Origin: Octopus vulgaris
Taxonomy: Eukaryota
NCBI GenBank assembly: GCA_951406725.2
Contig: OX597816.1
Coordinates: forward strand, 49,538,001 to 49,602,000
DNA: 64,000 nt
Reading direction: 5' to 3'
The notes below the pieces were generated by a model that worked only from the letters and a program-made list of their open reading frames with translations, made no database searches and was not told the origin of the DNA. A program made the position numbers and the translations under genes. The number at the start of each line of letters is the position of its first letter. Position 1 is the first letter of the stretch. Below are positions 1 through 64,000 of the stretch, in pieces.

Positions 1-8
1 GGCTCTAG

Positions 9-556
9 CAAGTTATGTTTAGTGATGTGCCATAGTTTGGTATCGGTATAAGAATAACCCATGATATTCTGGCCATTGAAGTGATTTTCTACTAAAACCT
101 ACTGCAAGATTTCTGCGGACTGTGAGGTTGAATGGCAAGTGGTGTTAATATATGTGAGTATGTGTGTGATGCGTGTGTGTTGTGTGTGTATGTGTATGTA
201 GATATGTCTGTGTGGTGTGTGCATGTGTGTATGTGTATGTGATGTGTGTTTTGTCTATTATGTCGATATCCTTAACTATTCTCTACACTACATTTGTATA
301 ATAGAATATCATGAGAGGAATAAGGCAGAGGTGGTGATACCGAGAGTTTCTGGTGTGCATTATGACATTTGGCACCGGCAAGTTAGTTTTAGAGATGTGT
401 CTTAGTTTGGCATCGGTGCAAAAATAACCTTTGGTATTCTGGTTGCTGAACTGATTTTCTACTAAAAAATACAGCAAGATTTCCGCGGGCACTGAAATTG
501 AATCGCAAGAGGTGTTAATGTATGTGTGTGTGTGTGAATTACGCCAATATCCTTAT
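9..556. repeat. Diverged direct tandem duplication, period about 370 bp
   Basis: 9-150 (caagtta..tgattttctactaaaa..caagattt..ggtgttaat) aligns by eye to 380-520; each copy is followed by (TG)n and then atatcctta. Confidence 0.75.
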
Positions 557-982
557 ATCCAAAAATTGTTAGGTTGGAATGTTTGTGCGCTTACAGGTCT
601 GAGAAGAAATCAAATTATTCTCAGACTGAACGTTTCCAGGATATAAGTAGTATATACATAACTTTACATTACTTGATATTAAAATCTATACACATGTATT
701 CTTGAAAATATATGCAGAAATCTATGATGTAATTATTGTTAGAAATGTAGTGATTGTAATGCCTGAAGGCTGTGTCCATATATGTTTAAGTTCACGTATA
801 TGTGCTTATTTTCTTTCTCCCTCAATTTTATCAATTTATGGTGGACCAGAATTGAAAGAATAATTATTGGAGGTTGCATCATAAGAAGATGTGGGAAAAG
901 AAGTAGAAGAAGAGGGTAGAGTGGATGAGTAGGAAGAGATGAAAAAGTTGTAGTGAGTGTTAAAACGATAATAATAGTTTTG

Positions 983-1320
<338 letters not shown>

Positions 1321-1403
1321 AAGGAAGAGAGAGACCAGGAGACGAAAAATGAGGAAGTCGTGAATAGATCTTACTGTGTTATTATTATTATTATTATTAT
1401 TAT

Positions 1404-2011
1404 TCAGTAGTTTTATTTTTATTTTTATAGCGTGCTTTCACTTCACTACCGAGCGCAGCTCTGTGTGCCTTGGGTATGTGCTGTGATTTGTTGTGATGCT
1501 CTGATGGTTATTGTATGGAAAGTGTTCTGCGTAGGATGTGGGCAGTGCCTAGTAGTGCAATTTTCTGTATGTTATATGTGTTTGTAAGTCCTGGTGTTTT
1601 TGTTATGTATTTGTCTGAATATTTTTTTATCATGCCTAATGCACCTACTATGATAGGAATTGTTTCTGTTTTCAGATTCCACATTCTAGTTACCTCTATT
1701 TCCAGGTCTTTGTATTTTGAGAGTTTCTCCATTTCTTTTAGAGACACGTTGTCATCTGCCGGTATTGATACATCAATTAAAAAGCATTTTTTTCTTCATG
1801 ATCTCTGACAACTATATCTGGTCTGTTGGCCTTAATTTCTCTATCTGTGTGTATCGGCATATCCCAGAGTATGGTTGCTTTCTCGTTTTCTGTGACCTTT
1901 TCTGGTGTGTGCCTATACCATCTTTTTTCTGTTGTTATTCCATAATGTTGGCATAGCTTCCAATGTATGTAGGTTCCAACTCTGTCATGTCTGTGAATAT
2001 ATTCCTTCTTA
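1404..2011 (-). mobile_element. 5'-truncated R4/Dong-clade LINE copy (608 bp: endonuclease region and 3' UTR) inserted in a (TAA)n array
   Basis: Reverse complement of 21916-22523, giving identical ORF translations (1508-1747 = 22180-22419). Flanked on both sides by (ATT)n (1381-1403 and 2012-2070). Confidence 0.95.
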
Positions 2012-2016
2012 TTATC

Positions 2017-2071
<55 letters not shown>

Positions 2072-2733
2072 CATTAGCAGTGGTAGTAGTAGCAGCTGCA
2101 GTAACACTAGAAGTAGTATTTGTTGTTGTTGTTGTCGTTTACGTACACAAAGAGGAAGGAGAAGACGAAGAAGTAGAAAGCAAAGGAAGAAGAAGTGATT
2201 ATTCGCTCTTCCCCTTTTAGTGTATAGTGGCGAGCTGGTTGTTTTAAGTGGTCAAGTATTTAACAGAACTAATGAGACAATCATCTAGATCGGGAATAAT
2301 AAGCTGACCGACATTCTTTAGTTCCAAGAACCAATCAAAGGATTTCTGAATGTGTATGCGGAAGAGGACATTCTTTGAAAATTCTAATGTAACACGATTT
2401 TAATTGAACATAGCACGTAAGGTGAAACCAATAACGAGAGAGAGGAAGAATGCGAGCGATGGGGAAAAGATGGAGATAAATCGAAAGAATGTATGTGAGG
2501 TATTGGATTAAGGTTTCATATTCAGCCTTTATAATCAATAATATTACAGCAGGTGCAACCTCATACAACGTTCGTATAAGCGATACCAACGTTGAATCTT
2601 ATTGGCAAACAATGCACGTGCTAGAAATATCACCTAAACTCCCGCTTCAAATCCCACGGTGCTTTCCTAATAGATGTGTTGCTTCTATGATGCTGTCATG
2701 TATATACTATCTAAGAGAGAGAGGGAGAGGGAC

Positions 2734-2774
<41 letters not shown>

Positions 2775-3504
2775 GAGATGGGGTGAAGGAGAGCGAAGAA
2801 TTAGGAGGATAGAGTGAAAAAGCATGGTCAGTTACTGCTGCTATATTTTTCATCATACGTTTACTCGATAATGATCAGATAGCAAATATAATACTGTAGC
2901 TAATGCTATGTATTAAATATATTTGTTAACACATCAATCACTGTTGCCAATTTGGACTACAATCATTGATGGTATTTGTTCTTGAGCCATCGCTCTCATC
3001 ATAGACAAATATATCTTAGGTTCGAAATTTCGCATTACTGATTGAATAATCCGTACGGTGTGAATCTCGCCTTTTATTTGTATTGTCACAGTTGGTCATC
3101 TTCAATTCATCCACTGATTTACTAGTTTAGTGGGTGAGTAGTTCATTTCAGTAATAAATCACTTCAGTCGTCCCATTGGGTTTATAAAATCACAACACTC
3201 TTTAGCTGATCTCATCAAGAATAAAACATTTACATATCTTGTTCCCTGCGATCTGTAGCACCTGTAAATACGAGTTTAAACCGCTAGAAATACATAATTG
3301 TTTAATTTGAATTGGAACTGAATTCAGAAGAGTAACCAGTTTTATTTTAATCAGGAGCAGATCACCAATAAAGTCCTCCCCCAAAAAAGTTTCCAACCAC
3401 GGTTTTTCTCCACATTCACCCATCCACTAGTTCTGGTGGACGTGAACAAGAGCACTGCATAGAATGACATTCTTTAGCATTAATTTATCCTTAAAAGTTT
3501 AGTA

Positions 3505-3700
3505 AACTGGTGACCTGACAGAATCTGTAGCACGCATTTCGTCCGTCTTAACTATCTGAGTGTAAATTCTGCCGAGGTTGATTTACCTTCCATCCCTTCA
3601 ACAACGATAAAACAAGTACAAATTGAGCTCTGGGGGTCGGTGTAATAGATTTATCCCAGCCATCAACATTGCTGGCCTTGCACCAAAATTTGAAAGCAAT
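3505..3700 (+). mobile_element. Degenerate tRNA-derived SINE, family A
   Basis: ctgagtgtaaattctgccgaggttga..tttccatcc..ggccttgcaccaaaattt resembles the intact copies at 17591 and 45749. Confidence 0.6.
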
Positions 3701-4933
3701 ATTAGTAAAGGTGAAACTTCTTTGCCGTCTGTACAAGAGACTGGAACAAAAATATAGTGGTAAGTTTCATCTAAAGCTTATTTTTGTTTATAGTTACCGC
3801 TTTCACTGTAGAGATCTTAGATGGTACGCCAAATGTTAACAGAACGTCATCAATACTCACTCTTTATCCTAGTAGATTTGTTTCGCTTCCAGCGGGGGTA
3901 TAGCATATATATGAAAACTCAAGTATTTGTCATCATAATAATCAGAGGCATTGAATCCATGCTCATAATTTTTTATGCCTTTGTAATATTTCTTCGTGAA
4001 ACTAACATTAAAAAGGTTCCAGCAAAGCATATGCATCTTCTCTAAGCGGAATTCTGGTTTAAGCACCCCGTGTACCCCCTCATCATTTTTTTTCATTTTG
4101 GAATTTTCAGAATTTTTTTTAGAATTTGTGTTCTATACAGGGGAATAAATACGATTATGGCAAACGAAAAATATTCTTTTGCGTGTGTGATTTAAGGGCT
4201 ATTTAGCTGTTGTTTTTAGCACATCCCATGATCACCTGATATCGTCCTCGTTTCTTGTCAAGTGTGACATGTACTGATGTTTTTCGATGTTTTTCTTCCC
4301 ATAAAAACATTTAAGGGGATGAGGATACACCTAACAGTAGTCCGTTCATGGTATTTAAACAAAGAAAATGGAAAGAGAGTGCAAATTTTAGAATGTATGG
4401 GGGCGGATTTAAGAATTTATAAAAACAACATTTTTCATAATCATACAGATTCTCGTGTGTAGAAAGCACATTGGCAAAAATTTACTGTAAAATGGCAAAA
4501 AATAAAAAAAAAAAGTTATGTGGAGTTATAAGGAGTGGTTCAGTCAGACTCCCGTTCTTCTGTGAAATTCTTGCCTTGCACATTATCATCGCCCTTCAAA
4601 TTTTATTTCGTTTATTGCATTATGATTTTCAGAGGCTTCTCCAGTATGTTCACATCCATGTTTTTCTAGTCCATTGTTATCTTTGACAAAACCCCTGCTT
4701 CTACATTCACCGATGAATGTGCTTAGTTGCTGGGCTACTCAGCTAACGACACATCGTCCACATTAAGTGGAAGATATTCATTTCTACAAATCTTGAAAGT
4801 GTCATCATTTTTATTAATTCATCCGATACCAAACAAAGCAAAGTATATGAAATTATCATTGCTATTAATCATTTGTGTAACACTGGAGTATATTTATTAC
4901 ATACATACTGGTGATCATATTCATATAACGACA

Positions 4934-4996
<63 letters not shown>

Positions 4997-7900
4997 ACGT
5001 GTGAGTGTGTGACTGTTATCTTTTCTAAGCTGATTTAGTGCATAAACGTTTTCTCTTATTGGCTCTAAGAACACATGGTTTCTGTTGTGTGGTTCTAGGT
5101 CAGTGTCGGAATCGATTGAGACGCTGGAAATCACGTTTGTAAACGAATAGCAAAAAGAATGTCGTTCAATGTAACCATTATTTTAATCGACGGTGGATGA
5201 TTTATGAATGACTTAGTTGCTATTTTGAACAGCTCGCTGGACCACGTGTGAGATGAATGATAACAAAATGATCTGGCAATTAGTAAACTAAACACAGACG
5301 CACGTACACAGACACACACGCACACACACACACACACACATTCATTCACTCTCTCTTTCTCTTTCTTCTCTCTCTTCCCCCCCTGTCTCTCTCACATTCT
5401 CATCTTTTCTTACTCTGATCAGAATTTCTCTTTTTTTAGGTTGTATGGTAATTACTGCAGTGAAGTAATTGATAATGTTGTGAGTTTTGACTTATGTAGG
5501 GAGGGCCATAAAAGAGAGCTATATGCATATAAAAACACATACGTCATGATAAGAGACAACGGATTTGTGCACATTTTCCGTTATCTATATTTCAATGAAA
5601 ACGATCCAAGACTATTATTAGTAAATATTTACAAAGGCTCTGACCGTTGTGATTGCAAAGCAATTATCTTAAATATGCAGCAATGCCGGCATCATGTCCT
5701 AAGAAATTGCCATGATAAATGTATCTGGCAAGATTCTCCGCTAATCCTTATTATTGTGATTTCTGACCACTGTACATTCCCTAAGTTATATTTACTTACG
5801 CTAAAAAGAATTGTAATATAACTTAGAATAAAATATTGGTTTCAAACGCAAAAAGACGGAGAAAGTGCCGATAAGCATTTTGTCAGACGTACTAAGAATT
5901 CTGCCAATTCACCGCCTTAATTTCAATTAGAATATTGACATTATTATTCTACAAAAGAAAGGTGGCAAGATGGCGTATCTGTAAACACGCCACATAAAAT
6001 CCTTACGTCATTGCGTCCCATTTTGTTTTCAGCTCAAACCTCGCCGGGGTTGACATTGCTTTTCGGTGTCGAGAAATATATTATGTTTGAAAACTTAGAC
6101 TTAGTGTTAGGTCTTCCTGCGCTGTGTGGTGCATTGGGGAGCAAGGCTTCGCCAACGAAGTCATCAAGGTTGAAAACTAGGGCGATATAATCCTTCAGCT
6201 CTTCCAAGAAATTTCAGGCCTTGTGCCCATAGTTGAAAGAATTGTGTAGAAAAGGAAACAAATATATTAACTTTTATGCACTCATTTGATATATTGTCGC
6301 GGGTATTTTAATGCTATATTTTAAGTTTCCTTTGATAACTTACAGCTGGATTTTGAAGTCAATGGGGGAGTCTCCATGCGGTCTCATACCCAGCATAAAA
6401 TAGCAGGCAAATCTTCCTAAAATCGTACAACTCTATTTTAACAGAATGAAGTACGCAGTAGATAATATATTCCTAAATTTTATTAAAAGGCCTATTAATA
6501 TCTTTGATGATAGGTGTACATATCGAAGTCTTCCGCTCCCTAAGTCTGGGACTAAATACAACGGAAATTGTGAATTAAATTCCATCTCGTTCATCGTACA
6601 CCAACAAATCATTCCTTTTATTTGTATGTCCATTCTGTAGCAACATCATTGGTTTCATTTAAGATTAATGAGTTGATTCATCAGTATTCTACAGTAAAAG
6701 ATATTTCGTGAATCAGATGACGCGTCTATTTAGTTTGCTAAACACAAATACACACAATATATACACACATACTCACACACGTGTAAATATATCTTTATAC
6801 TATGTCTGTATAAAAAGTGATTATTAGCACAAGAGTGAATTAAACACATACATATAACATGCATACATTTACAGAGAAAATTACATACATGTGTGTATAC
6901 GCACACATATTGACAGGTATGTAGTTACCATTCACACACAAACGCATACACTCACGCACACGCACACACGCATACGCATATGTACATAAACACATACATG
7001 TGTGTTTGTTTACAAAATACTTTGGAATATGTTAGATGGCTTAGCTGAAGATATCGTGACAGATTATCACTCATTGCAGCTTACCGTGACAACCATCTTA
7101 CCATGACAAGTAGTCGTTTCTACAAAGATCTACTGTTTAGAAGACTTTCGCTTAGGAAACATCCTTTGGCCATTCATCTTCCATTACTTTTCGTTTCATT
7201 TCGCTTTCAATAGCAATGTGAGAAGTCATTACGGCTTTATTTATTATGTACTATTTGAAAAGATATAATTTAAAGAAGGCTAATTCAGTGTACGTTTTCC
7301 TCACGTCATCCAAAGAGACGTTGATAATGTTCCGTTCGTCGTTATATTCTGTTTCAGCAAAGCCGTATGAAGGAATAAACTGGAAATATTAAAGAGGTAG
7401 ATACACTATTCTGAATAATTTAAAACTTGTTTTCTGATCAATGTTTTTCAAAAGAATTGTTTATTTCTGTTTTATTAGGCAAATATTGAAAATCGTGATG
7501 ATATATATTTAATCAAAATAAGCAACAGGATATCAAGAAGTGTTGCAGTACGAATGTTTCAAGCAGATCCATTGAATTGAGCAATGCTATCATTACATTA
7601 ATCTAAATGTAGGACTATCATCAGTTGCACAAATAAATAGAATTTTAATCAGTTGGACACATTTAATATAATTTTTCTGAAATACTTTAATAAAGAAAGA
7701 AGATGGAAAACATCCATGTTGTCGCTATTGTAGCTAAGAATGGTCTACACTTCCAAGAAATGCATGAAGCTTACTGGGATCATAGCTTGTAAAGGATTGT
7801 GGTTCATTTCTAATTTATTTGTATTTTTATCACCTACTAAATCTAAGACTAGAGGACTGTGTCTGTTTGGAATGAAGGGCAAGAATGAGTTGACAGCTCA

Positions 7901-9299
7901 TGGCTAGGTATGGTCATAAATATTGTCAAGATATTAGGAATAGTATATAAATAACTGTCTATAAAGAAGGCTGGGTAGGGGAAGACTCTAAATCATGACG
8001 TTATCTACCAGTTAAGGAAGAAAGATGCTAACCTATGATGCTAATACAGAGGAAATTTTATCATGGGGTACTATGGATAACTGTTTATGAACAATATCGT
8101 TATATTTTATAAAGATAAAATTTAAGATTATCAAAAATTATATCATAAGCAAGGTAGGTAAAATCTATATATATATATATCAATTTTCAAAACAAAAAAA
8201 GAAAGGTTACACCGAATCAGTTTAATATTCATCCATGTACTTAATTATTTGCTTATTAGGTGGTTTCTATAAAGACTGCTCATGGCATTTACTTATGGAA
8301 TAGTGGAAAGATAAACATGCTATCTATATATTAATTATAAGCCAAGAATCAGAATGAATACCGATGTGTACAGATACACACACATATTTATCTATATGCA
8401 CGCATGCACACATACAAAAATATTTATACGTTTATATGGATATAGTGTAACCATCTCCCATAGACCTAATTAGCTGGAAAATCTCTATTTAAGAACAGTA
8501 AGAACAGTAACTTATAAGGGATAAGAGACTAATAGGTAAGAATATCAAAGTAAGAAAAGAAAAATAAGAAGAATTTATAGAAAGTGATAAGACATATATA
8601 TAACCTACACACACACACACACACACACATACACACAGATATATATGGTTGAAATGTACAGAAAATAAAAGACGAAGATAGGTGTAGGAACAACAAGCAA
8701 GTGTAGTAGTTTGACGCTCGGAAAAATTGGAAAAGTATTTTACGATTTGAACCTACGCTCTTCGACAAAAACGAATAAGGGGGCGAAATAGAGGGAGAGT
8801 GAAAAATCCGGAGAGAGAAAAATACAGTGTAGAGTTCAGCGGTCCAACATAGCGTATGACTTGAAAAAAGAAGAGGTTGAATGAAAGGAAGATAATAATC
8901 GTGATCCCAAAGAACTAAGATGCGCGAGCGTGTGTGTGTATGTGAAAATAATGCGTGTGAGTGTGTACGAGTGTATGTGTGAATGAGCGTGAGTGAGTCT
9001 CACGTGTGTATGTGTACGCGCGTGTATGTAACGTGTGTGTGTGTGTATATGTGTGTGTGTATATATCTTAGGCATTGTGAGATTATATTCATGTGATTTA
9101 GAACTCGATATAGATATGCTTTAGAATGAAGCCTTACTCGAGTACAGAACGGTAATAAGTAAATGAGGTGACAAAGGAAAAAAAAAGATTATCTTATGAA
9201 CTTCATTAGCTTACAGCTGTTTCTGTTACAGGATGCACTGGACTCATATTTGGGTGCATGAGTAACACCGTCATCGGGCTTATCCCGTATCTAAAAATT

Positions 9300-10075
9300 T
9301 AATTTCTTTGCTGAACGAGTCCTTTTAATGGTGATGGCGTTCATGACTCTGTAGACCAATTCTTGTATAGAAGGATCAATAGCATTGACTGCATGGCTGT
9401 TGGTGGAGGACCATATTGATTTTGTCGGGCCTCTCCTTCTTATCGTTTGATTTCTTCCATTTCTCTTCTGATGGCTTCGAAGATGGTGATGGAAGCCAGT
9501 CAGCTTTGTACAGTCACGAGATTTTTTTTCATTTCCAATTATTTAGGCTCAAGTTTAGTAGCTCTCATTGTTACTTTGATTTTGTCCTTGTATCATCAAA
9601 GAGAGCAACCCTGTGCGCGTTTTCCTGAATTGAGCTCACTGAATAAGATTTGATGTGTAAAACATGTCTCTTTCATTCTTGCTATGTGTCCTGACCATCG
9701 CAGACGGTCTTTCATGATCAGAGGTTTGATGCTTTGACTGTTGGCTCTGTCCAAGTCTTTGTTGTTGGTAAAATGGTGTCCCCATTTGATGCTCAAAATT
9801 GAACAAAGCTCTTGCTGGTGAATCCGTTCTAACATTTGGATGAGGCGACTTTATAGAGTCCAGGTTTCGCAGCCATATAGCAAGGCTAAAATGACAACAG
9901 CATTACAGACCATAATGTTAGTTGCTGAATTTAGATATATGTTGTTGAAGATGCTTTTCATTAGCTTTTCAACTTTCTTCTATGCAGCTCCAATTTTGTG
10001 TTCCACATCTGTTTCTGATGTACACTGGTTTGATAAGGTTATATAGATATGCAAAATGCTCTACCTTTTCAGAAG
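9300..10075 (-). pseudogene. RTE/Bov-B-like LINE reverse-transcriptase C-terminal remnant
   Basis: ORF 9596-9835 reads LERIHQQELCSILSIKW..RLRWSGHIARM..QILFSELNSGKRAQG, typical of the RTE C-terminus. Upstream LLYGCETWTL (ttgctatatggctgcgaaacctggact on the minus strand). Many stops and frameshifts. Confidence 0.85.
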
Positions 10076-10739
10076 GTGTACCGGATCACGTTTTTCCATC
10101 TTCGATCGCTTTGTTCACATACGACATAAATCAGTGCTGGCTGTAGTTTCTAAAGAAAATCTGTAGAGATAATCTTAAAAAGTGATTTAATCGCACCGAT
10201 AACACGGTAGGAGACGAGGGGCACAGGATTGAGTTATAAAGCGTTTCATATACTTTGCAGTATATTATGATCGCATATCGAGATACAGTGCCCCTTCAAG
10301 TATATATGTTCATACCAACAGCCAGGAATATGTTTAATATGTAAAATTTGTATGTAAAATAGTATTACACCGTTATACTTACTAGTTATTTAAGCTATGA
10401 GCACCAGAATGGTTAATGGAGTGATTGCGGTGCTGAAGAGGGAGCAAAAATTTCTGAAATGCACATATACCCATAAACTATATTTCCATTTTCGATCGCA
10501 TTGTTTACATTAGACGTTCGGATACGAAACGTAGTAGCAAATCAGTGTTGCTTATAATTTCAAAAGAATATTTGTAGATATAACCTTGAAAAAAAATAAA
10601 TGAGATTATCAATAGCTTTTATACTTCGAAACCCTATTACTACTACATATATAGGTACAACATATATTGGTAGGTCTTAACATAGACCATGCGAAAAGAA
10701 AATATATGTAGTCAAAAGACGTAAGCACAAGACCGAATA

Positions 10740-11330
10740 AAGGTTGGAAGTGATGAAATCGAGGTGAAGAAGTACGTCTACTTAGGGCAGACAGTAAATA
10801 TGCTTCGAGGTATGGATGCTGTAATCTCAAACAGAATAAGGGCAGAATGGAAGTTATACAACTCAATTCCGGATTTGATCCACACAAAGCTAGACACTAC
10901 CATACGTGACTCTTCTATAGCACCACCCTACCAGCGCTCTTATAAGCTACTAAAAAGTGTTTAGAACATCGATTGACTACCATGCAAAGGTCAATGGAAG
11001 CATATATGCTTGTAACAACACTAAGAGAGTACATTCGAAATTAGATAATTCGAGAACGAAGCGGAGTAAATGATGTGATTGCAAAGTACTGAAAGCACAA
11101 TTTCTGCTGGTCATGTCGCAAGGTTAACGAACAACAGATAGAGTAGTACAGGTTCCGAGTGAGATGCAAGGGATGGGAAAAGGCCATTCAGAAGGTTTAC
11201 ACAACGATGAGAAGACGAATTGGGCAAGCCATGTGGGTCAAGATGGAAGAGAATGGTTCAATCAAGACAAAATGGGCAGTGCATTGTGACCAGCGGTGTA
11301 TAACTGCATCTGATGGTCTGGTCGATTCTG
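10740..11330 (+). pseudogene. Second, different RTE-clade LINE remnant
   Basis: Fragments VKKYVYLGQTV..NRIRAEWK, QRSME..IRERSGVNDVI and GHVARLTNNR match RTE RT C-terminal motifs. Confidence 0.7.
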
Positions 11331-11788
11331 TGATACTGTGATATATACATTGGTGTGTATCAAGGTGTGTGCGTGTGTGTACGTGTGTGCGCTTGTGTGT
11401 GTGTTTGTGTTTTCTAGTATTGTACTAAATACAATGGATATTTAGATTTGACCATAATTACCCTAAGTTGAAGAGTTCTTATAAAATCCAGATATGTTTG
11501 GTGTTATCAGCGTATCGATCAGACATCGGAGTTTTTCCTCGGTTTATATATCCATTGAGTTTACTCGCTTTGCATTTTAGTGAATTCTTCTGCGACTTTG
11601 AAAAGGGTTAGTATTAATGGTGATAAGTATTTTGTGTATTACCAGCAAAAATTTAATTGATTAAACATTTGTTATCTAACTTAGCTTAATCATTGGATGC
11701 TTCTAGAAAGCATATGTGTTTATATACTCAAAAGCATCCCTTGGAGATTTGGTAGAAACCATATTTCAATTTGTTTATTCAGTGACTG

Positions 11789-11821
<33 letters not shown>

Positions 11822-12244
11822 CGTATGGGTGTGTTTGTATTTGTGTATGTTTTGATGTAATGTTTTCGCCTTTTCTGCCACTATAGCGAGAAAGCATTGT
11901 ATGATCTTGAAAAAATAATTATATTTTCAAATTACATTTGTGGAAGAATAGTAACGTTGTATTTTGAACTACTTACGCAAGCAATAACTTTCTTTCCATT
12001 GATTAATGCTAGGAAGATTTAGCCATTTTAGGATTAAATAAATTGGATAATTACATAGAAACCTAATTTAAATGGTTACATATGTTCAAAATGTGAATAC
12101 TTACATTTCACGACCTCTCTCTTGAAACACATATATAACTATATATGTAGTATGAACAAGATCTCAAACAATACACATGCGTATTTATATGAATACAATG
12201 AGTGAAGTATAATTACTTTAGTTCAACATGATGTTGATTTCTAA

Positions 12245-12450
12245 TTTTAGCAGAAGGTCAGAAAATTCGGGAACAGAAACGAGTAGACTACATCGACCTC
12301 ATTGATCCACTTGTACTTATTTTATCGACCCCGAAAAGATGAAAGTTAAAGTCAACCTCGGTGGAATTAGAACTCAGAACGTAAGGATGAATGAAATAAC
12401 GCTAAGCATTTTGTCCGGCTTGTTAACTATTCTGCCAGTTTACCACCTTT
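12245..12450 (-). mobile_element. tRNA-derived SINE, family A (degenerate)
   Basis: gtacttattttatcgaccccgaaaagatgaaag..gtcaacctcggtggaattagaactcagaacgt is the reverse complement of the family A body. Confidence 0.8.
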
Positions 12451-13949
12451 TCCACCTAAATCTTTGCTTATATCTGCATAAATTACGTGTAGTGCCTTAA
12501 AGACTTTTATAATTATTAACTTAATTTGTAATTTCAGTATTGTAATTACAGTATTTGTAAATATAATTATTTGATAGATTAAAAACAAAAATGATTTATT
12601 TCTTGTATCTATCAATTTCTTTTCTTCGATGAATTTACTGCCGTTTTCTGAATTAAACGAAAATTCTCAATGGAGTGTTTTATTTTATAAAAACTCTATT
12701 AATACTGTAACATATTACCTAATAAATGATCGACAAATAAATAATAAATGCTGCAGCTTGTCGAATACATGAGCACAGTAAATCTTTCTGATGAAACATT
12801 TACATCTACACGAGTAAAACAAATACAATATCTCGGTTCGAAATGATAAATAATACGAGACTCTCAGGAGTGTTATCACACGAAACAAACAGCTGACGAT
12901 ATACAGTGCGAATTTAAAGTGATACTTATCGTGGAACGATATTCAGATACCAACTTCTAATCTATTTTTCTCGCTTGTTGAAATTGTTTATGATGAAGTA
13001 TGAAAATATGAAGAGAAAATTACGTATGATTATTCAATGATATAGAAATATAATGATCGTGTGAGATAATATATTGCTTCCCTGTTATAACAATAAGTAA
13101 AAACAAAATAAATTCCACAAAAAACAAACAAAAATATATCAGGAGATATGATTCTAGATTCAAACACTTTGATAAAAAAAACTTCTATGAAATAATTTAC
13201 TAGATTATCCATTCACGAACGGAATATATCTCTGTTGAATCCACTACTTCGGTATAGTTGCAGACCTACAGATGTGGTTCAATTTTTTAAATATTTACCA
13301 AAGTTATATAATCAGATATAATTATAGTTAAAATACTTTAAGAACAAACTGGTATAACAAAATATATTAGACGTTCTTAGCAATATTCAATCTTATCTTG
13401 GTAAATTACGCAACTTAGAATTATAGCGGAATCGTAGACTGAATCGAAAGGACATATAGCATTAAATGATGCTTTGTACAGATTAATCGACATATGTTTA
13501 TACAGTCAACACCCTGCCACACACACACACACACGCACGTACACACTATCAAAATCTTCCTACATCAGAGAAGATTTCCTGCCTATTTCAGGTACTTTTG
13601 TTTTGTTTTTCGCGTGACTGTAGAAACCCATATTCGACGGAAAAATGGGATAGCATTCTCTGCATTGGATTTTTGGGTTTTTTTCTCTTCATCATCCGAT
13701 GTTTCTGGTGTTTCGTAATGTCTGTCTTGAGAAAAGCATACGCAGCGTGAATAAATGAAGTTCGACCATTGTTTTCTATCGTTTGTAAGGGCTTCGAATA
13801 CTTATAACCTTATGTTGTAGAGTGAGAATCTGTTCTCCAAGACGTCCCTCAATCCCAGCTGAGGTCTTCCATGATTACAGTTTTCTGTTTTCATTTAAAA
13901 GAAATTATCTGTTTCTGAAGTCGGTTATGGTCCTTTCTTGAAATATTGC

Positions 13950-14700
13950 CAAATAAGCCACACGATTATCAGTTCCATGCTTGTCAGGTCTTCTTTCGTT
14001 CGCGATTAAATATAAACACGGAACAATCGTTTGATTGAGTGATACTTCAAGATTCATGTCGCGATGTCGATAAGGATTCCATGAATCTTAAGCTTAACAA
14101 AGTGTGATGTAATCAACAGCTCCTTACATGACAGCATGGTGGTAGATTTGAAGCAGTAGTTGTTGCAAACTGATTGATAAAGCTTTCTATACACTGTATA
14201 AGCTGCAGATATCCATATCATGGAAATATTTGAAAGTAAGAAAGAACTAAAGTGTAGGAAGCGAGAAACCTATTTGATAGAGTTGTTGATGTTTATGTCG
14301 ATGCTTTTTTGGGTGGACATTGAGAGTTGTTCCACTTTGTGAGTCTTCTTTATATTAACTGCTATGTTGTGATCATATAGAACAAGAATCGTTTATTCGT
14401 GGTAGATTTTGCTATGATTGAATGCAGCATTTTCATCTACATACTGCCTTTCTGAAATAGTATTTGTTGATGTTTTACACTTTGACAAGAATCTCCTTCA
14501 ATTGAAGATATCTTCATCATACCAGGTTCTTAGTTCTACATGTAAAGAAATTTTATTCATATTTATTACTGCCAGGTGAACAACACAATGATAAATAAGA
14601 GATGTTGTTGCTTATTTTGCTCCTCTGGATCTTCTTTCAATTGAGTGATGGCAAAATTCATATCTGCCATATTACATTGAGAAGGAAAGGTGTTATGCAA
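13950..14700 (-). pseudogene. Highly degenerate CR1/L2-like LINE remnant (tentative)
   Basis: Minus-strand pieces such as EPWYDEDI-like and AVDYITL..KLKIHGI..IAT*I..KRLFRV resemble CR1/L2 ORF2 motifs. No open frame remains. Confidence 0.3.
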
Positions 14701-17590
14701 CTATGTAGCATTCAATTGTACAAAAATGTGTAACCTGCTCCCACTTTTGTCCTCTGGCGGGTATTCAGCTCTCATATTATGCTGCAATGCTAAGGATGTA
14801 TTTTTGAAGTCTACTCCCAAATAGGACTGATCTTTCCTGCCTAGCACACTCTGTTTCCCTTCCTTCCATCTGCTTACAATATTCCAAATATTCAAGAGCT
14901 AAAGCAATTCTAGTAGATAAGCTTCTATTGATACCACTACATTGTACCACTATCTTGTATTTTAACTCATCAGACCAGACCATTTGATCCAGTTGCCGAT
15001 TTTTAGTCCCCATTTTCTAAGCGCATCCTATTAGGCATCGTGGGACATTGGTCTTAAACAGTCCCTTCTCGTACAAGAGTGTCCAACCAATATTCCAATA
15101 CAACTCCCGTAAATTGACACAGCATTTGTTGTCTCCCAGGATGCCAGTATGATCCTCAAGACTAGCGTTCATAAAACCTTTCTCATATTAGACACATTTT
15201 GCCAACCCTAGAACACAGAGTAATTTAGGTTGGTGACTATCATCCACATATTTCAAGGAAGTGAAAGCACCCTATAAAACCTTATAACTTAGTACAGACC
15301 TAATTCTTTAGTACATTTACATTTGTGACTTTGTAAGGTAGTGTCAACTGCAGTCATGTTATGAAATGCCGTATTATCGTCAGGTCAATTGACAGGAGCC
15401 TCAGTTAGAATAACTGGATTCCTTTGTAGTGCTGCAGCAAATGTTTGACTAAACGTTTCGTCTCCTCTGCTAGCTACATGTACCTGTGCACTACACAAGG
15501 CGGCCAGACTCACTTTATCAAAACTGAGTCACTGGGATTGAGTTTTCTTGAATTAGCTGTGTTTCCTACTAACTCCTTACTTTTGTGTTAGGAATATGGT
15601 GTTAGACGGAAAACTGCTTAATTGGTTAGGCCCTATTCACAGGTAACCTCCATATCTGCAGTCCATCGAACTATCCGCCTCTCTTAATCGGGTCCTTTAA
15701 CAGGTCAACTCCAGTTCCCATATATAAATACTTATGGACAAACATACGCAAAAATATGCTCACATACGTACAAGCATATGTATGTCCACATTGTGAATTA
15801 GATATCATACCCAATGAGATAAGGCTTTACAATGTAGATAGTAATGTACACATTGGCATCACTCTACTTCGAAAGGTATTTCCTTATATAATTAGTACAG
15901 ATTGTGTCTCTTTCTGGTACAATCACCGCTAGTTGGACATCAGCTGTACTGGAACAACTACTGTTTTGTAATTTGACTAAAACATAACTTGAGTCAATAA
16001 GAAACTTATGAATCATCTCACTTCTTTTACTGAAAGCAGCCACATAGAATCGTTTAATGTCTATACACCTACGTTGGCATCTGATACTGAAGAGACAATA
16101 ACTGCATTGATGAGATGCAATCTATGCATTGATTAAGATACCAAAATATGGTGTTGTGAAAACTAAGAGCAATGTCATAAGACTAATTGATGTATGTGCC
16201 ATGCCTTAAGTCATCAATGTGAGTACCATCTTTTAGCAGATGTGGAGGACATTAAGGATTCTTTACAGTCGTAAGGAAATCTTACTGGTGGATCCTATTT
16301 GAATATTTGTACAATGAGAGAAACAGAATGATAGAAAAAACAGCAGCACATTCTACTAATATAAAATTTCTAGTGCTCTCTATACGATATTGGGCAATAA
16401 GATACGTAACTGCAAGTTCGACTTTAAAATAACATTAGTCGCAGCTTAGTGCTCAAACTAGAGTTTTCGGGGAGATGACGAAGGCTGAATACATGAAAGT
16501 TTAATCTTCATGGGAGGTACATGTTATGATGATGCAATCGAAAATATAGAGGAAAACTCCTCAAGAATGGTTCAACGACACTTCGAGCTCAATCAGAAGT
16601 GCACGACGCCTATATATTTCTCGCCATTCACTAAAATAGAGTGTCGAGTTCTTCGCAGGAAGAGTCATGTGCCCTTTCTACCCTGACCAATTATCTATGG
16701 TGCATTGAAAATTTTCGATTATGACATCTAGATGCATGCATACAGATATCATAACTATGATTTAGCGTACTTTTCATTTTCGTGAACACATTGTTACTCG
16801 GAAAGATGGAAGGAAATGGAAGTCATATTAACTTCCGATTCAACGAGGCCCTTTTTCGGCCCCGGATATAGGCCAACGCAAAGCTCAAATTTAATCACAT
16901 CACCGAACATCTCTCTGCTGATGGCCTGTGCTCTGTTAAGCCAAACTTCATCTTACCAGTTTATGCAATGTTTGTCGGAACGATTATTAGGAAATTTGCC
17001 TTGATATTAGATCTTACTCCTTGCTCCCAATTTTTCTCAGTGTAAACCGCCTTCCGTTTCAGGTTCCTAGGCAACATTAATTCCAACAAGTGTACAATAG
17101 ATGTAAATCATTTAAACTACATGGAACAGAATTCTTCATCGTTTTAAATGTCAACATTAGTCTTTGATACAAAGTATCATTGTATAACCCATATTCCACT
17201 GGTATATTCACAACATGGAGTTCTTTAACAAACATTGTTTGCATAATAACTTTTTAGTGATAATGGTGACATGGGGTTACTTACAAGAAAATTACTTCGA
17301 TGCATACTGCGTGTATCTTAATTGTTTTCCGCGGTGGAATAATCAATCACAAGCCTCAAAATACTTAAGACTTGGTTTATGAGCCAAAGAATATGTACAT
17401 TTCACATTGAATAGAAGCAATTTCTGCATTTCAAGAATGTAATGTATACTTACCCACGCCCATATTGACAGTTTCAATGTGCCAAAGCTATGGAGGGTTA
17501 TCACACTCAAGTATTTCTAGACAAACGAGGAATGAGGTATAGATTCAGAACAACTGTCTTTTCTCACCAAGATATTATATACTGATTTAA

Positions 17591-17801
17591 GGCGGGGAGC
17601 TGGCAGAAACGTTAGCACGCCGGGCGAAATGCTTAGCAGTGTTTCGTCTGTCTTTAATTTCTGAGATCAACTTCCGCCGAGGTCGACTTTGCCCTTTATA
17701 CTTTCCGAGTCAATAAATTAAGGACCAGTTGCGTACTGGGGTCGATCTAATCGACTGGTCCATTCCCACAAAATTTCGGTCCTTTTGCCCAGGGTAGAAA
17801 A
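17591..17801 (+). mobile_element. tRNA-derived SINE, family A (near full length)
   Basis: ggcggggagctggcagaaacgttagcacgccgggcgaaatgcttagc head with A/B-box-like motifs and a conserved gtcgactttgcc..taaattaag.accag body. More than 10 copies in the window. Confidence 0.9.
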
Positions 17802-18542
17802 TAAAAGATTATATATCGATCTGCATCCGAAGTTACACATAGGAAATGGGGTTTGAAGTTATCAAAGTATCAACTAATAAGGACTAGGATCAACATTATA
17901 GGATTACCAAATATATTTTGTAATATTTGGATCGAGAAAATTATATGTACATCATTCTGGTTCATATAATACTCATAAATACGGTTATTTCTCTCCATAT
18001 TTTAAATGTACGAGTAATATACTTTCTCATCATGAAAAGTCGGAGTTAGAATATTATTGTATATTTCCAGAAGTTAAAATTGATGAAATATACATATTTA
18101 GGAAATGTAGCATCTTATTATATTCGCAATATAGATATAATTTATTATATGAGGTAATTCATTTACGAAATATATAACAACCACATATTTGTAATACGCC
18201 TGGTCATTTCGAAAGACAAAAACAAAAAAAAAAAAAAAAAAAAAGAAACCGTATGATTATCCTTGCAAATATGTCTGACTTTATGACAGAATTAATTTCC
18301 TTTTTTGTGACAGTCGGATATTCAGTGGAATACATTTATCTATTTCGCGATTTGAACTTGTGAAATATTTACCATGTTTTTCATTGTAGCCTCTTTGAAT
18401 ACGCTGATTATTAAACCGCTGGTACAGAATATCTAGTGCCACTGACACTCGAAACCAATGGCAATTAAAATTATTTCAGAACTTTCAGAAAAAGTATGAA
18501 GTATCTGTTGCCTGAATTAACATCATATTAGATTACAATGCA

Positions 18543-18543
<1 letters not shown>

Positions 18544-18611
<68 letters not shown>

Positions 18612-18638
18612 CATAATAATAATAATAATAATAATAAT
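18544..18638. repeat. (TAA)n microsatellite with no LINE insertion
   Basis: Directly visible. Confidence 0.97.
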
Positions 18639-19802
18639 ATGTATATGACCAAATACATACCTTTTTACAGTTTTTTTTGCATCAATTTTTTCCTCAATAC
18701 CAAGCAATTCAATATGTGGAATAATTTGAATTGATTCATCTCGACATTTTACATGTGCAAAAACAATCCGTTTAAATAAATGAGGCTGAACTAATTGTGT
18801 CTTTATTGAAATGAAAAATTGAAGCATAGATTTTATGGGAGACAAGAATTTGAAAATTTCTCTATTTTTGTTTTTCTTATTTTTTTAATTGTTTTTTTTT
18901 TACAGCATTGTGAATATTACACTTTCTCCGCGTCGATGAAGACATGGTGTATTTTCAGCATGATTCCATGAACCGGACACGAAGTGACTAATTGTGACTG
19001 TTACTGTTTAATAATTTCATTCTGACATTTCTTTTCTTTTCTTGTATATTTTAGCCAATAGATTATTAGCTCGGCAATCATGTATTCAAAAAGGGTTCAC
19101 GTGTTATTGTAACAATTAATAATGCACTGTTAAACATTTAGTCAATTCTATATATTGCTTTACTTACTATTCTATTCACAGTTCTTTTTTTTTTTGCGCC
19201 ACAGCAGAGTGATCAATTCATTGGTCTGACTTGAATTTGTCTTGGTTTCTTACGTAGTCATTTCTAGTTATCAAGCATTATGCTATTGCAGTATCTCCTC
19301 ATCCGTTGCCCTTGTGTAAGAAAGAAATTGCAAATGTAGTATTTCTTATTATATTTACCAAAGTTAGGTACTCGCAGGCATCGTAGAATATCGGCAAAAT
19401 GCCCCATGCGTTTAGTTACTGTCCCTTATCTTCTCACTCTAAATATTGTCAAGGTCGTGTATTACTTTCATCCGTTTGAGAGAGATAAGACAAGCTGCTT
19501 GCGAATAGCAAAGTGACATAATTTAACTATTCCTTTCTAAGAACTTTATTTTATTATTTCTATGACAGAAATGTCTAATTGTCTTTGTTATCGTAGTTTT
19601 AATCATCACCATCATCATCATCATCATCACACTCGTTGGCATCCCGGGCAGAAGTCTTGGCTGCATTTCATCTGTCTGTATGTTTTGATTATAAATTCTG
19701 TCGAAGTCGGCATTGCCTTTCCAACTTTCGGGGTCATTAAAGTAAGTACCAGTTGACGTCAGGGGTCTTTGTAATAGACTTACGCAATCCCCTAAACTTG
19801 AA

Positions 19803-19887
<85 letters not shown>

Positions 19888-19899
19888 GTAATAATAATA
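19803..19899. repeat. (TAA)n microsatellite forming the 5' flank of the R4/Dong element
   Basis: Directly visible. Confidence 0.97.
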
Positions 19900-20035
19900 A
19901 ACGCCAACGCTTCTTTGAAGAAAACAAAAAGTTCAGCTCCAACCCCAAAAAGTTCTACCAAGAACTGGGCAAAAATAAAATAGAAGTCACTGCAGCACCA
20001 ACGGCAGAAGAATTGGAATAATTCTGGAGAGAGAT

Positions 20036-22150
20036 ATGGTCGGCGAACGAACCACCAAAAAAAGGAGTATCAAAATTACAAACTCGGCATCTGAACAACT
20101 TTGGACCCCCATAACAACTGAAGAGGTCACCCAGGCACTGCAAAGACTAAGCAACTGGAAGGCACCTGGGCATGACAAGATCCCCAACTTCTGGTTGAAA
20201 TATCTAACAGGAATGCACAAAAAGCTGGCTGAAAACTTTAACAACGTACTAGCAGAGCCAGAGACAATGCCTGAATGGCTCACGAAGGGGAAAACCATCT
20301 TAATTCCCAAATCAAATGAAACAGAAAAACCAGAAAACTACAGACCAATAACCTGCCTCCCTACTATGTTCAAGGCATTTACTGCAGTGATATCACAAAG
20401 GCTGAACAAGCACCTGGACGAAAACAAACTGTTCCCAGAAGAGCAGAAAGGATGCCGCAAAGGCTCATATGGCTGTAAAGATCAACTAATGATTAATAAA
20501 GCCATAACTGAAGACAGCCACAGAAAGAAGAAAGGCCTCAGTATGGCCTGGATTGACTACAAAAAGGCGTTTGATAGCATCCCCCACACATGGATCCTCG
20601 AAACACTAGCCATTAACAAAGTAGCACCAACAATCATAAAATTCATAGAGCACTCTATGAATAAATGGCAAACAGTCCTACACCTCCAAACAAAAGAGGG
20701 ACTCATGAAAACCAAAGACATCCCCATTAGAAGAGGAATATTCCAGGGAGACACGCTCTCTCCACTCCTTTTCTGCTTGGCACTGTCACCTCTATCTGAT
20801 ATGCTAAATAGAACTGGATGCGGATATAAATGTTACGGCAAAACGATCAGCCACCTTTTATATATGGATGACCTAAAACTATACGCTGCAAATGACAAAC
20901 AGCTGGAAACACTATTAAAGACAGTTCATGGATTTACCAAAGAAATAGATATGAAATTTGGATTAGAAAAATGCGCCAAAGTAACCATGAAAAGAGGAAA
21001 ACTAGTTAAGAGTAACAACATCACACTAGATAAAACCAATGAAATAAAAGAATTAGACCAAAGCCAAACTTACAAATACTTAGGAATCCATGAACTAGAT
21101 AAGACACAACACACACAAATGAAAGAGAAAATAAAAAAAGAATATTATAGACGAGTTAGATCAATACTAAACACAGAGCTCAATGCTAAAAACAAGATAA
21201 TAGGTATCAACACTTTAGCTGTCTCAGTTATAAGTTACAGCTACAATATCCTTAACTGGACACGAAATGAACTGACCAAAATAGATAGGAAAACAAGAAA
21301 AATAATGACAGGATCTAGGATGCATCACCCAAAATCTGACATAGAAAGACTATATATACAACGTATGGAAGGTGGTAGAGGCCTTATACAACTGGAAAAC
21401 TACTATAAAATAACCACCATAGGACTGCAAAAATATCTACTTCAGAAGGAAGGAAAACTGATCCAGATAGCGGCAAAACACGAGCAAAACAAAAAACTGT
21501 TCTCAGTATTTAAGGAAGCTGACAAATACAAACAAGAAATCATACCACCTAATAAACATGAAGAAGAAGAAGAAGATGAAGAAACAACAAAAGCTATAAA
21601 ACAAATGAAATCCAAACTAAAAACAGAACAGCAACGAACCATGATAAAACGATGGCAAGAAAAGCCCCTTCATGGTAAATACTGCACTAAACTAAACGCA
21701 AAAGAAATAGACAAAGAAAAATCCCAGCAATGGTTGAGAAGCTCAGGACTCAAAGCAGAAACAGAGGGATTTTTAATTGCAGCACAAGACCAAAGCCTCC
21801 CCACCAGAAATTACCAAAAACATGTAATGAAAAGAAATATTACAAGTAACTGCAGAATATGTGGAGATGGACAAGAAACAATAAATCATATTATCTCTAG
21901 CTGCCCAGTCCTGGCTAAGAAGGAATATATTCACAGACATGACAGAGTTGGAACCTACATACATTGGAAGCTATGCCAACATTATGGAATAACAACAGAA
22001 AAAAGATGGTATAGGCACACACCAGAAAAGGTCACAGAAAACGAGAAAGCAACCATACTCTGGGATATGCCGATACACACAGATAGAGAAATTAAGGCCA
22101 ACAGACCAGATATAGTTGTCAGAGATCATGAAGAAAAAAATGCTTTTTAA
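20036..22150 (+). CDS. Non-LTR retrotransposon polyprotein: reverse transcriptase, zinc knuckle and first half of a restriction-like endonuclease (N-terminally truncated)
   Basis: Motifs KAPGHD, NYRPITCL, EEQKGCR, WIDYKKAFDS, RGIFQGDTLSPLLF, HLLYMDDLKL, YKYLG, GGRGL; CRICGDGQETINHIISSC (CCHC), RHD, RPDIVV. Confidence 0.92.
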   Translation: MVGERTTKKRSIKITNSASEQLWTPITTEEVTQALQRLSNWKAPGHDKIPNFWLKYLTGMHKKLAENFNNVLAEPETMPEWLTKGKTILIPKSNETEKPENYRPITCLPTMFKAFTAVISQRLNKHLDENKLFPEEQKGCRKGSYGCKDQLMINKAITEDSHRKKKGLSMAWIDYKKAFDSIPHTWILETLAINKVAPTIIKFIEHSMNKWQTVLHLQTKEGLMKTKDIPIRRGIFQGDTLSPLLFCLALSPLSDMLNRTGCGYKCYGKTISHLLYMDDLKLYAANDKQLETLLKTVHGFTKEIDMKFGLEKCAKVTMKRGKLVKSNNITLDKTNEIKELDQSQTYKYLGIHELDKTQHTQMKEKIKKEYYRRVRSILNTELNAKNKIIGINTLAVSVISYSYNILNWTRNELTKIDRKTRKIMTGSRMHHPKSDIERLYIQRMEGGRGLIQLENYYKITTIGLQKYLLQKEGKLIQIAAKHEQNKKLFSVFKEADKYKQEIIPPNKHEEEEEDEETTKAIKQMKSKLKTEQQRTMIKRWQEKPLHGKYCTKLNAKEIDKEKSQQWLRSSGLKAETEGFLIAAQDQSLPTRNYQKHVMKRNITSNCRICGDGQETINHIISSCPVLAKKEYIHRHDRVGTYIHWKLCQHYGITTEKRWYRHTPEKVTENEKATILWDMPIHTDREIKANRPDIVVRDHEEKNAF

Positions 22151-22419
22151 TTGATGTATCAATACCGGCAGATGACAACGTGTCTCTAAAAGAAATGGAG
22201 AAACTCTCAAAATACAAAGACCTGGAAATAGAGGTAACTAGAATGTGGAATCTGAAAACAGAAACAATTCCTATCATAGTAGGTGCATTAGGCATGATAA
22301 AAAAATATTCAGACAAATACATAACAAAAACACCAGGACTTACAAACACATATAACATACAGAAAATTGCACTACTAGGCACTGCCCACATCCTACGCAG
22401 AACACTTTCCATACAATAA
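22141..22419 (+). CDS. C-terminal half of the restriction-like endonuclease, in the -1 frame relative to the main ORF
   Basis: CFLIDVSIP..KEMEKLSKYKDL..IPIIVGALG..IQKIALLGTAHILRRTL supplies the second catalytic Asp and the K..KY motif. One extra A at 22134-22140 would fuse it to the main ORF. Confidence 0.85.
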   Translation, partial: CFLIDVSIPADDNVSLKEMEKLSKYKDLEIEVTRMWNLKTETIPIIVGALGMIKKYSDKYITKTPGLTNTYNIQKIALLGTAHILRRTLSIQ

Positions 22420-22519
22420 CCATCAGAGCATCACAACAAATCACAGCACATACCCAAGGCACACAGAGCTGCGCTCGGTAGTGAAGTGAAAGCACGCTAT
22501 AAAAATAAAAATAAAACTA

Positions 22520-22558
<39 letters not shown>

Positions 22559-22572
22559 CTTTATTATTACTG

Positions 22573-22790
22573 AGGCGGCGAGCTGGAAAAATCGTTAGCA
22601 CGTCGGGCCAAATTCTGAGCGGCATTTCGTCTGTGTTTACGATCTGAGTTCAAATTCCATCGTGGTCGGCTTTACTTTTCATCCTATCGGTATCGATATA
22701 ATTAAGTACTAGTAAAATACTCTGGTCGATGTAAACGACTAGTCCTCTCCCACCAATATTTCAGGTCTTTAGCTAAGACTAAGAAAGAAT
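22573..22790 (+). mobile_element. tRNA-derived SINE, family A (degenerate)
   Basis: ggcggcgagctggaaaaatcgttagcacg..ctgagttcaaattcc..tttcatcc..attaagtact. Confidence 0.85.
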
Positions 22791-22803
22791 ATTATTATTA
22801 TTA

Positions 22804-22842
<39 letters not shown>

Positions 22843-22849
22843 ATGCTAT

Positions 22850-23340
22850 TACATACTAGTTTAGACATCTGCGATGTTTTCTTGTGGTCTGGTGACAAAT
22901 ATTCTCAAATCTCCAGCAATCTATGAAAGATTACTGCAGAATATAGGATAACACTTTTCAGAATATCGACAACTTTTATACCAATTTAAATATCCTTCAG
23001 GCACTTAAATAACATTTTGGGTCTTTTGCCAAGTGCACCAATTGCTATAGAAACAGTTGCCATATTTGTCTTCTATAATCTTTTCGTCTATTTTGATATT
23101 TCTCAGTTTTATTAACTTATTTGTTATCCACTTTGTTATGATATGGTATTACAAAATCTGTGATCGTACACTTTTTGTTTGACTTTTACAAACGTATCTG
23201 GTTTTCTTGTTTCACTAATGTGATCAGTCTCTATGGAGAAATACCATAATGTCCTGCAATTAGTCGCTGCTACTGACCCTGGTTTGTATTCAAACTGCTG
23301 TCCTGAAACTGCTATTACAATATATGTAATTCCAGCCAAA
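22850..23340 (-). pseudogene. Old R4/Dong-like LINE 3' fragment (endonuclease region)
   Basis: Minus-strand FEYKPGSVA..RTLWYFSIETDHISETRKPD and VSIAIGALG..ILKSVILYSA..RLLEI align with the young element's ILWDMPIHTDREIKANRPD and IPIIVGALG. Its 3' end runs toward (TTA)n at 22790-22842. Confidence 0.75.
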
Positions 23341-23382
23341 TGCGTTGAGGATTCATTTGTACACTAACACACATACACAAAC

Positions 23383-23388
<6 letters not shown>

Positions 23389-23425
<37 letters not shown>

Positions 23426-23512
23426 TAGATAGATAGATATCTACATATTTATATATATATATATCCATCTATATATCTAACTATACATATATATGTATAT
23501 ATATATATATAT

Positions 23513-23574
<62 letters not shown>

Positions 23575-23641
23575 TAGATAGATAGATATACACATTTACA
23601 TATGTATATATATAGATAGATAGATAGATATACACATTTAC

Positions 23642-23698
<57 letters not shown>
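23389..23698. repeat. Compound (TA)n/(TAGA)n microsatellite
   Basis: Directly visible. Confidence 0.95.
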
Positions 23699-23881
23699 CT
23701 TATAATAAAGGGTTTTTGCAACAAGTTGCTTAAACCACATACCGAAAATATTAGAAATAGCAGTCAAAGGGCTACTATTACTATTACTACAAAAATAAGT
23801 CTCCACAAACAACAGCATTTGTAACTCATATATGGTAAAAGAAGAAAGAAAAGCGACGAAAACACACAGTCTACTGGATTA

Positions 23882-23939
23882 ATTATGGACGATCGTTTCT
23901 GGATTAGAATCGTAAAGTTCATTTCCTTATCAACATAAT
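23882..23939 (-). ncRNA. Second copy of the minimal hammerhead ribozyme (inverted pLTR)
   Basis: Exact reverse complement of 24456-24513 as read by eye. Confidence 0.7.
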
Positions 23940-24455
23940 ATTTCCCATAAATCTTGAAAGGCTAGGAAAAACTTACCTCCTATAAAGACCATCTTCTTTT
24001 ACCATATATGAGTTACAAATGCTATTGTTTGTGGAGACTTTTTTTGTAGTAATAGTAATAGAAGCTCTTTGACTGCTATTTCTAATATTTTCGGTATGTG
24101 GTTTAAGCAACTTGTTGCAAAAAGCCGTTTATTATAATTATATAATTTTTACCGAATATGGACCTTTCCATACCGAAATACTACTAGGTGAAATTTATTG
24201 ATTTCATTAAATTAATTATATTTCACCCTTTATCTGTATTGAATTATTTTAATCCCCTACAATATAACTGCGAAACTTCGTTTCGGCAGCACTGTTTTTG
24301 TGACTCACGTGGTGGGATTTGGGGGGGGGGGGGGAGATACGAATTCGCTTGTCTATATAAATGTGGATATGCTAGTGGTCTTATATCTTTCGATGTCGCT
24401 TGCTCGAATATATAGGAGGTAAGTTTTTCCTAGCATTTCTAGATTTATGGGAAAT

Positions 24456-24513
24456 ATTATGTTGATAAGGAAATGAACTTTACGATTCTAATCCAGAAAC
24501 GATCGTCCATAAT
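24456..24513 (+). ncRNA. Minimal type I hammerhead ribozyme, U3-A8 variant
   Basis: attatg | TTGATAA | gga..tcc a | GAAA c gatc GTC | cataat: 6-bp stem I, core boxes, palindromic ACGATCGT in place of stem III, GUC cleavage triplet. Confidence 0.7.
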
Positions 24514-24785
24514 TAATCCAGTAGACTGTGTGTTTTCCTCGTTTTCCTTTCTTCTTTTACCATATATGAGTTACAAATGCTGTTGTTTGTGGAGACTTAT
24601 TTTTGTAGTAAGAGTAATAGTAGCCCTTTGACTACTATTTCTAAAATTTCGGTATGTGGCTTAAGCAACTTGTTGCAAAAAACCCTTTATTATAATTATA
24701 TAATTTTTACCGAATATGGTCCTTTCCATACCGAAATACTACTCGGTGTAATTTATTGATTTTATTAAATTAATTATATTTCACC

Positions 24786-24844
<59 letters not shown>

Positions 24845-27800
24845 CAGGATGAGTGAAAAGTAAGTAAACATTAAAAATTGTTAATAAAATCCATACTCCT
24901 CTGACAAATTTAGTGTTATTTCGAAAGAGAAAACCAAATTATTCCGATTATGGCAGCGAAAACTTTTTATTTAATACAATGCAAATTACGATGAAGACAT
25001 CCCACCATCTTGGGATATAAGGAACAGCAATCAGCCTAATATTCAGCAATCGTTTCCCGATAGATCTAGCATAAATTAAGGTTACTGTTTACCAAATAGG
25101 AGGAAACATTCAAAAACTCATATTCAACTAGAAAACTTATGAAAATAAACGCCAGAGCAAGAAAATCCAGAACGAAAGCGCAGTGACCAATACACACTGT
25201 TGATGAAGAAAACGTCTATATCAACTGAAATAAGGCAGAATTCATATCTATTTGTCAGCACAACAAACCCCAAAACATAAAAGACATAGGAAACGTTTTT
25301 CAGACACCTGAACAGATATGCTCTGCAGTTATTCATTTAACAGAAACAGATTTAAATAATGAATTTCAACATCATGTAAAAGGACAAAAAATTATGCCTT
25401 CACTAACGGTGGAACATCAAGCCTTAGACAATTTAATCCAAAAGGTCTATCGAATATTGCGATCGCTTGTTTTTCTTCCTTAGCACCAATGAAGTGGATG
25501 AATCCCTGATAAGGAACAAATAGAAAATTGCCACACCAGACAGAAGCATCAAACACAAGATCTGTACATTTACATCCGTTCCAAATATACAGTTAAACAA
25601 CGTACTAGTGTCAGATCACATTACTACCAACGAGAGATTTTACAACTTAGATCTCTCCACAACAATGATACAATAGTTAATACACAAGCAAATAAAGTAT
25701 CTTGGCATTTTTTCCTAATTTAATCATAATTTCAATATAATTTAGAAGAATTGAGCGTCCTTCTGAGCAACCTATATTCAAGTGTGCGTGTGTGTGTCTG
25801 CGTTTGTGTGTGAAAGAGAGATTGAGATAGCCTGTTTGTGTGTGTAATGTGTGCGTAAGTGTATGTATGCGTGTACACACGCATACACACAAACACACGC
25901 ACACACACATTTATATATGTATATCACTTAATGAAAATGCACTTAATAAGTAGAGATCTATATCGTTGGTCTAAAGATATAGATCTATTTCGGAGCAAAC
26001 CAGTGCTTTTTATGTTTGACAATCTCTACATATGTTATTATGAACACCTAATACAACTTATATTGCTTACAATCAATTAAACTCTTTTAAAAACTGATTT
26101 GCTATTCAAAATGCAAATGTTATGAACATCATTGAATAATTCAAGATCGGTGTATTTGGGGAACTTTTCAGTTTTTCTAAACCATAATATAAAGCTTTAT
26201 TTTCTATAATAATGTGAAATATTCAATATGAGTTGATATTAAATATTTTATTAACAGTGTTCTTTATGGAATCATTTATTCGACGAATTATTAATAGCAA
26301 GAAATTCAAACCTCTTTAATAACATAGCCTAATGTCTATCATAGTCTATACTTTTAATGCCGGGTTAGTTTTGGTAAAAGGGTTAGGGAAATATATTATC
26401 TTGAAGTTGTATTAGTTGAAAAATATGCTGAGTGGGAGTCATCGCGAGTGAATATCACTTGATAGCACGTACCATACTTTTGTTATTCATTTAAGGTGTG
26501 TAGTTTGTCGGAGTAGATGCAAAAACCACCTCGGTTCCTCGAAGTCTCAATAAATTTAACAAGCTATGGCTGATAGAGGGAAACAGAGCGATACCAGCAC
26601 TTACTGAAGCAATGTTAAATTAAATGGCTTTACCAAAGTCAAAACACTCTACAGGCTTCAAAAGTTGAACTCATAACTTTAAGATTATGATACATTGTCT
26701 TCTAGGATCTAGGACACACATATTCACTTTGTATTATTTATATAGCAAATAATTTCATCTGAGACAGTGTGTTGAATCTTAAATACTTTCATTGTTGTGG
26801 AGTCACGGAAGCTATTTAAGATATAACATAGGATACTGAAACAATTCTCTTCCCCCTGTAAGAATATCTAGATGGAAGTTGATAGTTATAAACAGGGCCA
26901 CACGTTGGTATACCAGGCAGCTGCACATTGCTATAGATATGAACTATAAATTCTTCACATCAGTATTGATTTCTTACAATGTTACAATGCCACTTAAGGA
27001 TGAAAAAGTTGGGATAAGTTTAAGCTCGTAATAGATAACAGGCTCAGATAAGAGGATTTCAAGAAAAGCAAGTTATATCTAGTGTCTAGAGAGGATCAAA
27101 TATTATATTCGTATCTTAAAACAGACATATTTCAAACACAACACATATTTTCTTGCTTCTGTTGTTGTTGCTAACAGTTTTTATGTGGTGGGCGGTTGAT
27201 AGCGAAAGTAAAAGGAAATTTCATAAATGGGTAACAGAAATATGACGCCATCTCGGCTCATCGGGAGATTACCCCGTATTTTATAGCGATCAGTGGTCCG
27301 TTACATTTCTATGGAGAACGTTATACGAGTGATAACAAAAATCATAATCTTTCTGCGAGTTGAGGTTGTGTTTCATGTTCGATTTCGGTTAGTAGATATT
27401 TTTTCAAGAGATATTAAAACAAAAATTAAAGAAAAAAATGAACGGTATACTGAGAACATTTTTTTTTATCCATGAAGTGATTTGCTAATAGATTCCGCTA
27501 ATTACGAAGATCTAGTAATTCTTTTTATTCTAATGGTGCCTAGAATAGATATATTTTTATGCGTCTTTAAAAGTCTTTATGGAAAGTAATATATGCTATA
27601 ATCTTTCTGCCACTTCTAATTACTCTCCATATATTTATAGAATTCACCTGTCATAAGAGATATAAAATACAGATATATGTATGATTAACTATACAACCAA
27701 TTTATGTAGAGTATATTTCGGATATTAATGTTAGCCGTTATCTTATTACACATGGTTTAAGTGCGATAATGTAGCAACACGTGAAAAGAATAGAAAATAA

Positions 27801-29595
27801 GTTAACTTGTCTTACTTATTACATTCGTATGTAATGTTACGTTGCGGTGTCAAATCCTGCTAGTGTCAGCTTTGCTAGTCATTATTCTCAGCTTCCATAA
27901 AATAGGTGTAAGTTATGTGATCTGAGTTTATGTATCAATTTCCCTCGCCTCTTCAAATCTACGTTTTTGTTTGCTTATCATAAATTTATTTTTATTCATG
28001 ACTTAAGCGCATTAGATATAAGAATTGATAGAGCTTTGTACGAAATCATTTTGGGAAAAGTTAGTTATATCCCATTAGGTTTTTTTTTTAGGTCAGCTCC
28101 CACCAGATTAGGTTCACTTGTTGTCTGATTGGAATTCGAAAGAACAATTAGTACACCGGTGCTAGTACGATTAAACATTTGTCATCAAACCCAAAACTTG
28201 TCTCTTATCGATGTTTAAAAATCATTATTAAATGTGTGAGTGATTGAAAATCCAAAGTGAGAATGTACTGACAGAAGCCATATATAAAGTGATACAATTA
28301 TATGCATTTGTATAACAAGGGAATATAGTTGTATAACTTTATATCTAGCACTGTTGATAACGCATTCATGATGGAGCCTCTACTTAACGCTTTTGTAGAT
28401 TTTCAAATGGAACATTGAGCCTCCCTAACAGTTGTTTTAAAAATCGTTTGTTCTTATACACAGAACGTTGGTCAGATCGCTATCAGTTGACGTTTAGATT
28501 GATTGGTTGAGAGTCGTGCAGGAAGATCACTTCAAAGCTCTAGATCAGTAGGTACGTCATATGACAGTCAGAACAGTATCTATGACACGTGAAATTCATA
28601 TCCCACTTAAGGGCTGTTTCAGATTTTCCCTGCGTCCAGTAGCTATGTGAACAGCTATTATCTTATTTAGCCAAGGCGTTGTGACTTTTGTGTGTTATAT
28701 ATACCGTTTTCGTGAATGATTCAGATTTTTCTTAGCAAAATGTTGTCAAAACGTGTTGAAAATTAAATGCTACTTGTAACCTATTTGCAAATGAATAAGT
28801 TTGACTTCATTGTTTTGTACGACTCAAAAGCTGCACAAATTAGCGAGTCCTAACGCCATACACACTTATATTATAACTACGATTCCAAGTATTTCGTTCT
28901 GTTCGACTGGAGTTGGGAAAGCCTGGTAACGTGCTTCGATTTTAAACATAACATGAAATACGCATGAACACACATGCATATGTATATATAAGTACATACA
29001 TTTATACAAACACACACATATTTAAAAGAGAGATTAAAAAATTTAGGCAGATATTAATAAAGCAATCAATTTTATTATAATAATTTAGTTAACAATATCC
29101 AACAACCAGACACCAATATATGTAAGTAGAATACAGATCTAAGGTAATTCCTCGTACATGACAAGAAGATCCAAATTTCATTCAGGAGCATTTCGTGAAA
29201 TTCCGAGCTTTTGACAACAAAAGAATTCGCAGAAAGAATATGTGTGCGTACATATATTTATGTATACGTACGCATATATTCATTTATTTGCATCAAATAT
29301 CAAGGTTGGGTCTTTTGATGGGAAAATGTGGGAAGCGATAATTGGCATTTAAGGCAACAGAAACCTCTCAAGTGCTCTTTGAGTGTTTATATTACCGTAA
29401 CTTAGCAGTTCCACAAAAGGCATCGGTGAGATAAGGACGAGACTTTCAGAATAATGTACTAGGGTCGTTTTGTTCGACTAAAATTGTTCAAGGCAGTGCC
29501 CAAGCATGGCCACTGTCCAATGAGTGAAACAAGTAAGAGAAAATATATGTGTGCTTGTGCGTGTGTGTGTGTCTAATTATACTCTCTCTCTTTTA

Positions 29596-29813
29596 CTCTT
29601 TTAACTGTTTCAATCATTTGACTGTAGGTATGCTGGAGCACCGCCTTTAGTCGACCAAATCAACCCCAGGACTTATTCTTTGTAAGCCTAGTACTTATTC
29701 TATCGGTCTCTCTTTTGCCGAACTGCTAAGTTACGGGGACGTAAATACAGCAGCATCAGGTATCAAGGAAGTGGGGGCGGGGGGCAAATACAGACACACA
29801 AAAATACACACAT

Positions 29814-29854
<41 letters not shown>

Positions 29855-30012
29855 CAACGGGCTTATTTCAGTTTTCGTCTACCAAATCCACTCAGAAGGA
29901 TTTGGTCGGCCCGAGGCTATAGTAGAAGACACTTGCCTAAGGTGCCACGCAGTGGGACTGAACCCAAAACCATGTGGTTCGTTAGCAAGCTACATACCAC
30001 GCAGCCACTCCT
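29596..30012 (-). mobile_element. tRNA-derived CORE-like SINE, family B (full length)
   Basis: Reverse complement of 46335-46733, including the internal (TA/CA)n tract. Confidence 0.9.
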
Positions 30013-30729
30013 AGGCCTACAGGGAAATTATTATTTTCAGGATCGAACAAAACCGAGTTATTTTGATAAGAAAACCGCCCATTGAGAGTCGAGGAGGAGC
30101 ATGCCCGTGTATCAACAGTGTGTACGAACATTCACGTACTTACTAAAGCATATACAGATTTGTCGTTCCAGTTAAGCATCCGTACACAAGTATAGAGTAA
30201 ATACAATCAGCGTGTACGTCAAATTACTCAACAGGATACTCCGTTTTGGGGTCCTTGTTTCACTGTAGGTTCAAGATTCCACCACTATAGTTAGTAGTAA
30301 TTTAAGCAATTAGTTCGCGGAGGATTAATGGGTTGGGAGGGTGATGATGAAGGAGCAAAAATTAGCCACCAGTAGTGGATTTAATAGAAATCGAACCATT
30401 GATGAAGTACTACTAAAAAGAAAATATGTTTGTTAAATTGACAGGTAAAAGGAGGAAAGACAAAAGAGAAGGAAAAAACAGAAAAAGGAGAAAAAAAGGA
30501 AACAAAAAAGAGTAAAGTGTTTTATGTTATGTTTAAAAAATATTTAAAAATAGAAGAACAATTGTAGAGAATGTATATAACGGTTCAAATACTTGCAAAG
30601 GTATGTAACACTATAATTAATTTTTATGTAAATACATGATAAAAATGGACTGTAAAAAAAATTAATGGTACTGCATGTGATGAGGCGCACATGCAGCCAT
30701 TCATAACCTCATTGTTATATAATCACCTC

Positions 30730-30825
30730 ATTCCTATTCGTTTTATGTATTGCCCCCTCTGTGGTGACCTGCTTGTTCTTGTTTGTCCCCCTCTATTTTG
30801 GGCCCTTGTGGCTAATAAAGAAACA
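30730..30825 (+). mobile_element. LINE 3'-tail fragment shared with the SINE dimer at 43175 and the insert at 35792
   Basis: cttgtttgtccccctct..gcccttgtggctaataaagaaa matches the reverse complement of tttctttattgcccacaaggggct..acaaacaagg. Confidence 0.6.
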
Positions 30826-31403
30826 AAGATGGAGCAAAAATTCCTGAAATATGTCATATACGCCCGTTACCCAATTTTTCTCCTCGATGCCATTGTTTAT
30901 TTACACCTAGAATCTCGGATATGAAACGTCCTAACAAAATCTCTTCTGGCTATAATTTCTATATAAAAGCTGCAGAGATAAATTTAACAAGTGATATAAG
31001 AGCACTGCTAATAACAGAATAGAACAAAGTACTGACTTATAAAAAAACGTTTTATATACTTTGTAGTATATGATGGTTGTATAACGAAATACAGTGTCCC
31101 TTAATGTATATATAATGTTAGATAACTTATATTGCAAATTACCATAAGTTGAGATAAAGAAGAAATGAATTACTGATGAAAGCGCAACAGCGAAATGAAA
31201 TTATATAACAAGAACAAAAGCGAAAACTACTTCCTCAAATTAGAAAAATAAGGACAGATAAAAATATAAAGATAAACCTAGATAGTAAGATAAGGTGTGT
31301 GTATATATGGATATGTATGTGCATGCGCGTGAGCCCGCCCACGTGTGTGATTGTAAAAGAAAGTGATAAAGATGTACTTTCTGAAATTGCATTCGTAGGG
31401 AAT

Positions 31404-31451
<48 letters not shown>

Positions 31452-33778
31452 TATATCTATATATTTATATGCATACCCACACACAATCATGCATTTAGGT
31501 TTAGAAAAAGAAGATAAAATAAAAAATTTTCATCCTGAAATTAGAAATAAAATGAGGAAGAGATAGAGACGAAGTGAGTTGGAGACGGAGAGAGAGTGAT
31601 AGAAAGAGAGAGAGAGAGAGAGGGAAAGAGAGAGAGAGAGAGAGGGAAAGAGAGAGAGAGAGGGAAAGAGAGAGAAATTAACCAATAGCTTATTCGAAAT
31701 GCATTATTATATAAAACAATGCAAAATGCACACGCAGGCACACATATCAAACTAAACGAACATATATGAATGGAACTACCTGAGAAAACTGAAGACAGAT
31801 GGAAAGAGCAGAGTAGAGGGACAAATTTAATATATTAACGATTACTTAGCGTTGTAAGAAATATTATCTGCCGCTTCATCATCTCATCGTCTCGACATTT
31901 GCGAAAAATATGTGGTTATACATATCAACTTGAGAACTTATATATTACCTATTTTAGCGGCACCGAGTTGACGCCTCACATTTTCGATCACAGCTGCATT
32001 TGAAACTAGTGGGTTAATGTTCGTAAATAGTTTTGGAAAGTATTCAAATGACTTTGCAGTCTAATGATTATTACTAACAAATGCACACAATCGAATAATA
32101 TACGCGGAGTAAACTGTCTGTTGGTGCAACCTCAATGTGTCAAAAGTATTTATTTTTATCGATGCTTTAATTATGAAATGGGAAGTAAACTCCAGCATGA
32201 AATGATACACTAGAAAGATATTTTAATTCTCGCTCTCACATTATTGCTATCCCCCACCTCACACAGTGAATTCTGCTTTAATAGGGACGAAAGAGTATAT
32301 TTGTATTCTTCAGACGGATACCTATATTTCAGAACAGGATTGGGCGCAAACCTACGAGGGGGCTCTCTACACGTCAAATTTTTCTCTTTGAAACAGTAGT
32401 CAAACCTCCACAAAGTCTAACAAACCGTATCATTTTTATAAATGAAGGACACTATCAATAATGTGCTCTGAGATACTTATAGATCTCCCAGGGTCAATTA
32501 TGGGCCCACTCCGCCATGGCTATCTTTGCTGACATGAAACCAAGTAATTTTCTTGAAGATACTTTTTGTTGAATAATCCTCCAAGTACAAGGATGGTATT
32601 TAATCGTATCTATCCAAAACGACAAAAATCATGTTCGAGTTTAGAATACGGAAAGAATGAGAGATTTGAAGAAGATAGTTTTTATTTCAAAATGACTTAA
32701 ATTGGAAAAAAAGGAGTAAGTAAATATCTCTGCCTAATTACACAATCGGTCGCTTATATATTTGAGCATTTACTGACCTTTAATGATTACGTTACTTGGA
32801 GGACGAAACTAAAATTGTTGGATTCCAGTCTATAATTCTAAAATAAATCTTGTTTCAGTCTGAAGTACGTTTGAGCACACAGACTCATGCAAGACGGCAA
32901 TAATAGAATTTTACATTGTTTGCTTGAGGTGTTTGCTGTAACGATGTGGAGAAAATCTGTTTCGCTCATTTGATTTAATTGAGATATAGGGCGATAAATT
33001 GAATCTCGCATGGGTGACTCTGCAATACCATGGGTTATTCTTGCACTTTTCATGGATATGAATGCATGAATGAATTGTTAAAATCACTTATAGGTAGTTC
33101 TGGGATAATGTACGAAATGCAGTGAGAAAATGGGACCCTTAATTACGAGTGATTACGAAATTGGGGGCTTGTTAACAATTTGAAAAATCATTAGCGTTAA
33201 TGGCACTTCTTGTCAAAGGGACAAAGGAGAGAAATTGGAAATTCAAAATAGTTATAAAAATATGAAGATGCTCTTGGGATTTAGACGGGGCATAAACATT
33301 TAAGTGGATGTGTTTGATTGTTTTATAAGCAATTCATATGATTATAAGTTTATATCATTAATATTCGTTTCCACGGAACCAGAGTCTAAATCCCTTAGAA
33401 CTTACCCCTTTTGTTTTATTTATTCACAATATTCAAATCTTTGATTGTGACAGATATTTCAAATAAAGTAAACCTGTGAAGCGTATATTATAAATTTGTC
33501 TGAGACAAACTCGTCACCCTTTACCACGCTTTGGAATCACTCTGTGCATAAATAAGAAATTTAAAAGTAGGTCACCATTTGTATGTCTTTTCTACATGTT
33601 TCAGTCAATAAATTGCGGCTATTGTGCAGCACGGCCTTCAATATCCGTACTTAGTTTTTAATCTATTCTAGCCACTCTTTTGCCGAACCACTAAATTACA
33701 TAAACGGTACTGGGTACATAAACTCACCCGGACCGGTTGTCAGGCAGTGGTGACGGAATAAACACGCACACACACATA

Positions 33779-34333
33779 TCTATTATATGAAATCCGTTCT
33801 GTGTACGCGTGTGTGTCTTCTAGGATCTCGGGCATCCTCCATCCGATTGCGCCCAAATTTGATATGAAGATACCGACGGTATCAGGGCGTGTATAAGTCT
33901 TGAAAAAAGTACAAAAATCGATTCCAGGTGAGAATGCTATCGATAAAGCCGTTTGTGTCCTGCTTTTCATCCGTCAACCTGTATATAACTACACCTTTCA
34001 TTTTTTTTTGTTTTTGTACTGCTTAAAGGCACATTTATTTCCTGCCAAGCTTGCTGCTTAAACCATGTTTGTGTTCTCCCAGTCAAAAGCCTTATCATTA
34101 CTGGTACTTTAAAATCTTCGGTTGCATATTTGTGTGAATAAAATCGTTTTTCTTTGGAATAGAAAAAAGTCCATCTTTATTTCTTCTTTTGCTGTTGTCT
34201 CAAATTTAGGTTAAATCAGTGTTTCTCAAAGGGGAGGCCTATGGGACGGTCGGACAAGTTGTTTTGAGAAAATTTGGTTTAGATGTTTGACAACTCAGCA
34301 CCGTCCATTGGACGAGGGGCGTTTTGCGCGCGT
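33779..34333 (+). mobile_element. Non-autonomous Helitron-like element nested in the internal microsatellite of a family B SINE
   Basis: 5' a|TCtattatatgaaa; subterminal hairpin cgtcca-t-tggacg (34302-34314); CTRR end decayed. SINE B halves lie at about 33590-33775 and 34346-34500 on the minus strand. Confidence 0.65.
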
Positions 34334-35490
34334 GTATATATATACGTACGACGAGCTTTTTTACAGATTCCGTCTCCCAAGTCCACCCACAAGGATTTGG
34401 TCGATTATAGTAAAAGACATTTTCCCCAGATACCACCTAGCGGGACGGAACCCAGAACCACGTGGTTAGGAGGCAAGCTTCTTACTACACAGCCACGCCG
34501 TTCAACTGACTTAACAAAAAGTCTTAAGAATATCAGTATTATAAACACATTATGAATCAATATCATGGAAAAATTGATGAACGGCAGAAAAAATACGTGC
34601 CCTCGTAGAAACTTATGATATTTAGTTATGTTTGTTCATATTATAAACTTGATTTGAAATTCCATCCAAAAATAAATCGATAAAATACGTATTAGCAATA
34701 TACCAGGGTATTCCATCGATCAACTATATTCATACCCAATATATTTGTAGCCGCGTGCTAAAACTGGTAATCAATATTATTGATGCATGAAAATCGTCAA
34801 AACGTTAAATTATACAAATCTATAAATTAAGACAGGAAACAGGTTTGCTTATCATTGACTCCTTCGGAAAGAATTAAAATTTAATACAATTTGTTTTTGC
34901 GAATTGATCTTTTTAAAGTAACAGAATCAATAAATATTCAGCGTAATCAAGTTAAAATTTCTAAAAAAATTTCTAATCAAGTAGAATATAAAAAAATTAG
35001 GCATTAATTTTTCATTAAATTTCTTTAGTTGTGTAAAGTCAAAATTATTTTGAAATGCAAATAAACTATTTATACAAACTGCCAATTGGTAATAGAATTT
35101 CCGAAAAAGATAATTTCTTGAAATAATCAAAGATTGCCCTACGAAACATATTTTACTACTATTACCACGACAGGATTTCTTAAAAATGAATGTCTTTAAC
35201 ACGAGGTTTATACGATTTTGAATTTTCAAGGATTCTTACCAAAAGCAATCTGTAAAGGGACACAAATTGAATAATTTACTTCATGATACGCACAAACATA
35301 TATACACACACAACCACACACAAACACACCCACAAACACACACACACGCACACACACATATACACTTACATACACACAAATACACATACATATCCTATTT
35401 GCAACAGTGGGAATTATTTAATTTGTGGAACGCACTTTAACTGGATATTTAGCAAATTGAAGTCATATTCATGCCTGAGAAAGTAATATA

Positions 35491-35522
<32 letters not shown>

Positions 35523-35699
35523 CATGCATATATACATATATATATATATATATATATCCATTTGTATATACATACACGCAAGACACCTATATATAAATTT
35601 TAAGATTTCACAGGCATTGCGGCACAAACAAGCTAGTATGAGAACTCACTTCGCATACATTTAATATACAAGATACTTTCAAAGTATATGTGTTTATAT

Positions 35700-36475
35700 A
35701 TATATTATATAAAACCCGTTCTGTCTGTCTGTGTGTGTGTATTCTAGGATTTCGGGCATCCTTCATCCGATTGTGCTCAAGTTTGATATGTTATTTCTTT
35801 ATTACCCACCAGGGGCTACGAAGAATGGCGGACATAACAAAACATGGGGGACATAGAACAACGTGATTAAATTTATGAGCAAATGAAAATTAAAAAATGA
35901 TAATATGAAAGCGATGCTAACGGCCTCAAGTTTGATATGTAGATACCGACAGTATCGGGGCGTGTATAAGTCTTGAAAAATGCACGTGCACTTTCCGCAA
36001 TAAAAAGCCGGCTGGCAGTATATTTAAGAGACCAAAAAACGTAAGATCCAAATGAGATATTTTCTGCAAACTTGGCATGAAGGAAGGAAACGCTATTTGG
36101 TTTCTCAAGAAGTTTTGTTTTTGCCATAATTTCGTTTAACAATCCAAAATTTTTATTGAAATAAATGCATGCTTAATTATTTTTTAATGAAAAGAACTCT
36201 TTAAACCATGTTTATGTTCTCCCAGTCAACAGCCTTCTCATTACAGGTACTTTAAAATCTTCGGTTGCATATTTATGCGAATAAAATCGTCTTTTTTTGG
36301 AATAGAAAAAGAGTCTATCTTTATTTTTTCTTCAGCTGGTGTCTGAAATTTAGGTTAAATCAGTGTTTCTCAAAGGGGAAGTCTATGAGACGGTCGGAAA
36401 GTTGTTTTGAGAAAATTTGGTTTAAATATTTGACAACTCAGCACCGTCCATTGGATGGCGGGGGCTTTTGTTCGT
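35700..36475 (+). mobile_element. Second copy of the same Helitron-like family
   Basis: 35703-35790 plus 35925-35980 match 33781-33908; 36200-36470 matches 34058-34327, including the hairpin. Confidence 0.7.
35792..35924 (-). mobile_element. 133-bp 5'-truncated LINE 3' end with a 16-bp target-site duplication
   Basis: ctcaagtttgatatgt occurs at 35776-35791 and 35925-35940; the paralogous element at about 33855 shows the empty site. Confidence 0.8.
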
Positions 36476-36603
36476 ACATATATATACATACATACATACA
36501 TATACGACGGGGTTATACAGTTTTGTGTCACGCAGTGCGACTGAACCCGGAAGCATGTGCTTGGGAAGGAAGCTACTTACTACACAGTCACTCCTATTTT
36601 ATA

Positions 36604-36645
<42 letters not shown>

Positions 36646-36917
36646 CACACATATATATATATACACACATATATATATATATATACATATACACACACAC
36701 ACATATATATATATATATTTAACAAGTTATTATAATAATATATTAATATATAATGGTTTCGAAATTTGATCAACAGGATATTGTTTCTCATCAGACGTTT
36801 CGACAATTACTCCGATTTAAAAGACATAGCATACCTCTTATTCATTCACGCTGAAAAACGACCGATAAATTTCAAAACGGTTTTAGTGTATAGAAACATA
36901 CAATAAGATATTGCAAT

Positions 36918-36982
<65 letters not shown>

Positions 36983-37227
36983 AGATAGAGAGAGAGAGAG
37001 AGGCAGACAGAGATACAAACACACATATATATATACATAGGAAGAATCATTTATGAGAAGTTATACTTGCAAATCTTGATCCGCAGTTGCAAATCTTAAT
37101 ATTCATACACTATTTAGTATCCATGTCACTATGGAAAGAAAACGGTCATATTTCAACACTGCGAACTCCCTTCATTAATCGAAAATTTGATAGGTTCTTT
37201 TAGGCTAATCTTATCGAATGAATTATA

Positions 37228-38152
37228 ACGTGGATTATATTAAGAGAAATGGTGTATTTGTTATTAAATATTTAGTGACTTGATAACGTATGGAAATCTA
37301 CTTTTGTGTAGTCAGTATCCTAAATAAAAGGTTATTTAGAAAGCAGCTAAGTCCGACTGAATATAATCAAATTCCTCTGCTATCATGCATCTATAACATC
37401 AAACATACTTCCCGTACCTTTATCTCCTCTATTTATCGCGGAGCTTATGAACTCTTCATTACAATACATGTACACAACTGCAATGTATGTATAATTTTTC
37501 TATTATCTGGACATTATCTATTAACGTAAAAGCGTATCAGATACTCAGCGTGGTTAACAAACACAGGCTTTTGCTCACTTTGAACGGTCCCGATCTATCC
37601 CTTTGATCTATATTCCATCACGAACCAGTCGTACGGAATCACTTTTATAATCATGATTATGCCATTATTTGCTCTAAAGAAAAACTTACCAGTTTGGGAG
37701 AGAGATCATATCAAAAATGGCCTTCAATAGACAAAACAAACTTTGACATACGACATTTTTTTTATTTTCAAGTAGCTACCAAAAGTAAGTGAGAACATAC
37801 AAGTTTTACAGCAGTAACATTTAACGACAGAAATATTCAAAAGTTAATTCTCTGCATTCCTTCCTCACTTTTTTTTTACCATCAGTATTTATTTTCTGTT
37901 AATATGCGGCATTATATATCTTACTCAGATCTTCATATATTACCAGCTTCACACAGCCATTTAAATTATATATTTAAAATAGGTGGCTATCGCAATTAAA
38001 TATGAGTTTAACCTGGATTATATTAAGAGAAATTGTGTATTTGTCATTAAATAATTTAGTGTATTGATAACGTATGGGAAGCTTCTACTTTTCTGTTGTC
38101 AGAATCCCAAATCAAAAGTCATTTAGAAAGCAACTAAGTTCGACTGAATATA
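37228..38152. repeat. Pair of about 140-bp diverged direct repeats about 780 bp apart
   Basis: tggattatattaagagaaa..gataacgtatgg..atttagaaagca.ctaagt.cgactgaatata at about 37228-37365 and about 38012-38152. Confidence 0.85.
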
Positions 38153-38369
38153 TTATATATATATATATATATCGTAGGCTCGAAACGTAAAATACTTTTT
38201 CTATTCCTGAGCGCTATACTAATACATCTGTTTGTTTGTACACCACCTGCCTTCGTCTTTTGTTTATTTTCGTAAACTTTCCCTTTTATATATATATATA
38301 TAAACCATCCGATTTTCTGAGTACCTCATTTCTTCTAATATAAAATACCTGTACATCATCTCCAAACCT

Positions 38370-38417
<48 letters not shown>

Positions 38418-39639
38418 AAACGAAGCAAGTTTATATTTTGCCTTACCTGATGAGCTATGAAAAATTCAATTGTATTTCGCATTGTATTCTAGTTTTACTG
38501 TTATATTCGTGGCATTTGAACTTCATGAGGAACCAGCAAAGCAAAGCCTTGAGGCGATTGGTGAAATCATTCCTTGCAACTCTCCAGTAAAGAACCCCGA
38601 TATATTTTTGAAATATATATAACAGAGCCCCTTTGTCTTCTGAACGTTAATTAGTCACGCCATTTCAAAAAAAAAAAAATAGTTTGTTAATTATTCAGCA
38701 AGTACCTATCATGAATCGTATAGTGATTCACTCTGGCTAAAAGTGTATGAATATAACAATTATCTGATCGAAATTTGTTCTTTCAGAACGAGTTTCTCCC
38801 AGACAAATTTATGATATACGCTTCACAAGTTTGCTTTATTTAAAATATCGGTCACGATCAAAGATTTGAATATTGTGAATAAATAAAGCAGTAAATAATT
38901 ACAAATTTATACAGCAGTATAATGTAATCACTAATTAGGATTATATCGAATATAGCTTTATAAAGTATTAGCGTATATGGTCAAAATGGCGTACTCTTAA
39001 AGTAGGGCAATAAGCTGACATTTCATATATAAATACATAAATATAAACACACACACACACATTATATATATATGACAAATGCATGTGTACAAAAAGTGTG
39101 TGCACAGAAAAGAGGAGAAAAATTTAAACTTTATAACTAGAAATAGGGATAGAAAATATCAAACGGCTTCAACCTCAAGGCATATCCAGGAGGCAGTAAT
39201 TCTAAAAGACCAAAATGCTGACGCAAAGTTATTTAAATATTTTAAGTATTTTTTCTACAAGAAGGATATTTGATATTGGAAAAAAAAAACCCTTGTATTT
39301 TAGAGATGTGTACTTTTATATATATTCAGTGGTGGGAAGAACTTTTGCTCTGCAAATGAAGATTGAGAGGCACGATCATTCATACAGCGGAAAGATGAGG
39401 TCGATCGGAACTTAAACTGACGTCGATGCCACTGGCTTGATATTCAAATGCATATTTCATGAACACTACAAAAGAGATGCCAAAATGTTTCTGTGTGAAA
39501 ACACATCGCTTCATTCTGCTTTTCGCACAAAGATTTTAGTAACACATTCTGTTATACCATGCTTAGCAACTTAGCCGACCAACAAGTGATTGGTGACATC
39601 AAAAGAAGCGTGGACATATATGCGTATACATATACACAC

Positions 39640-39694
<55 letters not shown>

Positions 39695-39817
39695 CATAAA
39701 TACATACATATATATATATATATATACATATACATAAATACATACATATATATATGTATATATATAGCCATATGTGTATATGTATATATATATATATTTA
39801 TATACATACATACACAC

Positions 39818-39862
<45 letters not shown>

Positions 39863-42499
39863 TATACATATATGATATTAAATTCTTTAATCAACTGAAA
39901 CTATTGTTCTTCGATATTTTGCAAAGTGAATTAAAAGGAGATTCTCAACCGTTCACCCATACTACATCAACAGAATTATTCGATATACCTTTCTTGCGTG
40001 TTTTATTGCTATTGTTCTGATACTGGGTTGAATTCAAGCATCATTAGCAATTAATGTATAGTGGTTTAGTAAGTTAGGTGGGATTTCGGAGTAGATTTTT
40101 TTCATAACGGTTTTCTCCTAAGCTCCAACGAAGGTGGAAACATTTGTCGCCAATTCCAATGTTTTAAAAGTATAACATCTCAAATGCTTACCGAAGCTCT
40201 TTCAGTTGACTAAACATGTTATCCATCACATTTATATAACTGTACATCTAACTTAAATTGTGTATCTTTTGCGTATAAATGACAATGAATCGATCTAAAA
40301 TGTATCGTATGTAATGAATGCCGTATATGGCTATATTCAAATTATATCGACATCTATATATGAATACATATGATAAAAATTTATACCCCACTGCCATTTG
40401 TTTAACATGAGATGTAATATGATCACACCTAGAGAACATTTCGAAATATACAATTCGAAAGAGAATTTATTTTTTGCGAAACAAATTTTGAAATCAAAAA
40501 CCCCACATAACCACAGTAGATTTATTTTTCTGTTACAAAACATTTACTAAGATAATAATAATACTCTTATCATACTTCAACACGGAATTTTGTAATATGC
40601 TATTATGCTTTTACCGGATTATGAGATATATTTCCAAGAAACCACGAAAACTCACTCAATCATTTTCTGAGACTTCCATATCATATTGCTCTACATGAAA
40701 TCTCATTGATTTAATGCAAACTCCAATGTGTATTATTTATATCTAAAGTAAATGGTTCGAATTACATATTACTTTCGTTTTCTCATTTCTAACCGTTTTT
40801 CATTTGGGTTTATGTTGAAATATTTTATAATACGCGCATCATTAACACTTCACCTGTAATACCATTAATCAAATGCATTGACAACTATCAAGATGCAAAA
40901 GATTAAATCAAGGAAGAGAACTTTTACGTTATTTACTAGGTTGAAATTTGAACGGTAATAGTATTTGAAGCGGTTAACTTCAAAAACATAACCTTTATTC
41001 GATGACGCAAGCATAAGCATGTACTTTTGTATACTCGATCAATTGATCTTCATGCGATCTGCAGACTGGTATATAATTTCACAATTCATCAAGATCATCT
41101 AAGAAACTACTTGGTGTGATCGTTGCAACATTCATAGACATAAATTTATGGTTACAAAATGAGCCCCCAGTCAATTACTAAAAACAAAACCGTTTCCTTA
41201 TATGCTTAATGGTGGTCGTTTATCTGCATGTCTTCTCAGAAAGAGGAAAGCTTTTCCAGGCATGAGTGCCTCATTTTTATGCAGACAATCCGTTTGTGTA
41301 TGTGATTACATTTTAAGATTACATTTTGATGACGGTAGAATAATCATGAAATTTTGATGACGGTAACGTAATCTTGAATTTGAAATTTGGCTGTTATTCC
41401 AAGCATGTTGACAAATCAAGTTGTTTCCTCCTTGACTCTATAAATTGTCATGAGATGTATGCTAAAATAGAGGTTAAATGCTGCAGTTGGTTGTACTGAC
41501 GAAGAAACAGAATGGAACTATGCTCAATTAAATGATCTTCGTGCCCATCGTGGACGTGCATATATTTAGGGAAGGTATATGTTTATCCCGAATCTAACGG
41601 AGGCCTCAGTTGTTTGTGTGACCCTACTTCAGATGATATTAATTATGTTGAAATTTTTGGTCGGCTGGATCTGTTTGATATATTCCTCAGGAAACATCAT
41701 TTAAAATTATATAGAAATAATATCTCTTCTGTTAGGAAATTGATAAAAAACGTAACACTGATCTTCTCAGGTGTTTTGCCAGAAGAGGAAGACCTTGGTG
41801 GGTGTAACTTCAAAGACTTAGTTAGATATGATAAAATGCTGATCGTAAGTTAGGCTTTTTAAAAGACAATCAAATTATGTTCATTGATAACTAAATAAAT
41901 TCCGTAATAGCAATTTCAATATACTCAGATTAAATTTTTAAAAAATCTTATACGAAAATCATTAGGTCGTATAAAAAAAAGGGCGATATTTTTTCGGTCC
42001 TTTACAATTTGATTTGAAATTCTGCTGTAGTCGACTTTTAGGCTTAGAAAAAAAATTATTGGTGGGTTACCCTCACTACAAAGCTATTAGAGACTTTGTG
42101 TTTATGTTCTAACTTAAATATTACCAGTATTAATATTACCAACAGAATACCAGTCAAAAGATTGGTATCGAATACGTCGTCTGTATTCCGATAAATAGTC
42201 TATATATTGGACTTGTAACATTGTATCTTTACCCACTGTCAAATATATATTAAGTAGGCATTTTCCATCTTTCCTGAAGGCAAAGGAACTGAAATTCTTC
42301 TAGTCACCTCGATTGTATCCATAAAATGACAAATATAGATAACATTGTGATCAGGATATTGTGACAGGTAAGTGTAGCTATATTTTGTATATAGGAAGGA
42401 AGCATGAAGTTACATATTTACATTTAAAACAACTGTGCTAAAATACAAGGTAAAAGTCTACACGGAATGTACGAACGAAGTAACGCACAGTGAAATACT

Positions 42500-42690
42500 G
42501 GTTTCAAATTTTGGCCAGCTATTTCGGTGGATGAGCGAGTCGATGATATCGACCCCAGTATTCAACTGGTACTTTAGAGTCGAACTCCGCGGAATTTCAG
42601 CTCAGAATATAAAGGTGGACGAAGTGCCGTTAAGCATTTTCACCGGCGTGCTAATGATTGTGCTAGCTCTTTGCCAATTCACGGTGAAAT
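42500..42690 (-). mobile_element. Degenerate family A SINE
   Basis: atcgaccccagtattcaactggtac..ctcagaatataaag..gacgaa..taagcatttt. Confidence 0.7.
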
Positions 42691-43174
42691 ATTGATCATA
42701 AGTAAATACTACGTCAAGGAAATGTATGATTGTAATCGTCTGAAAACTAATAAATTTAATGAAATTAGCCAGATGAAAAAAGTAATGCGTGAGACTAGCT
42801 GTAAGATATTGGCCTTGAGAGATGAATAAAAAAAATATCCAAACGTTACGGAAAAATCAAAGCACCGGAGAATAGTTTTTATTTGATATTGTCGCATTCA
42901 TTCCAGATTATTTCCTCGATGCTGGAGAAGATACAGGATTAGTCTCATTGCTAACAGTAACATAAAAGGTAAACAACTTGTAAATTCTCTTAAATTTCGG
43001 TAACCTAATTATAGTGATGAGAGAAAATCTTAGCGCGGCAATAAAATGTTTTACAGGAAGTAGTTACATCTTGTCTAGACATTCCTTATATGTTCGATAT
43101 TTTCTAGTTAGAAACAGTAAAATATATTGGTTTTTGAATAATTAATGGCTTACAGAGTATCACGTAAGGCTCCT

Positions 43175-43590
43175 TATTTCTTTATTGCCCACAAGGGGCT
43201 ACACACAGAGGGAACAAACAAGGACAGACAAACGGATTAAGTCGATTACATCGACCCCACTGCGTAACTGGTACTTATTTAATCGACCACGAAAGGATGA
43301 AAAGCAAAGTCGACCTCGGCAGAATTTGAATTCAGAACGTAGCGGCAGACGAAATACCTATTTCTTTACTACCCACAAGGGGCTAAATACAGAGGGGACA
43401 AACAAGGACAGACAAACGGATTAAGTCGATTACATCGACCCCACTACGTAACAGGTACTTATTTAATCGTCCGCGAAAGGATGAAAGGCAAAGTCGACCT
43501 CGGCAGAATTTGAACGCAGAAGGTAGCGGCAGATAAAATACCGCTAAGCATTTCGCCCGGCTTGCTAACGTTTCTGCCAGCTCGCCGCCT
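43175..43590 (-). mobile_element. Dimeric family A SINE: one head plus two about 184-bp body/tail units, with an alternative tail
   Basis: 43175-43358 and 43359-43542 are near-identical direct repeats; 43543-43590 is the 5' head. Confidence 0.9.
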
Positions 43591-45242
43591 TCCTGCAGGG
43601 ACCGAGGGTGTTATATAAGGTTATATGGGAAAGGGAGTGTTATTTAAGGTTATATGAGGTTATGTGCCAAACATACTAAGTAATATATAGTGTGACAGCT
43701 TTATGATTTTAAAGTTTGGCATATTTTGTCAGCTAAGCCAAGAGAAAGGTAACGCCCCATAAGAAAGATTACTTTGAAATAATACCTCTTTGATCTCATG
43801 TATATCTAATTCCTTTAAGGGATGCATGCTTTTATCTTTGGGGAATTTTCAAGCTAGCGAGTTGCTTAAGAGGATTATGAAATGGAAATCTTCCATTAAT
43901 ATTCAAATAATGGCTTCATTTGATTTTCCGTGTGAAATTAAAAGAATGCATATTAACATGATTAAAGCATCGTAATACCCACTATTGCAACTCTATTCAC
44001 AACCTCGAAGAACTGTCTGAAAGGGAAATAAGTGCTCCATTTATAATGGAGTCCAGAAAATCCTATTCACTTTACCATCTTATTCCTGAATTCGTCCTGA
44101 ATTTGCTCTTTAAATAATTTGGTATTTCCAATTCCAGATATTCATGAGTTATTTTATACAATGTGGTGTGTTTGAATTGATCTGAAACATCTGGTGTCAA
44201 CATGAACCATTCGTAATGAAAGAACTATTTCAATAGTGTTGCTACGGGCGCTCATATTCTAAAAGCAACAGAGCGAAATAGAAACGGCTAGGAAAACAAT
44301 CATATGACAAGTCACAGAAAACCACAATCATTTTACTGTGGAAAATATGCCGAGAATACATTTAATATGTTTAGACATACCATATAATTACAAGGTAATA
44401 TTGTTCATTTTAAAAAGCTTAAAGACAGTTTAATAAGATTATGGCTTTTAACATTCACTATCACTTGTGTGGTGTGTCAAAGAGTAAGGCATAGGAAAAA
44501 ACTGAATATATTTCTATAAAGTATAACAAACTAAGTTTTATAATAATTCGCAGGACACATAGATTACGTTGCTGGACCAATCGATATTCCATAAAAATGA
44601 AACTGAAATTCAAGAAGTGGATTGATATCAAGGAACAAGATGTTTCACTTATCGAAACAGCAAATATTATCGGGAGAATGTTTTTGAATAAATTAGCTTA
44701 AAAAGTAGGTCCACAGACTAACATTTTTAAAGATATTTTAACTTGAGTAAAAGATCTCATACATACAAAATTTTCCACGTTATGATATACTCCGATAGCA
44801 TCAGACGACATTGTATTTTTCGCGCTGTCGGTTGGCGGCATTATAGTGTCGTTCGTTTAAATTTTACTTCACAATTCACTTTGTTGTTGTTACCTCTATA
44901 TGGTATCTAAATATGAAACAAATAACACAACTCACATCCGCAATCGTGAGTCTCACATTGGTACTTAAAACGAAGAGAAAAAAAGAACAAGAAAATATAA
45001 AAATGATAGAACATGAAGGAGGAAATTGTTTCAAACCATATATGTAATTCCGAATAATTCCTGCTATTAATCTCTATACTCAGTAAGGACAACTGCTTTA
45101 TAATTATTGCAGAGGAAGCATCCATACCTATTAAATCTAAAATCCTTAGGAGAAAAAAGATCTGCGGAAAGTGAAAAAATGAAAACAAATTTCCATGAGA
45201 TGGGCAGATGATAACGTTTTTAAAAGCCAAAATATTATTCAT

Positions 45243-45283
<41 letters not shown>

Positions 45284-45748
45284 CACACAATACCGACAGA
45301 CACACACATGCATGCTTATATGTCTATATGAGTGCGTGTGTGTGGCATAATAAGTAACATTTCGCTAATAGGCTTAGCTCAGTACTCCGTAACCTTGTTT
45401 CTCTTGCGGTACACTTATTAAAATTGGCTAGCAGACCTGAAATAAAAACATGCATACCTGTTGCAGAGCACTGGTTTAGCTAGATGATGTTGGTAGTAGT
45501 CGCGTCTCAAATACATTGATGATGAATGAAAAATGACTGTGATGTAGTTTTCTGGGCTGGATATACAAACGGGAGGTGGTTGACAAAACAATATAAAACA
45601 AGAATAAAGGATCAAAGGACATAATGGCTTTCGAATGAAGGTCACTATGAGGCGTACCCAACCATTTCATAGTCTGTAAAGTTTGCCAAGCGTGACGGCG
45701 TGGACAAGAATTTGATGGTAATGTAGTTCAGGTCAATACCTCAACGTA

Positions 45749-45960
45749 GACGACGAGCTGGCAGAATCGTTAGCACGCTGGGTGAAAGGCTTAGCGCTAT
45801 TTCGTCTTTCTTTACGTTCTCAGTTCAAATTCCGCCGAGGTCGAGTTTGCGTTTGATCCTTTCGGGGTCGATAAATTAAGCACCAATTGCGTACTGTTGT
45901 CGATCTAATCGACTGGCCCACTCCCTAAAAATTTCGGGCCTTGTGCCTAGGGTAGAAAAG
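45749..45960 (+). mobile_element. tRNA-derived SINE, family A (near full length)
   Basis: Colinear with 17591-17801; imperfect TSD aatacctcaacgtag / aatatcccaacatag. Confidence 0.9.
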
Positions 45961-46334
45961 AATATCCCAACATAGGCCCAGATACACGTACTCCTATATA
46001 TACAAATATGTACACATACACATATACACTCATCTATATACATACGTGGGCCATTCCCATATTTACATAGACTTTTCCATATATTTATACATATATACAC
46101 AAGACATATCAACAGGCTTATCGAGGAGTATATATGCTCATAAACATACTCAGATACAAATATGTGTGTTCACACAAGCGTACCTACACATATAAATACA
46201 TTCATAGATGTTTATATATAATAACGCTGCGAGTTGGCAGAAACGGTATCGCGCCGAGCGAAATGCTTATCGGTATTTCGTCTGTCTTTTTGTTCTGAGT
46301 TCAAATTCCACCGTGGTCGACTTTGCATAAGTTC

Positions 46335-46733
46335 AGGAGTGGCTGTGTGGTAAGTAGCTTGCTTACCAGCCACATCGTTCCGGGTTCAGGCCCATTGCGT
46401 GGCACCTTGGGCAAGTAGTATCTTTTACTATAGCCTCGAGCCGACCAAAGGCTTGTGAGTGGATTTGGTAGACGGAATCTGATAGAAGCCCGTCGTATAT
46501 ATGTATATGGATATATATATCAGTGTGTATGTTTGTGTGTCTGTGTCTGTCCATCCAACATTGCTTGACAACCGATGCTGGTGTGTTTATGTCCCCGTAA
46601 CATAGTGGTTCGGCAAAAAAGACCGATAGAATAAGTACTACGCTTACAAAAAATAAGTCCTGGGGTCGATTTGCTCGACTAAAGACAGTGCTCCAGCATG
46701 GCCGCAGTCAAATGACTGAAACAAGTAAAAGAG
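46335..46733 (+). mobile_element. tRNA-derived CORE-like SINE, family B (possibly the octopus OR2 family)
   Basis: aggagtggctgtgtggtaag (A box), gggttcag (B box), gcgtggcaccttgggcaagt (CORE-like), internal microsatellite and an agtaaaagag tail. Abuts a truncated family A head at 46224-46327. Family name is from recall. Confidence 0.88.
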
Positions 46734-48113
46734 ATGCATACATACATGCATTCATACATGTTTATATACATACATAGATACATACACGCACATATACATA
46801 CGTGTATACTTACATAGATGTAACTGTAGGTACATACATACGTCCATGCATACGTACGCATATGCATGCATGCGTATATACATCCATTTGTACGCTTATA
46901 GAGAAAGGTGTACACATCTTTGTCACCCACTTTCTGTCTGTATATTCAGCCCAGAAAACCATACCACGGATATTCTTCATTCATCATAAATGTATTTTAG
47001 GCTCATTTACAACTAACATAATCTAGCTAAGCCTATTAGCGAAATGTCACTTAGGCAACGTGGAATCCTGTTATGTCACTTGATGAAGAATTTCTGCACT
47101 GTAGGGTGCGTTGGAATTTATCATATCGTTCCTCGCCCACCAGGGAACAGTGCATAATTATGCCGAAACAATTATTGTGATAAATAACGTTTCCAGCGTA
47201 CTCTGCCATCCGTATCAATCATTGGGAATATACTCAACATGCACCGCGGAATTGCTAAAGTAAATTGCTAAAGTAGGCGTAAGAAGTAAACGTACTCTGC
47301 CGATACTCTGCAAGGGACATAACCGAAATACTATTTGGATGCTAAATTGTAAAATTCAAATCGTAATTTTGATTATAATTTACACACACACACACACACA
47401 CACATCTAGTATAGAAGTTGAACAATTCATAATGTCACCTGAACCTTACCTAATTCGGCTTTTAAAGCTTTGACTGTCCGAATTTGAACACCTAACGTGA
47501 ATAATTCGAATTATTATAACGTTTCTGCCAACTCGCCGCCTTTAAAATGTAAAAAATATTGCTATAAAATAGCCATGAATAACCGGATTAAAGTATAGGA
47601 TTGATCGGAAGTCCAATCTTGCAGCAAGCACCAGCATGTTGAGGTGATGAGTGCATTTGGAATTTTTCATGTAGCATCCTACTATTTCATAGTATAGCTG
47701 AGCATGAGAAAGAATGCAGTCTCCTCCATTAATAGCTTACAGCGGTAATTACATGCTTAGATTTTATTTACAAGAAAATTACGGGAGATAATATCTTTCT
47801 ATCATTTGTAAATATTTTTGCCCCAAGGAATTAAGTTACATTTATACATCTTTTAATTTGCCGATTATTTGGTACCCTATTCCAAGTATCTTTTGAAGAA
47901 ATCTTAAATCGTATTCATTAAAAGGAATTTTCTTCATAAACCATAAGTTTGCATTCTCAAGTTTGATGAATACTGCAGTTAAATCTAATTATTTAAGTAG
48001 TTTCTAATGTTCTGTCCTTCTCTCTCTGTATGCCAAAATCTGTATTTATCTGTGTATGTAAACTTCTATGTATTCATGGAAGTATAAACATATGTGTGCA
48101 TATGAATGTATGT

Positions 48114-48380
48114 GGAGGCGCAATGGCCCAGGAGTTAGGGCAGCGGACTTGCGGTCGGAGGATCGCGGTTTCGATTCCCAGACCGGGCGTTCTATGTGTT
48201 TATTGAGCGAAAACACCTGAACCTCCACGAGGCTCCTTGTCGTAACTCTTTCGCTGCAACTTTCTCACACTTTCTTTCTGTTTCTTGAATAACGCTGCGA
48301 TGGGGGGGGGGGACACATACACCACAGAAACCGGGAAACCGGCCGCGTGAACCTGGATAGGCTTGAAAAGGCCGCATAAA
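48114..48380 (+). mobile_element. tRNA-derived SINE with the family C head and a different 3' part
   Basis: 48114-48235 matches 48636-48745, then diverges to ..cagaaaccgggaaaccggcc..ggcttgaaaaggccgcataaa. Confidence 0.8.
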
Positions 48381-48562
48381 TACAAATAAATATGAATGTA
48401 TGTATGTATCTATCTATCCATTTGTGTATATGTATGTGTGTGTGCACAGAAACATAAACGGGTTGTGAGGAAAGAGATGAATTCAATTCTGGTCGAAGTG
48501 TGACCATGGTAAAATATGAAGCTATCAAGGTACGCCAGCTAGAAAACGAAACAAACGGCACA

Positions 48563-48635
<73 letters not shown>

Positions 48636-48638
<3 letters not shown>

Positions 48639-49000
48639 CGCAATGGGGCAGTGGACTAGCGGTCATAGGATCGCAGTTTCGATTCCCAGACCGGGCGTTG
48701 TGAGTGTTTATTGAGCGAAAACACCTAAAAGCTCCACGAGGCTCCGGCAGGGGATGGTGGTGATCCCTGCTGTACTCTTTCACCATAACTTTCTCTCACT
48801 CTTACTTCCTGTTTCTGTTGTACCTGTATTTCAAAGGGCCGACCTTGTCACTCTCTGTGCCACGCTGAATATCCCCGAGAACAACGTTAAGGGTGCACGT
48901 GTCTGTGGAGTGCTCATCCACTTACACGTTAATTTCACGCGCAGGCTGTTCCGTTGATTCGGATCAACCGGAACCCTCATCGTCGTAACCGACGGAGTGC
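48636..49000 (+). mobile_element. tRNA-derived SINE, family C
   Basis: ggcgcaatgg..gtttcgattccc (B box); colinear with the reverse complement of 63038-63416. Confidence 0.9.
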
Positions 49001-49004
49001 TTCC

Positions 49005-49071
<67 letters not shown>

Positions 49072-49075
<4 letters not shown>

Positions 49076-49490
49076 AGGACAAGCAAGTTAGTGAAGACGA
49101 TATACTAAAACTGTTAAATACATTTATTACAAAGAAATCTGACTTATACAGAATGGAAAAGATATCAGGAATTAAGGGGTTGAGTAAGAGTTTTACGAGG
49201 CCAACAGCTGCTTCTGGGGCTTGGTGGTTCAAAATAATGCTTGTAACTTGATTCCATAATCGGATACCACCAATCTTCCTCTTCAGGAAAGAATTTCAGT
49301 TGTTGACAGAATGGAGAATAAAGAATGAATTTGTGGAGAACTATGTGTTTTAGAAAGGGAAGTCGGGGATGTTTAGGTAGAGAGAAGTGGGAGGAGAAAG
49401 ATCCACCCCCGCCCCTGTCCGGTTGAATAATATTTCCGTCTCATGGAATAGAAGCAGAAATAACCTGAAATAATCCTGTGTATATCGTAC
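49072..49490 (-). mobile_element. Penelope-like pLTR fragment with a decayed hammerhead motif, next to (TA)n
   Basis: Minus strand 49199-49290: CTGAAGA gg..ttggtggt..accaccaa..cc a GAAGC agct GTT. Confidence 0.5.
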
Positions 49491-49544
49491 TTAGTGGATA
49501 TACACACATCTCAAAATCGCCCGAATATAATTTTTCTATGCGAG

Positions 49545-49680
49545 GCGCAAGGCCCGAAATTTTTGGAGGACGGGACCAGTCGAGTAGATCGACCGCAGAA
49601 CGCAACTGGTACTTAATTTATCGTCCCTGAAAGGATCAAAGGCGAAGACGACCTCGGCGAAATTTGAACTCAGAACGTAA
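49545..49680 (-). mobile_element. 5'-truncated family A SINE
   Basis: aaggcccgaaattttt..caactggtacttaatttatcg..acctcggcgaaatttgaactcagaacgtaa. Confidence 0.85.
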
Positions 49681-50200
49681 ACATATTTTCTCTTTCTATC
49701 AAAAATTTATATGCTGCCTTTCTATCAAAAATTTATATCCGAGGCAGTGACCAGTTATAAAGCTAGATGTGCATTTCTGCCTTATTTGGCATTGTAGGTA
49801 TATTTTACAGTCTCTTTTACTTTTGGAATTGTAATAATACTGTGGAATGCTAAAATAAATACACATACAGGAACAATTAAAATCATAAGCGAACAATGGT
49901 TATTGAAGTTGCTCACCGAATGTAAAAATTTCAATTTCGGTTCAAATGCAATGAGAATAAAATTTTCCTTTTGCCTAGCTATTAATTATAGCGGCAATTA
50001 TTGTCTACTACGAATTATTTCAGAATACGATAATAATGAGATAGCCTATTTTACATTTCGTGCAAACTACAAAGAACATACACAGAACGCATCCGAAACG
50101 TGTAAAAAGGTATAATAATAAAAGACAATAATTCATGCATAGATACATACACACAAACAGACTGATATACATACATACATATATTCATAAATGCAAAAAG

Positions 50201-50233
<33 letters not shown>

Positions 50234-50906
50234 CTCAACTTGTGTGTCTGTGTGTGTATCTGTGTGTGTGTCTGTGTGTTTAACTTCCCGGCACATCTCC
50301 TCCTAGCCAACAAATCGTAGAACCACCAAAAATGGGTCACTTAAAGTTTAGGCGAATTAAAATTGAACTGCGCTATTTCTGTTCCGAAATTCAACTAGCA
50401 AGTGCAAAAATCGACAATGCGTTTGTTTAGGCCTTATCCCATGCATTGAATAGTGAACATTACTCAGTCAGCTGTTTGGCGTGAACTGTGTTCACCACGC
50501 GTGCAAGCATGCGTAAATTGCATGAAAAATAAAAAATCAAGATATAAAAACGAATCGCCGTAAACATTGTAGAAATTCGGCAAAGAAATGAATTTTCGGG
50601 ATGTAGCCTGGAGGGTTTTTTCGTATTAATCGGTTGGACTTTGTGAACACATACCAATTGTTTTCATCACATTTTTAACGCTTTGAATTAAATGTGACCA
50701 TTTTGCGTTGAGTCTGCAGTTTGAATCACTTTAACCAAATTTTAGCAGGCCGAAGTTTTGAGCATCACGATACATCGCCAGCGACTCCCTGAAACTCTCC
50801 CCTGAAGTCCCCGTTGAGAAATCTATTATATATATAATAATACTTTGAATGTGACTCCTGAGAATGATAAAAGTAATTATCCAATGAACGACGGGTATTA
50901 CTGGTA

Positions 50907-50992
<86 letters not shown>

Positions 50993-51319
50993 GAAACTTA
51001 CTTGGAAAAGGATGCGTGGCGTTCGATCATATAATAATATAAATAATATATAAATATATGCATATATACATACATATATGTACATACTTACATCTAGATG
51101 TATATATACAAGACATCGAAAAAACGTTGAACACATTGAGAAACGAAAACATAAAAACAAAAACATGGAAACGAACTTCTTTTTCAAACAACGAAAAAAC
51201 AGAGTACCCCACATACAACACACGGAATATTCCCCTTCTTCAGTTGTCCCTGTTTCGTCTACTCCGTGTTTAGAATGTGTATTTATCAAGTAATTGTATA
51301 GTTATGCAGATAACCATAT

Positions 51320-51476
51320 TTTGTTCCATTCTTAATCAAAACTATCCGACGGTCCGACCAACGGGTAACGTCTTTGTGATGTACTTGCAGTTTTATTACT
51401 AAAGCATATTACTCAACCTTTGGTATTCGAATACTATTTCTCCACCTCGTTTTATATTTATGTATTTATTCTGGGA
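51320..51476 (+). mobile_element. Degenerate copy of the Penelope-like pLTR fragment at 58399-58560
   Basis: gttccattct..taaagcatattactc..tggtatt.ga.tact..tccacct.gttt..atttatgt matches the reverse complement of 58399-58560. Confidence 0.65.
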
Positions 51477-51532
51477 TAGACAAACACACACACACACACC
51501 ACACACGCACACACACACACATACACACACAG

Positions 51533-51569
<37 letters not shown>

Positions 51570-52350
51570 CTAGCAGCATAACCCGGCGTTGCCCGGATAT
51601 GTAAGAGCCCCTAGAAGGCAACGACTAATCCCAATCTAGTCCTTTCCCTCTATGGAACGAAGGCGCATGTGTAGGTTGCAATGTCTTCTCTTCACTCCCA
51701 AATAACTATCAAACAGCTTTCGATAATTCAACCCAACCAATTCCTACCAGAAAGAAATTACATTCGAGACTTTACCCCCAACTTCTCCTAATAGCTGCTG
51801 CAGCCGCAAGTTATTCGAATACTTTTTCTGTTTACACTTTCTTTATAACTACTACCCCAAACGTTTTACCTTAAATTTTTTACGTACCCTAAGGGTCCTC
51901 GGACGCTACTTGCAAACTCTTGGTTTATTATAAACCGCTTTTGTCGTGTGCATCAAAAAACCTTTTCCATTTGTTTGTTCAGTTTGGTCACTTTTGACTT
52001 TTTCATTGTTGTCACTCACATTGCTGCCCGCTTTTTTGCCGTTTTTGTACATTTTTATACATTTTGGGATACTTACCCCACGTGTTCCGAGAGTTAAAAA
52101 GGTCGAGTGGCGTCCCCTAGACAGTCTGTAGAAAATGTGTTGCATATAAAAAGCTTAGATTCTCGACCCATGTCGAATTTATCGATTTTTTTCAGAACTG
52201 GAGGAACTTTTCAAAATTTTCGCTGCGTTAGTTTTGAATTATGACATTGGGCTATGTGTGTGTCAAGTTTCATCAGAATCGGTTGAAAGCCGTGGTTAGG
52301 GTGAGGGTACAACCTGACAGACACACAGACACACAGAGAGACATACTGCC

Positions 52351-52360
<10 letters not shown>
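51570..52360 (-). mobile_element. Non-autonomous Helitron
   Basis: Minus-strand 3' end ccgggcaacgccggg hairpin followed by ctgCTAG|t at 51570. The 5' end tatataaacggcag merges into (TA)n, so the TC terminus is not visible. Confidence 0.8.
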
Positions 52361-52397
<37 letters not shown>

Positions 52398-52416
52398 CAT
52401 TTATACATTGATATTT

Positions 52417-52632
52417 ACGAGGGGTGGGTTGCTCATAGCTTTATACCATGAAAAGCCTGAATAAAGGTTCGACTCTCCGAGTTCATTTACAGGGATTATA
52501 AAAATTGAAGTACGGTTGCAATAAGTGTGTGATTCTAAGAAGCGAATTTGTTGAATAAAAATTTTAATTATCTGATGCTCCTCTATTTTCTTTTACCCAA
52601 ACCAAACGCAAGAACATTTAGCACCCCCTCGT
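52417..52632 (+). mobile_element. Mariner internal-deletion derivative (MITE)
   Basis: Termini tacgagggg / cccctcgtg; interior encodes QGL*KLKY..NKCV..FVE*, resembling the mariner transposase C-terminus. Confidence 0.65.
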
Positions 52633-52753
52633 GTGTGTGTGTGAGTGTGCGTGTGTGTGAGTGTGCGTGTGTGTGTGTGAGTGTGCGTGTGTGTGTGTGA
52701 GTGTGCGTGTGTGTGTGTATAAATGTATATGTATATATATATGTATATGTGTA

Positions 52754-53775
52754 TCTATATATATAAAACTGAGAATGTGTGTCTGTCTGTGTGTTTCCCT
52801 AAAACTTGAGAACTACGCAACCAATTTCATTCAAATTTTACACATGCCTTACTTAGGGTCCGAGGAGTGTCATCGGCAAAAAAAATGTTCAACTTCTTGC
52901 CTAGAGCGAGCCCAGAGCAATATCATATCTTCTCCACTATTTCAGTATTACGTGTTAAAAGTGAAACAAAAACATTTCTCTATTTTATGTCAGATACTTT
53001 CACTTTAACAATAAAAATAATAATAACAATTGAATTATATGTAGTAAGTAATAATTAAAATCAAACTAAAGTATGATATAATCGTAACATAACAAAAGTA
53101 AAAATAGCAGCTGGTATAAAATTGCATCAATGACTTGAACTTGAATAAGAGGTTTCACATGAATGGGAATACATTTAAAATAAAATTAGCGTGCAGAAAT
53201 GGAATAGTCCAGATGGATAAAGAAAAATTAAATTAAAGAAAAGATTATTGTCTATAAATTATACAATGTAGAGAAAAAAGATTTGAACACATGGAGGAAA
53301 GCACCTTCGAAAAGTGTCTTGGCACGACTATGAAAGATATCTAATTAAAGGTGGTAAATTCGCCACAATAGAAGCAAGGTTCGAGTCAACGGAGCGTGCA
53401 AGGGAGTACTCGACTCGATCTTGCAATGTGGAAATATTTTATTTTTACCTTTGTATCTGGGACGTAGGACGTCCCGGAAAAAAATTTTAAATGCACCCCT
53501 CCAGAGGTACAGGTTGGCTGGATTGTAGCCACGCTTCTAAACAAGAGGGAGGACAAGATACAATTGATCAAAATTACAAGAGACGGGCTAACAATTCCAG
53601 TGTGTTATATATTTTGAATATTGTTATCACTAGCGATATCAAGATATAACTTTGTATTTTGTATTTTATGTGTAGATGTATATATATAGATGTACATGTA
53701 ATACGTACACATATATATACACATATATACATACAGTAGCACTATGACCCGGCAACGACGGGTCTTTAATGCTAG
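52754..53775 (+). mobile_element. Non-autonomous Helitron with a captured L1/Tx1 ORF1 fragment
   Basis: a|TCtatatatataaaa 5' end; gacccg-gcaacga-cgggtc hairpin at 53746-53764; CTAG|t 3' end; inserted between A and T with no TSD. Confidence 0.85.
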
Positions 53776-53833
<58 letters not shown>

Positions 53834-55288
53834 ATTTTATTTATAAATAATGTACTGAATTTAATATTCTATGAAGATCTTCAGTTAGTATTCGTAAACC
53901 TACTCTTGTAATATATTCATATATTTTCGTTATATATCATTTTTCTCATTAGCATAGTAAAATTTTTGTCTATAGACGTGGGAAATTTATCTTTACTGAA
54001 TATTAAGTAAAATCTCTTCTGTTGACATAGTGACGGGTTATATATTTTAGAAACGAATTTGTAAATATTTTGTAACTACACCTCTGCAGATCAATTTATT
54101 TTCGGAATTCCTAAGCAATTCACTAAAACTTCGTTGAATACACAAGCGCTAAATATATTCGTCGACCATTCCAATAATTGCTTCACGAACTATATTGAAT
54201 AATGATTTTGAACATAACATTATTAATTTGCATATATTACCACGACTGGACCAAATCTCAAATCTCTGACAACGTAAATGTGTTTCAGAGTGTAGTATAT
54301 ATTCTGGATATGCCTGCTGTACAGAGCGTTGAAGTACTGATTCCTCAAAAGGTCATACATCTCTACTGATTGAAGATCAGAATGTAAGCTAACGAAAGTG
54401 TAAGCTTTTGTGATTTTGTAAAATTTCGATTTTAACTTGTTATAGATAAGTAAGTGATCAGGAAATTCCCTTATATTAAACTTCTATGTCGCCCTGTACA
54501 CATGGATATGTAAGTTTTGCGATGCTAGATATATTCACACTCACACATCAAATCATAACAATTATACAGATAGTTCATTTGAGTTTGGCAAAATATGCAA
54601 AAATCTTCTATTGGACTTTAATCAATTTAATGGAATATGCGTTCACTCCGTAAATTTGTAGATCTGTGCCGCAGTAGAAATCATAAAACCATTGAAAGCT
54701 GTACACATACGCGCACTCCTTAAAACTACTTCCTATCTCTTACTCTTCCTAACAACTAGTATATACAAACTTGCACATACGCTCATACATACTCACATGC
54801 GTGCGTATCGCCCACACCCACTGGATTAAAAACTTCAAAGTCTTATATTAATGTAAGGATGATCCTGGATCTGTTACTGTCTCTTTATAAATAGCAAGGT
54901 CAATGAGCTTGGTGCAGATATTCGAGATATTAGTTCCCGTATTAAAAATTGTTAATCTTTAAAATTATACATCAATAGTCGGGTGATCATCTTTTAACTT
55001 CCACACACATGTTTGTGTAGTTTGAAGGGCATTGTGCTGGTTTTAAAATATCTGTTCCATAATTTCTCATCTCCATTGAAGAAAGTTCTGTTGAAAAAAG
55101 AGACATTGATGTCCACTAATATTTTTACATCTAGTTTTGTGTTCTCATGCATACTTTATAATTGCTTCTTGTCGGAAGTGTACAGTAAACAAGGCATGAT
55201 CTACCGTACTTAAATGCCCAATATAACAGTTCTATACTGTTTCTTTTCTTTCAAGTTGATATGTTTTGTTTTATCTTTCCTTTTTTTT

Positions 55289-55640
55289 ATTTCAGTAATT
55301 ACTTTGCGGCCATGCTGGGACACCACCTTGAAGGGTTTTGGTTTAAATCGAGCCCAGGACCTATTCTTTTTTTAGTCTCATACTTATTCTATCGTCTCTC
55401 TAGCCCCACCGCTAAGTTACAGGGACGTAAACACACCAACAGTAGCTTCAAACGGTGTGGTGGGGGACGAAGACATCCACAATGACACCCTCTACACACA
55501 CAAACGTATACGACAGGCTTCTTTCAGCTTCTGCTAAACAAATCCACTCACAAGGTATTGGTCGGCCTGAGGCTATAGTAGAAGACACGTGTCCAAGTTG
55601 CGACGGAGTGAGCGTGAACCCAGTACAATGTGACTGAAAG
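55289..55640 (-). mobile_element. Degenerate family B SINE
   Basis: tgcggccatgctgg..ccgctaagttacagggacgtaaacacacc..aaatccactcacaagg..ggctatagtagaagacac. Confidence 0.85.
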
Positions 55641-56044
55641 CAAGAATCTTATTGCTGAAACCAGTTTGGTATGTTTGTAAATAATTCTAGTTAAAAACAA
55701 CTACACGTTTTTCAAATTCAGATGCTTTTTCTAGCCTCAAAACAAATTCTCATATGTGTGTGCATGTGTGTGTGTGATCCTTAGTGTTTGCGTGTGTACA
55801 TGGCGCAGGCTGCTCATATGCCATCGTACATATGGCGGACACATTAATATGCGAATCTAGTAAAATAGTGACACGCTATTAATACTTTCGTACACACAGT
55901 GACACACACTTATACGTAACCATGGACACATATATAGTGATTCGTACGAGAAATCTGGCAGTATTCCCCAACGCTGACTTCATACACTCAGTGTTCTCTC
56001 CACTCACTCATTCTCTCTATCTCTATCCCTGCATGTATATATAA

Positions 56045-56103
<59 letters not shown>

Positions 56104-56921
56104 TATATATGAAAATTTTGAGGTTTGAAAATGCACAGGAATTTGAAAAACGTGTAGTTATTTTTAAGTAGAATAATTTACATACACACCAAACTAGTTT
56201 TAACAATTTTCTAAAAAAGTTGGGGAGTGGGGAGAAAGAGAGGTACTCACATAGTATTATGAATGAGTAGATATGTGCGTGCATGTACATATAATTATGA
56301 TATATGAAGCCAGATCTACAAACTTGTGTGCCTATGTGTATATGTAAATAAAGACAAGTGAAAGCCATAATCATTGTTTTGATGTGATTTATGTAAAGAT
56401 TTATTGGAGGAAGTATAGTTTGCATACATCCGAATAATGTTTATTTCAGGTTTTCGAGAATTTTTTGAACAAATACTTGATGGTAGAATAAAAGCGAATA
56501 CCTGTAATATGAACTCCAAGACAGAGAGTAAGTAATCCGTCTTAAATTTGAGAATAACAATGTGGGTGATTTTTAAAAAAAAAGGAAAATACGCTATAAT
56601 TTGTTGTTTTTTTTTCTGAGTAAACAAAGTAAAACAACACGTAAGATTTAATACATATTCCGCAACCTTTAGTAAATTTATTCAGTGAAATCAGGAAAAG
56701 TACAATATGTTAGTATCACTGATACCGCTTTGGAAACTATACGACTAGCTTTGGGGATAGTAATGCAAATACGAAGAGCAAAAAAAAGAAAAAAACAATT
56801 TAAGATCAATACAACCTGAATAACACACGGATTTAAAATGCAAAGCTCATAAAAACTTGAAAGTTATATTTTATCCTCCAAAATTAAATTGCATATTTGA
56901 GACATAGTTAATATGTGTACG

Positions 56922-56958
<37 letters not shown>

Positions 56959-56969
56959 ATGTATGTATG

Positions 56970-57042
<73 letters not shown>

Positions 57043-57047
57043 ATATA

Positions 57048-57083
<36 letters not shown>

Positions 57084-57149
57084 TGTATGTATGTGTGTGT
57101 GTGTAACTCTATATGTGTGTGTGTATTAGTCCACATTACTGCGTAAGAA

Positions 57150-58345
57150 GCATAGGGTCCCGAACATGCCAGTGTATTTGATCTCGGGTTACCTCCTTTT
57201 CAGGCCAACAGAGACGGACTGCTTTCGGTTTATCCCTCATTCTTCTTTGCCATGTCTACTTAGGTAATCCAGCTTTCCTTTTTCCTTCATTTTGCCAGTC
57301 TTGCACTTGTATTGCAATGTAACCCGTGATCAGAAAAGCTCTACTTCGTTTTCAGAATTTCTTGTTTGATTTTAGCTTTTGTTGACGCAGATCCGCAGCT
57401 TACACTTTCTAACTTTGATGAGCTTCCAAGTTTCTGACTCGTAAAGAAGAACGGCCTTTACGTTGGAATTGAGGATGTAAAGGTTTGTTTTTTGCGAGAT
57501 AGCTTTGGAGCTCCAGATTGGTCGAAATCTGTTGAAAGTATACGACGTCTTGCTGATCCTGCACACCACGTTCTCCTCTGTTTCATTCGTCGTTGAGATT
57601 TTGCTGTTACAGAAACTTTTCGCTTTCCGGAAGGTCTTCAAAGTGTTCATGGTGACAGGTGTTCAGCCTGAAAACTCCCGTCTTGTTCTAGTTCGTTTGG
57701 AGGCCCGTTTTCATTGCCTCTTCAACCAACTTCAGGACCTTGGCTGCTTCTCCTGGTGGTTGTATGATAGCAGTTTTATATCACCTGCACAACAGAGATT
57801 TTCCAGTTGCTTCAGAGTTGTCCTAACATCACTTACTTATGTTATCTAATTCAGTCGATAACTATTAATGTTATACCAAATTTAAACCCCTAGCGGTTAT
57901 TTAAAAAAAAAATTAATTCTCTATGAAATTTGTGATAAATTGATCCAGTCGATAACTAGCAAAATATCATTCGTTGCAGAAGGCAACCTTGCCTTGCGCT
58001 AATTAGAACTGTGAAAGAATCTGTTATTTTGCAATTGTGGATGGCCTGGGATGCAGCATATTTATAAAGCAATTAGATGATGCTGATAATTTTGCGGGAG
58101 ATACCGTAATGCAGCATTAGACCCCTGATTACCCCCTTGTCCCTGATATCGAAGGCCTTTCTCGAAATCAACGAAGGCGGTGAAAAGCAGGCCTGCCGCA
58201 ACTGACTGCTCGATGATCATGCACAAGGAGGCTATATGGATTGTGCAGAACTTATCTTGCGGAATCCTGTTTGCTTAGGCCTCAGTTTATCATCTAACGC
58301 TCTCTTGTACCTCTCCAGTATAAATCTGGCCAGCAAACTACTGGG
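57150..58345 (-). pseudogene. RTE-clade LINE reverse-transcriptase remnant
   Basis: IPSSLLARFILER..LDDKLRPKQTGFR; VDFEKAF-like; RQGCLL; RISK..FNRFRPIWSSKAISQKT..NSNVKAVLLYESETWKL. Many disruptions. Confidence 0.85.
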
Positions 58346-58356
58346 GATGTGCAGTA

Positions 58357-58398
<42 letters not shown>

Positions 58399-58401
<3 letters not shown>

Positions 58402-58560
58402 GAGTAAACACATAAATGTGAAACAAGGTGGAAAAAAGAGTACTCAAATACCAGTGGTAGAGTAATATGCTTTATTTTAAGCAGCAGAAAATTCAACAAA
58501 ATCTGTTACTCTGAGTTTCTCGTTGCCGTTCATCACACAGTTTTTGCTAGAATGGAACTT
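58399..58560 (-). mobile_element. Penelope-like pLTR fragment with a minimal hammerhead motif, next to (TA)n
   Basis: Minus strand 58503-58540: ctgt GTGATGA acg gcaa cga GAAA ctcagaGTA acag (stem I ctgt/acag; position 3 is G, so probably inactive). Confidence 0.6.
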
Positions 58561-58767
58561 ATATATTAATTCAATCTATACTCTTACAAACGCTACACCT
58601 TTAAAAAGAAATGGACTTGTTTGATTGGCCCTCTAGAAAAAACGGTCAATCTTCGAGCGATAAACAAAAAGTATATATACATATATATATATATACATAT
58701 ATACACATACATACAACCATTCACACATGCAGATATATATATTTAAAGAGAGGAAAATTTTATAAAT

Positions 58768-59085
58768 CTTTAACTTGTTTCAGTCAATCGACTCCAGAAC
58801 TAAGAACTAATTTTTTAAGTCTGATACTTATTCTATGAGAATTTTTGCCGAACCGCTAAATTACAGGGACGTTAACACACCAACAGCAGTTGTCAAGCGG
58901 CGAAGGAAGAAGAATCAGACAAAAAGACACGCATATACAATGGGCTTCTTAACCAAATCCACTTACAAGGCTTTGGTCGGCCTGAGGCCATAGTAGAACA
59001 CAATTGCCGAAAGTGCCATGCAGTAAGACTGACTCTCGAACTATCTGACTGCGAAACAAACTCCTTACCATCCAGCCACGTCTGC
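58768..59085 (-). mobile_element. Degenerate family B SINE
   Basis: acttgtttcagtca..tttgccgaaccgctaa.ttac..aaatccacttacaaggctttggtcggcc..cagccac. Confidence 0.85.
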
Positions 59086-59795
59086 ACCTATCCAAAATCA
59101 CTAGCATGTTATTATTGTTTCTTACAGACGCATTCAAACGTTTAACTGACAAAGATCTGTATTATTAGTTTAACCCTCCGGGCGCTGTTACTACAGCTTT
59201 CTCTGTTTATATTTGACATATCTGAAAAGAAATCTTTTGCTTTGATGAAATGCAACCCAGCATTACATCCTTCCACTTCAATAACGTTCAGCATAGCATA
59301 GGTGTTGTTCACACGATTATTTGGATCTAAGTGACTCTGGTCATTGACACTATATTTGAAAAATCCATAAATATAGTAGTATGTAAAATAGTTTAGCTTT
59401 TGTCGTGTTTCACAGTGAGATTTCCAGCTGCTTGATCGTATATATATTTTCAGGGACATACATATTAAATTACGAATTAAGAGCAGTTCTAGCTATGTAA
59501 AGCACCATCGGTCGCACAATCTCACAGTCTCACACAAAAACTGCATGTGTTTGGTTTAAACACTTAGTTAACGCTGCAGATTGTTCAGGGAAAGCTCACC
59601 TCCCTACACGACGACCAGTGATCTCAGTATATTACTTTAGTGTGTGTTGTCTTACCTTGTGTGGGACACCCGGTGTTCTTTAACACTCGGTGTCTTTTAG
59701 GTGAGCGTTCCCTGAAAGGTATTCCATTGCGAATAGGTATTTAAACAAAGCACATACACTATGAATGTGTGGCCGATAATGTGTGTGTGTATGTA

Positions 59796-59874
<79 letters not shown>

Positions 59875-60053
59875 ATTTATCTATCATTTAAATTCATTTA
59901 TAGTAACGTTAAGGGTATGCAAATAAATCTCCGATTTCATTATACAGGCTACCGTCTATTCATACTGACTTGTGAGTCAGATTTTCGGGGCTGCATCATG
60001 GTTATACCAATATGATATAAATATAAAAATAACAATAATAACAATTACACCAG

Positions 60054-60396
60054 GATAATGCTAATAATATGGATTGACTATCCAACTTCCGCAGAAAAAG
60101 CTGTCGATGGCGAGCCATTTGACTCAAACTCACATTCCTGTGATAACGCGTCAAGTGCTTTACCATTATGCTAATTTGCCTACCGACAACTTCATCTGCA
60201 ACTTTAGGATATATAAATCTAGCTTTATAAGGTGCTATCGTACGTTAAATTTGTCGCTGGGCAGTTTAGCTTAATGGTAAAGCACTTGACGCGTAATCAC
60301 AGTGAGGTGAGTTCGAGTTTCATGTCTCACCGCCGACAGATTTTTCTACAAGATATGGATAGTTTATCCTGTTCATGCTATATTATTAGCGTTATC
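60054..60396. repeat. Imperfect palindrome whose arms are divergent tRNA-like units
   Basis: 60054-60189 is the approximate reverse complement of 60251-60396; the core aatggtaaagcacttgacgcgt is exact; 61-bp spacer. Confidence 0.85.
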
Positions 60397-62057
60397 GGCG
60401 AGACAGCATGTCAGTGCCTTGACAGTTTTTCGCGAACAGGTAATGCCGCACGGATGCACTGCCAAGCCAGGGATTTCTGGTAAGTATCCAGGTACCCCGG
60501 CTCGAAAGTTCTCCTGAACAGGACGATCAACTGATTTTCATCGTAACCTAGGGTCTCCCCCAAGGCGTCTTCGACATAAATTCCACTAACCCGCTATAAA
60601 AGTCCACGGCGTTACTCCTGTTGCCGGCATTGCCCGCCCGAGAAAGTAGCTGAATTACCTGACGACAGTCCAATTGCCAGCCCCCCAGCCTATGTCTCTG
60701 CTTGATCCAGTTACCAATGTCCATTAAGGAGTTAACTGTGGAAGGTAGAACCGGACGTGCGGTGACCACACCTGTTCTCCTTACAGGTAAAACCAGAGGT
60801 GCCTCAACCTTAACGCGAGTTTTCGCATCCTCAGCCAAGGCATCCCTAGTCCACCCTTTAGCAGTTTCTGGCAGTAGAGAGAGCGCTTCACAAGTGGCTT
60901 TCCTCCTTTCCACAAAAAGCGGAAAAGGATTCTCTCCAACTTGTTCGTCCACAAATAGGGGCAAGGAACCACGGTCAGGTGGTAGGTGATAACCGACGCT
61001 ATAAACACCTGCACCATCACCGCCTTTCCCAGCAAGTACAACGCCCTCCTAGAGCAGTCACATTGCTGGCTACCTCACTCCAAGTTTTCTCTATCTGGAG
61101 GTCTGGCTCCAAGCAGACTCCAAATCAGACTCCAAGCAGCTTAACAGGACCTTCCGTCCAACGCACCACGACGTTATTAGACGGCATCAGTTTCCCCCTC
61201 CAGGTGCCGAGTTGCAAACCGACCGACTTGTCCTTGTTAACCTTTGCTCCTGCCACCGCCTCTTCCACCACTGGAAGCTGGCCCTCATCCGCCACGATGA
61301 TGGAGATGTCATGCGCATACGCCGTAGCTCCTCTTCCACAATAGATCATGCGGTGTGCCCCCTAGTGCCTCCAATTTCCGCAGCAAAGGCTCAAGATCCA
61401 ACACATACAAAAGCGTAGACAAGGGACACCCCTGACGCACTGAGCGCTCGATCCTTCACTTTTATGATAGAGTCGATGTCGCTATACAACGCAGCAATCC
61501 AACCGCGGAAGGTCGAGCCCAGGCCAGCCTTTTCGAGGAGCCGCCAAGTACCGATGGTCGAATCTATCAAATGCCTTAGACTGGTCTAAATGTACCAGTG
61601 CCTCCCTACGCCAGAAAGCTTCCCCACCCTCTCTAAGTAGTTATACAAGAGGGCGGCCATCACCTCCCTTACATCAACTTCAGGTGGCACTTCTGTCACT
61701 CTTACTCGAGCATATCGTCTCCCTATGTAGGTTAGCAGAAGTAACAACTCCTTCGTTTTCAGCGGACTCGCTACATACTTTATGTCTTCCCATATGGGAG
61801 CCAGACATTTTTCAATTTTGTACTGCTCAAAGTGATTAAATTTCTTTGTTGAAGGACAGTATGTTTTAAAAACAACTGTCCTTTTCAATTTTTCAACATT
61901 AGATGAGAGCTTTTCCTTTGATAGTCCGACGTTCTCAGCAGCCACCGCGGTAACTGCTGAAAATTTCTTAACTGGCTTTTCCAGTGAAGTTTTCTATGAA
62001 ATTATTTCGACCGACATATTCGTTCGAAATAAATTTATACACAATTTAATCCCAGAG

Positions 62058-62308
62058 AACGGGAAACCTATAATATTTTTTTTTCTTTTCCTCACAACAA
62101 GGACAACAGTACAAATCTCACCCCCGCCGGTGGCGGGGTGCCACAATAAAGCCTACAACGGCCAAAATTAAATTTTTCACACAATAATAAATTGATTATC
62201 CTCCCACCAAACGGGAAACCTATAATATTTTTTCCTCTTAATAAGGATAACAGTTCAAATCCCACCCACGCTGGGGGAGGGGACACGACAATAAAGCCTA
62301 CAACGGCT
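62058..62308. repeat. Two about 152-bp tandem units in the presumed LINE 5' UTR
   Basis: aacgggaaacctataatatttttt..acaataaagcctacaacggc at 62058-62162 and 62210-62308. Confidence 0.85.
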
Positions 62309-62440
62309 TTAACAAGTTCAATATTTCAACAATTCACAACTGCAAAAATGGCTTTACACAAACAATTACTTTCTCCCGTCACCGGGGAAAAGGACAAAAA
62401 TTTTCAAAGTTTAACAGTTCAACAATGTTCAACAATTCGA

Positions 62441-62880
62441 GGATCTTTTCGGTTTGAACGGCATTTTTTCTAGCGGTGTCATATGAAATTGTCACCCATA
62501 ATTATGACCCTAGTATCGATCGATTGCATTTCAATCTGTTTTAGGGTTGGGGTTAGTTAAGGTTAGGGTTAGTTAAGGTTAGGGTTAGGGGTGGGAGGAA
62601 GGAAGGGTATCTTTTTTCTTCAGAAATGTAAATAAACCCAATCTGTTTCTTAAATGAGGGACATATTCATACGGCACAGAATGTTTTCACCTCATATACA
62701 AGTCGTTGATTGGTTGAAATTGCCAAAATTGAAGAAAATATGTTACAAACTATAGAATTTTCTCAATAAAGCCAAGAGAAAAAGATGTTTTATAAACACA
62801 TTCTACCAATATACGAAGTTTAAAATTTTTTAGTTACCTAGAAATTATGTTAAAAACTGCCGTTCAAACCGAAAAGATCC
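62441..62880. mobile_element. 440-bp MITE with 23-bp perfect TIRs and an 8-bp TSD (Merlin-like), containing TTAGGG-like repeats
   Basis: ggatcttttcggtttgaacggca / tgccgttcaaaccgaaaagatcc; flanks caattcga / caatacga (7/8). GG termini with an 8-bp TSD fit the Merlin superfamily. Confidence 0.88.
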
Positions 62881-63037
62881 CAATACGAAAATTTTCAACA
62901 ATAAACAGTCAACAATTTCAACAGAAAAAATAATCCAAGGTTCAACAAAACGTTCGACTTACCGCCAAAAAAACACGTCTGACTACGAGACAGGTAAGGG
63001 AGCTACTTTATTTTATTAAATTTGCCATAAAGGTAGT

Positions 63038-63416
63038 TGGTACTCCGTCGGTTACGACGACGGGGGTTCCTGTTGAACCGATCAACGGAACAGCCTGCTC
63101 GTGAAATTAATGTGCAAGTGGCTGAGCACTCCACAGACACGTGTACCCTTAAAGTAGTTCTCGGGGAGATTCAGCGTGACACAGAATGTGACAAGGCTGG
63201 CCCCTTTGAAATAAAGGTACAACAGAAACAGGAAGAAAGAGTGAGAGAAAGTTGTGGTGAAAGAGTACAGCAGGGTTCGCCACCACCCCCTGCCGGAGCG
63301 TCGTGGAGCTTTAGGTGTTTTCGCTCAATAAACACTCACAACGCCCGGTCTGGGAATCGAAACCGCGATCCTATGACTGCGAGTCTGCTGCCCTAACCAC
63401 TGGGCCATTGCGCATC
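63038..63416 (-). mobile_element. Full-length family C SINE with a 13-bp TSD
   Basis: Reverse complement of 48636-49000; flanks ccataaaggtagt (63025-63037) / ccataaaggcagt (63417-63429). Confidence 0.92.
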
Positions 63417-63662
63417 CCATAAAGGCAGTACATAGAGTAAAATAGCTTGTGGGCTGGACACGGACATTAATAAGATGAATGATAATGATACAAGGATGAT
63501 AAGGATGGGAAAAGACAAAAAGCGCCTGCCGACTTTTGCTTCTCTAAAACACTGTTCTTTTTAAAAAGCACTGAATGAGGTATTAACACTTACAATTTTA
63601 CAATTATTCCAATTTATGGACTAAAAAGTCCATTACAAATAAAAACAATTTAACACACATAA

Positions 63663-64000
63663 TCTCTCTATATATAAAGCTGAAGTTGTTTGTGTGTGGC
63701 AAGTTTGGTAGCCTTCAACTAACATTATCTCCTCCAAAACTCCCCGGCGCAAGTTGACCAAAATTGAGAGTATGATAGAAGAAGGATTGTTCTTCAAATC
63801 GGTCCATGTTAACGCTAAAAATTATTTACATCCAAAAGGTGCTTTTTTTCTATGAAAATCCCTATTTTTTACGATCTTTTGACTGCTGTTTCGCCATTTT
63901 TCGGTGTATTTCAACCAGAAGAATGTTCACTTAAAGAGAATAACAAACTACATAATGCAACATTTTTACTTTTCAAAAATTCCAATTCTAAAGGGTTGAA
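63663..64000 (+). mobile_element. Probable 5' part of another non-autonomous Helitron, running off the window
   Basis: a|TCtctctatatataaagctg followed by (TG)n and accaaaatt, the same layout as the Helitron starts at 52754 and 33779. The 3' end is not in the window. Confidence 0.55.

What the first reader, a model, noticed from the sequence alone, without database searches (positions are those of the whole stretch)
23700..24790. Penelope-type pLTR element carrying a minimal hammerhead ribozyme with a compensatory U3-A8 core pair
Seen: at 24456-24513 (and inverted at 23882-23939) a 6-bp stem I (attatg/cataat) encloses UUGAUAA..GAAAC-GAUC-GUC. The canonical box is CUGANGA. Here positions 3 and 8 are both changed (C3 to U, G8 to A), in both copies. 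Known: C3-G8 form a Watson-Crick pair in the active hammerhead fold, and Penelope-like elements encode minimal hammerheads with a palindromic stem III proposed to work as dimers. Inference: the double change is covariation rather than decay, so this is a protein-less, ribozyme-bearing retroelement (retrozyme-like) that standard CUGANGA searches would miss. Stem II is weak and an extra A precedes GAAA.
Basis: partly seen in the sequence, partly recalled or inferred. Interest (0 to 1): 0.75.

Follow-up and report, generated by a model that had tools for sequence, protein, structure and literature searches.

The report
Non-coding Penelope element with U3-A8 hammerhead
This is one copy of a common 558-base, protein-free jumping element that carries a small RNA motif predicted to cut itself when two copies pair up; the swapped base pair in its core is real but already published, and its relatives suggest it likely arose in two steps.

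Summary
Observation confirmed. Window 23693-24790 is a Penelope-type insertion in (TA)n: an inverted partial copy, a direct partial copy and one full 558-nt unit. It carries a type I hammerhead motif with U3-A8 on each strand. The unit is a non-coding family with hundreds of copies (60, 134 and 144 pattern hits; controls 0), tandem arrays and two fixed 3' ends; no ORF was linked to it in the loci searched. Stem I, stem II and the stem III palindrome change while keeping their pairing, and two copies fold into the double hammerhead. Sister families have C3-G8, and trees favour C3-G8, then U3·G8, then U3-A8 more than once. An intact two-ORF RT/GIY-YIG element in the same genome also has U3-A8 and the same terminal motif; it is the likely helper. 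U3-A8 in Penelope hammerheads (2014) and non-autonomous PLE retrozymes are published. Cleavage is untested, and this locus cannot form the dimer in cis. New member of a known kind; interest 0.33.

The parts
23693..23984 (-). Inverted, 5'-truncated copy (unit positions 179-470, no tail)
   Evidence: 95.9% to 24411-24702
23882..23939 (-). Hammerhead motif of the inverted copy, identical to 24456-24513
23992..24232 (+). Direct partial copy (unit 318-558), forming the pseudo-LTR ahead of the full unit; lacks the hammerhead
   Evidence: about 93%
24233..24790 (+). One full 558-nt non-coding unit; position 558 is followed by position 1 in tandem arrays elsewhere
   Evidence: 7 copies in tandem at C2:84288185-84291558
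24354..24361 (+). TATA-like word; possible internal promoter (inferred; not kept in the youngest subfamily)
   Evidence: alignment
24419..24423 (+). 5' splice-site-like GTAAG, GT(A/G)AG in 25 of 33 copies picked without regard to the hammerhead; splicing not shown
24456..24513 (+). Type I hammerhead motif: stem I 6 bp, U3 (24462) and A8 (24467), stem II, extra A (24495), GAAA, 8-nt palindrome 24499-24506, predicted cut after C17 (24507)
24635..24659 (+). 3' block shared by the whole clan of short non-coding elements (4,537 exact genome matches, control 0); likely part of the signal the helper protein binds (inferred)
24703..24790 (+). Tail of about 88 nt between the two preferred 3' ends (unit about 470 and about 558); ends in the motif shared with the autonomous element
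23386..23699 (.). (TA)n-rich target, left flank; the right flank (TA)n runs from 24791 to about 24845

Best explanation
The locus is an insertion of a 558-nt non-coding Penelope-like element family, likely copied by the RT/GIY-YIG protein of an autonomous Neptune-type element, and it carries a conserved type I hammerhead motif predicted to cleave only as a dimer. Shown: architecture, copy number, two 3' ends, (TA)n targets, tandem arrays, paired variation in the stems, and U3 fixed with A or G at position 8. Inferred: tandem units are transcribed; two motifs pair through the stem III palindrome and cut after GUC, probably slowly or with protein help; the helper protein starts reverse transcription at one of two internal sites, giving ends with or without the tail. 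Inferred from trees: the core pair went C3-G8, then U3·G8, then U3-A8, the last step more than once. This particular locus is probably inert in cis, because its two motifs are on opposite strands and would pair with each other.
For: Architecture matches the PLE description in PMC8557442. 176 of 211 3' ends fall at two positions and 112 of 211 run into a TA tract. Family BLAST matches stayed within the 558-nt unit in all loci mapped. tblastn with the 784-aa RT hit only separate PLE fragments behind TA tracts or other flanking DNA, none continuous with the unit. Structure: 94.9% of cells paired against 27-42% in slid controls; pair 2.1-1.1 is G-C in 62 and A-U in 12 of 75. 103 of 117 copies carry one of four self-complementary stem III variants. 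The minimum-energy fold of two copies is the double hammerhead (-18.2 kcal/mol); the monomer hammerhead scores -1.7 against -5.0 for another fold. In 33 copies found without using the hammerhead, 0 of 12 core positions against 78 of 308 others show shared changes (p 0.044). Sister families have C3-G8. Trees put U3·G8 copies at the base, and the nearest C3-G8 relative joins among them. Autonomous element: RVT_1 E 3.4e-8, GIY-YIG E 3.7e-4, CX4CxxC linker, own U3-A8 hammerhead (99 of first 100 of 1,904), same terminal motif and target.
Against: No cleavage data. An invariant extra A separates stem II from G12 (32 of 33), and the window's lineage has a C·A mismatch in distal stem II (30 of 75 unpaired at that pair). 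One third of copies spread with U3·G8, so a Watson-Crick pair was not needed, and A/G is also the commonest neutral change. The core-conservation test is weak: p 0.15-0.19 with 53 copies, and the G8 state sat in an insertion column and was not counted. Alignment A1 was chosen with a pattern that requires the core. The 2.1-1.1 change is a single event. The youngest subfamily's commonest palindrome has a central G·G mismatch. A root in the youngest subfamily is not rejected (p-AU 0.076). The autonomous element has no significant similarity to the unit (best E 0.02), so the helper link is circumstantial. In PMC11167929 hammerhead mutants did not affect PLE insertion in vitro, and in the 2026 preprint 8 of 9 retrozyme dimers did not cleave.
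Confidence: 0.75

Rival explanations
1. The element is a real non-autonomous PLE, but its hammerhead no longer cuts. C3U and the extra A disabled it, and the region is kept as a protein-binding or splicing element; A/G at position 8 is drift.
For: U3·G8 in 33 of 100; at least 9 state changes on the tree; extra A before GAAA; a conserved splice-donor-like word upstream and branch-point-like words in and after the motif; hammerhead dispensable for insertion in vitro (PMC11167929).
Against: Positions with no obvious role except catalysis (G5, A6, G12, A13, A14, C17) are kept between subfamilies only 75% identical; the palindrome is re-made several ways; position 8 is a purine in 99 of 100 and the newest lineages are A8; U3-A8 cores are reported active (PMC3088659).
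Confidence: 0.3
2. These are 5'-truncated pLTRs of an autonomous PLE whose ORF I did not find, not a separate non-coding family.
For: Most PLE insertions are 5'-truncated; genome searches scored only 40 candidates each and 150 of 6,295 RT candidates.
Against: Unit position 558 runs directly into position 1 in 27 of 91 ends there, and arrays of about 559-nt units reach 7 copies, leaving no room for an ORF.
Confidence: 0.07
3. A satellite or DNA-level repeat whose hammerhead likeness is chance.
For: Some tandem arrays; no Rfam match.
Against: Dispersed copies on about 30 large contigs, variable 5' truncation, inverted 5' parts, two fixed 3' ends, and sister families with canonical CUGA(U/A)GA cores at the same place.
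Confidence: 0.02

Closest known systems
Minimal hammerheads in pLTRs of Penelope-like elements, including the U3-A8 variant of Schistosoma mansoni Cercyon elements (PMC4209133; parts 1-2 of 4 read, plus supplement passages)
   Same: Type I, very short palindromic stem III, dimer model, U3-A8 core, opposite-strand pairs 100-700 bp apart, and a bulged base between 9 and 10.1 in older subfamilies.
   Different: An extra base between stem II and G12 in this family; interrupted stem II; a U3·G8 lineage; carried by a non-coding unit rather than an ORF-bearing element.
Non-LTR retrozymes of animals (PMC7229834, passages read; bioRxiv 10.64898/2026.07.22.740005, parts 1 and 3 of 5 read)
   Same: Non-coding tandem units with one type I hammerhead each, proposed to be non-autonomous PLE derivatives.
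   Different: Unit is 558 nt against about 170-400 nt; the hammerhead is of the minimal PLE type; circular RNA is not shown; most copies are dispersed PLE-style insertions.
Non-autonomous PLEs such as MRC1 of Chlamydomonas (PMC8557442, passages read)
   Same: pLTRs, head-to-tail insertions, microsatellite targets, no ORF.
   Different: Those generally resemble their autonomous partner at the 3' end; here only a short terminal motif is shared. The tail is about 88 nt against 30-40.
Neptune-clade PLEs (PMC8557442 and PMC12602865, passages read)
   Same: The candidate helper (L121) has RT, CX2-5CxxC linker, C-terminal GIY-YIG, an upstream ORF and (TA)n targets.
   Different: The window element itself has no ORF; the helper's clade was not tested by phylogeny (Nematis shares the linker).

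Membership tests
Type I minimal hammerhead (PLE type) | Core CUGANGA/GAAA/NUH, or an accepted 3-8 covariant | tested here: met
   UUGAUAA, GAAA, GUC; U3-A8 accepted in PMC4209133 and PMC3088659
Type I minimal hammerhead (PLE type) | Stems I and II flanking the core, with paired variation | tested here: met
   94.9% paired; 2.1-1.1 G-C to A-U (one event); one distal stem II pair unpaired in 30 of 75
Type I minimal hammerhead (PLE type) | G10.1-C11.1 pair directly adjoining G12 | tested here: not met
   An extra A lies between C11.1 and G12 in 52 of 53 copies; an extra A or C is also seen in two C3-G8 relatives, L249 and L257. This is listed as a recurring trait, not a descriptor requirement.
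Type I minimal hammerhead (PLE type) | Palindromic stem III allowing a double hammerhead | tested here: met
Type I minimal hammerhead (PLE type) | Self-cleavage after H17 | not testable with these tools
   needs an assay
Penelope-like element (non-autonomous) | Partial tandem with pseudo-LTR and inverted 5'-truncated copy | tested here: met
Penelope-like element (non-autonomous) | Optional tail, giving two 3' ends | tested here: met
   85 ends near 470 and 91 near 558, of 211; tail longer than the published 30-40 bp
Penelope-like element (non-autonomous) | 3' similarity to an autonomous RT/GIY-YIG partner | tested here: inconclusive
   Shared terminal motif only; best BLAST E 0.02
Penelope-like element (non-autonomous) | Retained spliceosomal intron near the pLTR | tested here: inconclusive
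   Donor-like word conserved; no intronless copy among fetched loci; acceptor not fixed
Penelope-like element (autonomous) | RT plus GIY-YIG ORF | tested here: not met
Non-LTR retrozyme | At least two consecutive tandem units each with a hammerhead | tested here: met
   Met by the family, not by this locus, which has one sense motif
Non-LTR retrozyme | Abundant monomer-size circular RNA | not testable with these tools
   Only assembled contigs were available

The most novel reading that the evidence does not exclude
This genome preserves a dated series of one catalytic base pair being swapped through a viable wobble (C3-G8, U3·G8, U3-A8), in an active hammerhead of a new layout with an extra base before G12. 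The parasite and its unrelated helper reached U3-A8 independently, which would point to a shared, protein-assisted setting that favours this pair.
Probability: 0.25. Interest if true: 0.55.

Novelty: new member of a known kind. Interest (0 to 1): 0.33.

Why it matters
The headline feature is published, so the finding mostly adds a family. Its value is as test material. The role of hammerheads in PLE transposition is open (PMC8557442, PMC11167929). This clan offers natural C3-G8, U3·G8 and U3-A8 versions, several stem III palindromes, young tandem arrays and an intact candidate helper protein in one genome. Comparing cleavage across them would show whether cutting was needed for spread.

Tried and rejected
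Rfam: no match at gathering score over 64 kb; one chance miRNA match at E 0.84. Expression: no RNA holder listed on record. Contigs from four runs guessed to be RNA cover much of the unit but show no splice joint and no common ends, and contigs cannot show ends; no conclusion drawn. Four contig sets from three coded organisms listed no other letter at position 3; weak. Linked ORF: the RT fragment beside L013 led to the autonomous family, but it lies about 100 nt past the element's end; fragments in L005, L137 and L161 are not continuous with the unit. No spliced genomic copy among fetched loci. The core-conservation test (p 0.006) was set aside as circular and redone. Labels were mis-parsed and the tree was redone. 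Counts include about 20 shifted duplicates, so only its variant list is used. The first regex failed. The bacterial promoter scan does not apply. Earlier scan findings: none. Two key papers were not held (Lunse et al. on PLE hammerhead variants; Przybilski and Hammann on 3-8 exchanges), so prior reports of the extra A and of U3·G8 activity could not be checked. Searches for hammerhead + C3U + G8A (1 listing, not read) and hammerhead + C3U + wobble (0) did not settle it. Supplement file 1 of PMC4209133 was not searchable.

Full report
Observation. The motif is present as described. Stem I (24456-61 with 24508-13) encloses U3-UGAU-A8-A9, an interrupted stem II, an extra A, GAAA, the palindrome ACGAUCGU and C17 at 24507. 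An identical copy lies on the minus strand at 23882-23939. The locus is an inverted part (23693-23984), a 7-nt junction, a direct part (23992-24232) and one whole unit (24233-24790), set in (TA)n. The window lies in a 2.8-Gb genome. Rfam does not detect the motif.

The element. A DNA search gave 58 matches from 40 scored of 2,792 candidates. In the loci mapped, family matches stay within one 558-nt unit, as truncated, tandem or inverted pieces. Of 211 distinct 3' ends, 85 fall near unit position 470 and 91 near 558; 112 run into a TA tract and 27 into the next unit. Inverted insertions usually show one end of each kind. This fits the PLE layout with a tail (PMC8557442, passages) and the two internal start sites shown for a PLE protein (PMC11167929, parts 1-2 of 4). 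A subfamily 75% identical to the window unit has 144 exact hits and a 7-copy array with about 559-nt spacing. A 3' block shared with sister families has 4,537 matches, control 0. No ORF continuous with the unit was found by six-frame scan of L001-L090 or by tblastn on the window and loci L001-L100 and L127-L271.

Positions 3 and 8. An exact 21-mer gave 59 U3-A8, 1 U3·G8 and no C3 of 60. A family-wide pattern gave 134 hits, control 0; of the 100 listed, tallied by eye, 65 were U3-A8, 33 U3·G8, 1 U3-C8, 1 A3-A8 and none C3. The youngest subfamily is A8 in 99 of 100 listed of 144 (U3 fixed by the pattern). So U3-A8 is inherited, not decay, but the two bases are not locked together. Sister families have C3-G8. 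A tree of 91 rows without the hammerhead columns, rooted on 16 sister rows, puts U3·G8 copies at the base and nests a 56-row clade (100/99) in which 53 are A8. A root between bulged and unbulged copies is rejected (p-AU 0.019), a root in the youngest subfamily is not (0.076), and a single U3-A8 clade is rejected. Adding closer relatives, the C3-G8 copy L257 joins among the U3·G8 copies on a long branch, and a divergent U3-A8 copy (L246) joins there too. The likely order is C3-G8, U3·G8, then U3-A8 more than once; this is inference on 206-257 columns.

Is the structure selected? On 75 distinct motifs, 94.9% of cells pair against 27-42% for slid controls; pair 2.1-1.1 is G-C in 62 and A-U in 12. 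These rows were picked with a core-requiring pattern, and the A-U change is one clade. Stem III varies among GUAC, GUGC, GAUC and GAAUUC, all self-complementary, in 103 of 117 rows; GUAUGC is a fifth. The youngest subfamily's GAGUC form leaves a central mismatch. In 33 copies found with a query lacking the hammerhead, 0 of 12 core and 78 of 308 other positions carry shared changes (p 0.044); with 53 copies p is 0.15-0.19, and G8 was not counted. Two motifs co-fold into the double hammerhead at -18.2 kcal/mol, while the monomer prefers another fold. The extra A before G12 is in 52 of 53 copies, and an extra base at that place is in two C3-G8 relatives, so it is likely older than C3U. At this locus a read-through RNA is predicted to pair the sense motif with its antisense twin.

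Helper. An RT fragment beside one copy led to a young family with many 784-codon open frames. L121 shows 4.4-kb tandem units with a 446-codon upstream frame and a frame with RVT_1 (E 3.4e-8) and GIY-YIG (E 3.7e-4, just below the curated cut-off), plus a CX4CxxC linker as in Neptune and Nematis elements. Its hammerhead is also U3-A8 (1,904 exact hits; 99 of the first 100 listed), with a normal G10.1-C11.1 pair. It ends in nearly the same motif as the unit and inserts in (TA)n, but is not otherwise similar (best E 0.02). It is a plausible helper, not a shown parent.

Mechanism. Tandem units are likely transcribed; two motifs would pair through stem III and cut after GUC, slowly or with protein help as shown for the anole element; the helper would nick (TA)n and copy the RNA from one of two internal sites. 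Confidence in the element class is high; in actual cleavage, about even to 60%. The main rival is a silent motif kept for binding or splicing.

Comparison. U3-A8 in PLE minimal hammerheads, with opposite-strand pairs 100-700 bp apart, is in PMC4209133. Natural U3-A8 covariation, with earlier in vitro activity, is in PMC3088659 (section 8 and passages). Non-coding PLE-derived retrozymes are in PMC7229834 and the 2026 preprint. A search for octopus plus hammerhead ribozyme (my guess of host group from genome size, unverified) listed four papers, none describing such a family by title or abstract start. What I did not find in the texts read is the extra base before G12 and the U3·G8 series, but two papers most likely to cover them were not held.

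Verdict. Real, ordinary in kind, with a useful natural series. New member of a known kind; interest 0.33.

Noticed in passing
L121 (G000:C9:55714500-55724400), minus strand: Young autonomous two-ORF Neptune-like PLE in 4.4-kb tandem units with its own U3-A8 hammerhead (about 1,900 exact copies). A pyrimidine tract and CAG end exactly at helix I, like the intron end described for Drosophila virilis Penelope.
   Followed up: partly
window 19979-22430: Non-LTR retrotransposon: 723-codon frame with RVT_1 (E 6e-33) and zf-RVT, a frameshift, then a 95-codon C-terminal piece, followed by a (TAA)n tract. It looks like an R4/Dong-type element (label recalled, not tested).
   Followed up: partly
window about 22800-23340, minus strand: Decayed 3' fragment that resembles the same kind of element, ending at a (TAA)n tract; no Pfam match.
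   Followed up: no
window about 25230-25700: Decayed coding-like stretch with a motif reminiscent of PLE RT N-termini (recalled); no tblastn or Pfam support.
   Followed up: partly
L245, L252-L256, L260, L271: Very young sister family in 594-nt tandem arrays with near-identical copies and a canonical C3-G8 hammerhead with a long stem II; best material for activity tests.
   Followed up: partly
G000:C10:27050250-27051595: Array of the youngest subfamily with about 265-nt spacing, suggesting a shortened unit.
   Followed up: no
window 24514-24518 and 24570: The word after stem I varies as TT(A/G)A(T/C), always fitting a branch-point consensus (recalled), and is followed by a pyrimidine tract and AG; a possible intron enclosing the hammerhead.
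   Followed up: partly
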